A DNA stretch of 63,608 nt, the filler included, from Reticulomyxa filosa (lineage: Eukaryota; Protista; Foraminifera), in assembly GCA_000512085.1 (NCBI GenBank). It is 15 parts of 15 records of this genome, joined end to end, with 100 filler letters (N's around TTAATTAATTAA, not from the genome) between each part and the next. Parts side by side here need not be neighbours in the genome. Positions count along the whole stretch, not along the records: positions 27,895 to 38,902 come from ASPP01010176.1; 14 more parts are not named here. One strand, 5' to 3'. This document shows, one piece after another, positions 1-63,608 of this stretch. Below the pieces are notes generated by a model. The model saw only the letters and a program-made list of their open reading frames with translations, ran no database searches and had not been told where the DNA came from. A program made the position numbers and the translations under genes. Within the stretch, counting starts at the first letter, position 1. The number at the start of each line of letters is the position of its first letter.

Positions 1-1229
1 GCAAACGTATTTGATGTGCTCTTGACGTTTCCACGTCACAATTAACATAAGAGAGCATGTGTTTTCCTCGATGTTGTGACAATTGTGAAGCAGCTTATCG
101 ACTATTTTTTCATTTTCTTCAAAGGTTTCATTGCAATGATGATTGATATATTTCACTACATTGATTTCAAAATTTTTACCTTAAAAAAACTTGAAATATA
201 TTGTCAATCATCATCTTCTTTGCTCAGTTCTTATTGTGTTTGTTTTTCCATCTTCCATGCCAATAATTTGTTTGGTTTGAGCAAGATTAAAACATTCCAA
301 CTCCACAGTTGCATCAAGTGGTGAATGAGGGCACAGCCAATTTTCGTTAAACCAATTTCTTTTCTTGGTATCACGTGATATTTTTTGTTGGTTTTTGAGA
401 CGATTGAGATCAGAATAAGCACTTGTTCCGTCATTGCATTATTTCTTGATTTTTTACAAACCTTTTTTTTTTATTTTCCTCCGTGTGTGTATTCAAATAG
501 CAATAATATTCGCTTATTCAACGCAAATAATGCCGAAAATTCTTTGTATTTGTACATTGTGCTGGTCTCTTTCACATCTTAGTCATTCCCAAGCAAAATA
601 AAAATGTATACGTTGTTATGACAAAAAAACAATGATATATTTTTGAGAAAGTGTGTAACTCGTTGCTGCAAATCTCTTCATTAGCATGTTGTAAGAGATC
701 TTGCAAATACTTTGCAATACCAGTTATAACTGACCGGTCATCATGAAAAAAGGGTGTTTCTTATGTGACGGTGTTTGGATGGCAAAAGGGGACCAGCAAG
801 CTTCTTTCCTCAAGCACCGCAAAGCATTGCATGTAATCAGCAGTTCCGTTGTGATCGTTGGGCGAACCAATTATTCAACAAAATACGAAAGATTTCTCGG
901 TCGTCAAAACTGACTGACTCCACAAACACAGCCTTGCCAATGTCGCATGTGTCAAAAATGACTCTATCACCAGCTCTCACAGCCGAGGCTTTTTTGCGTC
1001 GCAGGTGGCACATTCAAGAAGGGGGTATTTAGTGCCGTGCTCGACTCACACGTCTGACCACATCATCTATTTTCGATTTTCGACGATGTGGATAGTTGAG
1101 TTCAAAGGCTTCTGTCAAATCTTGCAATTGGCCCAACTCGATATTGGAGCGCAATTTTTTTCTGAAAGAAGTTTTTCGCAGACTGAGGATTTGCTTATGT
1201 CGCTGCAGTTGAATTTGTGATTGCTCCAA
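1..1229 (-). pseudogene. Decayed CAP-Gly-domain gene
   Basis: Minus strand ~975-775 reads AGDRVIFDTCDIGKAVFVESVSFDDREIFRILLNNW, then after a frameshift SPNDHNGTADYMQCFAVLEERSLLVP. This is the CAP-Gly pattern (GDRV..G.V.FVG...GI.LD.W..N.HNGTV...YF), with stops and frameshifts around it. Confidence 0.55.
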
Positions 1230-1373
1230 GTAAGCTGCAATATGATATGATTAATGATTTCGGAGTGATTTGTAAAATATGAGCCAGTAAAAAGACCTTT
1301 TTGCCAATTGTGTTAATTGGGATTCTATGAGTTCCATTTTGATACCAATAATTTCAGGATTCGTCGCTCACAA

Positions 1374-1473
1374 NNNNNNNNNNNNNNNNNNNNNNNNNNN
1401 NNNNNNNNNNNNNNNNNTTAATTAATTAANNNNNNNNNNNNNNNNNNNNNNNNNNNNNNNNNNNNNNNNNNNN
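1374..1473. other. Artificial contig linker (N44-TTAATTAATTAA-N44). Identical linkers at 4692, 8891, 17068, 21928, 26295, 27795, 38903, 44044, 45648, 50906, 60044, 61223, 62334 (each 100 bp)
   Basis: Identical six-frame-stop core flanked by Ns, 14 times; genes are truncated at these points. Confidence 0.98.
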
Positions 1474-2110
1474 CTCGAGGATGAATGCCAATGAAAAACA
1501 AGTCTTTCAATTTTTTTAAAAAAAGCAACGCAATGAAAACTTTTAAAGAATCCTCCGAATGTTTGGTTACTTTATTATATTTTTTAAGTAAATGAAATGT
1601 TTAGAATTTATTATATTTACAATGTGTCCCCAAATGTCGAATCATGTATTGAGTATTGGCATCAAATGTCCATTATTGGATACGATAAAATAAGTTAACA
1701 ATTGGTTGTCTGATGGTAAAAAATTGCCAAATATTGGAAAACTTTTTGAAGTTTTAAATAAATTTTTCAAATTTCAAGAATAAAAAGGGTCTTGTTTTAT
1801 TTTTCACTGTTATATCCTATGCGGACAAAGCATCTTTAATTTAATGAATGTGTGCAAGTCTGAAAAAATGAAAGATTGATAGAAATTCTATTACAAAAGA
1901 TTATTTTATTTTTTTAAATTTGGTTCCAATTTAAGTTTGATTTGTGAGTAAAGACTGGTTAGTCTGAATAAGTGTCAATATGAAAACAAAGTTGTATTTC
2001 AAATACTCATGAAAATTTTTAAGTATAGTGTCTCTTCGAAGAATAAAATTGTTGATACCTATTTAGGACATTAATTTATTTTATTTGACACTCAAGCCAA
2101 ATAGGTTTTT

Positions 2111-4662
2111 CTACCATTGATTGTTCGCTCGCCAACCTTGATTTCCCCAATTTTGATGAGGAAGCGGATAGCTATGCCCAGGCTGCTGTCCATGAGGCCA
2201 ACTCATATTTGGTGGACCAAAGTCATCTGGGGGCCTTCTTTGGGTTTGTGGTGGCCAATGCCCTGGCCCATGTCTGTTGTAATTGTTATCTTCAATCTGT
2301 CCAAAACCACTTCTGCGCTCTCTGTCTCGGTCTCCGCGGTCATACCGGCCAGTATTAATGCTTCTTCGATTGTTATCACGACCGCGGTAGTCAATGGGTC
2401 TGCGCGTATTATCACGATCTCTTTCTCCACGACTAAATGTCATGCCCCCGGAATTGTTAGTAGTTCCTTGTATTCTATTTCCTCCCAAGCGACCTCGGAC
2501 TGCCCCTCTCTCTCTTTCCCTGTTTTCTCTATCTCGTTCGGGATGTGTTCTCTTGCGTTCTATGGATGAGCCAAACGGCCCACGACTACGGTCTTGAGGT
2601 GGTTTATTTAAAGTAGAACGAGGTGCGAAAGGATTATTGGTATCTGTAATATCGCGCCCAGAGTCATCGAATTTTTTATGACTCAGCCCTAATTGAGGAC
2701 ATCCTGCCTTGGGATGATCAGCCCCGCATTGCAAGCATACATGCTTCCGGTGGCATTGAGATGCAGGAAAATGACATCCATGTTGCCCCCGATTGAACAT
2801 ATTGCATATTTCTTGGCCACGACAATTCAGACATCGATGTCGAGGTATGGCGGCACCACACGCAACGCAAACGTGTTTGAATTGGCAGCGATCGTTATTG
2901 CATCCCACATTCTTGCGATTGTAACTTGGACAAGGCTCAATGGCTTCCTCCAGCCCGGTTTGGTGCGGAGGAGTACGACAATGCTTAAAATACTCGTAGC
3001 TACTATTTATTGAATATCGACAGACTTGACACTCGTATTGTTGGGTCACTTGACATCTTACAAGAGAAAGCATCATCAAAATGTTGTTATTATCGTGTTT
3101 GGGCGACAATAAGTGCGATTTCCAGTCTCCGTTTACACTTTCGTCACATAAAATACATTTATTCAGAGGCAATTTGCTTTCGATTTCCGTCAATTTGAGT
3201 CTTGATTTTTTGGATATTTCGCTGACGTGTGAAGTCGATTTAATGTGCGTGCGCAGCGCATACTTATGAAGTAGTCCGATACTACACACATTGCAATAGT
3301 ACATGTGCTCGTGCATTGGTTCATCGCAGCCGATGTCATTGGCCTCCGAATCGTCTGCCTTGACAAATGCCAGCACGTAGTTGTTCATTTCTGCGCCTTT
3401 CAGTTTTTCCAATGCACTTTCGCGATCAGCTTTGGACTTGAACGAGACAAACATGTTGGTGTTGTCATTCATGACTGGGTCAAAGCGCACGACATTGCTT
3501 ACGCCATTCTTAAAAAACAAGGATTTCAAACGCTTTTGTAACTCTTCTTTTGGCAAATGATTTGGCAAATCTGCAATCATCATACGAGGATAGCGACAAT
3601 GCAATACGAGTCGACTGATTACCTTGTTTAGATCTGCGCCGCTGACATCCAAATTTCGATTGCCACCCACTTCATTGATATATATTATGGGTGTCTTTAC
3701 TATCCCTCCCGCTATAATGCTTGCTGTTGTATCGGATACTGTCTCTAGTTTGTTGCTATTTGTTGTCGCGCTCGTATTCGAACTACTGGTCGCGTTTTCA
3801 CTTGAATTCGAATTTGAATTTGAATTTGTATTTGAATTTGTATTTGAATTTATATTTGTGTTAGTAACAGAGGTACTACTAGTGTCAGTGTTGGCATTAT
3901 CATTGGAACTGGAATTAGAATTAGAATTCGTATCCGTATTTGTATTACTGTTCGCACTGGCATTGTTATTGTCAGTATTGGCCGTTTTGCTGTCAGTTTG
4001 ATGTTTGTAGCCTTTTCCCAAAGGTCCAAAGCCACCAATGGTAAACACCTGTCCTTGATAGCGAACAATATCATCAACGACAAATCTGGTGATATTGTGA
4101 TCCACCAATGGACACTCCATCCACGAATGAACCCAAAACAATTTCGACAACGATGTTTTAACTTGCATTCTGAACTTACATTCACGTTGCCTCCGTCGGT
4201 TTGGCCGTTGTTTGTGTTTGTGACATCTTCGGAAAAAGTGTTTTTTTTGATTTGGAGTGACTCTGCAGGACAACCACAAGGCGTATTGTACAACACACAT
4301 ATCTCAGTAATCGACACGGTTTCAAATTTGCTGACATTTGTTGCAAAGATGACATCGGCGTTGGTTTGTTTTTCCTTGTCTCCGCTCTCTCCTGGGGTAG
4401 TGCTGTTGGACGAGACAGATTGGCCGTGTTTTCGTACAGAATTGATGTCTGTCAATGGCTTATCCAAATCCACTTGAGGATAGTAATCCTTTTCCATGTC
4501 AATGTCAAATAGATTTTTACGTATTTTATTGCGATCTTTTCCAGATGGCACTGCTTTGATATATGTGGTTGATTTGCTCGGAAAAGACGATTGTTCATCA
4601 CGAGCTCGTTGATATTCGTAAAACCCGACCGCCAAAATGTTTTGTCGCGCTTCATACGCCTC
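2111..4662 (-). CDS. Multi-zinc-finger RNA-binding protein (5'-truncated): C3H-C2HC finger, N/S/T-rich linker, RRM, three C2H2 (U1/matrin-like) fingers, two more C3H-CxxC fingers, RG-rich tail; one frameshift at ~4130
   Basis: ORFs 3850..4635 and 2111..4300. RRM: MMIADLPNHL..MFVSFKSKADRESALEKLKG. C2H2: CNVC..H..STSH, CILC..H..SPKH, CQVC..H..TPPH. CCCH: CPSYNRKNVGCNNDRCQFKHVCVAC and CNMFNRGQHGCHFPASQCHRKHVCLQCGADHPKAGC. Acceptor aag| at 4663. Confidence 0.8.
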
Positions 4663-5269
4663 CTTTTATGTTGTGTTGTGTTGTGTTGTGTNNNNNNNNN
4701 NNNNNNNNNNNNNNNNNNNNNNNNNNNNNNNNNNNTTAATTAATTAANNNNNNNNNNNNNNNNNNNNNNNNNNNNNNNNNNNNNNNNNNNNTAACTTTCT
4801 TTTTTATCTTACTGTAGTTAATTTGTACTTAAATATTCCAAAAAGTGTAGAATGGATCTTTCAAGAAACTTGCACTTCAAGGAGGGGTGGTTTTGTTAAA
4901 TTAAAGAGCAAACAAAAGTAAATAACGTTGCATGAAAAGTATTTTGCTAATTTTTATTGAAGATTAAACAATTTTTACTTGTATCGAGCTGGTTATTAGT
5001 ACACAAAGTTTGACATACGTCATTTTCTCACTTATCAAAAGCTATTTAACTTTTTTTTTCGATCTTGCAATAAGTGAGTGAAAGTGTTTAATTCTAAACT
5101 TTGTCTTAACACTTTTCACTAAAGCCAGTAATCTTTGCTTAAATAGCAAGTTAAAGTACTCAATCCAGAAAGGACATATCACTAAAAGAAAAGCAAATCA
5201 CAGTCTTTTATTTCATATCTTTTGGATTGTAAAGGTTTTATGAGGAAAAATTGTATTTTGTGTTTTTAG

Positions 5270-7560
5270 TTTATTAATTGCATTGTTCAGATTTTCCTTT
5301 TGTTTCTGCTACATATTTCACAAGTTCTTGCGATATATCAGGATCACATGTATTTGACCCAACTACTAAATTTTTTAAGTTGAATTTATTTTCATTTATA
5401 TCTGGAATAAGAATATTGATTTTTGAATATCAGTTGTTTCTTATATTATTGTATTGTTTGCATTTTATCAAATAATGTTCTAATGATTCTGTTTCATATA
5501 TGTACACTTTGCATTAAGGTGCATCAGATCTTTAATGAGATATAAATATTCATTCATCATTACTTTGCCTGATATTATTCTGCATATAATTCTGCGTTCA
5601 TGTACGGTCTTTTCAAAGATTTAGCTTCAATTAAATTTAGGAAGAAAGTTTTTGTATGTATGTGTTGTATTGTTTCTGCACCTTCATTTATCAAATGTCA
5701 ATTCTATATATAGCAAAGCTTGGAGTTAGTCCTTTTTTTTAACGATCATTAATTGCATATTCAATTTCACTACATTCTGTCATTGATGGATCTTGAATAA
5801 TCATTCTGACTCCTCCAAATCCTGGGTTCGAAAATGTACTGCCATCAACATATATAATAACAGTGTCCCTTTGTAATGAATATAATATTTCTTCTAACTA
5901 CTGTTCTGTATATTGTGGAAAAGGACTTTTTATTAAATAATGAATTTTTGTTTTTGTTATTGTGATCTATTGATAAATTGATGTTTGTCTGTCACAACAT
6001 GTGGAACTTTTGCTTGATCTGCATGGCATGCTCTTGATAGTGTATATAATTCACCTTTCCAACAAAAGAATTCTCCGTTGAGATTATATGATTTTCTTTA
6101 CATGATTTATATGCAATTGACATATTATGTGTATGGAGTTTTTTGGATAAACGGATACATTTGTGATATAATTTGATTTTTTCTTGTTGTCTTCTTAGTT
6201 CGAATTGTGGAATCTGTGATATAATGTTTAAGTATCGTACAATGTATTATTCATCACTGCAAGTATTCTGCAAATTGCCAGTCTTTGTATACGTTCTAAT
6301 TTTTTCTTATGGACTTCTGATGCTCCGTTCCAAAATGGACATGCATACTCCAGAATATGAAGTATGATTATTTCATAAATTAAAGTATATACAGATACGA
6401 TTGGTTGTATTCATTTATATGAACATATATATTTAAGGTATCCAGATTTCGATTAGCTTTCACATAAACATAGTATATGTGTTGCTTATACGTCAAGTTG
6501 GAGTCATTATAAGTCACAAGTATTTAAATTGTTCTTATTCTTAAATGTATTTTTCATTTAGTTGGATTTTCAATTTGTGTATTTTCTTTTTTCTTATTTC
6601 TAAAAGTGATACATTGAGATTTTTCTGGAATATGTTATATTTTACACATAAGGTTAAACTCGTTAATCACATTCAGACTTTCTTGCAATAAATCTTATTG
6701 CCTTTTCATTTCATTTTCATCAGAAATATATTGATGTCCATATAGCTACATCGTCTGCAAATATTTCAATATTGTTTACATATAATAGAAATAACATATG
6801 TGATAATGATGACACTTGTGGTACACTTACTTCAAATTTATACATATCTGATTTTGAACCATTTAATACAACTTCTATCATTTAGAAAGCCTTCAATCAA
6901 AAAATATATTTTCCATTCATGTTGAACTGTCTTATCATTTTGTAAATAAGTCTGTCAATTCATACACTATCATAAGCTGCAAATATCTAGCATAATGATA
7001 TATGTAACTTAGTTATTGTCAAGTGATAAGTGAATTGTTTCCAAGATTCGCATAATGAGTTCTGATTTGTTATGCAATGATTGAAAACTAGCTTGGCTAT
7101 AATGTAATAATTTGTTTTTATTTAGGTACCAAATTAGTTTCATTGTTGTTATACTTTCTAATAACTTTCTCACATAAGATAATGATATAGTTATATAATT
7201 TTTACACATACTATGATCTCTTTATGGTTTTGGTATAGTTACGATATTTGATATCATCCATAATTTAGGTACATAGCAAATTTGGAAGCTCCAATTAAAT
7301 AAAATAACTAGTGAGTCGATCATAGCTTGGCCTATATTTTTCAACATAAAATTATGTACATTGTCTAGGCCTTGTGCTTTATATGGTGATACATGCTTTA
7401 TTGCATATATTACTTCTTCTTCAGTTATATCTACTTGATACAATTCATCATTGTTGCTTTCCATATTTATTTCTGCATACATTGACATTGCAACTATAGA
7501 TCCAATTTCATATTCTATTTGTTGACAATGATTTTCATTTATTGAGTTAGGTTGTTGATG
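5270..7560 (-). mobile_element. Degenerate non-LTR retrotransposon ORF2 remnant (RT + RNase H + C-terminal Cys/His motif)
   Basis: Minus-strand fragments KAQGLDNVHNFMLK, SNIVTIPKP, KLLESI, AAYDSV, SVPQVSSLS (degenerate GVPQG), FADDVAMW (~6750), and RNase H start IIYVDGSTFSNPGFGG (~5865-5815). Many stops and frameshifts. Confidence 0.85.
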
Positions 7561-7963
7561 ATAAGCTTAACAGACAATGAAATCGCTAATTAATGCAACA
7601 TTTAAAAGTGGGCTTATCCATTGAGAGAATTTCTTGCAACATGAAGTACTTCGAGTGAAACAAAATGTTAAAAACATTTGGATATCGTTTGTGTTTTTTT
7701 TCCCTCCTTTTTTCGCTTTTTTTTTGCCAAGAGCTGATGTTTTTCAAATTTTATCATCTATTTGCAAGAGTAAACCTTTCATCAAACTGTATTATTTACG
7801 AAAGCTATTTGCTTATTGGCATCTCAAAGCTTTGAAAAATGCGGCGAATGTTGCCTCCCACGGTAAAGGACTTTGAAGTGCCAGTCGTGCACGCCTTGTT
7901 GCTGAAACACGATCGGCAGAATACGAAGAAAGTGTAACTAGAGAGGAAGAGAGGCCAAGAGGG

Positions 7964-8737
7964 ATGGAAGATCATGAAAAAGTGCGAGAATTAAAGTGTA
8001 ATACGAAAGGATCAGCGCAAAGTAATGAAGTAAAGAGCAGAAACGAAATGGTGAAGCGGACATATTCAACAAGTGAGGAAAACGGGAGCAATCCCAAAAA
8101 AAAGGCGATAGACCCATTAAGTATGAGAAACGGTAATTTGATTGAGATGAACCCAAAAAATTCATTTACGCGAATGGAAAAAGAAATTGAGCAAGTGTTG
8201 CTGGAATTTGTTCAAGATGAGCAAATTGATTACACCCATTGCTGCGATGACAATGACACGCCACCATTGCCATTACCATTGTTATCGCCATTGCCACCAT
8301 CATGTATCGACGACATACAAATAAATGCAAATACTGATTCAGACGATAGCAACAAAAGCCACAATGTGAATGTCAAAAATTTCAATGGTAGAATGTTTGG
8401 ACATAAGGAGTGTTGTTCGTTTCAAATCGAATTATTTTCGTTTTACAACATTGGCAGCAGTAATGAAAGTGACCACGATAGCGACAGTGACAGTGACCAT
8501 GACAACGATAGCGGGAAAAAAATTGCAATGGAGATACGTCGGATGAGTGGTGACGGGTTTGTGTTCAACCTGTTTTTCTCTTTGTTTATGAAAGAAATGA
8601 TTCAAAAAAAGTTGGTGGAAAATGCTCCCCACTCCAATCTTTCTACTGTGCTCGATATTGATTACGATTTTGCATTCAACCCTTTTGCTTTTCTACCAGA
8701 TTTGGATGAAGACGAGAAGGAAGAAGCATTTCGATGT
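7964..8737 (+). CDS. Exon of an uncharacterised protein with a KA1-like segment (partial)
   Basis: ORF 7964..8875 up to a probable donor at ~8737. CSFQIELFSFY...IAMEIRRMSGDGFVFNLFF resembles kinase-associated-1 motifs. Confidence 0.45.
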
Positions 8738-8990
8738 ATGTTTGTTCTATTCTATTCTTCTATTTTATTGTGTGTTTTGTTTTTTTTTTGCAAAAACAAT
8801 GCATACGTAGTTTGTGCGTTTGTGCGTAATACAGTTAATTCAAATTTTACTATTTTTTTTTTTTTATTTTTTTAGTTAAAAAAAAATAAANNNNNNNNNN
8901 NNNNNNNNNNNNNNNNNNNNNNNNNNNNNNNNNNTTAATTAATTAANNNNNNNNNNNNNNNNNNNNNNNNNNNNNNNNNNNNNNNNNNNN

Positions 8991-9593
8991 CAACAACAAC
9001 AACATCAACATCAACAACATCAACACCAACAGCAAACAGTTCCTGCAAATGGACTTTACACGAACGGAAAAGTGTCACAAAATGAAGATATGAAGGAAAG
9101 GACTCGAAGAAGAAACAGCGGCGGAAGTGGTGTTATGTCCAAATATATTGCCGAGGAAGGGTTATCTGAGCCAGGAAGTATTCGCGGGGGAAGGGATAGA
9201 GATCGAAACCAAGACCGAGATCGGGACAGAGACAGAGACAGAGACAAAGAAAAAGACAAAGAGAAAGATCGAGAACGGATAGTAAGTGACGAGCAATCAA
9301 AAGGCGGGAAAAGTACGAATCGAAGTGGGGAAATGGACAGTGAGGAATTCGAGCGAATGTTGAGTATCAAAATGGACCAGGCAAGAGCATCTGTCGAAAT
9401 TGATTCGTTTCAGGCTATCCACGGCCATGAGAAGAAGAAGCGTTTCTCCAACCACTCTGGCGACCACACTCCGCCGCAAACCCCAGTATCGCCAAGACGC
9501 TCCAACAGTGATCCAAAAAGGTGGGTTGTGTGTATGTGTAAATTGTATGATGTTATATACGGCATTGCCAATCATATCCAATGTACTTACTAT

Positions 9594-9626
<33 letters not shown>

Positions 9627-10355
9627 CATATTATGTATATGTAATATAGTGACAGTGACAGCATAGCGGCAGAGGGAACTACAACCAACCCAATGATGGC
9701 ACCTCCTCGTTTTGCAATAACACAGCCTTTGCAAGCTCCTGGAGCAGTGACATTAGGAATGGGAAATGTGCCGGACAGTGTCGTCACCAGTGCAGGGATG
9801 AATGGTGGCATCACGAATGCAGCAGCAGCAGGGTCCGCGCCGTTGATTCGTATGTATCCTCCATTGTCGGCGCCGTCTCACACGCAGCTTGGCAACAACG
9901 TACTGAACAACAACGCCTCCACGGCCATGGTGTCTCATTACGTATTGACCAACAATCCAATGCCTCTTCCATTTGTCAATAGCTATGGACAACACTATCT
10001 GTCACATGTAGTCTATACACCCGCGCCTTTCACTTTTTACGCCACCGCTCCTCCGACTCTCCCGAATGCATCTGTCCCTTCTGTCGCCTCTGCACCCACC
10101 TCCGCACCACCACCACGCCATCTACCTCCGTCACGGCTGCAGCAGCCTCTGTTTCTGTTGCTGCTCCTTCGTCTGCTGTCGTTGGCTCCACTTCTGTGCC
10201 TATTGCCACGACTGCGTCCACTTCTACGTCATCGACATCTTCAGCTTTTGGCAGCCACACCGCTTCGACCGTGTCTGCTAACAAGCTTTCTCAAGCACCA
10301 TCTGCCATTGTGGTGATGAGCAATAATAATAATAATAATAATAATATTAATAATA

Positions 10356-10390
<35 letters not shown>

Positions 10391-11023
10391 AACAATAACA
10401 ACATAAACAATAATAATATAAATAATAATAACATAAATAATAATAGCAACAACTTGTATGGCAATACGTTCAGTTCAATTCCTTTGGCGGCGATGGCAAG
10501 ACAACAGTCGGTCACATCAAACAGCTGCTCGTCATTACCTCGCGGCCGTGTGAACAGTCTGCACAACTTGAGTACTTTGCGACGGACCAGCGTGAGAGAC
10601 TTTGCACATGAGCTCCCTCCGTTCATGTCCGACAATGCGAAACGCAAGCCTGACATAGGCGGCCTCCCTCCTACCAAAGACTTAGCCTCCGTGGTGTCAA
10701 CAAGCAGTTCTGTGTCCGCCACAATGGCGGTCCCAAAGGACTTGAACAACAGCATGGTTGACAGTGCCTCGCGAATGAAAGCCCACGAGGCACCGTCCTT
10801 CTCCTCCTCACGAACTACCATCTCTCCCATTCTGTCTTCCCGAGTATCCACTTCCACCGTCGCCGCCACGTCGAGGTCTCCGAGACCCATTTTCACTAAC
10901 TCTTCCTCCTTTCGCTACAACACTGCCTCCGTTTTGCAGCCGCAAACTAGTGACCCTTTTATTGGAGGCAGAAGCGTCACACCTCCAACTGACAAACCTA
11001 ACCCGCTACCCCACCAGTATTAA
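8991..11023 (+). CDS. 3' part of a low-complexity, disordered protein (RD/KD repeats, Ala/Pro/Ser-rich, poly-Asn); intron ~9521-9649; frameshift ~10105
   Basis: GC-richer coding-like ORFs 9072, 9693 and 10196, followed by an AT-rich 3' region; no recognisable domain. Confidence 0.6.
9593..9620 (+). repeat. (CA)n microsatellite in an intron
   Basis: Direct tandem repeat. Confidence 0.9.
10322..10450 (+). repeat. (AAT/AAC)n poly-Asn-coding trinucleotide repeat
   Basis: Direct. Similar tracts at 17168-17207, 31642-31671, 33402-33428 and 63156-63200. Confidence 0.9.
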
Positions 11024-12769
11024 CATAATACATATATATGTGTATATATGTTTTGTGCAATACACTCAAACTTTTTGTTTGTGTAATTAGTTGATAAGCA
11101 ATGTGTAAGGCAGTCATCGATTTAATTTTAATCTTTCCTGATGCCGTACAACTTTGACAAGATTGTCGACTAAAAAAAAATGTTCTTTTTTTTTTCTTCC
11201 ATCCTTTTTCTACCCTTTGACCCCCCCCCTCAATATACTTTTTGTTCCAAAAAAGTTCTATTTTTATTTTTTTTTTTGATTTTTTTTTTTGTTGCTCTCT
11301 TTCTGTTGTTTTACCAGAGTCTTCCATGTGGCCATTGAATTTGTCACAAGAAAAATAAACACAGAAAGAAGACAAAAAAAAAAAAGGGTGAAGGGAGCTG
11401 TGTCATCACAGACACACACAAAAAATGTTTCTTTTTCAAAGTCCTATTTTAAGTTTGTTTGACCGTTTTGTGATGATTTTTTTTTTCTCTCTCTCTCTCT
11501 CCCATTCATCTTGACTCAATCTGGGAGCCACTTTCTCCTTGTTTCAATGTACAGAAAATAATCTCAAAAATGTGTTCGTATTAGGCACGAGTTTGTGTGT
11601 CCTTTTTTTTTGTTGCTGTGCGATTTTTATTTGTATATTTGTTTGTGGTGCTTTGGTTTTGGTTCTCTTTTTTATGCCCTTGTTAGACTAAAAAAAGGTT
11701 CTTTTTGGTTGATTTTTTTCCACTTGCACCAAACATAATCAATACAACACGCTTCATTTGAATTTTGTTGGGTGATTTTGTGGGTGTTAGCAAGACAAAA
11801 AAACTTTTTTCCGGTTGGAGTAATTAGAAACCTTTTTTTTGGTTTTTAGATATCGTTTTGTTTTTTAATAAATTTTTTTTTCCCGTTTGTCTCACCTTTT
11901 TGCTTCCTTTCTTGAACCTTATCTCCTTGTGCTGTATTTTGTTTTTGAGATGATTTGCAATATTTTGAAAAAACAATTTTTTCTTTTTGATGCTTGACAA
12001 GTGATCTCTCAACATTTTCCGAAATATAACGAATTCAACAATATTTTTTAAACTATATTTGTACTTTGTTATGAAATTAAAATAAAAGTTCTAAAATATC
12101 AAAAGAGAACAACACTGTTTTGGACGAAAATTAAGTTGTGCAAAAAAAAAAATTTCGTGTACGCTTGAAAGAAGCAAAAGAAAGTAGTGTTTCACATAAC
12201 TACAGAAATAAGTAAAATAACACGTTATTAAATGAAAACACAAAAGTGTGGTATAATACAACACAATTTTTCATCTTTTTCCAAGTCGCGAAATTTCGCA
12301 ATTTCAAATTTCCAATTGCACATTACCACCATTTATTACAAAGGATTGCCATTTGTTTTTATTTTCTCTTACCGGAAAGTCGACTTTTTTCAACAACATG
12401 TTTACAGTACAACCCAAAATTTGTTAAAAAGAAAAAAGACTTTTATTTTGTAAGGTTTATTATGCCATTTTTATCAGGTAACGGTCTTATAATTCTCATG
12501 CTTTTCAACCTAAAACTATCATCAAACAAACAAAAAAACGTAAATTAAAAGATGAACACAAAGCAATAAATCCAAATAAAATCTAATAACACTTTCAAAA
12601 TAAAATAAAAACACAAAGAACAGAAAAGAGCAAAAAGTCTTAAACTTTCGAACACCTTTTTTGTAACGTCACTATCAGTTGACTTATATTTTAAGTATAC
12701 GCAATCACACATCCTCAAAAAACAAATTTTTTGCTTTATCATGGAAGTTAACATCAAAAAAATTTGGAG

Positions 12770-12960
12770 AAACAATGAAATAAAAAAATTGCAAAGAGAA
12801 TCTGAACAAGAAATTACTCAAATTACGTGCTGACGTTGAAATTATCAAAAAAGATTTCAATGAAAAGGAAAACAAACAACTATCGCATTATGATAAATTA
12901 GTTAAATTTTTGGAAGAAAAGAATGAAAAACTCACCCAAGATGTTCAAACAAAGATGAAC
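12770..12960 (+). pseudogene. Orphan coiled-coil gene-family fragment
   Basis: Reads ..NEIKKLQRESEQE/ LLKLRADVEIIKKDFNEKENKQLSHYDKLVKFLEEKNEKLTQDVQ across a frameshift; no intact gene around it. Confidence 0.35.
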
Positions 12961-13139
12961 AAAAAGAAAATGATAATATATTTCCCAACCATAATCATTT
13001 TAAAAAAGGAAATAAATAATGCAAACCACAACTCCAATAAAACATTTGCAAATCGTTGAATCAAGACTTGCAATTCCAGGAAGGAAAAAATTAAAGTGAG
13101 AGCTGCGCAATTTTGTTTATGAGATCTTTGGATTTATGA

Positions 13140-15342
13140 TTAATTGTTGGTATAAGCTGAATGCCCATTGGCAGACAAGAGAGAGAAAAACAAGTCAGAA
13201 TTATTCGCCATATAATTTCGCCCGCTTTTTGGGATGCTTCGCGCTCTTTGGCTGCATTTTTTTGTGTTTTGATCGTGCGTGCCTTTTTTGGAATTGGTCT
13301 TTTTGCCTTTCTTTTTTCTTTTCATCCCTGCGGTTGTGCTATTCACATAAAAGAATATCAATGACATATATGCATATGTATATATTTTGATTAGAGATAA
13401 AGAAGAAAAATATATATATATATATATTTACCAATAAACGGCGATAAGTTCGTATTCTGCCTGTCGTTTTCAAATATTTTTTTGACAATATACAATACAG
13501 TGTTGCCACAACTCGCAGTGCAATGCACTCGATCAACTTTCATGTCGTTGTATTTGTAGAAACATACGCCACATTCAACATACTGTTGTATCAATGTTTC
13601 ACCTTCTTCATAACCTCGAGTCAAATGATTTTTCATTTTACTGACACGGTCACTTCGCATTGACATCACTCTTATGCCCATGTCAATTAACAGCTGTTGC
13701 ATGCGCAGATCTATCGTAATGCACGCCACAGAGGATTTTTCATTTTTTACTCCCGCAACATTCCTGACCAACAAAAAAATGAAATAATTTCAAATACATT
13801 TAAAAAGAAAGAGAAAAAAGGCATATGACACACACAAAGTAATTGGACAAGTTTTAACTCGATTTTGTTTTTGAGTTTGCCATGTTTTGCACTCGATTGA
13901 TAGTTTTCTGGAGTGGCCCAGGCCCCATTCCATGCGTCACTTGCAGTTATTTTGGGCATGTAATTATTGCTTGGTTTCACAATGTCAGGAAACAGTGTTG
14001 TATCCTTATTTGTTTTCTCCTCATGTTCTGTCAGTACTTGTTCTTCCTCTTCTCCCTCTTCTTCTTCTTCTTCCTTTTCCTCTTCTGAAATATGCTCCAG
14101 TTTTGAGTCATCGTATTTCATTTCATTGTTTTGCTTTTCGTCTTTGTTTTCCACTTTTTCATCAACAGTAACACCAGTATCAATACCAATATCAACACCA
14201 ACATTAGCATCAACATTAACATTGGTGTCAACACCAATTTGTTCATCACCTGTCAATTCCCAATTTGACGGACGACCATATTTTTCCCCATCTTTTTTTT
14301 TTTAATATTTGGTTTATTCTTCATTTTTCCTGCAAGATATTAACAACGATAATTCATGAATTGTGTTTATGTAAATAAACACTTGTTTTTTTGTTGCTAA
14401 GAATAAATTGAGTTTTTTTTTTTGGGAGGGGGGGGAGGGGGAAGTTCATTTTAACATTGTTGTTGAGAAAGAGATAAGAAATCATCCAACGCAAATGGTA
14501 TGACGGTCTTAGTTTTGATCACACGAAATTCCGTGTCTTCCAAAGGTTCGGTGATTTTGTATCGACGCGTAACCACAGAAGGGAGTTCGTCCTTTGGCCA
14601 ACTGCCAAATTTTTCGTCATCGTGAACAGGGTTGTTCGCATAAAGAGATAAATAGTTTCTCATTTCACTGGCAGACACTTTGTTATTGGGATTTACTCTT
14701 GTGTTTTTTTTTGCGGTAATTGCTCCAATGCAAGTGCTGTGCCCTTTACTTTTTGTTTCGTTGGCAATTTGTTCACATTTTTTTCACCGTGAATTTCTTT
14801 CTCAATGTCCAACGTTAAGGCGATTACATCTCTGTCCACCATTGACAATTGTCTGTACTCGGGCATTCTTTGGATCCATTGCTTTACTGAGCCACCAAAA
14901 CAAACCAAACAAAGTATTAAGTGTCAATTTGTAATTTCGATCTTATACATATTATATATAAACATATATATGTATATGCATATCGATTTAGAAAGCGCAA
15001 GCGCTTACCGAAATTGCGCGAGGACACAGATGGAATTCTTTCAATTTTCTTGTGAGGGAAACTCATATAAAATGATTTTGATTGTGCGTCGTGGATCTCA
15101 TCGATCACACCCCTTATTACGTAGTAATTTGCTTCTGAAGTAAAATGATTCACTATGCTTTGGCGTGTGATAAATACGCCCGAATCGAGGATTACGTGTT
15201 TGACTGTGGTGTTTTTGTCGCCGCTTAGCTCGACCCGTGATGGAGGACCCGTTGAAGAAATTGCCACTTTTAGCGGCTTTTTTTTTTGTTCGAGGGATTT
15301 AAAATTAGTCGAGAGATCATTTTTACCCCAAATATTATTCAT
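13140..15342 (-). CDS. NOB1: 20S pre-rRNA D-site endonuclease NOB1 (PIN domain + Zn ribbon), multi-exon; 3' end approximate
   Basis: PIN motifs HVILDSGVFI, VIDEIHD, LSMVDRDVIALT; acidic linker; WATPEN; VACITIDLRMQ; Zn ribbon CGVCF...HCTASCGN. One frameshift in an A-run at ~14705-14755. Confidence 0.85.
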
Positions 15343-16452
15343 CTTAATTAAGATTGCCCAAAAAAGGTGCACAATTTCGTATCATATGAAGACTTCAAAT
15401 TAGTAGATCGTGGCCTGATTCAATGTAACAAAAATTCACAAATTCTTTCACAATATATGTTGAATTTGCTTCGTCGAAGCTTTAAAAGTTACATGACATA
15501 TTTTTGTTAAAAGAGGTAAAAATACATAAATTGTGTTTCAATGAATTCCAAATTGATGTTTTAATTTTTCCCCATTACTTTTGATGTTCTTTAAATGCTA
15601 TTGTTTTCGTAGATGAATTTTTAATAATAAGTTTTTAACTGCAAATTCGATAAAAAATTTTAAAAAGTGTAATGCAAGTGATTATTTATGGGGGGACCCA
15701 TCTATATATTTAAATTTAAAAATTTAGTTTAACTCATTATATATGAAAAATATTGTTGTCAAGGTCAAGTGGTCTTAATTATATATATTTTTTGCTGTTT
15801 ATTAAAATGATTTGTGTATAGAAAAATATAAGTACTATTTCGTATTATATGCATAACACTTTTTTTTTGGAAATTTATATAATTTTTTATTCTTCACTAG
15901 TTGTTTTTTTTTCTTGGAAGATTGGATTTTAAAGAAATTAGATTTAATGTTTGCATTGTCAAATATTTTTTGTTTTGTAAAGTTGAGTGAATTCAAAAAG
16001 AACTGCAATGTAAACAAAAAATACTTTCAATCTTTGGCAGCACATAAAAAGAATGTGTTCGTCTAAAAAATATTGCAAAAAGTCATTAGATTGTATCAAA
16101 TATATCTGGCTCTAAACTACTTTTTTCAACGAAAAAAAGAACTTTCGGTATTGTAAAGAATACCTTTTTCTATTTTATGTGTATGTTGTCCATTTTTTTT
16201 AATTATTTCGATTTTATAATGCGTGCGCTATTTTTGGAATAGCTTGCTCTCTTTACTTGAAAACCAGAAAATGTACTAGCTATTAAGCAACATTCGTTTT
16301 TATGGAAATTTAGATGTATACGTTATATCTAGTAACTTGATAGGTAAAATTACAAACTTGTTTAGTACAAACGTTAGTTTTTTTGGAAAGGGTGTTTCAA
16401 CAAAAAAAAATTTACTTTAGTTTTTGGAATCGTACAAAAACAAAAGAAGACA

Positions 16453-17037
16453 ATGGGATACGGCGGTAATCCATACGCATCAAAATTTGCTTGTGAGTTC
16501 ATTGGCACATGCATGTTGGTGTGCGTGGTCCAAGTAGCAAGCTCACAAGCAGTTGAAGGATTTGCTCCAATTGCAGTAGGTAAGAATGTGAGAAGGAAGG
16601 TGATCAGGGAAGGGAAAAAAAAAGAGAGAAAGAAAGGAAAGAAAAAAAAAAAAAAAAGGATTGATATTAATGAACATGGTGTACGCTCTGGGACATATTA
16701 GCGGCGCCCACTTCAACCCTGCCGTGACAGTTGCAATATTGGTTCGTAATATCCCTCAATTTCCAAGACACGACACGTTCAATATATTTGGATATTTCAT
16801 GTCCCAATATTTGGGAGGAATTACCGGCGGGTTTATTGCATGGAGCATTGGTGGTCACGATACCGCATATCAATGGCCACACGTACAAAGAGATCCAGGA
16901 GTCCCAGCCAGTGGAGGTGAAATTTGGCATGTGTTCCAAAGTGAGCTTGTGTTCACATTTTTATTGGCCTTTGTTGTTTTGAATGTCGCCACTGATCAAA
17001 GAAATTCCAACAATCAATTTTATGGAGCAGCAATTGG
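16453..17037 (+). CDS. Aquaporin / MIP-family channel (3'-truncated); intron 16580-16658
   Basis: CEFIGTCMLV, GHISGAHFNPAVT, ELVFTFLLAFVVLNVAT, FYGAAIG. Confidence 0.93.
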
Positions 17038-17167
17038 TTAATAATCATTTTTTATTTTTTATTTTTTNNNNNNNNNNNNNNNNNNNNNNNNNNNNNNNNN
17101 NNNNNNNNNNNTTAATTAATTAANNNNNNNNNNNNNNNNNNNNNNNNNNNNNNNNNNNNNNNNNNNN

Positions 17168-17208
<41 letters not shown>

Positions 17209-17682
17209 TCTATTAATTATAATTCTATTAATCTTAATCTTAATCTTAATCCTATTAATTTTAATCTCAATCTTAATCTTAATCTTAAACCTTCTGAAAA
17301 AAGACGACGCTTAAATAAAAATGATATTGAACATATTCGTATTTATGAAAATGGAATTGTTATGCCTTCTAATCAAGATATTTCTACTTCTAGTTTATTA
17401 TTATTATCTTTACAAGAACGAAAACTTTGTCAACATTTAAATTTATCATCTATTCAATATATGCGTATTAAAGAATTCCTTTTAACTGAACATATGAAAA
17501 CTGGATTTCTTGTTTATGAACATCTTTCTCATTTATTCCAATTTCATAAATCTTTACTTTCTATTCTTCAATTCTTACAACAATCCAATCTTATTCGTCT
17601 CATTCATGCCAATCAATTAGCTCAAGATCCCAAACTTTCACTTTTTTTTAGGCAAAGAAATGGTATTCAATTTGGAAAATAA
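17168..17682 (+). CDS. C-terminal ADA2-type SWIRM domain protein (5'-truncated)
   Basis: LLSLQERKLCQHLNLSSIQYMRIKEFLLTE...ILQFLQQSNLI matches the ADA2 SWIRM pattern; preceded by poly-Asn and KRRR. Confidence 0.7.
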
Positions 17683-18119
17683 AATCAAATGTATATGCAC
17701 ATATATATTTTTTTCAAACAACTCATTGCTGTGTTACATTTTTTACATTTTTTTATTGTTCCTTTGCTTTATAAAAAAAAATTCCCTCAATTCAATTTTA
17801 TTCTCACTCGTCATCATTTTTCCATTTACTTATCCAACCCACTTCCCTACTTTTTTTTCCACAGTTCTTCTTTCTTATTTCAATAATGTATTGTTTTATA
17901 AGAAAGACTGTGCTATTGAATACCAGCTAGTATCACGAACTCTTTTACAATTGTAGTTTTCGCTTGTTTGTTGGGCCATGAACTAAGTTTTTTAACTAGA
18001 ACAGTAACAAGAGGCAAAGAGGGGAAGAAAAAAAAACTTACTCCTTCGTAGAAAAACTTTGTAATTACTTTAGTTCTTTTCTTGATTATTTTTTTTAAAA
18101 TAGAACAAAATCTGGGAAA

Positions 18120-18947
18120 ATGACTCAGACAACAACGTTAACATCGACTATATCTAACACAGAAAAACAACGTGCGTTTATTGTAGACCACAACAAAAAA
18201 CAATCTCTTCCAAACGGTAATATAATTGATTGGAAGAAAGGACTCTTCAACCAAATCGCACTGGTAGGAGAGTGTTACGACGAATGGATTGAACATCCAA
18301 AGTTGGGGCGATGCCGCTTATTCGATAGCAATATCCGTGAGTCGTTTTCGTTTACCCCGTGGTGGGTGGTTCCGGCATTGTACATTCCCTGGAGTTTATT
18401 GGAGACACGATATTCGCTGACATGGCACGACTCAATATTTTACCAAACGCTTGAACAACTAGGCGTTGTCAAAGACTGGTATGAATACGTACCCGTTGTT
18501 TCTTATGTATTGCTGGCCTATCTTTTCGGGATATTTTTTTGGACATTTTTTGAATACGTTTGCCATCGCTTTGCATTTCATTGGCATCCAAAGACACCAT
18601 TGCAAAGATACGCTCACTTTTTGGGACATGGATTGCATCATATTACCCCCGAAGACGAGTTTCGGCTAGTATTTCCTCCAGTCATTTCGATTCCTTTGGC
18701 ACTCATGTTTCGAACATTGTTCTACAAAACTTTTCCATACGGCTTTGGAAGCGCTTTCTTTGGAGGATTTTTGTTGGGCTATGCTGCTTACGAAAGTACG
18801 CATTTTCTGACACACCACATGCCGTTTGGTTCCTGGCTGAAAAATCGCTTTTATTATCACAGTAAACATCACTTTGATCCCGTTAAACAAGGCAAAATTT
18901 TCGGAGTGTCCTCACAGTTCTGGGATATTGTCTTTGGTACTTTGTAA
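18120..18947 (+). CDS. FA2H: Sphingolipid fatty-acid 2-hydroxylase (FA2H/SCS7/FAH family), intronless, no cytochrome b5 domain
   Basis: TPWWVVP, EYVCHRFAFH, HGLHH, RLVFPP, HFLTHH, HSKHHF, FGVSSQFWDIVFGT. Confidence 0.92.
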   Translation: MTQTTTLTSTISNTEKQRAFIVDHNKKQSLPNGNIIDWKKGLFNQIALVGECYDEWIEHPKLGRCRLFDSNIRESFSFTPWWVVPALYIPWSLLETRYSLTWHDSIFYQTLEQLGVVKDWYEYVPVVSYVLLAYLFGIFFWTFFEYVCHRFAFHWHPKTPLQRYAHFLGHGLHHITPEDEFRLVFPPVISIPLALMFRTLFYKTFPYGFGSAFFGGFLLGYAAYESTHFLTHHMPFGSWLKNRFYYHSKHHFDPVKQGKIFGVSSQFWDIVFGTL

Positions 18948-19661
18948 AAAAAATCTGGTACACGTGTGGTAATCAATTTACAGCAAAAGGGAAGGGAAGA
19001 GGGGAACAACAAAAAAAAAAATCTGTTTTTGGTGAGACCATTTTTTCCCCCCTCAAAAAAAAAGAGGAGGGAAGATGGGAGGAGGAAGGTTGTTACATTT
19101 TGTCTCATTTTTGGAGAAGTTTGTTGATTATACCTAGACGTCGATTATTATTATTTTTCTTATGAACGATTTTTATAATATTCTAAAGCACTGCTTCCAC
19201 TTTCTTTGCTTTCCTGTTTCTTTTTTCTTTGCTCCTTTTATAATGAACCTTTCATTTATTAAAATTTGACCGAAAAGGGCTGCATTACTGGTAATTGTCC
19301 AGTTTCTCACATTAGTACATCTAATTATGAAGTTGTTGCGTGTCAACATTCATATACCTTTCAGCCAAATATGAATATAATAGCAGTTACTAAAATCAAA
19401 TTGACAGATTTGCATCACACATTAGCTTTAAATGACCAAATACTTCAGCTTTTAAATTATTGGTTTTGTCTTATCATCTTTTTTGTTTAATTTTTGAATT
19501 CATTTAATTTAATGAAATTAATTGAAAATTCATATCTCAGATAGTTACTGTTTAATGCAGCTAAGATGTCTTTCGTTCTTTAAAGTGTTATGCTCCAACT
19601 GCGTCGGTGTATCTTCTCTTTCACTTTTGTTTGTCAAAAGGGACACAAAAATATTTTGAAG

Positions 19662-20358
19662 ATGCCAATCATTTGCATAGGGCCTGTGTGTGTTCCAATA
19701 ACAGCAATTCTTCCAATATTGCTGCTTGTCCTTCGTCCAATATATGATCGGTTACCAAAAACATGGCAAGACACGATTGATCACAATGTCAAAAGCGCTC
19801 AAAAAGGTCTGAACCATCTGATACGAAAGTTTGGGTTTGGTAATAAGCAAAGCAAGCCTAATGAAGCAACGCAAGAAACATCAAAACCAACAACAATCGA
19901 TAATGGATCTGGCACAGAAACTCAAAATAAAAAGGAGCCAGAAGCAAGTGGGAATGAGCCACGTGATGTCATCACCGAATTGTCCAGCGAGAAAGAATGG
20001 GCAGAGACACTGGCGGATAGTGCTGATCTTCCTGTCATTGCTTATTTCACTTCTGAGTTGACAATATATACACCCAAACATTTAAAACGCATATTCGCAA
20101 TGAATTCATTCTTTTCCCATTTTCCAACATAGGTGGTGCAAGCCTTGTGCTAAAATATATCCTTTATTCAAAGAACTAGCTAATGACAATAAAGACAAAG
20201 CCCGCGTGAAAAAAATTGATATTGGCAAATTTGACGATTTAGCTGTGGAACTAGGAGTTTCGGCGTTGCCTACCTATCACTTGTATAAACAAGGCAAATT
20301 AATCAAATCTATCAGTGGAGCAGATTCAGACTTGGTACAGTTTTTCCAAGAACTTTAG
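19662..20358 (+). CDS. Thioredoxin with N-terminal Cys-containing hydrophobic anchor; intron 20057-20132; 206 aa
   Basis: Splicing gives YFTSEWCKPC (WCxPC active site), then IDIGKFDDLAVELGVSALPTY..YKQGK. Exon lengths sum to 621 nt, in frame. Confidence 0.9.
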
Positions 20359-21819
20359 CAATTTTTTTTTATTTTTTTTTTTGGAGTTCACAATCTCATT
20401 CTCACCACGCGTACCTTATGTCCCCATAAGCACAAAAATTGACGCAATTTTTGGATAAAGAGCTTTATTTTCAAAAAGGAGCAGTATCGTATTTTTTTCC
20501 TTAATTAAACTTCTCAACTTCATTGATAATCTTATTCCCTTCATGATTTTTCATCTTCAGCTAATATATCGACACATCCACGCTACTTTGCAGAGAAAAT
20601 ATAAGATTACTTGCAAAAAAAATTATTTTTCTTGAAAATTGACAAATTGCAAACCAACGAAATTCCTTGTTTGTTATGGTGAAACTTTGTGTGACGCAAT
20701 CAATGCAATATCTCGTCTGGTACTCACAACGACTTGTGGGGTAGTTCAACGACACAGATGGCCGCGCGGATAGTCGGAAACACTCCCGGGCCTGTGGGAG
20801 AATTTAAGGTTATCAGTAACTGATGTTTAATTCCATATAGAATCGTAAATTACAATTTCATCTGTAATTTTTTTTTTGCCAAACATTTTTTTGACAATAA
20901 GTGAAAAATTGGATGGGATACTGACTCTGATAAGCTCATCGGCGTCAATTTGGCTGATGCAATTATCGAACATATTTGTCAACGATACAATATTGAGGTA
21001 GTCACAACTACACCAACTGATGCAACACAAACAAATACTTAAATTGGCTGCGTTTCTGTTTAAAGAGGAGAGGAATTTGTTGAACAACTCTTCGCGTTGA
21101 TGGTCTTGATTTTGGGTTTAAAATGTAACATTTGGAAATTTCATGACATACACAAACTCATTTCTAGTATTCAATATTGGGACGTTGTTTCTGTTCATGA
21201 GAGTTGGCCAGACCAAAAATTGTTACACTTTGTCCCTTAGCATGGTTTGCTTTGAAAATACTAAACGATTAATCATCCCCCAAAAAAAAAGTCAAAAACA
21301 ATGCACACTTGACTTGTCTTTCTTCATGACTTATGATATCAATGATAAACTTTTTAGCAGAATACAATGATCTTTCACTAGCATTTGTTTAGGATAATAA
21401 CAAGTTAATCTCAAGCTGGAGTGTTACGAGAAGCAAAAAAAAACACAAGAGAATTAAACCTTCAAAGTAGTTATGGGCAAAAATCACAAATACCTTTAAT
21501 AGAAAAGCTGACAGCTTGGATTGCTGTAACAATATTTTTCTTTTATAAACGTGAAACATGCTTTTTTTTTTTTTTTTTAGAGAATCTTCATCTCTTAGTC
21601 CCTTGTTTTTGGTGAAATAATACAATTTGATAATTGAAGAAATATCTTTTTATTATAAATGAAGAAAAATATTATTTTAACATAAAAAAATTATTGATAA
21701 AGAAATTTGACATAGTCCCCGAGTTTGAAATATATTAAATAGTAAAAATAATTCGGTCTTGCTTGAGGAAGCTAAGATAATACAATGAAAAAGTCAATAG
21801 GTTGGTATGATGTAGATGT

Positions 21820-21919
21820 GATCCGGAGCACATTTGCAACAATATTAATCTAAGTGATTTTAGTTACTATGTGACCTTGGTAGCGTTTTAGTATGTAGGT
21901 TCGACTCCTACCTGGACCA
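21820..21919 (+). pseudogene. tRNA-like relic (tRNA pseudogene or tRNA-derived SINE head)
   Basis: Perfect T-arm GTAGG-TTCGACT-CCTAC (21895-21911) followed by CTGGACC-A. GATCCGG at 21820 pairs with one mismatch. No convincing D or anticodon arm. Confidence 0.4.
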
Positions 21920-22097
21920 TTATATATNNNNNNNNNNNNNNNNNNNNNNNNNNNNNNNNNNNNNNNNNNNNTTAATTAATTAANNNNNNNNNNNNNNNNN
22001 NNNNNNNNNNNNNNNNNNNNNNNNNNNTTTTTTTTTTTTTTTTTTTGAGTTGAATTGAATTGAATTGAGTTGATATGCACACATAGAAAAAGTAAAC

Positions 22098-25061
22098 CTA
22101 ACCTAATTGAATCTTAAGCTTGTCATTTTCTTGAGACAATTCATTGTGAACGAAATTCATCCAAAGTGCGTTTTGACAGCAATACTGTCGAATCTGTGTG
22201 CAGTCCTGCTGTGCCTTGACAATGGTATTTGCGATGCGAATCAAATGGCCAATATAGCCTAAGCGGATGTGAAATTGTTGAAAGTGTTGTTGATTGGATT
22301 GATATCCGTGGAGCAATTGGTTGAGAAGGTCGCACTTTTCAAACAAAATTTGCTTGAATGGACCGGACGTCCCATTCACGATTGAATCAATCAAGTGTTC
22401 CACAGATGTATGCAAGAGATTGTTCCAAGGATATTGCCAAAACAATTGCATGCACGTTTGTAGCAAGGACGAGGATCGCAACGAAGTGGTTACCTTTTCG
22501 ACGGGGAAGTCGACGACGGCAACAAGCAAGTCCACAATTTTGAGTCGTAATGGCCCAAGTGGGACTGGCACTTGGACAAAGGAAAAGGAGAGTTTGGACA
22601 GACCTCCCAAATAACAAGAATTTTGGAATAGCGATTCAAATTCACTCCAATGGTCACATAGGAAGGAAAGGACAAATGGAATGTATTCATGCCCTTGTTC
22701 CTTGTCTTTACTTTCTGAAACGAATTCCTTCATTTCATTGACAATGCCCAATGGGGAAGCCACTCGACTTGTGGGCTTTGCATTTTTGTGATAACGGAGC
22801 AAAGCTATCAACACCGACAAACTGGCCAACATGGCCGACCGACAATTATTGGCCAATGATACGTTGTCGTTGAGTGAACGCATATCGATTTGCTCTTGCA
22901 AAATGCACTCCGTCACCAGACGTTGCACACTGTGTGGACTCATCACCTCATTCAACAACAGCATATTCGGCGCTTTGTCCGCTTTCGATATGATGTCCAT
23001 CAAAATGTAGCTGGATGCGTCGTGCATATCGCTGCTTTGTGTCGGCGACAACATGTCAATCAATTGATTGATCAGATCGTTCTCAAACATCCACACACTC
23101 ACCTCTTCCAATCCATGCAAGTTTTGTGTGACAGGGTCCCATCCTTTCAATTGTTGCAAGAAACGATCACTTGTGTCATCAAATTTTACATTTTGATCAA
23201 TTTACAAAGTTTTTTTTTTTTTTTTTTTTTTTAATTTAAAAAAAATCTCAGACGGAAGAAGAAAAGGGAGGAGGGAGTCTATCCACACTTTTTTTGTCAC
23301 AATGAATGCAATTGCATAGAACATACATATACGTATATGTACATATACAATATACAATATATATATATATATGTATATATATAATGTATTGGAGAAAGTG
23401 TGTAATCACAATGTGAATAAAAGAAATACCAATAGCAATGAGTAAATCGACAATGTTCTGATCGCCAATGAGGGCAATGAGTTGCTTCAAAATGGACCCA
23501 TTTTGACTTTTGAGATAATGAAGCATTGTCTTTGGATTTCTTCGGAACAAGGCCAACACAACATAACACCAACACTTTGTTAATTGAGAACTGAGGAAAA
23601 CGGCATCACTGTTGTCATTTGTATCACTACTACTACTACTAATGTTGTTAGAATTGTGTTGTGTCAAAAATGCAAACAGCAATGACAAGTAAGTCTTATG
23701 TACGTCCAATAAAGTATCCAGCATTTGCACAATCTGACAATTGAATATTTCGCCAACAATAGCCGGAAATTTCAGTTCAATTTTTTCCTTCAGACTTTCC
23801 GGCATTTCTTCAAACTCCTCACTGCTCGTGGTGCTGTCCATGTTGCTTTTGCTGCTCGTGCTCGCGCTGGCACTTGCACTACCGTTCTCACTTTCACTGT
23901 CACTCTCTTCGTCGTCGAGTTCCTCAATCTCTACGTCCGTTTGGTTTGGTCTGTCCGTTTCACTTGTCACCACCTTGCTTTCTTCACGGTTGATACCAAC
24001 ACTGTCGCCGCTGACGATTATTGCATCGGCACTTGTCTTTGCTAAACAATCCCACAATCACAATTCACGCAAACAAGTAAAAGGAATTCCATTTCGATCT
24101 TTCCAAAAAAAAAAAAAAAAATTTGTACATATATATACATGTATATACAATTTAAAGCATTCGAGGCTGGTGGCGCATTATCATCATTAACTTTTGCATG
24201 GATCGAACAAGGATCATTATTTTCTACAGTTTTCTGTGTGTCGATTTTCCGTAAAAAAAAAAAAAAAAAAATTGTTCATTTGTAAGAAATAAATAGTCAA
24301 ACATCACACTTTGTAACCGCAACTACAAATCAAAAAAAAAAAAAAAAAAAAACAAAAAAAAAAAAAAGTTTAACAAAAGCTCTTTCCAAACTATTGCAGA
24401 AGACGGGCCAGAATGACTACTGATTGATTGATTTCGTTGCTGATCTTCGCTACCTTGATCTGGCGAACTAAATGGCAATGGCTGACCATGAAACATGTTC
24501 CACATCAACAACGCAACTTTTGAATCTGGCTTTATCCCCTTTGTGCTGGATTTGCGCCCCTTTTTTTTTTTCTTTTTGGATCGGTGTGACGGTGAGACCG
24601 CCTGTACTTCTTTCGTTGCTTGACTGGTTTCATCCTTTTGCTTGTTTTTTGCTCCGTCGTCTTCTGGAATCGACTTCAGTGAACTGTTTCGACGATGACG
24701 GGAGGACTCCATTCCATGGCCTTCATTTGATACTTTTAACTCATCTGCTTCCTCTTTCTTCTTTTGCTTTTGTTGATATATTTGATTCCTTTCCTCGATA
24801 ATCTTTTCAACATTCTTTTCTGGTGTTTGCGTCACATAATTTATCATTTTTTTCAAGTTCACGTCTTCACATAAAAAAATCAATCAATGCTTGATTATTG
24901 CTCGAACATTGTTGCAACAACTCATCACAGTCCATTACTTCTTCTAGTGTTGTGTCGTCACTTTCTAACAATAAATCCAATTCTGTTTTTTCCATCATCA
25001 ATAAATTTAATCCATAATCTGTTGTTGTCCAAAAACTTCCTGCACTCGCCGCGGATTGCAT
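22098..25061 (-). CDS. SIT4-associated protein / PP6 regulatory subunit (SAPS domain), multi-exon, 3'-truncated
   Basis: TLEEVMDCDELLQQC..NQALIDFL, KFPAIVGEIFNC, PLGPLRLKIVDL, FWQYPWNNLLH, RLGYIGHLIRIAN. Confidence 0.9.
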
Positions 25062-25765
25062 TCTTTTAATCTTTATAAATATTAACTTTGAACAAAAAAG
25101 CCTTCCCCTTCATGTACGTATGCATTGACTGTTACCTTTGAATATTTTGAACAGATAAGAGTAGTGTAAATTGCAATTAATTTACAATTCTTTAGCAGAT
25201 TATTTTCTTAGATCTTTTTTTAGAAATTTTGTTATCATTTGGGTGCTTGGCTGAATTGTGATGTCTGATAAAATGAAAACTATTTTAAAAAAAACTGTAA
25301 ATGGCATTCCTGATTGAAAATTTCTCTTTACACTGTTTAAATTTTGTCTATACTCGGCTTGTAAAATATTTTGCAGTTACACTTATAAATTAAGAGCTGT
25401 TAATCGAATTTGAGAAATGTGCATTAAATGTAACTACAACACAACACCAGAAAAAATACCATAAAAAGTATTATGTATACAAATTAGAGATTTAAATTTT
25501 TATTTTGCGTGGTTCTGATGTGCTAAATTGTTGATATTTTCAATTTGGTGAAGAAATAGTTCTAAAGGGATTGGGGAACAAAGTAAGGATAATGTGGAAT
25601 TCGCGTTGGTTTTTGAAATTAATTTGTTTGTGGGGAGTGCTGTTGGCAACATGTTAAGCGTATAAAAAGAAGTGTTAATTAATTGGTTATGAAAAGTCAT
25701 GTTAAAAAATGGTTCAACGTAAAAACAAAAAAGATTTTTTTGTTGTTTGATGATTGATTGGGAAC

Positions 25766-26207
25766 AGCAAAATCTCAACAAGTGAAAACAATAAAAGAAT
25801 GTAAAGAAGGAAACATAACCTTCATCTCTACCATAAAAAGTGATTTTCTGATAATTAATTCAACGGACTGGGCACCAAACACACTATTGTTAATTAAAGA
25901 CGTGGACGTGTCGTTTACAGGCAGTGGCTTAACATATTTTTTGACATTTTCGATAGAGATCAATGACACAATATTGCTCCTAGTGGATAATTCGGGGGAC
26001 GCAATAAAGGAAAGATTTAATTTTACATTGGACCAATCGGCACTTTCTTTAATAAATGAATCCATAATATTGGACGGTGGGACATATCGTCCAAACGGCC
26101 AATCTCTGGACCGATTTTCGGGTACATCTGTCCGAAACGGTCAGACCAAAGTAACTGTTTTCATTGAAGAAGAGGATAATTATTACGTCGAATGGACATC
26201 CTGGTAA
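25766..26207 (+). CDS. Exon of a hypothetical protein
   Basis: 149-aa open frame with coding-like composition; no recognised family. Confidence 0.35.
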
Positions 26208-27599
26208 TAAGTGTGGACATTTTCATTTATATACATGTGGTTCAAATTTTTTTTTTTTTTTTTTTTAATTTCACACATAAATAAATAAATAAATNNNNNN
26301 NNNNNNNNNNNNNNNNNNNNNNNNNNNNNNNNNNNNNNTTAATTAATTAANNNNNNNNNNNNNNNNNNNNNNNNNNNNNNNNNNNNNNNNNNNNTTTTTT
26401 TTCGAGATAAAAAAAAATCTTGTTGTTTTTTAGACAATTGATTTGAAAATATTACCGAATTCATCACGAAACGCAAAAATAAAAAGTATTCAAATGCAAT
26501 GGAAATATGTAAATGGATATTAAAACTTAAAACCTAAGTTATGACTACAAACAGTGCATTGAATTCAATAAACTGGCGGTATGAAGGAAAGTAGCACGTC
26601 AAAAAGGTCACTAACAGAGGGATCGACAATCCATTTACTTTCTTTTCTCCGCATTTTCATATTATTTCACTAACTTCATTACTGTCTCTTTGATTATCAT
26701 AAGCAATTCCTAGGCATTTATACAGATATCATTTGTATTCCTTGTTATTAGCTAATAACATGAAATATAAGAAATTAAAACGTATTAATCGTGGATTTCT
26801 ATTGATAAATATAAAGGTGACTACAAGCAGTAATAATTATTTGTTATTTATCTATTAGCAATCATGAGATGGTAAATTGAATGGACGACAATAATACTAT
26901 CACGTTGTTATCTTTTGGATTGATATTATATAAATACACATTACGATAGAATATGTAAGTATTTGGGATCATTGATAACAATTATTTTGGATGCACATAG
27001 TGATCCAAAAAATATTTATTATAACAAATGAATAAGCAAATAATATACAAATGCTATTATTTTGTTACAAGATAGTACTATCAATAAAATATAATAAAGA
27101 TAACAGCATTTTTGAATATAATCAATTATCTGTTTGCGATGATATTGCACCATTTAAATCTTATGCATGTATCAATATGCAATTTTTATCAAACTGTTTC
27201 AAGATCAGTGAATTTTTTGTAGTTATTAAAAAATTATATCATGTAATGAAGCACAACATAGATAAATAGATGTAACATCATTTTATTTTTATTGTTTGAT
27301 TCAATAAATCATTTCAATAATTTTGTTTTGGATGAATTATCCAATTTTTAATTCAAAAAAAAAATGTAAAGACTCAACAATTTAAAATAGTCAACATATG
27401 ACAATTGTAATTCCACATTTCTGTATAAAGTGTATATAATTCAGTTGGTTTACCATTTGTTGAGATTGTTGCACCTTCATTACATAGTCGGGTGTCTATT
27501 TTTAATTTTCACATTAAAAAAAAACCATATAAAAAAGAGTTTAAGGATAACATAATATTCATAATTTAAGACAAAGCCCTAAATAAAAAAAAATTAAAC

Positions 27600-27794
27600 T
27601 TATTTTGTATTGTTCAAAAATTCTTGAATCTCACTTTGTAAAGAAAAAAGTGAAAAAAGTTTCAGTTCTCCATTATTCATTAAAGAAGAGCAATTTGGTA
27701 ATTTTGTATATTCACTTGTAATCGATGATCGATCATATACGTTGTTATCCAATGCCATGACAGGATCTTCCATAATTCTCTTGGTTAATGGACA
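27600..27794 (-). CDS. U-box domain C-terminus (5'-truncated), paralog of 43578..44043
   Basis: Hand translation: CPLTKRIMEDPVMALDNNVYDRSSITSEYTKLPNCSSLMNNGELKLFSLFSLQSEIQEFLNNTK*. Absent from the ORF track. Confidence 0.85.
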   Translation of the reverse strand, partial: CPLTKRIMEDPVMALDNNVYDRSSITSEYTKLPNCSSLMNNGELKLFSLFSLQSEIQEFLNNTK

Positions 27795-27894
27795 NNNNNN
27801 NNNNNNNNNNNNNNNNNNNNNNNNNNNNNNNNNNNNNNTTAATTAATTAANNNNNNNNNNNNNNNNNNNNNNNNNNNNNNNNNNNNNNNNNNNN

Positions 27895-28991
27895 AATGAT
27901 AATGATAATGATAACAACAATGGCAAAGGAGGCAAGACCAGGAGCCAACTCGGTAGTGTGAAACTAGTGGCATCATTGTCGCTCTGGTGTAATATACTGC
28001 TGTTGATCGTAAAGGCCATTGTTTTTGGGTTGTCTTTATCCTTGTCAGTGCTGGCTTCTTTAATCGACAGTGTCTTGGACTTATTGACACAGGCAGTATT
28101 ATATTGGACAGAAAGGCAAGTGTCGCGAGTTTCCGAAAAATATCCAGTCGTTAAGTGATCAAAGTATATAAAAGTCGGGGAGAGGAGAAAAAAAAAAAAA
28201 AGCCAAAGGGGAATACGTTTTACATTAAAAAAAAAAAATGATTAACCTTTTAATTATGTCTATTTTTCCTCCCCTCCCATCGGACTTATGATAATGATTT
28301 CATTCAGGGCAGAACTCGATTGGAACCAGTGTCGATAATGGGTGTGAGTATGCTAATGATAATGTCGGCAGTGGTGGTGATTCGCGAGTCGATAGCCGTA
28401 CTGATAGCAAAGGAATATGATATTGTGTTTGAACTCGATCTGGTGCTAATGCTGTGTGCAATCATTTTAATCAAGTTTTTATTGTGGTTGTACTGTCGAC
28501 AGTTTCGTTATTCACCAATTGCGCACGCTTTGGCGGAAGATCATATGAACGATGTATGCAGTAATGGCGCAGCTGTTATTGCGGTGGCCATTGCTTCGCG
28601 GGTACCTTCATTAGGGTTTATGGATGCTGTGGGTGGCATTGTCATCTCCATATACATCATCATTCGTTGGTATCAAATTGGCAGCACCGAAATTAAAAAG
28701 TTGATTGGCAGAAGTGCCGACGACTCGAGTATACAAGAGATTCGAATGTGCTGCGAAACCCACTCCAGCGACATGAGCGTTGATGTCGTGCGAGCTTACC
28801 ATATTGGCCGTAATATCTTGGTAGAAGTGGAGGTTGTCATGGACAGACACAAAACTTTAGAATATGTCCATGATGTAAGCTTGGAACTGCAGAAAAAAGT
28901 CGAACAGTTCCCATATGTAGAAAGAGCATTTGTTCATGTTGATTATACGAAACGAGATTACGACGAACACAAAAAACCAACATTAGGATAA
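27895..28991 (+). CDS. Cation diffusion facilitator, Mn-CDF/MTP8-like (5'-truncated); intron 28150-28307
   Basis: ASLIDSVLDLL and EDHMNDV (DxxxD in TM2 and TM5, Mn-CDF type), KYPV|GRTRLEP, DVVRAYH, VERAFVHVDY. Confidence 0.92.
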
Positions 28992-29443
28992 GTGAATTTA
29001 ACGTTTGCACATCTTTCATATCTTCTTTCGATTTTTTTTCTTAAAGATAAGATATAAATTATTTTGATAAATAAACCATCAGCAACAGTCTATCATCACT
29101 CATTAATCCTTTGACACTTGTAATATCGGTGATTGTATCAGAAATTGTCCTCGTTTTCAATTTCTTTATTGTAAAAAGAAATGAAGATCTTTTCTCTCAA
29201 TACAATTTTTTATCTGTTGCCCTTGTAATCAACAAAATTAACATAAATACTCTTCATACCACAATGACAAAAAAAAAAAGAAATAATAAGATATTACAAA
29301 TGCTCCACTATTGTAGAATAACATATTTTCGATTTTTCCAGTTTTGGAAAACGAGTACTTGCAAAATTGTTTTTGAAAGAGGTCACGCTTTTTTTTGGAG
29401 GGGAAGAAAACCCCCAAATCCTATTGAACAACAGCGTTTGATA

Positions 29444-32400
29444 ATGCTGACTATTCAAACGAAGAAACATTTCACATGGATTTGCCGAATGTGCACTTTT
29501 GCAAATGAGAAAAGATATGATCGATGTGAAGTCTGTAGTGCCCCAAGTCCTCTTTCAAACGAACAAATATGGGTTTGCGAGACCTGGTACTGTTTTTACA
29601 CGTGTTGTGTTTTAAGTCCTTCTTGTAAACATGAGCTGGAAAAGGGAGGGAAAAGAAACTTGTACACACAAACATACAAACGAATGAATAATATAAAATC
29701 AACAATGAGTCCATTGCCACCCAATAAATATAACAATAACAAACAAAGCACATCAGTCAACGCCATGACTAGAGACGAATGGTAATTATTTGTATAAGCA
29801 ACATTTATGTATTTGTTTCCCTCTTTTTAAAAAAATCAAAATTAAATATTCCGATACCCATCTTCCTTCCCTAACTTTAAAAAAAAAAAGATATATATTA
29901 TTTGTATTTGTATTTCGGGGGGGTATGTGTGGGGTAAAAAAAGTCGAACCTGTACCGCGCCTTCACCAATTCCGGAGAGTAAAATGAAATTCAATGCAAT
30001 GACCATCATATGCCATGCTTGCAAACACAAAAACCCAATTCCAAGCAAACATTGCCGAGTATAATTTTTTTTTGTTTTTTGGTTCAAAATAGATGAGTAC
30101 ACTATAACATTACATAAATTTTTTTTTTTTGTTTTGTTTTGTTATTATTATTTTATCAAAAATAATAAAGTCTTGCTTTGCAACCTTACACCCTAATTTA
30201 AAACCTTACATTGGAGATATTGTTACGTTATTTCTTCTTCTTGTTTTTTTTTTTGTTTATTTCATATGCTTTGTTTGCTTGTGTGTTTTTACCAAAAAAA
30301 AAAAAAATTTAAAATAAAATAAATGTATACGTACATACGTATAATGACTGGATGGAATTGTATAATGTTTTAAACACAGGTGGAGTTGAAAGATAAAAGA
30401 CAAGGGAAAATAATTACAATAGGCCCTCGAGTTGAATGTGAGGGAATGTTCGTCCAAGTGATATTCAGCAAAAGCAGCGCTAACAAGAGCAACACAATCG
30501 ATATGTTGTGGACCCCACTTAAAACTGTTGACAAAATCCTTCAATGTAATCAGAGAGAAAAGGCTTCATTGATGTAGTTTTTTTTATTTGCTTTTTTTGA
30601 AATATTCTGCTTATACGAACACATATGTTTACATATCATCATATAATTACCTTTTTTTTTTTTGTGTTACATATACATACATGTATACATATCACCGGTT
30701 GCAATCGCATCACAGCAAATAATGAGTTCAAACATACAATTGGAGACCGGATTCAAGTGAAAGATATTGATTGCTTGGGAACAATTCAATTCGTTGGCAA
30801 CACTCGATTTGATACGGTTTGAATTATGTTTTCGTGCGCCCTCCATTTTTATTTCCCTTTTGCTTTTTCTTCCTTTTTTTTTTTACAACTTAAAAAGTGT
30901 ACTCTGCTTGTTTGTTTTGAAATTGATTACATCTGTACATATATACACAAATACATATATGTATATGTAATGTAATCCATACAAAAATTGAATGGACGTA
31001 TATTACAAACCGAACGGGGGGGGGGAAAAAAAAACGAAAAGGGAGTATTGTATGGGATTGAATTGGATCATGCAAAAGGTTGGAACAATGGAACTGTAAA
31101 TCAACAATTTTATTTTCACTGTGAAAATAACCGTGGTACATTTGCTCGACCCATCGACATCAGTTTTGTACAATGAAAAAATTTTTCTTACTCTCCACCT
31201 TGCCCTATCAGTCAATTATAAGAAGGAGGGAAAAAAAAGGGGATGATATGTGTGGGCGAGGTTATCAAATGTATACATATACGTATATCCACCTAAATAA
31301 TTAGTGTGTAAAATGCTCATATTACGCATGTAATAGCAATAAACTATGTATAATATATAAACATATATGTATATGCATATATAAAAGTAATAACGAACAA
31401 GAAAAGCGCAATGGCAGTGGCCTCTCCAGATCTGTTGTTATCGGCAGTAGCATTGTTACCACCAGCCTCTTCAGCGTCGTCAGCACATACGGAGAACACA
31501 AGTTCATCTCCAGTGGCGAGTATAATCTACGAAGAAGAAGAGGACATTCAGATGAATGGGGGAAAAGCAACCTCTTTGATACGTGGCGGTAGGAGTGGCA
31601 ATGATAGGAATGGCAAGAGAGTAGAGGAGCAGGACAATGGCAACAACAACAATAACAACAACAACAACAACGAAGATGACGAGGAAGACAACAGAAGTAA
31701 CGTGATGCCAGCCAGTCACAGCAGAAATAAAAGTAAAAGCAAAAGTGACACATCACCAATGATAATGACAAGACGAAACACGGAAACGAAAGTGCCGTCG
31801 TCGTTGCCTCCGCCCTCGCCCACCTCGTCGATCCATTCATCGCCTTCCACGCCGACGAACAAAGTGCTGTGGGTAGCGAGTCCATCTGCCGCCGCGAATG
31901 CCGAAGATGACAGCGACGAGGACAAAAGTCCTTCCTCGAGCAAGTTTGAGGAAATATGGCTCGACGCAAAAGACATTGACGGCATCGAGTCTTCCATACA
32001 ACGTGCCAAACAACAGCACGCCAAGTCACTGTCGCAATCGCATTCGCGTTCGCATTCACAGTTGCAAGCACTGCAATCTCAATCTCAATCTCAATCTCAA
32101 TCTCAATCTCAGCTGTTGTCCAAAACCACTTCTCGGCCACCACTGCCTTCCACCCTTTCCTTTGCTCTACCTAAACGAAAAACAAAAGGCAAAGACAAAG
32201 ATAAAGATAAAGAAAAGGATAAAGACAAAGACAAAAACAAAGACAAAGAAGAGGAAGGGCACGAAGAAGCAGAAATGTGGAGCGATACAGAAATCACGAA
32301 GCAACAACAAGATGAAAACGATCTTTCAGAAAAAACTATTAAAAATAGAAGTGCCAGTAGTGAAAGTGCTTTGCGAGTATTCGTCGGAGATACTGTTTGG

Positions 32401-35400
32401 TTTTTCTTTTGAGAAAAGAGGAAAAAAATTATTATTGTTCCATTGTGATGGTAAATACAAGTAATACATTTTTAAACTCCCCTCCCATTTGTGTTTCTTA
32501 AAGATACGATTAAAGTCGAAAAGAAAAGCCACAGTGACGTGCATTGGACCCAAGCCTGGACGTACAGGAATATGGGTCCGAATCCTGATTGGTAAAGTCA
32601 AGAAGGGACAAGAGGATCTGACTCAACAACCGTTTTGGGTTTCCATTGATCGTATTGACAAAATTATTCAATGTAAGAAAAAAATAAGAGAAGGGAAGAA
32701 GGAGGGGATAGGGGCTCATCAGTTTTTTTTTTTTTTTTTTTTGGATTGTTTGAAAAGTGAAACGAAAAACACAAGGTCAATGCACTCTACAAGAAAAGTA
32801 CATAACGTGCAAAAAAAAAAAAAAAAAAAGCCAAACCAAAAGCCAAGTTTACCGTGGGTGACCGTGTCGTAATTCCACAATGTGAATGTGCGGGTGTGAT
32901 TCGATACTTTGGACCTATCCAAGTGGACACTGGCGTTTGGTATGGCGTGGAGTTAGACGAACCCAAGGGCAAAAACAATGGCACGCTAAATCATAAACCG
33001 TATTTCCGATGTGGTGAAAATCACGGGGTGTTTGTCAAGACAAAGCGTGTAGGTATGATCGCTATACATATTATATATGTACATATACATATATATATAT
33101 ATATATGTCAAATAATGTATATACATAAATATATGAATATATTTGATATAACCAAAAAAAAAAAATTTTAAAAGTCCAAGAGATACCAATGGCAAATCCT
33201 GGAGCAGTTTTGGACAAAACTGAGCAAAGCTCGGATGACAATGCAGTCGTTGAAGCCAACAAGCAGGTGTCACGGAATCCGTCGCCGGAACCACCTTTTC
33301 CTTTGAAAGAGAAAAACCCCTATGAGGGGATGCTCTTGCTTTGCGAGAGTAATTCCATTACCACTAATGGCAATACCGAAAACACGAATAACCCTGACAC
33401 AAATAATAATAATAATAATAATAACAACGAGGAGGACAAGCCTGTTCGACCTGACAAAATCCAAACCATCACACTGTCCGGATTACATCGTGACTTGTAC
33501 GAGTGCGCTCTGCCCACTATCACCAATGCAGACAAGGACGGCAAAGAACACGTGTTCCGAGAGAAATTGAGATTGGCATGCACCATTTGCGATTTTCAAA
33601 ATATGGTTTGACTTAGAAGAGGGAAGAGGGAAAGAGGAGGAGGTTCTTTTATAATAGCAATGATAATAATTTGTACGTATACATATGTATACGCACAATG
33701 TATACGTTAGCTGCATGTTTGTATTTTGCAGCATTGCAAATAAAAACGAGAACCGTATACCAAAAAAAAAAAAAAAATAAACATATGTATATAAAAGTCA
33801 CGTGTACGACTCAAGCTAATTCAAAAGAAGGAGGAGATGTTGAACGAGTTAGTGGAATTTATCGGTACGTATCACTGGTATACCGACGAAACATTCGAGG
33901 CATGTTTGCAAATGTTGGCATGTAACTTATTCCGTCCTGTATCGTATCCGAAGCTGCTGCCCTCGATGATGAATGAAGTGAAAACGACGATTTCGAAAAG
34001 CAAGGATTCTGCAAAAGATCAAAGTGAGTCTGGCGTGGACGGTTTAAAGTCATTGGAGTCGACAACAACAGCGATAACAACAACAACAACAACAACAACA
34101 GCAATTAATGGTACAGTACATCACATCAATCCAAAAAGCGGTATGTTTGAAGACCCGGCGTGGATACATATAAAACTAGTGTACGAGATTTTGTGGCGAG
34201 TGATCCACACAAAAGATATTCCGTCGGTGACAATGGGGAAATATTTGTGCGGTTCGTTTATCGAGAATTTGGTGGAGTTGTTTGCGTCCGAGGATTGTCG
34301 CGAGAGACATTATCTGACCATGATCCTGCATAAGTTGTACGGATCCTGCAAAAACCTGCGCGCAAGGATATTGGACGTAATGTTCAAATTTTTGTATCGA
34401 GTTATTTATGTGAACGGCAGTGCTTGCAATGGCATCAGTGAGATATTGCATTTGCTATGTTCGATTATTCCAGGATTAAACTTGCCAATGAAAGATATCT
34501 GGCATCGCTTCCTTCAGTGCATCGTGATGCCGTTGCATAAAAATCGACAATTGCGACAGTTTTGGGAGCCGCTGCTGCAATGCTGTGTCAACTTTGTGTC
34601 GCAAGATATACACACGGCTTTGGTAATATTGCAAGGCTTTGTTAAATATTGGCCCAAACAATGTGTCGTGAAACAAGAGATTTTTATGAACGAAATCGTC
34701 AATGTTGTCAGCGTCCTTATGTCGCATTCGAATCTCAATTCATTAGATTGGTCCAAGTGCAGACTGTTGTTGCTGGAGTGCACCAACAAAATCTCGCAGT
34801 GCATCCTGTGCATGCGCACCGTGCTCGTCGAACGTGCCATGGCTGCGTGGAAAGAGCCGTGCATGCAGCAATTGATAGACCTCGACCGTTCTCTATTTTT
34901 GCCGCCATTGATCGAAGTATTGTTTCAATACAGAAATCGTGTTGATTCCTATACTCTTATGAATATGCACAAATATGGATCGCAGCGACGAAATTCTGCC
35001 TTGAATTCTTCTTCTAGTAATGTGTCCACCAAGATCAATATCACTACCACTTTTACAGGTTCTGGCAATACTGGTGCTAATGCTAATGCTAATGCTAACG
35101 CTAATGCCAATGGCGGTGATCCCAACTCCGAAAGCTACAACGCAAGCAAGAGTATGAAAGCCAATGACTTGCTGTGCAATACCTTGGAGAAAATATATCA
35201 CACGAAAGATCAAGTCTATTATGATCGAATGCAAGTTTATTTAAGCAAAAAGTATCAACGCGAAACTCAAGTTAATGAGGTGATGCTCGGACTTTATCAA
35301 CAGAGCGCTGCCGATACAACGGCAAGTACAGTAGAACCGACCACGAACACTAATGCTGTCAACGCTGTCGACAGTTTCACTTTCTATTTGATGGACAAAA

Positions 35401-35782
35401 ATACTGAATGCGATTACTCTAACATTGTTGATAGCATACAAGAGTGCGCTAAACAAGGCGCTTACCTGACATTGATGGAACAAAAAGTTTTGCTTCCTTT
35501 TTTTTTTTAATATGCTTTACTCCAAAAAAAAAACTTGGTCAATGAAGTTAACTCATTCCCATTTTGTTTTTATTAAATTTGTCATGTGTTTAGATTATCC
35601 GACATGTGAAATGGAAAATGATTCGACAAATGGCAGATAAAAAAAAAAATGTTGCTACCAATGTGAAACGTGCTGAAAGTGCGGTCTCTTTCACCGTGGA
35701 CACAGACCAGATCAGTGAAATAAGTAGTATCGAAAATTATCACAGAAATGAGCTCACGAATCGGCTAACCGACACAGTGTAA
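29444..35782 (+). CDS. Fusion protein: 3 RanBP2-type Zn fingers, 2x(degenerate CAP-Gly-like + CAP-Gly), and a PP2A B56 (B') regulatory domain; about 13 exons
   Basis: Zn fingers WICRMCTFAN..RCEVC, WVCETCTSVN, ICHACKHKN..HCRSC. CAP-Gly LYGIELDHAKGWNNGTV..YF and WYGVELDEPKGKNNGTL..YF.C..NHGVFV. B56 FREKLRLAC..CDF, NLFRP, DPAWIHIKLVYE, FASEDCRER..LHKLYG, PLHK, KYWPK. In-frame GT-AG junctions link the domains. Confidence 0.82.
32074..32110 (+). repeat. (CAATCT)n hexamer repeat encoding QS repeats
   Basis: Direct. Confidence 0.85.
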
Positions 35783-36566
35783 GAGGAAAAGGGGGGAATC
35801 AATGGATACCAACAAAAATACACAAGAATGCCTTTTCGAATGGTTTTCATGTCAGTTATTTTTTGTTGAAATTAACTTTTTTTTACTTGTTTTCTTTTTT
35901 TTTTTCTTTTTTTTTTTTTTCCAGCCTTTTGTTTGAAATCTTTTATATTTGGCTGATTGGGAGCTTTTCTCTTGTTTCTTTTTCTTCCTTTTTTTTTCCC
36001 TTTCACTTGTTGTACATTATGGCTTCAAAAAATTGTGGGTTAAAATTCTTTTTTGGTCTAGATATGGGGTTTTTCAGGGCGGGAAACATAGAAAAATTGG
36101 AATTTTAATTTTGTCTTGATGTTTTTTTGTGTGACTGTATTTCACTTCACCAGAACCTTTGGTTTTCATCCATTCTCTTTCAATTTTCCTCTCTCGGTTT
36201 CTTTTTTTTGTGTGTGTTTTTCCCTTTGTGGTTTATGACTTATGAAGGTAAAAAATTTTTTTAAAAGATAGTGGGCTTACTTTTCTTTTGTGATTTGTAG
36301 AAACTGTCTTTTTAAATGTTTGTGCTCCATTAGAATTTCAAAATATTTCCCCGTTAAAATATTGGTGGACCATCGGGGTTTGTTTTACGAGAAAATTATT
36401 GCTTTTTATTAGCTCTGTATTTTTTTTTCTGATTTTCATATTACAAAGTCTTCATAAATATTGAAGATTTTTGATAACAAAGCTTTTTTGAAGTTGCGTA
36501 ATCATACGCTCACTGAAAAAAATTTAAAACCACAATTTTATCACTTATTAAAAAATACAGCAAATG

Positions 36567-38574
36567 TTAATGCTCATCATCTCTTTGCACCATACATCCC
36601 AGTTTTTGCTCTGCCAAACGCATGACAATTTTAAAATCGCTTTGCAATTTTTGAGATGAATAAATAGAATTGCTCGCGCTAGCAATGTAAGCCACAATGC
36701 AAGATGTACCCATATAAACCGCGTGGTTACCACCAAACAACTCAATTCCCATAATAAAACTCGACAATGGTGTATTTGTGGCCGCACCGAACACCGCAAC
36801 GAAACCTATCGCTGCAAAAACGTTTGTTAAGTCTTTCGGCACAAACAGCGTCTCGGTCAAGGTATTGCCTGTTTTTTTTGTACACTAAAAGTTAAAAATA
36901 CGTACCAGAATCAGACGACCTTGTTCTGAGGTGTGCCATAGTACATAAAAAGCGAACAAAAATTGCAGAAACAAACCTAGAGTGGCTCCGATGTAGAACA
37001 ATGGTGTGACTTCTCCTCCCTTAAATCCACTTGTCAATGTAACCACAGTAAATATCAGTTTGAGTAGCCATGAAGCTGGCTTTGATCCTCCAGAATTAAA
37101 AGCAGTAACAATGGTAACTACCTCAGGGTGACCAGGAGGTTGGATCGTGCCGATCCCCAAGTAATTGGTGTTGTCAAACATGTAACGCATTATAATGATC
37201 ATAGTCCCACCAACAACAGGGTGAAATATGTGATATTTCGGATTGGGAATCAGCCACTTGAAAAAGCGACCACAGTTATGCATGCCCCAAGCAAACAACG
37301 ATGCAGTCAAGCCAAAGAAAATCGAAGCGATCACAACCTTCAGCATAAACACCCAATCGAAATCCAAGTGGTCCGAATAGCTCATATGCCCAAAGCACTG
37401 ATCCATGCGAAAGCAAGGCGTATCATACTCAGTGTGACTACTCGACAGCAAATCCAAAAACAATCGACCAAACCAATCTGCCGTCAGACCTGTTCATAAC
37501 GTATAATTGCAAACATTTGAAGAGTACCCCCCCAAAAAAAAAACTACGTATATAATAATTATTTCATGCACTGGTCCCTTCTTTTTTTTTTTTTTTTGTC
37601 TTGCATGACTATTTAAAAAAAAAAACCCCACTTCCAATAAGAGCAGGGCCAATAGTATCCAGTCCAATGGCGCCAGCAACTAATACTTCCACTGCGAAAG
37701 TGGTAGCGGCAATAGGCGTGCCAAAGATTCCCCCAAAGCCAGCGGCAATGCCCGAAACGAACAAAGTGCGTGTGTCTTCTTGGCCAAAATGAATATGTAA
37801 GTATTCTCGCAATATCCTGGCATAAGTGCTCATCAGCGAGACAGCCATTTGTATTGCCGTACCTTCTCTGCCTGCACTCCCGCCAAACAAATGTGTCGTC
37901 CACGTCGTCAACAAAATTAACGGCGCCATTCGACTCGGAACACTGCCACGATTTTTGTTTTTATTTCTCGGCTGGTAAATCTCATCCAAGATCAAATTGT
38001 TACCACTTCTGGTTTCGCGACCAAATGTTCGGTAGGACAATGCAATACATACCCCACCCACTGGCAATAAAAATAATAGCCAAGGATAATCAAAGCGCAA
38101 ATGCGTAAGCTTGTTTAATCCCCATAAAAATATTGCACAGGCAATGCCTATTATTGCTGCAATTGGCATTATTACCACGCACCATAAACATACATGTGCC
38201 ACAATAATCACACGGTCTCGTGTTGCTAGGTAAAGTCTTTTAAATAATTTTTGTAGTGCTGGCAATATATCGGCAAACTTAGGTCCCGGTGGGGGCTCGC
38301 TTGCCGGGGGAACCTCCGCTGGTTTCTCATTTGCTTGCACTGACACGTCACCATCACTTGCCAGCTCCACTGTGGGATTTGGGTTCTCGTCAATCGTTTC
38401 GTTCAAACTTTCGTTCTCGTTCTGCGTCATTGCTGCTATTGTTGCGTTCACTTCCGTCGAGAAATGGAAGCGAGTGTACGATGTAGGATTAGTGTCATTC
38501 TCTGTTGTGTTATCATTCTCTGTATCCAGTAACAGAGGTGCCGCCAAGGAGGTGGCCTTGCCCTTATAAGACAT
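36567..38574 (-). CDS. CLC-family transporter of the CLC-F (fluoride/H+ antiporter, EriC-F-like) type; exons 38574-37632, 37489-36977, 36868-36567; 585 aa
   Basis: GNNLIL (~38004-37987), GGSAGREGTA (~37872), GFKGGEVTP (37016-37002), GATLG|NTL, ATNTPL, ELFG, SIYSSQ. No CBS domains. Exons total 1758 nt, in frame. Confidence 0.9.
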
Positions 38575-39278
38575 TGATATTTGCTGATTATTTATCTACT
38601 CTGTTCGGTGGGAAATTTCTCAAATATAGTTTTTACAAGCCCAAGCAACAATCAAAAAAACATAACCTCTTTTCTTATTTCACAAGATTTAAACAATTTT
38701 ATAAAATAATTAAATATGATATTTTCTATGAAAAATGCATAAAATAAGATGCGGTGGATCTTAAAAAAAGATTCAGTTCAGATTTTTTATTGTTTTTCTG
38801 TGATCTTTGCACATTTAATGTCTCAAATAAAAATTTATGTTCTTTGAGATTTAGTATGTTTGTAGGGTAAAGCCCTATTATACAAGTTCAAATAAAGGAA
38901 CTNNNNNNNNNNNNNNNNNNNNNNNNNNNNNNNNNNNNNNNNNNNNTTAATTAATTAANNNNNNNNNNNNNNNNNNNNNNNNNNNNNNNNNNNNNNNNNN
39001 NNAAAAAAAAAGAAAAAACAATACATTCAATTCGTTATTTTGGAAAAATAAAAACAAGAAAGAAATAACATTTTATGTTCATATTTGTAATGTGTGATTT
39101 CTTTTTTTTTTTTCTCTCTAAACTTTTGAAAATCTTTTTCTCCCCCTTTGTAAAAAAAAATTTTTTTGATTTACGGTTTACTTGCAATGAGTGACAAGGA
39201 GAAGGAGAGATTGTTTGCCCCCTTTTTTTTTTTTGTTTGTGTTAAACAAATCTTTTTTTTGTTGAATGTTTAAAACAG

Positions 39279-42200
39279 TTGTATCAAGATGCATCACATT
39301 TGGATAACATTGGAACGTGGATAACCTACTTATATTTGGTGTTCCCAGAAAAATTGAATGACGAAGCATGCCGTTCGCAATTGGAAGCAGCATTAAACGA
39401 TCGAACGGTTGTAATTTTATTCAGAGATGAATTGATTGATGCGTTGGCAGAATACAAAAATTTGGCGAGTACCTCACTCGCAACGATCAAAGTGCCAACG
39501 AATATTATTCGAAAAACGACCAAGTTATAAACAAATAAAAAATTCTATATTTATGATGAAACTTTTTTTTTTTAAATCGAAATGTGTGATGTATGCTTGC
39601 AAATAGAAACGTGAATTTGGAATCGTTGACATCACGTCATCGACAAATGCGTGAATTATTGCGACGAGAAATCCGTGGGTTGTTGGATTTGGTTCATACG
39701 TTGCCTGGTGTGATTCCTGTGAAATTGCCAGTATTGATGGCTTGTTTGGCATTGGCCAGATATGAAATATTTTGGCTATTTACGCACATGTCATTGAAAA
39801 ATAGCAAGCAAAACAGTATGAAAGACTCTCAATTGGCTGCTCCTACCATGCCCGATTTGATGTATCAATGCTTACGATTAACCACAACGATATTGGAACA
39901 CAAGGAACTAATTTATGAGTATTATCGTGATCAACTAGGTTTGGACATCAAATTTTTAAAACCGGTCTTGGCTGATTTGCGCAAGAAAGATCAAGTCCCT
40001 CTGACAGTCTTTGAACAAATCGATGGCATTGTGCAAACTATTGATTCTTTGGCCTCTTCCAAACAGGCCTTGTCATTAGAAGTTGCGTATTTCACTCATT
40101 CGAAATTAAAGTCAATTTCAAATTGACTAAGAAAAGAGGACTGCATTTGTTTATATATATCTTTTATCTTCCTCTCCCTCTCTTGCATTACAATGTCCGA
40201 CATGAAAATCATAGGGCTTGCGTTTACGCTGGTATCGTGCGTCGGCAGACATGAGTCGTGAACCCTCGATCATCAACAAGCCTGCCGGGATAACGTTGGT
40301 GAAATTGATTAACCCATTGATTGAACATAGCCGATTTTATGATCGATTGGACAAAGAAGTCGATGCCCGAGGTTCAATGGCCATGTTGTGGTTTTACCGA
40401 AGCCATTTGGCCAGCATTTTCAATAGTTATTGTCTGGGCACCGACGATGAAGAAGAACTCAAAAAATCCAAGGAAGATGAATTCAATTCCTATCGTCAAG
40501 GGCGATATTGGATGATCTTTGTTCACATCTTCTCACAAGCATTACAGAACATCCATAGGCAAAGACCAGAAGAAGTTTCTTTTTTTTTTCTCCCTCTCTT
40601 GAACTAGAATTTTTTTTTAATTAACAAGGTGAGGGGAACACTTATTACTTTTTTTTTTTTTAAAAAAAGGTGGAATCGATCGGAGAAGCTGCTCTGGCCA
40701 AAGCCGAATCATACATTAATGCAGCAACTAGCAAAATTGAAGTGTCTTTGAGATGTGTGTTAGGACAGTTTTCAGCATGGAGCAATCAAATACAACCACT
40801 TGCAGTTGCAGAGCACTTTGTACAAAACAAAGGTAAACGTGAACAATGGGGGAAATTGCCTGGCTTTGAGTCGTATTGGCCAAATCGATACTTCCTCAAA
40901 AAGTTATTTTTTATCATACAAAACCTTTTTTTTTGTTTTAACAAAAAAGAAAAAAATTCTCACAATACGTATTGTACATACATATATGTATATACAAAAT
41001 AGTCTGTATATATAATTTTTTTTTGTTTCTTTATTTAGCTTGAAATACAATTTGGACGTAATTGGAGATATGTGTGCAGCATTTGATGAAGTAGATACCA
41101 TAATAATTTACAATCAAAAATTGTTCCCAGCAGGGGTATGTTTAGCCACAGAACAAACACTTTGCTTTTGCTTGCACATAATTTGTGTGTGTGTATCTGT
41201 GGGGGGGAAAAAAATGCAATTAGTATTTGCATCAATTGGTACGCGATTTTTTCCATTCGGAACTGCGACTGATAGTGCAAGAAACACAACAAACAATGGT
41301 GCGTCCATCGCGATTTGTGAGCCGATTGGATCGTCTGTTCCGTGCCTGCTCTCGTTTGCATAGTTACATTAATATTGATTTGGAGCGAATGATTCGTGAT
41401 TTGTTGTATGCGGACTTTTATGACGATTCAGTTGGTGGCGTAGGCGGACCATTGGGAGTACCGAAAAAGCAAGAATCAACAAGTGGTGTGAAAGAAGTCA
41501 CCAAAAAAAATGATCGTCTCATTCACGACATTCGAGACTGGTACGTAAACATTGTTGATTCTCGTTGTGCTGCTCCTGGAAGTGGCGCTGTGTACTCGCC
41601 GATTTTGAACGGCTTTTATGATTTGCAAAGCAATCGCACTGCACCATTGGAAGACTACTGCTCTTTGACAGAACTTGAATCGCTGTGTCGAGTGATTGGA
41701 CCATCCGGAGTACGTGTCATTGACATTGAAATTGTAAAGATTGGTCACGCAGCAATGGTCAAAATAGCCAAAACACTCCGTGATAACAAAGATTTGATCC
41801 AAGGTGTGGAGATGGAGAAATTCTTTGGTGAAGAGCGATGGAAGAATGTTGTCACACGCTTCAAAGGATTAGATATTATTAGTAAGCAAGGAATTGTCGT
41901 GGGGTCCGTCATTTTGTTCCGCAAATTGCTTCGAAAAGCATTGTTTAACGTCGTGCGTCAGAAAGTTAATTTTTTTTTTTTTTGATAAGGTTTTTAAAAT
42001 CAAACAATAATTGACTCACAAAAAGGGGGTTTTTTTGGGAATATGTTTGAAACGCAGGATTCCTTCACATGTGAGACGATGAAGACGCTACATGACAGAT
42101 TGTATCATAAACGAATCTATGTCGACTCTTTTAGCCATTTGTCGTTGGATGTTGGCATTGTCAGCACGTTCAGTGATAACGTTATGCGCAACGTTTTTTA

Positions 42201-42757
42201 TGAACTCGGCAAAGACGACTCAAGTACCAAACTGTGGCAGTACATTCCACTTGTCTTTGGCATTGCATTTGCCAATCCATTTTGGCGTGGCTGTCGATAT
42301 TCCATGGAATTTGGGGCCTTGGATAATAATGGATTTGCAATTGCAGATTGTGTACAGAACTTGATTAGCATCTTCTGTGATCCACAAGAACACCGCAAAA
42401 TGAAATTACAATTTTTAGGAATTGCTGGACGTTCGCTGCTGTACTTGAAAAAATCAAGAAACGACCCAATTGTCAACCATTTATATTTGCTGTTGGATTA
42501 TGTATGTGGATTTATCTTTACATTTATATTTTATTTTAACTTGGATTGTCTTACGAAATGTAAATGTAACACTTATCTTACAATAGTTTGTCAGCTTGTC
42601 CAAAGATTTAACACTACATGATTTGCAAGCAGTTTCGATTCCTTATGACGTTATCCGAGCTCAAATTGTGAAAATTTATGGTGACGCGTCCGGAATGAAA
42701 ACTGACGATCCGTTGAATACACAAGAAGATGATATAAAACAGGAGGAAACTGTGTGA
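39279..42757 (+). CDS. NCKAP1: Nck-associated protein 1 / Nap1 (WAVE/SCAR complex), multi-exon, 5'-truncated
   Basis: PGVIPVKLPVLMACLALARYEIFW, LRLRWYR, LPGFES, VRPS, VYSP, EDYCSLTELESLCRVIGPSGVR, ALDNNGFAIA, IPYDVIR. Confidence 0.85.
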
Positions 42758-43577
42758 TATATACCAAGAGTGATAATAGGGCAATGAAAAATATGTGTTG
42801 GAAGTTGAAATGAATGTTGCTGTGTGTTGTATACATTTTTGTAAAGTTGCCAAAAGTACTTGGTTTTCACACCTTTAACCAAAACATCCAACGTTTCTGT
42901 TTCGTACAAGGCCAAATCTTCAAAAAATTTTTACAAAATTAACTAGTTGAAAAAAAGAATATCCTTGTAAAAATTATTGAAATTTTCTGTAAATCAAGGA
43001 AAGTTATTCCGATTTTTTTGGTCAAAAATTCTTACACTGCAATTTTATGTCGCAAATTACTACTAAGAAATGGAAACCCTCACTTTCGAATTTAAGTTAA
43101 ACGACTTCAGTACTATTTCTATCAACTCTTTCAAATTATCACCAAATACAAATGTGAGTCATAACAAAAGTTCAAAATTGTAGGGTATGTAGTTGTGAAC
43201 GTGTAGTTCAAAGGGAACTTTGGAACCTCCAGCGAGCAAACAACGCAACTCACTTTCTCTCTTGTTTTATTCTTTCCTTTGTCTGTTGTAACTGTAATAT
43301 TTCTCTTTCTTTTCCAAAGATATTCCGTTGTCTTCTTTTTCATTTCGTTTGTGCACATTTTTTTAAAAGCATTAATAGAGAATTCAGACAAAAAATTGTT
43401 CAATCGTTCACGTTAAATAGATAACAATTATTTGTTTGTTGGAAATAAGCAAAGATTGGAACCTACATAGTATAAAATAATACCTTTTCAAGGAAGTGCC
43501 TTTGAAATACAACATGTCAATTCAATCCAAGCCAAAGCTTGAAAAAAAAGTTTGAGAAAAGCAAAAAAACTTTACAA

Positions 43578-44043
43578 TCAAAAAATGAAAATCATTTTAA
43601 GTTTTCCCAAAAATTGTTGAATTTTTTGTTGCAAAGCATGATCAGGATAAAATTCTAAATTTCCATCATTCATCAAAGAAGAATAATTTGGAATATTTTG
43701 ATATTGATCCATAATTGATGATCGATCATATATTATTCCATTTGAAGCAATTACAGGATCTTTCATTATTGATTTTGATAATGGACATAAATATTCTTTT
43801 GGAATGTCTTGTGGAGCACCTTCATTAGAATCAATTGGATATTTAACACAAATATGATTAAATGAATCATAAACAACACAAACTTGCAAAAACATATCAA
43901 AATGAAATAAATCCATCCAATCATTTTTCGACATCTTCAATAAAGACATTCCATCAATTTTTTTTCCTTTGATTATTTTATTATACTCATTCATTTTTAA
44001 TTTGTTACATTTCAAAGTATGTCCAACGAAAATTGAAATATCT
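43578..44043 (-). CDS. SAM-like + U-box E3 ligase family protein (5'-truncated)
   Basis: KKIDGMSLLKMSKNDW (SAM-like); IPKEYLCPLSKSIMKDPVIASNGIIYDRSSI..YPDHALQQKIQQF (U-box). Confidence 0.88.
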
Positions 44044-44699
44044 NNNNNNNNNNNNNNNNNNNNNNNNNNNNNNNNNNNNNNNNNNNNTTAATTAATTAAN
44101 NNNNNNNNNNNNNNNNNNNNNNNNNNNNNNNNNNNNNNNNNNNCCTTCAAAAATTTAAGGGACAAAAAGAAAGTGCACGTTGCTGAAAAGATTTTTTTTT
44201 TTCTTTTAAATGAATGTAAAAATATCTCCATAGTTGGCTTTTTTCTTTTTGAATAGACACAGGCGATTATGCATTTAATTGAAAGGATTTTTTAATGTTA
44301 TTTTAAAACGATTTGCAACTCACAATATTTTTCCGCCAATAATTTCATCTTTTTAACACTCATTTTATATTCATACCTAATTTCAATAGGAATTTGTGTT
44401 TGTGTAATCTTCAGAAAGAAAGAGATGTGTTATCGAAACACGTTGTCCCCACTCATTATTTTATTTCGATAACGCCAGATTGGTTAAGAATTTTCAATTC
44501 GTTGGTCAGGTTGAAATCGTAAAAGGAGAACCGGACCTTACATTGTGAACGCTTTAGACTTGTCTTTTTCCAAAGTCTAATTAAAAAGTGCAATTGTATA
44601 TTGATTATACGGGAATATTGAGCAACAAACTGAAATGATTTTATCGCTCCAAGTACCAACGCGGAAGCTAGTACTTTTTATTATTCAGTTTGCTCCAAA

Positions 44700-45642
44700 T
44701 TGTATATAGTTTTGTTGCAAAAGAGGTTCGGCAAAGGGGAAGCACCAATGATATTGATATTAAAAAACTCTATAAAATGATGGTGAGTGGACTTACTGCG
44801 GTGTTACTAAATTCGAAGCGACTGAAGCCCGAAGAGCATTTCCTTGTTGGAATGAGTCAAATGTTAAGGCAACGTTTACTCTGAGTTGACATTGCCTAAT
44901 GACTTAATTTGTTTGTCCAACGTGCCAGGTACGTATTTTTTTTTAAACACAAGAAAAAGTGAACTTGATCAAACAAAAATCCTTAAGCTTTGAAGATATA
45001 AAAAAAGTGTATAGAAACGGACGTAAAAGTGACAAACTCAATGAAGACAGTGTTGTTTGACAAGTACACCTGTGATGCCGCCGTATTTACTTGTATGGTC
45101 TATCGGTGAGTTTGAGTACGTGGAAGCAAGAACAAGCCGCGATATAAAAGTGCGAATATGTACGAGTGTGGGCAAAAAAGATATGTTATTTTTGTCTGTG
45201 AAACTGCGTGTAGATGTTTGGATTTTTATGAAAAGTTAAGTTACTCTCAAAAGTATTGATAGAAAAAAAAAGTTTACGTATACTCCCTCTCTCCAAAAAA
45301 AAAAAAAAAATTAGTTTGTGGGGGAAATGTGGTGGCCATAAAAAAAAAAAAAAAAAGATTTTTTGAAATTGAATGTCCATTACCAAAATACGATATAGTG
45401 GCAGTTCCAAACTTTGGATCAGGAGCAATGGAAAACTGGTGTTTGGTGACGTATCGAGAATCAATAATAATGTTATCCAAAGGAGTAAACCCTGTGCCAG
45501 CGTAGCTCGTATTGTGTGCCATGAGTTTGCACATCAATTGTTCGGCAATCTGGTCACGATGGATTGGTGGTCTGAGCTATGGTTGAGAGAAGGATTTACG
45601 CGATTCATGGAATATCTCAGTTGTTCTATCATTGGACGGTAA
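44700..45642 (+). pseudogene. M1 (puromycin-sensitive-type) aminopeptidase pseudogene
   Basis: [63 protein letters not shown]; several in-frame stops and frameshifts. Confidence 0.85.
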
Positions 45643-45747
45643 TTCTANNNNNNNNNNNNNNNNNNNNNNNNNNNNNNNNNNNNNNNNNNNNTTAATTAAT
45701 TAANNNNNNNNNNNNNNNNNNNNNNNNNNNNNNNNNNNNNNNNNNNN

Positions 45748-46368
45748 AGTTACGAACAAGCAAAGCTGCTCTGGCAATGGTAGGAGTACAACCAGCATAA
45801 AGTCCTTGGATACCATGAGATCTATAAATCGATCGAAATGCGTCAAAGGTGTGTTTGTAAGTAGGTTTATGTCCTTGCCGCAATCCAGTTTGATAGGTAC
45901 CATCGGCGCCGATTCGACCCGCCTCCTGTTGAAATCGAATCTTCACCAAGTCAGTCGGAGTTGCTAACGCACTTCCAATAGCACCACTTGTCAAGCCTGC
46001 CAAGATTTTAAACAACAAACCAATGTCTGCCGATTTCGAGTCTTTCTTTGCGTTCATTTGTGCAATGGCTCGACGGATGGGAGTGTACAAACCCATTCTC
46101 AACGAAGAGTAGGTTAATTCACGTAATATAGATGGAAACAATCCTGGCACCATAATCCCAAAATACCCTCTTCTTTTATTATCAAATATGCTGTTCCTTT
46201 GAAGGTCCGATACTTTCTCTGGACTTTGCTGTCCAGTGCGCCTTCTGTTTGCATTCGAATTTTTGTTACGTCCATTGGATTTAACACTGCTGAGGCAATG
46301 CTGTTCGTTAAACCACCGGACAATAACTCGCGCAGAATGTAATATGAAGGTTGCTCTTTTGAAGCCAT
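45748..46368 (-). CDS. Mitochondrial carrier (SLC25; UCP/dicarboxylate/oxoglutarate-like subgroup), 3'-truncated; frameshift ~46152
   Basis: PMDVTKIRMQ and PTDLVKIRFQ signatures; EEGILGLW, RELTYSSLRMGLY, PTIARAA. Confidence 0.9.
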
Positions 46369-46734
46369 TACTAGTAGTAATTTTTTTTTTTTCTGGGGCT
46401 CTTTACCCTCCATTGTTTTCAAAAGTACTTTTTTGCCTAAAATAAAGTTAAAAAATAAATAATCGTTGCTTTTTCTGTTTTAAATCTCGTTCAGTTTGTT
46501 GGATGTAAATATTTTGTAATGTATCATCCCTTTCTTGATTTCCTTTCTTCAGAATTCAAAATTGCTTCAATATATGTTCCGTGGCAAATCAACTCAATAA
46601 AGAGCGTTTTCTGAATACGAAAGGTCCAAAAAAAAAAACACGAAATACAAAGGGACCAGAGACGCTTTTATTTCTTGTTTTCTTTTAAAGTATTGCTTTC
46701 AGAAAAACGACAAAAAAAAGAAGATACAGTTAAA

Positions 46735-47901
46735 ATGTCTGGAATCTCACTCCTTGCAAAATCAAAGTATTTGCCCACGTCCTTGCGTCCAAGAAGTGTT
46801 CGTTTTGTTTCAAGTGGAAATGTGCCAAAGATCTCAAATTATTCGACGCATCAAACTAAGTCGCACTTTGCAAATGCTGCTACAAAGACAACAAATCTTG
46901 AAGAGGCCATAAGTTTTGTTTTTTTTAACTCTCGGAGTTATTTATTTTTTGTTAGAATTTTTTTAAACCTTAAAAAAAAAAATAATAATAATTCGTTGTT
47001 GTCCAAAAGGATCCGATTTTTATGGTGTAATGAAACGTGACTATCACGAAGAACATTTGAGTTCTGAACAAGTGGAAGAATTTAACGAGAATGGATTTGT
47101 GAAAACACCCGAACTATTTTCGCCAACAGAGACACAAGAGTTGATCGACTTTGTAACAGAGGTACAAAGATGGAAAGAAACACCGTTCAAGTGGATGCAA
47201 TACTTTGAATATTATGGAGAAAACAAGACTCGAGAACTTTGCCGAACGGAGAATTTTTTTTCTTATCATCCCGCGCTGCAAAATTTAATAGTTCCAAAAT
47301 TGTTGCCAATGCTAGCACAATTATTTGGTGAGCCTGCGGTGATGTACAAAGAAAAGATTAATTACAAGCTTGCTAATGGTGGACCTTTCCCTGCTCATCA
47401 GGATGCTCCCGCGTACGGCACATTTGGTCACAAATATCATATTACCGCTTTGATCGCCATTGATGATGCAAACGAACAAAATGGATGTCTGGAGTTTGTT
47501 CGAAACACTCATAAAGATTTGGTGATATTGCCACATAATGCCGCCGGTGTCATTGATCCAAAGGTACACACGGAATAAGGGGCTTTTTTTTTATTCGTTC
47601 AAAAAAGAATAATCGAAAATAAAAATAGATTGAAGAAGCAATGACTTGGGAATTACTCCCCACAAAGAGGGGAGAAGCAGTCCTGTTCCACAGTTTTTGT
47701 CCACACCGAAGTGGTCCTAACAAAACGTCGAAAAGTCGAAGAGCGATGTTTATTACGTTCAATGGGATCAGTGGAGGTGACTGCCGTGACAAATATTATC
47801 AAAAGAAAAGGGAAGACTTTCCTCCTGAAATTGAACGCATTCCAGGAAAAGACTATAGTGAGGGCGCTAAAGTATTCAATGTCGCCACTCCAATTAAATA
47901 G
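46735..47901 (+). CDS. Fe(II)/2-oxoglutarate dioxygenase, PhyH family, PhnY-like, with putative mitochondrial transit peptide; introns 46913-47009 and 47564-47628; 334 aa
   Basis: KWMQYFE, LCRTENF, YKEKINYK..GG.F.AHQDAPAY, ENGCL-type motif (EQNGCL), HRSGPN..RRAMFITFN, KREDFPPEIERIPGKDYS...PIK. N-terminus is R/S/K-rich and acid-poor. Confidence 0.85.
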
Positions 47902-48294
47902 TTGCCTCTTCCTCTAACTTACTTTTATTTTTTCTATAGAACATTCCGTGTGGAAGACCATTGAAAGTGATGTATACAAATAGTATGTGGACTATACGCG
48001 TTCCTCTTTTTTTGGTGTTTTCAGTGCACCATAATATTTTTTTAAGTAGTTGATTACACTGAATTATAAAAATTTCTTAGTAAAAATAAGCAAAAAGTTT
48101 CGTAAATTATGGTTTTACTTACTTTTTATCAGAATGTTTTTCAGTTACCGAAGGTGTTTTGAAAAAATTTCTCAAGCAATAATTAGTTTTCTAAATTTAA
48201 ACTTCACAACTTTTTAGCTCAATTCCTTTACATCAAGGAACAAATCAGGGCTATTTTATGAGCAAAAAGAGGGTGGAAAACTGACAAAAACAAA

Positions 48295-49472
48295 TTATGC
48301 TTTGATGGTTTGTTTTGAAAAAGCAAGCATTTGTTCCACGACCAAATCGACATTCTTTTTAACTTCTGCGTTTTTCCAATCGCCACGGCTTCCACAAAAG
48401 CCATGTTCCATTTTTTCAAACGTGTGATACACACACTTTTTTGCAAAGTCCTTTTTTTTATTAGTTACACATTTCCAACCACACAAATTAAGCTCACTGA
48501 AAGGAAAAGAGGGATCATAAAAAAAAAAAAGTCTCACTAATTTAAAGAAAAGCAAACCAAAAAAAAAAATTACTAAACTTTCTCATCCAAGATTTTCTTG
48601 ACAGTTTCAACAGGCGTATCTTTTGGAGTTGCGCCATAATACACAGGACACTTGACTTTGCTCACTAATTCTTCAGTGATCCTAGCACCATGAATGGAAG
48701 CAATGCCTGCGATCTTGGGATCGTCAGCGATGTGAAACGCCTTTTTTTGTTAATATGTCATTATTGTTATTTTTGTTTTTTATTTGGTTTATCTGTGTAT
48801 ATTTCTCCCCCTTTTTTTTAACACCTCGGCCACATGTACGAATGCATGTTTACATATATATATAATCCTACAATCCAAAAAAAAACACCTTTTTTTTTTA
48901 AATTTGTTTGTCTAGTGACACAAACCATGAGGCCACCCATGCAAAATCCAATGGAAGTAATGTGGGTGCACTTCTGTTCTTTTTCCAAATATGGAATAGC
49001 GATCTCTTTCATATCTTTAACAAAAAGCTCTGGAGAAGCATTTTTGCCAAACCATTGGAAAAACTCTTGTTGTTCTTTGTCATCCTTGAATGGCAGGCGG
49101 TGTGAAGGCCATGGGTTGCCTCGGAAGTGGTCACACATGATTACTGTATGTCCTGCTTCTGCAAATCGATCACTCAACTCAAACAGGTTTCTGTTGATTA
49201 CAACATATTTAATCACCATGTACAAAAAAAAAATCTTTTTTTTTTTGCCCCACTTCGCAAGGTGCATTATAATTGGTCCTTGTGACCATTTTTTTTCCAA
49301 AATTGTTTAACTTGTTGGCGCCCCAGCCTAATATATCATAAAACAATATTATTGCGCTCGCACCTTTGCCTGTTACATATATGGGCAAATCGCTCACTTT
49401 TGTCGTCTTCCCTTTTGGCTCGTAATCTGTTGTCTTGCCAGGGCCTGCTTCATTACATGCTGCTGTTGCCAT
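48295..49472 (-). CDS. Dienelactone hydrolase family protein (CMBL/AIM2-like), multi-exon
   Basis: IYVTG..AIILFYDILG, nucleophile motif GFCMGG, catalytic HGF. Confidence 0.9.
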
Positions 49473-49999
49473 ATTCGATTGATTTATTCAAGAATACAAC
49501 TCCAGAAAGAGAAAAAAATTGAGGCTTTTTTGTCTCTTTGCAAAAAACGTGCTGCCTTTTTTTTAGTAAAAATTGTTGTACACGTTTCTCAACTTACTGT
49601 ATTTTCAAGAGGGCACCTATTGTGTGAATATGTTGTCAGTTTGCAAAATCAAATACCAACATAACCCATTGGAGTTAAAAAACGAAAAAGTGATTTGTCA
49701 TACAAATAGGCGTATAATTATTAAAGGTATTTTTTAAAATACATGAAAAAATGGTCGCAGAGATGCCAATATAATAATGTGTGAAATACATTTTCCTCTC
49801 ATTTTTTTGAAATATACTTTATTTAAATAATGATACCACAATAGTAATTTAAAAGTTTGTATTTTTTGTGTTTTGAGTATCTACAATTGTAACATAACAA
49901 AGATGGAGGGAGGGAAAAAGGAGATTAAATAAATAATAATATGAACAAATAATACGTTTTAAACCCTTCAAAGACATATTTTTTTTAAAAAAAGAAATA

Positions 50000-50891
50000 C
50001 TAATCACAAGAGAGGGGCGAATACTGCGAAATCGCGTCGAATATATGAGTATAGCCCATTGTTAAAACACCAAACTGTTTGCAAAACTGAGACTGTCTTT
50101 TGGACAAATCAAAATTTTCGGCATCATAAACAAAGACATATACTTTTGAATTTTCCTTGCTGATCTGTTTGCGTTTGGATTTTTGTTCTTTTTCCCACTT
50201 GTAGGGTAGACAATTTAATATTTTGGCACCACCTAAGCGAAACACAGTTTTTAAATCTTGCGACAAGTTTCCCGTTTTTAACTCGTCAGAGATAATTGCT
50301 ACGCAATTATGGAATAGTCCCTCATCCTTTTTGTTTTCACGATCTTTTCGAGACTTTTTGGCCCCACTTTCGCCTTTGATATCACCAACAATCTGAGACA
50401 TTTGCAACACAATCAATTTTTTTTTTTTATGAAATTGTGCGTTTCTCCGAAGCGAGCATTTTTTATTTTTGAAAAAAAAATTACCTCAAATGGTGTTTCA
50501 TTGACCAGTTTCCCTTGTTTGATGCACTCATCCACCCAATCAAAACAAAGGACCCACCCCCCAGCGGCGACCATTTTCAAATACTTTATGGTGCGAGACT
50601 GCAGAACGGACTTGTCATTGTGAAGAGTGGTGTTAGTAATCAAATGAGTGGCCGAGTTTTTCCACGTATCGGAGACAGTCACGTGACGGTCAAATTTTTT
50701 TTAAACAGTTCGAATCGCTCCATCTGCTCCACAGACAAGCTACTACACAACAGCGTCGGTTTGAACGATATTTCCGTCAGTGCTTTTTTTCCACATCGGG
50801 CGACTTGGTCACCCCGTCGGAGGCGCCGCCCAACGTCTTGAGTTGTCATCAGGGACCCTAGCACGACTTTTCCGTCCCGATGTAAAGGCAA
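50000..50891 (-). CDS. Tandem BRCT C-terminus (BRCA1/BARD1-like), 5'-truncated; frameshift in an A-run at ~50695-50702
   Basis: ATHLI..RTIKYL..AGGWVLCFDWVDEC..E.PFE, GLF, LGGAKIL, IFDAISQY. Confidence 0.8.
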
Positions 50892-51089
50892 AAGTTATGA
50901 TAAAANNNNNNNNNNNNNNNNNNNNNNNNNNNNNNNNNNNNNNNNNNNNTTAATTAATTAANNNNNNNNNNNNNNNNNNNNNNNNNNNNNNNNNNNNNNN
51001 NNNNNAAAAGAAAAGAAAGATAAGTGAATTTGTTTCTTGAAAAATATTATATAAAAAAAAAAGACCATAATAAACATAAGCACACCTCA

Positions 51090-51306
51090 CCAAAACAATA
51101 AAGTCTTCCTTTTTGGCCAAATTGTCATGAACCCATTTGGCTGCTTTTTCACTGTATTCTGTTCCGTCCAATGCTATCATTATTGTTCGTCCTTTGTGTG
51201 CAGACACTTCTTTTACAACCTCTTTTACATTCATTGAAATCTTTATCGAGTACAAATCTTCTGCTTCCACAGGCTGTTTTCCATCATTCTCTGTGGGGTT
51301 GCTCAT
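51090..51306 (-). CDS. Universal stress protein (USP) domain protein, first exon
   Basis: RTIMIALDGTEYSEKAAKWVHDNLAKKEDFIVLV. Confidence 0.8.
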
Positions 51307-51959
51307 GTTTTTATTGATTTTATTACGTGCGATAAATTTAAAAAAACTCTTGTTTAAAAAGAAGGACCTATTTAAACAAAAGTATTTACATTATTTTTCC
51401 TGGTTTTATTTCCATGTTTGCTTAAATAATTTAAACAAAAGAAAAACAATTTTTTAAAAATATAATGTTGACGTTCAAAAAATTCGACAAAAGAAAGAAA
51501 ATAGAATAAAAATGAACTTCTAACTTTATTAGAAAGTTCAACGAAAGTGTAGTAATATACGCCGCATGATAGACATTTACGCATGCTCAGTGATAAAGAA
51601 TTGAATCTATGGCGTTTATGAAAAAAAAAGCGATATTTACAAAATGCACGTCTTTAAGTCTTCTTAATCAAATTGACAAGCGAGTTAATAGTTTGTATAT
51701 TGCCAATTCATGTTTTTTTAAGTTTTTCAAAATCTCTATAGCTGTAAAAAATGAAAAACTTTGAAACAATTGAACATTTGAATTGCACTGTTAAATTTAT
51801 CTTTTAAGATAAAGTGTTTTTCCTTCAAAATTCCATTTTACTTGGCTCATTATCACTTTTACTGTTTCCTTCAGAAAAAATGAGATAATTTTTTTCTTTA
51901 CTAAAAAGAGAGAAGCGGCTGTACACGTGCCTTTTTCTGGTCAAACGTATTATTATCAA

Positions 51960-54900
51960 ATCAATGGAGATCTCTCGCTCTTCGTTTGCTTCCCCTTATC
52001 AACGAAGCTTACCAAAAAAGGTTTCAGTGGATGTTCAATCCGCATTTGAGCAGGTCTTAATGCTTGTACGACCAGCAAAGCGAACTGACGCGTGTTCTAA
52101 AAGAGCTTGAATACAATTTTGAGGCAACGTAATGAGCACAGTGAAAGAGAAGATCAAAAAGAAGCAATAAAAAATAACATAATGGAATTGGAGACATTGA
52201 CAAAACAATACAAAGAAATTCATAACAAATATAAGGTATTTTATACACGTTGGAATGAATTGAACAATATCAATGCAAATGAAAGTGTAAATGATAAAAT
52301 TAATAAAAATGAAATAATAAGTGAAACGATAAACGAAAACGAAAATGTTAATGTTAAATTAAGTTTCAAAAATAAAACAACTTATGCTCCCAGCACTACA
52401 CTTATTCTTTTTTACACTAACGAATACAACAAATCTCTTTCTATAGGTGAAGACCCTTTGCATTCCTTTTCCTTTCGTATTTCATATTTGTGGATATCCT
52501 TCCAATACCTCCCTACAAAAAACTATTAGTCCTTTACACTTGAACCTTCCGTTTAATATACTTGGACTTGTGTCACTTTCTGTTTTCGCATATCTTCTTC
52601 TTGATGCCGCAAAGTGTATACATTTTAGTAACACATGTTTAATCGGTCTTTTCCACTTTTTCTTGCACCACGGACAGTATGCTTGTATTTTGTCACTTTC
52701 TATCTTCCAGTTAAAGTTGGGATTTCCACATAGAATTTTTGCTATTATTCTGGAATCCTTTGTATTCATATTTCTTTCTATTTTTTCATATATTTGAATG
52801 TATGGTACCCTATGTGCGTTCCATATGCTCACCATTTCAGCTAGTGCTCTTGTGTCTTCCCATTGTGTTATCGCCTGGACGTCTTTAGTGTACACATTTT
52901 TATATATCTGTTGTTCCACTAGCTTTTTCCATTTTTTCATGTCAAGTGACGTTGGTGGATCATTCCAAAAGTGTATTAGTCCATTTCTTGCCAATACCAT
53001 TAGTACTTCAATTGTAACTGAGGACTGTATTATCTGTTTTTTGTTTATCTTCTGTAGCAATTCTGGTGTTTGTGCTTTTACCACTTCATATTCTGCACTT
53101 AGTAGTTTTCCGGAAATTGTGTTCTTCTTTAGCATTGTCATCCAATTCACTAATAGCAATACCTCGTTTCTGGCTCCTACCGGTAGCACTCCCATCAGTA
53201 TTCTTACCGCCGGTTTAAATGATGTTCTATATGTCCCCAGTATGCGCGTCAGTGCAAATTGTTGTACACTTTCAAGTTTTTTTAATAATGTCGGACCCAC
53301 CAATATTACTTTGCATCCATATTCTAATACTGGTCTTATGGCTGTGGTGTAATATTTCCTTTGAGTATGCAGTCCTATATTTCCTCCAATAATACCATTA
53401 AATATACTATTGTATAGTATTGCACTTGCTTTGCTTGACCTGTTCTCTACATGCTCCTTCCATGTCAATGTCTTTGTATTGAATATTATACTAAGATATG
53501 TTACTACTTGCGCCACATTTGTTATATCCAATGCATGTTTAAACTTTTTTATCTGTTTGTGCTTCCGTGTTGATGTAATTATACATTTACTTGTGTCTAT
53601 ATTCAGTTTCCATTTTTTACAGTATGAATCGACAGTTTCCAGGACTATGTTGTTCTCTTGTGGAGACTCACTTATTGTTATTATATTATCTGCATATAGC
53701 AGACATCTTGATATGTCAATGTTGTAGATGCAGTGATTGTTATGATTAGTGCGTATCGATCCAATTAAGTCATTGATATATAAGTTGAAGAGTTGTCCGC
53801 TTATTGAGTATCCTTGACATATACCATTTCAATTCGAAAAGGTGGTTCATACCAGTCTACGTTTGTCAAAATCAATGTGATGTCCATTATTATAGACTTT
53901 AAAATATTGAATATATTTACTCGAATACCAATATTATGCACTTTGTACATTAACCCATATTACCAAACGTTGTCAAATGCTTTTTGCAGGTTTAATAATG
54001 TTATTACAATTTGTCGTTTTTGTATGTACTTTGCGTGATAGAGCAACGTTCTCAGTATTATTAGGTTATCTTCAGCACCTCGGTTTTCGAAACCATGCTT
54101 GTTCATCATGTATATATCCTCCAGTATATTCTCCATTCTTTTTAGTATTATTTTATCTATCACAGATAGCATTGCTGATTTTACGCGTGTACCCCTTATG
54201 TCATTACAGTCATATGTAATATCTTTCTTTGTCAGATTAGTCATCCTTGACGCTATCATCGTTCTAGGTATCTCTCCTATGTTCCAGATGTATGTATACA
54301 ATTTTGACATTTCCTCCGGCATTATCTTTATCATTACGCTGACTAGTTCATTCGGTATCTTGTCAATAAAGGTCGCTTTATTTTTTGGTAGCTCATCTGC
54401 AATTACTAGTAGATCATCCTTTGTTATTGGTGTATCAAGTTTTTCATCCACATTGCCATGTATTGATTCTACTGCCTTGTCCACATCATTCTTTATCGAT
54501 TATTCCCATTCTCCTAGTATCACCTCCTTCTGCGTAAACAACTTTTTATAATGTATCGCTAATAACTGACAATTCTCTCTTTTAGATTGTACTAGTTGCC
54601 CGTTTTCATAATGTAGTATGATATGCTTTTCCTGTTGTAACATTCTTATTATTTCATAGAATTTTTTATCATTAACGTCATTTTTTATCTTACACAGTTT
54701 ATTCAACATGTTACTAATATTTTGTCGTCTTATATCTTCCTGCCTTTCTTGGTATCTTTTTACCAATCCTTTTATAACTGTTTCACTTGCATTATATTCC
54801 ATGCACACATTCAACATATTTATAATCCCTGATGTTTGTTTTATGGCCCCTTTTTGCATTAATACTTGATATGTTTTATACAATACTTTATCATATAATT

Positions 54901-57900
54901 CGTCGGTGCTTAGGTGCTTCATTGTTGCTATTTGCATTAAGTCTTTAATGTGTCTCTCCAAATTGTTTGATACGTTTATCAGTGTTTCCTCTTCCGTGCA
55001 TATTGTTATTTTTGGAATAGTAGGAGCGATTTCCTGGTTTCCGCTTGGTTCATCCAGGCTGAATGTACATTTTATTGGAAAGTGATCCGAACATGTATAT
55101 ACTTTTAGCACTTTCATGTTTGGTATGGCCTTGCATCTTCTTTGCCAGTATTTGTTTATTATTGCATAGTCCAAAATTGAATTTATACTTTCCTTCTGTT
55201 GGTTGTTATAATATGTCCTTTGTCCGTGCTCCTGTTTAGCATTTAGTATCTCCAATTCATGATACTGACAGAACTGTTTTAACATTTCCCCACTTTGATT
55301 CTGTGTTGTGTCTCACGTTTCATTCATTCTTGCGTTGAAGTCCCCCATTATTAATACATTATACTGTAGCGCATTATAAATCCTTATCATGGTTTGCAGG
55401 TCCCGAAATATCCCTTCAATATGCTCAATTGATGTTGGTATTAGTGGTGGGATATATACAAATATTATCGCAACATGGTACTTCTTCATTGATATTGTCA
55501 TTATGTTATTATTAGACCCAAATTGATTTACTTGCGATATCGGTAGCATCATATTCTTGGTGAAAATATACATAACATTGCAAGGTCTACCTTGCCTTGC
55601 CATATTTGGCTTGTAATACGCTTTTTGGAATATTATGTCTCTGTCTGTGATTTTCAAGTTTGGATTTATCTTTGCCAACTGCAATTACTGCATCCCATTA
55701 CGTCCGGAGCTTCCTTGGTATACATTTGATAGAACGCCGAGTTTTTTAGGATTTTTTCGTTTAATCACCCACGTATGTTGATTGATATCACCTTACATTT
55801 CAATTTCTTTACATTATTACTACTTGTGTTGTCCTCAATATTTAACACTACTTTTTCCACATTAAATATCCCTTACAAACAAGAATACAGTAGTTGGATG
55901 TACTGTTCCTGCATGTTTTTTTATTACACATTTATTCAAATACGAATTAGAAAATAAGTCATGCATCCGGTCTCCACATCGTTTATGTCATTTGCTTTGT
56001 TGTCTTTCACTCATTGAGATATCTTGTTCTGCATCGTTTTTTTATTGATCTACAGTTTGCTGGTTTATATCATGACGGTTCTGATTTATTGTAGATTGAC
56101 TTCTACTGACATTTGTCTGGTTTGTTATTTGTTGGTTCGGATTTACTATATGTTGATTTTGGTTTCTATGTTGTTGTTTATTTTCTTGTGATAAAGGTTA
56201 CTGACGTATTTGTGTATGCTATACTTTCGGTTACAATCTTTCTTGTGCATGCAGACCAAATCTTTGTTCAGTGTAGCCATATGCTTGATTCTATCTTTGT
56301 CATTGTCCCATGTATCTTCCATGTATGGTGTATTGTATTTGTATGTGTACACTTTGCATATTATTACTATGTCTCCAGTTTCCTTTGTTTCTCCATCTTC
56401 CGATTGCTATTTTTTTATTATGGAATCTTTGATATCTTGGTCTTTCTCCAAACGTTCGCTCCGTTCTGTGCGACAGTAATATTTTCGGTTCATTGTTTCC
56501 ATCTTTAATTTGATCTACATCTATATTCTTGTAACAGTCAATCCACGATATCCTATTTTTAATGATCTGTTTCTTATTGTCCTGGAAATGTTTGATTGCA
56601 TTCTCCAGATATTGCTTTTCTGGCCCTGTTATGACTGCAAATTTTCTTGTTCCATTTGCATACACATAGAAGGAAATTTTTGGTATGTTCTCCTTCTTTA
56701 CACCTATACTTTGCATCAACTCGTATATGTCTTCATACTGGACGTATCCGGTTAGTCTTCTGCCAAATAATACTATTTTATAACTTTGATCCTGACTTCC
56801 AGCTACTTTGTCGCATGAATATGCCTTTTGGTCACATTTGACGTCCACTTCCTTGGGTTGTTCTGTTCTGTTATTTTTATTTTTGTCTTCCGCTTCTTCC
56901 AGTCTCCTTTTTAGGTCACTTATTTCACTTTGCATTTGTTCAACTATTTGTATGTATTGTTTTTCGTGTGTATGCAATGCAAGTTTTAGTTCATTATTTT
57001 GATTTTGCAGCATCTGTATTGTTATGTTAGCTTTTTGCAATTCTTCCTGCATTTTATTTTCATTTTCATCCTCATTTCGATGTCATCATCTTCACTACTT
57101 CCCACTTTTTTCGGCATTTCACTGTCTGTAGTATAAGTTTCTGTTTCATTGCAATTTAAGTTTTCATTACTAAGTATTATCTGTAGATTCTCCCTTCTAC
57201 TTCTTTTTGAGTCCGGTGGTTTGAGACAATCGTCGATCGATGCTATCTGCTCACTCAACGACAATGCCGCATCAACGTCTTTACCCTTTGTTGACATCAA
57301 GTTTGTTGGCGGCGTTGACGTCTTTTTCCTTTTTGTACCGACTCTCGTGCACAATCCATCATGCCCCTCGTCCTTTCTTTGTCTTGGCACCACCACTCCT
57401 TGTTTCATTTGTGCTAGCGACGGGTCTACCTTTACGCATTGCCCCTGTATTTTCTCCCATTCGCCTCTCTCTAAATTATCCATCAGATCTTCCCACTTTA
57501 CATTCGTAAAGTCTCTTTTTAAATACTCTAGTGGATCATGTGCCGTGATCTTCGGCTGTATTAGAATCCTCGTTCCATCTGCTCCCATACATTTTCTTAT
57601 TGTGTTTATTTTTGTAAAATTCAACATATGGTAATTCATCTCTTTATAACTCGATGGTAAAGCTTTAAAGTACGGACACTGGAATTTTGGGCTATCAGGA
57701 ATCACACAAATTTCCTGATTTGTGTACTTCCCACCTTCACCAACATGACGTTCATATCCTTGTTTCGACATACGCCTTTTCCCTCTGGTCCAGTTTTAGC
57801 TAATTCCCTTTTGTCCTTTATCTCAGTTTAAAAACTTTTACCTGTTACCTTCACTCCAAGCTATCAATTAGTCCACCTAGTGTCTATTTTCAACACAGAC

Positions 57901-58318
57901 CTATTTTTTTGTAAATTTTCCAATGGACATGAAAATGAAAACAAAATAATATGTGAAACAATCAATGAAAATGGAAACGGAAATGAAAACAGAAGTGAAG
58001 ATTCAAAAACAAGAGTTTGTGTAAAAAAAAAAAGGAGAGATTAGAGTAGATATTTGGTAGTAACGATATGTGGACAGATGGATATCTCATTGTCTGAACG
58101 TTGTTGTGCCTTTTACGAATGTCAATTTTCTATTGTTATACCTGGATGTGTGTTTTTATTTTTGCAAATACAATCGGAGCGAGATCATTGGATTGATTGT
58201 TCGCATTTGCATTTGCAATTTGAAGCTGATATTTCAACAATGCCACAGCCTGAACAAACATAGAGAGATTCTTGACCCTGTTGTCACTGAAGCTTTTTCA
58301 TTTCATCTTATATTCTAA
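51960..58318 (+). pseudogene. Decayed host gene split by the retrotransposon (segments ~51960-52347 and 57922-58318)
   Basis: NKNEIISETINENEN on the left continues in frame as NGHENENKIICETINENGNGNEN on the right once the element is removed; in-frame stops elsewhere. Confidence 0.5.
52348..57921 (-). mobile_element. Near-full-length but disrupted APE-type non-LTR retrotransposon (~5.6 kb): ORF1 (coiled coil + RRM-like), ORF2 (APE endonuclease, RT, C-terminal Zn finger)
   Basis: APE: FVYIPP, IMGDFNAR, SILDYAI, SDHFPI. RT: KATFIDKIPNE, LQKAFDNVW, QGYSISGQLFNLYI, YADN (~53685-53697). Zn finger CPWC...HVLLKC. ORF1 at 57771-56146. Several stops and frameshifts. Confidence 0.92.
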
Positions 58319-58928
58319 ACAACTTCTCAAATGGTTATTGTTTGCACTGATAAAGAAAAATCGAAAAAATGAATAGAAAGAAGAAAATTGTTGTTTTTAA
58401 TAACAATTGTTTATATTTCTTTTCATTTCGTGTCTCGCTTTTTCTTATATTATTTAGCAAACCTTTGTTGTTTCGTATTCGTTACATTGGTTTTATGTAA
58501 GTTTTTCTTAAACCAAATGAATTGAACTGGACTACACTAAAATATTTGCTCAGAATTTTATCTAGCAATAAAAACGCTGAATATCTAAAATGTCATTTTA
58601 TGAAGATTATCAATTGCCAAAGTCCTAAATAAATTTTATGCATAATTTGTTACGCTTTGTACAATTCAATTGTTTTTTTTGTAATTTCTTACAAATATGT
58701 AATTCTACGAGTATTTATTTTATTTGTTTTGTTAATTCATAACCAGTGTTAAAAAATAAATTCTAAACATAGTATTCAAATATTGCAAGTCGAGTTATTA
58801 CAACTTGCGTATATTGTAAATAATATGCACAAATTGTTGTCAACAATTTAAACTTTTAGAAAGTCGGCAGTTTCAGTAAAGTGGAACTTGAGAGGAAAAA
58901 AACTAAAGCGCAATAAAATTTATAATAA

Positions 58929-59684
58929 ATGACTCAACCATCAAGTACACGGTTAATATCAGCGCGTCCTTCTTTGCAATTGAAAACCCCAGAAAGCCTA
59001 TTGAACGAATTGGCAAATATCACTAAAGCATCATCATCAAGTTCGTCAATCCGAGCAGGAGCAACAAGAAGCCGAGGAAGCACAGTGGCAAAGACAAATT
59101 CGACGACGAATGCGAATAACAATCGAAAAGGAGCAACAAGTGACAATATATTGTTCGACTACAACGTGTTTATAACATCGTGGCAAGACAAAGTGCGAAT
59201 GCGCCATTACCACAAGTGCGAGGAGTATTGTCGAACGAATGTGCAGCTGTTATTTAATGCGGAACAAAAGGCAGAGAAGTTTGCACAGCAATTGAAAAAG
59301 GAAGATAGCAAGTGGATGGAGCGTCCCGAGTACAAATATCGAGAATACCGAAGCAAAGTGCATTTTTCATTGGGTTATTGATCGCAAATTATGCAAAAGT
59401 TCGAAGTGCGAAGCGCCAATACGAATTGAGTATAAGTTGCGATTTTGATAACCCGGCGGCACACTTTAATTTGGCCAACTTGTTAGTGGACGAGTTTAGC
59501 AATCACATCGACGCAGAAGACCATTTTCAGCACGCAATCGCACTGGAGCCTTCCTACATTTTGTATCGAATGACATATGCCGAGTTCCTATGGCACGACT
59601 GTAATCGATTTGATGACAGTGCAAAACAATATGAGGCTATTCTTGTATATGATAGTATCCAACAGCAATTGCAACAGCAATTAC

Positions 59685-59725
<41 letters not shown>

Positions 59726-60043
59726 CAACAAGTACACACCACAAATAACAATACACAATCCAATTCATCAAATAATGCACCTCCTTCCAATGCCAAAGAT
59801 ATGCCTTCGAATCTCACTTCCCCTACTTCTCTCTCCTCCACTCAGTTCTACGATGCCGAAAGCAGTGCTGATGTCCATTTCAACTATGGCCTGCTCCTTC
59901 GCGATCACCTGAAACGCTATCCTGAAGCCATCCAACAATTCGAATTAGTCCTCAAAATCAATCCTACCGATCTTGATGCAAATGACGAAATACTCTTCAC
60001 AAAAACCTTACTGCCTGCCAATAACGCCAAGCTTTTTTTTTTT
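58929..60043 (+). CDS. TPR-repeat protein (3'-truncated); frameshift ~59365
   Basis: AAHFNLANLL..AEDHFQHAIALEP and DVHFNYGLLL..AIQQFELVLKINP. Confidence 0.85.
59687..59724 (+). repeat. (TCA)n poly-Ser repeat
   Basis: Direct. Confidence 0.9.
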
Positions 60044-61454
60044 NNNNNNNNNNNNNNNNNNNNNNNNNNNNNNNNNNNNNNNNNNNNTTAATTAATTAAN
60101 NNNNNNNNNNNNNNNNNNNNNNNNNNNNNNNNNNNNNNNNNNNAAAAAAAAAAAAAAAAAAAAATGGGACATGACGCTTGTAAGGGTTGGTCTCATATGT
60201 TGGACAAAAGGTTAGAAAGGTAAATAGTTTTGAAATATGCTTTCTTTTGTTTTAGGGACTAATTCATTCATACGCATATTCATCGCAGCTAATCTCTTTT
60301 CTCTCATGGCCGCAATTCGCTTTCTTTTCTCTTCTGGCGTTTCCTCTGCAGGTGCTGCACTTGGGGGATTGCTGCTTGCACTGTTGCTCGGATTCTGACT
60401 TTGGCCATTATTCGTTGTGTTCCCATCCTTTAGTTTGTTGTTGTTCTTCTTGTTTTTTTTTTTGTCAAGATTAAGAACAAATAATATAATTTCAAAAAAC
60501 AGTAAATAGACGCTTTGTCATGTATTTGGACAAAATTTACTTCTTTATTGTTGGATGAACCCGCCCACGGAAACATGTTGCTGTGATTTGATTGTTAAAG
60601 CTTATTATAATTTGGAGTGCCCCCTGCTGCGCACCAACAACTTTTGACAAACTCTTAAAAATGCTTGTCATCATTGGAAATGCTGTGTAAAATTTTATTG
60701 TTGTGCGATAAAAGGTCGAGCCGTTACAAAATTGTAGGTGCTTTCGCGACACAAGACGTAGTCAATATAACAATTTGCCACTGGTTATTTTGTACACCCA
60801 CGCGAATTGACCACCTTGAAGTTAGTCAAGTTTTTTCTGAAGAAAAGAGGCTTTGCGTTGCTCCCCCTTCAGATTAATTTCCCCAAGTGGAGTGAATTGA
60901 GCTTACTTCCGAGTGTTATCTCTCAAGTGTGAAGACGTTTAGTTTCAATGTCGACGAAGAAAGGGGTTTGTTATATTGAACCACTGTGCAACTTGTGTTA
61001 GGACGTGCAAAAGAGTCAAACCTAAGAAACTACAAAACACAACAATAGCATTTTCGGGTGTCGTCTCAGCCGACCATTTCACCCTCCAAATGTGAGAGCA
61101 TATCTTTGAGATGCAATAGGCAGTGTTTTATGTATTTTACAATTAAAAAAAAAAAAAAGGGGGGGGGGGGGGGGAGCAGAGGGGGAAGAGAGAGGAGAAG
61201 GGGAGGCAACAGACAGGAACACNNNNNNNNNNNNNNNNNNNNNNNNNNNNNNNNNNNNNNNNNNNNTTAATTAATTAANNNNNNNNNNNNNNNNNNNNNN
61301 NNNNNNNNNNNNNNNNNNNNNNGAATGTATACCTTTGTTACAACACATAAACATGCATTATGATTCAAAAAAAAAATAAATAAATAAATTTGAATAATAT
61401 ATAAATATTATAAATATATAAATGTACATATACATAAATATATATATATAACTT

Positions 61455-61985
61455 GAGCGTCCAGAATATCTCCAGGTTGAAAATTTTTCCATTAATCAAT
61501 GACCATGGAAGAGATGATTGTGATTTATTGTCTCTTTCGACGAGGATGATGACGTCTTTGGGTAAGAAGACATCGATTAAATTAATCTTCAAATGGTTAT
61601 CAGGAATCCCCACGTACTTTTGAGGAGCTTGCGTCTTCACTTGGACATCTCGCTCGATCGATACGGGATAAATCACCTTCACATGTTCTTCCTTTTCTTT
61701 ATTTTTCTTATTTCCATTTAATTTGCTCACTACCTTCAACCATGTCGCTTGTTCCGGAAATATATCAATTGTCACCTTCATATCACGTATGCAGTATATT
61801 CCATTGATCAGTATGCAGCCATTCATTCGTCAACTCTTTCTTCAATTGCAAAGAGGTCTTTTCTGCGTCAACAAGCTCGCTATTGTCAATTCGACCTTGG
61901 ACCTGGCTTGACACATGACACAAATGCAACTTTTCTTACTCCTTCTTAATATATGTCTTAGTTCTTTTGTTCTTAACATTTCATT
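61455..61985 (-). CDS. Hypothetical coding segment with frameshifts
   Basis: GC-richer overlapping ORFs 61842..62054 and 61365..61826; no family recognised. Confidence 0.3.
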
Positions 61986-62442
61986 TTGCAAAGAAAACGT
62001 CAAGTCAATTAAAAAAAAAAAAGTTGTAATGTCCTTTTTCTTTTTACAAATCAAAATTTTCTTATTGTAATCATTATATTTCTACTATTTCAGTTATATT
62101 TGATACTAAAGTCTCAACATCTCACCCACTTACTTCATTTTTTCTTGTATTTTGATATAATTTCTTTTTGTATAGACACTTCTTTAACCATTTTAGTCTC
62201 ATTGACTAGACCCGTTCCATTTCAACAAACACTTCGCAACTATTTAAGTAAACTGCAACCAGGAGAGCATTTTACAAGAGAATATAGAAAGATTGAGAGG
62301 AAATTTTCACCTTTCGGTGAAAATTTCCATATTNNNNNNNNNNNNNNNNNNNNNNNNNNNNNNNNNNNNNNNNNNNNTTAATTAATTAANNNNNNNNNNN
62401 NNNNNNNNNNNNNNNNNNNNNNNNNNNNNNNNNAAAAAAATA

Positions 62443-63530
62443 GAAATACACTTGTTCGTGGAAACAATCAAAAACGGTGGGTCCCGCAATCAGTGATGGC
62501 ACAAAGTTTTCGGATGTAGAGGCCATTGCGCAAGGCTACCGCAAAATGGGACAGTTGCAAGTGTGCTACGATTCGCACGTCCACGGGCTCCAGGTGAAAT
62601 GGGTGGACGCCAATGGCACCTTGCTGAGCGGGTCTCAACACTTTTCCTCACGCTTTAGCAGCAAGAACATTGACATTTTCATTTTAGGATCTAATGAGTA
62701 TATCAATCACGTTTCCGGACGATTCACAAGTTTGCATTTGTTATCCCCCTTTTGCATAACATTAATTTTTTCCAAAACTTTTTTTTTTTAAGCAAAATAT
62801 ACATACATACATATAAATATAATAAATATAATAAATATAATAAATAAATATTTATATACATATATTTTGTTTTGTTTTGTTTCACATTACAATGCAGATC
62901 AATGGATAAATCAATTGGTTATACGTACCAACTTTGGTCGAACGAAAAGGTTTGGACAAACACTGAACGGAGAACCATTCGACCTGGATATTCCTTGCGA
63001 TGCGGAGGTTATCGGATTTGCAGGTTCGTACAGTGCCCAATTATATACGTTGGCGGCGCTATATCGACCTGCAGTAAAGCCTGAAGTTTTTTAAATTAAT
63101 CTGTTTGTTCGTTTTGTTAATGTGATTTGGAAAATGTCAAAGCATGTGGAAAGAAAAATAATAATAACAATAATAAAAATAATAACAATAATAACAACAA
63201 CATAGCCTCGACTCCTTGTGAAAATGACGGACACACGGATAATGAAACTGCGAGTGTTGCGAGCAAAAATGGAGAGTGCATTCGCCTACTTGAAAGCGCA
63301 AAGCAGCACGGATTTGTCGTTGCTGCACATGTTCAACATGACGACGAACACTAGCAGAAACAATGGAAACACGACGGACTGTGGAGACTGCAAAAGTGAA
63401 AAGTCGCTTTCGCAAACGTACAAACCTGAAAACATCCGCACGCTGTTCATGATGCAAACCCTTATGCTATTGGTCAAATCCACTGCAAGAAACGACCCCT
63501 CCGTGGTGCCCAATATTCTTAACCTTTTAG
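62443..63530 (+). CDS. Internal exons of a large protein: jacalin-like lectin domain followed by a helical region
   Basis: GTKFSD...VHGLQVKW...LGSNEYINHVSGR|..INQLVIRTNFGRTKRFG...VIGFAGSYSAQLYTL is the jacalin beta-prism pattern; the next exon has LMLLVKSTARNDPSVV. Confidence 0.75.
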
Positions 63531-63608
63531 GTAATATCCATCTATGCTTTGACCATGCAAACTCTGTTATTTTTTTTTTTTTTTTTTTTTTTTAATCTAT
63601 TTGTATTT

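What the first reader, a model, noticed from the sequence alone, without database searches (positions are those of the whole stretch)
36567..38574. A spliceosomal-intron-containing CLC-F-type fluoride/H+ antiporter in a eukaryotic genome
Seen: after removing two phase-1 GT-AG introns (37631-37490, 36976-36869) the gene encodes an intact 585-aa CLC with no CBS domains. The usual Cl- motifs GSGIP/G(K/R)EGP/GxFxP are replaced by GNNLI, GREGT and GEVTP. It lies on the same gap-free contig (27895-38902) as the eukaryote-specific B56 gene, which argues against contamination. Established: these three motifs define the CLC-F clade of bacterial F-/H+ antiporters, whereas characterised eukaryotic fluoride export uses Fluc-derived FEX channels and eukaryotic CLCs carry CBS domains. 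Inference: a horizontally acquired, intronised bacterial fluoride exporter, i.e. a fluoride-resistance route that I do not know to be described in eukaryotes.
Basis: partly seen in the sequence, partly recalled or inferred. Interest (0 to 1): 0.92.

Follow-up and report, generated by a model that had tools for sequence, protein, structure and literature searches.

The report
CLC-F fluoride antiporter gene in a foraminifer
A nuclear, intron-containing gene of the amoeboid protist Reticulomyxa filosa encodes a protein with all the sequence and fold hallmarks of the bacterial CLC-F fluoride/proton antiporters. It belongs to a small clade of similar genes in other eukaryotes, so some protists probably have a fluoride-export route other than the textbook FEX channel.

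Summary
On the minus strand, three exons (38574-37632, 37489-36977, 36868-36567) separated by two phase-1 GT-AG introns give 585 codons plus a stop. They match successive parts of the Pfam CLC model, with no CBS domain. GNNLI, GREGT and GEVTP are present.

- **Family:** each exon alone hits only the Enterococcus CLC-F structure in the PDB. An AlphaFold model (pLDDT 90) superposes on CLC-F at TM 0.9, against about 0.7 for CLC-ec1.
- **Host:** the piece is a gap-free Reticulomyxa filosa contig. GenBank ETO23144.1 annotates the gene only as "Chloride channel core, partial". B56 and CAP-Gly genes are neighbours, and the exons share their GC3.
this is not a recent one-off transfer. The closest relatives are eukaryote-linked: a Pterocystis transcript, and contigs carrying MCM3, ArfGAP or introns. 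Fourteen such sequences form one clade (SH-aLRT 97-100) among bacterial N-T-type CLC-Fs and share a 6-residue loop insertion.

No RNA run was listed, so splicing rests on homology, and transport is untested. I found no paper describing eukaryotic CLC-Fs. Verdict: a real gene, a new member of a known family in an unexpected domain of life, of moderately high interest.

The parts
37632..38574 (-). Exon 1 (ATG at 38574; 314 whole codons plus 1 base). It holds the N-terminal extension, GNNLI and GREGT.
   Evidence: Pfam Voltage_CLC positions 1-131, E 2.9e-24. PDB hits only CLC-F 6D0J, E 7.4e-24. 310 of 311 aligned residues identical to GenBank ETO23144.1.
38218..38574 (-). About 119-residue low-complexity, acidic N-terminal extension that bacterial CLC-Fs lack.
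   Evidence: In alignments A1 and A3 the bacterial homologues start at about query residue 117-130. Other members of the eukaryote-like clade also have extensions.
37990..38004 (-). GNNLI selectivity motif (in place of the GSGIP of chloride CLCs); this is the N of the 'N-T' subclade.
   Evidence: Motif definitions in PMC11139923 and PMC4113899.
37942..37968 (-). Loop RNKNKNRGS between GNNLI and GREGT. It is 6 residues longer than in bacteria and shared with P0002, P0003 and P0027.
   Evidence: The spacing from GNNLI to GREGT is 44 residues here, against 38 in 172 database proteins and 77 genome loci.
37858..37872 (-). GREGT motif with the gating glutamate (equivalent to E118 of CLC-F-eca).
   Evidence: Invariant G-R-E-G-T columns in A1-A3.
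37490..37631 (-). Intron 1, 142 nt, phase 1, GT...AG, 30% GC.
   Evidence: The junction residue fits homologues with no indel. GenBank's alternative 31-nt poly-A mini-exon (GTKKKKKEGTS) has no counterpart in any homologue. It is the only stretch of the model with pLDDT below 50.
36977..37489 (-). Exon 2 (513 nt), which holds GEVTP.
   Evidence: Pfam positions 153-276, E 1.8e-18. PDB hits only CLC-F, E 3e-12. 170 of 170 residues identical to ETO23144.1.
37002..37016 (-). GEVTP motif (equivalent to E318, V319 and T320 of CLC-F-eca, which bind fluoride).
   Evidence: Residue roles from PMC10962343.
36869..36976 (-). Intron 2, 108 nt, phase 1, GT...AG, 34% GC.
   Evidence: The same junction is used in GenBank's model.
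36567..36868 (-). Exon 3 (the last helices, a conserved IY tyrosine, a short tail and the TAA stop).
   Evidence: Pfam positions 292-345, E 8.2e-9. PDB hits only CLC-F, E 4e-6. 99 of 99 residues identical to ETO23144.1.
33837..35510 (+). Context: the large exon of a PP2A B56 regulatory-subunit gene on the same gap-free contig.
   Evidence: PF01603, E 7.7e-60. GC3 0.49, against 0.42-0.48 for the CLC exons.
32854..33060 (+). Context: CAP-Gly domain coding sequence.
   Evidence: PF01302, E 3.8e-24.

Best explanation
This is a genuine nuclear gene of the foraminifer Reticulomyxa filosa. It has three exons and two spliceosomal-type introns and encodes a 585-residue CLC-F-type transporter of the 'N-T' subclade.

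By analogy with characterised bacterial CLC-Fs, it most likely works as a homodimeric 1:1 fluoride/proton antiporter. The glutamate of GREGT would act as the swinging gate and proton carrier. The glutamate and threonine of GEVTP, together with the GNNLI asparagine, would form the fluoride sites. Fluoride would be driven out of the cytosol against a proton gradient, either across the plasma membrane or into an acidic compartment.

The gene belongs to a clade of eukaryote-borne CLC-Fs. This clade descends from bacterial N-T-type CLC-Fs and has since gained an N-terminal extension, a 6-residue loop insertion and, in this lineage, introns.

- Shown here: gene structure, family membership, fold, eukaryotic context and clade.
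- Inferred: splicing in vivo, fluoride selectivity, proton coupling, membrane location, and the direction and timing of transfer.
For: **Gene structure.** The exons are colinear with Pfam Voltage_CLC, and both junctions align without indels to intron-less homologues.

**Family membership.**
- Each exon hits only CLC-F 6D0J/K/N among all PDB chains at the default thresholds: E 7e-24, 3e-12 and 4e-6.
- All three signature motifs that PMC11139923 gives as diagnostic are present.
- The AlphaFold2 model has pLDDT 90.1 and pTM 0.89.
- Foldseek gives CLC-F a target TM-score of 0.88-0.91, rmsd 2.7-3.0 A and 29-30% identity. CLC-ec1 gets TM 0.65-0.74, rmsd 6-8 A and 16-18% identity.

**Trees** rooted on E. 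coli ClcA and ClcB:
- The query lies inside the CLC-F radiation.
- 12 of 12 and 14 of 14 long 'eukaryote-like' sequences form one clade, with SH-aLRT 97 and 100.
- The inner clade of Reticulomyxa, Pterocystis, P0002 and P0004 has SH-aLRT 97-98.

**Eukaryotic linkage of the clade.**
- This contig carries B56 and CAP-Gly.
- P0002 lies next to an MCM3 orthologue (E 4e-199) and a Myb gene.
- P0128 lies next to an ArfGAP gene (E 6e-26).
- P0003 comes from the EukProt Pterocystis transcriptome.
- L088 carries intron-interrupted tandem copies.

**Host-like composition.** Exon GC3 is 0.42-0.48 against 0.45-0.50 in the neighbours. Introns and flanks are 26-34% GC. RSCU correlates at r 0.72.
Against: - No RNA evidence: no RNA run was listed, so the junctions, and even expression, are unverified in Reticulomyxa.
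- GenBank's model uses a different intron-1 structure and a different 5' end.
- No transport or resistance data exist for any member of the eukaryotic clade.
- N-T subclade CLC-Fs are the less fluoride-selective ones (PMC4113899).
- The tyrosine that coordinates the central fluoride in CLC-F-eca (Y396) aligns to Asn in the pairwise HMMER alignment. A conserved Tyr lies 3 residues downstream.
- Several other clade members have altered motifs (GVNLV, GFDII, GEVTC, GEVTS), so function may have drifted within the clade.
- The tree has only SH-aLRT support. The bootstrap runs never finished.
- The tree includes only one partial M-V-type CLC-F and no eukaryotic CBS-type CLCs.
Confidence: 0.72

Rival explanations
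1. It is a CLC-F homologue that has been re-purposed. The protein keeps the fold but, in the eukaryotic cell, transports another anion (chloride, nitrate or another) or acts as an uncoupled channel in an endomembrane. Fluoride resistance would not be its role.
For: - The N-T subclade shows only about 3-fold fluoride over chloride rate selectivity and weak fluoride binding in CLC-pst (PMC4113899).
- The eukaryotic clade has its own loop insertion and long N-terminal extensions.
- Sister lineages in the clade have changed the selectivity motifs.
- The Eca Y396 position is not a Tyr in the pairwise alignment.
Against: In the Reticulomyxa protein all three diagnostic motifs are letter-perfect (GNNLI, GREGT, GEVTP), including the E and T that contact fluoride. 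All characterised bacterial proteins with these motifs export fluoride (PMC11139923). Conservation of the motifs after long residence in eukaryotes argues for retained selection on the same chemistry.
Confidence: 0.17
2. It is an ancient vertical inheritance rather than horizontal transfer. [quoted passage not shown]
For: The eukaryote-like sequences form one clade spanning at least Rhizaria (Reticulomyxa) and centrohelids (Pterocystis), with deep internal branches. No bacterial donor phylum is resolved.
Against: - Only two named eukaryotes turned up in searches of 1.8 and 5.8 billion proteins.
- In the outgroup-rooted trees the clade sits among bacterial N-T CLC-Fs, not as sister to all CLC-Fs.
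- A large CLC phylogeny reports only two main eukaryotic clades elsewhere in the family (bioRxiv 10.1101/2025.07.07.663545).
- One early transfer followed by eukaryote-to-eukaryote spread or loss is more economical.
Confidence: 0.06
3. It is bacterial contamination or an assembly chimera. A bacterial CLC-F gene would have been wrongly joined to Reticulomyxa DNA.
For: The Reticulomyxa assembly is fragmented (an 11-kb contig). The closest named homologues outside two protists are bacterial.
Against: - The coding sequence is interrupted twice by AT-rich GT-AG segments, and it only aligns to homologues once these are removed.
- Exon GC and GC3 and codon usage equal those of the B56, CAP-Gly and CDF neighbours, and the flanks are 26-28% GC.
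- The contig has no N.
- The best bacterial identity is only about 45%.
- There is no fluoride riboswitch or other Rfam hit.
- Independent eukaryote-linked relatives exist.
Confidence: 0.02
4. It is a silent or decaying gene (pseudogene).
For: No RNA run was listed.
Against: The spliced frame is intact at 585 codons. All nearly invariant family positions are kept. The fold is predicted with high confidence. The orthologue in Pterocystis is transcribed.
Confidence: 0.03

Closest known systems
CLC-F fluoride/proton antiporters, N-T subclade (for example CLC-pst of Pirellula staleyi; relatives in Planctomycetota, Verrucomicrobiota and Bacteroidota)
   Same: It has the GNNLI, GREGT and GEVTP motifs, a CLC core of about 420 residues and no CBS domains. 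Identity over the core is about 43-49%. It falls inside this radiation in the trees.
   Different: The host is a eukaryote and the gene has two introns. The protein has a low-complexity N-terminal extension of about 119 residues. The loop between GNNLI and GREGT is 6 residues longer (spacing 44 against 38). There is no riboswitch and no DUF190 fusion. Function is untested.
CLC-F-eca of Enterococcus casseliflavus (PDB 6D0J, 6D0K, 6D0N), M-V subclade
   Same: It is the only PDB family hit by each exon. The predicted fold superposes at target TM 0.88-0.91 and rmsd 2.7-3.0 A. The equivalents of E118, E318 and T320 are conserved.
   Different: Identity is 29-30%. It has N and T where Eca has M79 and V (GMGLI, GREGV). 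The Y396 position does not align to Tyr in the pairwise alignment; the conserved Tyr lies 3 residues later.
FEX (eukaryotic Fluc-derived fluoride channels)
   Same: The presumed physiological role is the same: removing cytosolic fluoride in a eukaryote.
   Different: The fold and mechanism are unrelated: a passive two-domain Fluc-type channel, against a proton-coupled CLC antiporter. FEX is described as the eukaryotic route (PMC12808221). Whether Reticulomyxa also has FEX was not testable here.
Canonical eukaryotic CLC channels and transporters (CLC-1 to CLC-7, AtCLC-a to AtCLC-g, cmCLC)
   Same: The same CLC superfamily fold.
   Different: Those carry C-terminal CBS pairs and GSGIP, GKEGP and GxFxP motifs. 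Here there is no CBS domain, the motifs differ, and none of the many eukaryotic CLC structures in the PDB reached E 0.001 with any exon. AtCLC-f is a naming coincidence, not a CLC-F.

Membership tests
CLC-F (fluoride/proton antiporter clade of the CLC superfamily) | CLC transmembrane core (Pfam Voltage_CLC) with a CLC-F-like fold | tested here: met
   The three exons cover Pfam positions 1-345 of 346. The AlphaFold2 model has pLDDT 90.1. The best PDB matches are 6D0N, 6D0K and 6D0J at target TM 0.88-0.91, against 0.65-0.74 for CLC-ec1.
CLC-F (fluoride/proton antiporter clade of the CLC superfamily) | GNNLI or GMGLI motif in place of GSGIP | tested here: met
   GNNLI at 38004-37990. The criterion is from PMC11139923.
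CLC-F (fluoride/proton antiporter clade of the CLC superfamily) | GREGT or GREGV motif with the gating glutamate | tested here: met
   GREGT at 37872-37858. The columns are invariant in all alignments.
CLC-F (fluoride/proton antiporter clade of the CLC superfamily) | GEVTP motif (equivalents of E318 and T320) | tested here: met
   GEVTP at 37016-37002.
CLC-F (fluoride/proton antiporter clade of the CLC superfamily) | Phylogenetic placement inside the CLC-F clade rather than with chloride CLCs | tested here: met
   Trees with E. coli ClcA and ClcB as outgroup separate the outgroup from all CLC-F rows by about 9-10 substitutions per site, and the query is nested among N-T CLC-Fs. Limits: SH-aLRT support only, no eukaryotic CBS-type CLCs in the tree, and only one partial M-V row. 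The exon-wise PDB searches found no non-F CLC at E 0.001 or better.
CLC-F (fluoride/proton antiporter clade of the CLC superfamily) | Central-site tyrosine (Y396 in CLC-F-eca) | tested here: inconclusive
   The HMMER pairwise alignment puts Asn opposite Y396. A Tyr that is nearly invariant in the alignments (IY; Y593 of P0001) lies opposite Eca Y399. No coordinates were available to decide which residue faces the pore.
CLC-F (fluoride/proton antiporter clade of the CLC superfamily) | Fluoride-selective transport with 1:1 fluoride/proton coupling; confers fluoride resistance | not testable with these tools
   This needs liposome flux assays and complementation assays.
CLC-F (fluoride/proton antiporter clade of the CLC superfamily) | Fluoride riboswitch upstream (seen in only about 30% of bacterial CLC-Fs, so not strictly defining) | tested here: not met
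   No Rfam family reached its gathering score anywhere in 27895-38902. This is expected for a eukaryotic gene.
Canonical eukaryotic CLC (CBS-containing chloride or nitrate channels and exchangers) | C-terminal CBS domain pair | tested here: not met
   Pfam finds only Voltage_CLC. About 35 residues follow the last match to the CLC model.
Canonical eukaryotic CLC (CBS-containing chloride or nitrate channels and exchangers) | GSGIP, G(K/R)EGP and GxFxP selectivity-filter motifs | tested here: not met
   These are replaced by GNNLI, GREGT and GEVTP.

The most novel reading that the evidence does not exclude
A previously unrecognised clade of CLC-F antiporters borne by eukaryotes exists in several protist lineages, at least Foraminifera and centrohelids plus several unidentified eukaryotes in metagenomes. 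It would be a second, proton-coupled fluoride-export or fluoride-sequestration route in eukaryotes, independent of FEX. It may operate at acidic endomembranes, and may replace FEX in the lineages that carry it.
Probability: 0.45. Interest if true: 0.72.

Novelty: new member of a known kind. Interest (0 to 1): 0.6.

Why it matters
Current accounts of fluoride resistance divide the world neatly. Bacteria use Fluc channels or CLC-F antiporters, and eukaryotes use FEX (PMC12808221, PMC11139923). A recent large CLC phylogeny treats CLC-F as prokaryotic (bioRxiv 10.1101/2025.07.07.663545).

A nuclear, intron-bearing CLC-F with perfect signature motifs, sitting in a clade of other eukaryote-linked sequences, would break that division. 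It would give a directly testable case of a bacterial-type anion/proton exchanger working in eukaryotic membranes. It raises three questions:
- Which membrane and which proton gradient does it use?
- Does it co-exist with FEX or replace it?
- How did it spread among protists?

It also corrects a GenBank gene model. The practical impact is modest: the family and mechanism are known, and nothing here is functionally demonstrated.

Tried and rejected
- **RNA evidence.** The look-up of sequencing runs for RNA holders of 36567-38574 listed none, so read laying could not be used.
- **NCBIfam** gave only weak, sub-threshold ClcA and ClcB matches and has no CLC-F-specific model hit.
- **More named eukaryotes.** A second word-indexed search with a profile of the eukaryote-like clade returned only the already known eukaryote-linked rows plus bacteria.
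- **Source organisms of the metagenome and Logan contigs.**
  - Accession searches in papers only showed that VFQP is a mine-site metagenome.
  - The context look-ups for P0004, P0040, P0146 and P0148 were uninformative.
  - The P0047 contig showed only weak, sub-threshold domain hints.
- **Bootstrap support.** The 'careful' treekit run and a direct IQ-TREE LG+F+G4 run with 1000 ultrafast bootstraps did not finish on the single CPU available. Only SH-aLRT values and an unsupported intermediate topology are reported.
- **GenBank's gene model rejected.**
  - Its upstream 30-residue exon has no start codon and translates an AT-rich leader.
  - Its 11-residue GTKKKKKEGTS mini-exon has no counterpart in any homologue.
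  - That mini-exon is the only stretch of the model with pLDDT below 50.
- **Papers.** Stockbridge 2012 and Last 2018 are not held in the paper library.
- **Joined protein.** Searches were exon by exon by reference. Whole-protein steps used GenBank's own product (P0001), which carries the two model artefacts.
- **FEX.** Presence or absence of FEX in Reticulomyxa could not be tested. No referenced FEX sequence was available, and the length window of the homologue search excludes FEX when Fluc is the query.
Full report
**Observation**

On the minus strand an ATG at 38574 opens a frame that runs to 37632. There GT begins a 142-nt AT-rich segment ending in AG at 37490. The frame resumes at 37489 and runs to 36977. 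A second GT...AG segment of 108 nt follows (36976-36869), and the frame continues from 36868 to a TAA at 36569-36567. Exon lengths of 943, 513 and 302 nt sum to 1758 nt, which is 585 codons plus the stop, and both introns are in phase 1.

Read-through of either intron meets a stop almost at once (ORF ends). The three exon translations match Pfam Voltage_CLC over model positions 1-131, 153-276 and 292-345 of 346, in order. No CBS or other domain is present. GNNLI (38004-37990), GREGT (37872-37858) and GEVTP (37016-37002) are all there.

All searches of the window's gene were exon by exon, by reference. Where a whole protein was needed I used the database's own product (P0001).

**Where the piece comes from**

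An exhaustive HMMER search with exon 1 found one near-identical protein, P0001. This is GenBank ETO23144.1, 'Chloride channel core, partial [Reticulomyxa filosa]', on a contig of 11,008 nt, exactly the length of the piece. The exons match it at 310 of 311, 170 of 170 and 99 of 99 aligned residues.

So the gene is already deposited, but only under a generic name.
- It adds a start-less 30-residue upstream exon translated from an AT-rich leader.
- It splits intron 1 with a 31-nt mini-exon drawn largely from a poly-A run, which adds GTKKKKKEGTS.

No homologue, eukaryotic or bacterial, has any residues at that point. In the structure prediction this insert is the only stretch with pLDDT below 50. 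No RNA-seq run was listed for this stretch, so the junctions rest on homology only.

**Is it really eukaryotic DNA?**

- The piece has no N.
- It also encodes a PP2A B56 subunit (E 7.7e-60), a CAP-Gly domain (E 3.8e-24) and a cation-diffusion-facilitator fragment.
- The CLC exons have GC 0.42-0.46 and GC3 0.42-0.48, like those neighbours (GC3 0.45-0.50).
- The introns (0.30 and 0.34) and flanks (0.26-0.28) are AT-rich.
- Relative synonymous codon usage correlates at r 0.72 with the neighbours.
- No Rfam family, including the fluoride riboswitch, is present.

Contamination or a chimera is very unlikely.

**Is it a CLC-F?**

Each exon alone, searched against all PDB sequences, hits only the Enterococcus casseliflavus CLC-type fluoride/proton antiporter (6D0J, 6D0K, 6D0N), with E 7e-24, 3e-12 and 4e-6. 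None of the many CLC-ec1 or eukaryotic CLC entries passed the threshold.

A 2024 review states that CLC-Fs are identified by three signatures: GNNLI or GMGLI, GREGT or GREGV, and GEVTP (PMC11139923). All three are present. Brammer et al. divide the family into N-T and M-V subclades (PMC4113899), and this protein is N-T, like the characterised CLC-pst of Pirellula staleyi.

An AlphaFold2 model of P0001:128-623 with a 70-row alignment has mean pLDDT 90.1 and pTM 0.89. Foldseek ranks the six CLC-F chains first, with target TM 0.88-0.91, rmsd 2.7-3.0 A and 29-30% identity. CLC-ec1 follows at TM 0.65-0.74, rmsd 6-8 A and 16-18% identity.

One point stays open. The Eca central-site Tyr396 aligns to Asn in the pairwise alignment, and a Tyr that is nearly invariant in the alignments sits three residues later. 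The review literature already notes poor alignment in this region.

**Relatives and origin**

The nearest bacterial proteins are about 43-49% identical over the core. They come from Planctomycetota, Verrucomicrobiota, Bacteroidota, Alphaproteobacteria, Chloroflexota and others. All are N-T type.

The closest relatives overall are not bacterial:
- P0003 is a complete 541-residue ORF from the EukProt Pterocystis sp. (centrohelid) transcriptome, at 48-53% identity.
- P0002 lies on a 12.9-kb, 59% GC contig beside an MCM3 orthologue (E 4e-199 to human MCM3) and a Myb-domain gene.
- P0128 lies beside an ArfGAP gene (E 6e-26).
- L088, a 42% GC metagenome contig, carries tandem copies. Their colinear segments change frame, and one ends at a GTAAAG donor, so these are intron-bearing genes.

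These and other long sequences have N-terminal extensions. The ones closest to Reticulomyxa share a 6-residue lengthening of the loop between GNNLI and GREGT. The spacing is 44 residues, against 38 in 172 database proteins and 77 genome loci.

In maximum-likelihood trees rooted on E. coli ClcA and ClcB:
- All 12 of these sequences (101-row tree) and all 14 (59-row tree) form one clade, with SH-aLRT 97 and 100.
- The inner group of Reticulomyxa, Pterocystis, P0002 and P0004 (plus P0027) has SH-aLRT 97-98.
- The clade sits among bacterial N-T CLC-Fs without a resolved sister phylum.
- An unfinished LG+F+G4 run gave the same monophyly; bootstraps did not complete.

The simplest reading is one old bacterium-to-eukaryote transfer, followed by spread or loss among protists. 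Introns would have been gained later, since their positions differ between Reticulomyxa and L088, and P0002 and P0128 are uninterrupted. However, the event is neither recent nor private to this genome.

**Mechanism**

By homology, the protein should be a homodimeric fluoride/proton exchanger. The GREGT glutamate would alternately occupy the external anion site and carry a proton. The GEVTP glutamate and threonine would contact the central and external fluoride ions (roles as described for E118, E318 and T320 in PMC10962343).

In a eukaryote the driving proton gradient could be at the plasma membrane or across an acidic vacuole. In the second case fluoride would be sequestered rather than exported. 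This, like fluoride selectivity itself, is inference. N-T members are the less selective subclade, and some sister sequences in the eukaryotic clade have altered motifs. A shift of substrate therefore cannot be excluded, though it seems less likely for this protein, whose motifs are perfect.

**Novelty**

Searches of the paper library found no description of a eukaryotic CLC-F.
- A 2025 Nature Communications paper assigns CLC-F and Fluc to bacteria and FEX to eukaryotes.
- A 2025 preprint analysing about 10,000 CLCs calls CLC-F prokaryotic. It lists only two main eukaryotic clades, plus a few sequences near YfeO.

The library lacks most subscription journals, so prior mention cannot be ruled out. 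The family and mechanism are known. What is new is the host domain and a distinct eukaryotic clade.

I rate it a new member of a known kind, with interest about 0.6. The gene is already public, the mechanism is presumably conventional, and no function has been shown.

Noticed in passing
window 37490-37631 and 38575-38760 (GenBank ETO23144.1 = P0001): GenBank's gene model for this locus looks wrong in two places. It has a start-less 30-residue upstream exon read from an AT-rich leader. It also has a poly-A-derived 11-residue mini-exon (GTKKKKKEGTS) inside intron 1, which no homologue has and which is the only low-confidence stretch of the predicted structure.
   Followed up: yes
L088:117-1924 (metagenome contig, 42% GC; also L089 and L090): The contig carries two tandem CLC-F-like gene copies. 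The first has a frame change between colinear segments. The second is cut at a GTAAAG donor followed by a (CTCCT)n microsatellite. The database protein P0027 is a gene-caller chimera of the end of copy 1 and the start of copy 2. It groups as sister to the Reticulomyxa protein, so it may come from a related rhizarian.
   Followed up: partly
L001:3912-5462 and 6212-8833 (Logan SRR15116022, 59% GC): An uninterrupted CLC-F-like gene (P0002: GNNLI, GREGT, GELTP) lies 750 bp upstream of a eukaryotic MCM3 orthologue. An MFS transporter and a Myb gene are nearby. The source is a compact, GC-rich, intron-poor eukaryote of unknown identity.
   Followed up: partly
Database proteins P0153, P0157, P0169, P0222, P0223, P0237 and others: Many bacterial N-T CLC-Fs are fused at the C-terminus to a DUF190 (PF02641, 'PII-like') domain. 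A few others (P0039, P0067) carry CBS domains. None of the eukaryote-like clade members examined has either.
   Followed up: no
Clade members P0010, P0040, P0128, P0031, P0047 and P0146: A second branch of the eukaryote-like clade has changed signature motifs: GVNLV, GVDLI, GFDII or NMDLL in place of GNNLI, and GEVTC, GEVTS or GEVTN in place of GEVTP. P0047 and P0146 also have 40-50-residue Ala/Pro-rich loop insertions. This may mean a shift in substrate or regulation.
   Followed up: no
window 31411-32412 (+): A 333-residue ORF has no Pfam match and is rich in homopolymer and dipeptide runs (poly-N, SQSQ, DKDK, EIEI on the opposite strand). It is typical low-complexity protist coding or microsatellite sequence, upstream of the CAP-Gly and B56 region.
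   Followed up: no
window 32854-35510 (+): The CAP-Gly domain ORF (32854-33171), an ORF with a B56-like N-terminal part (33189-33611) and the large B56 ORF (33837-35510) lie head to tail on one strand, with AT-rich gaps between them. They could be one gene (a CAP-Gly-B56 fusion) or two. This was not resolved.
   Followed up: no
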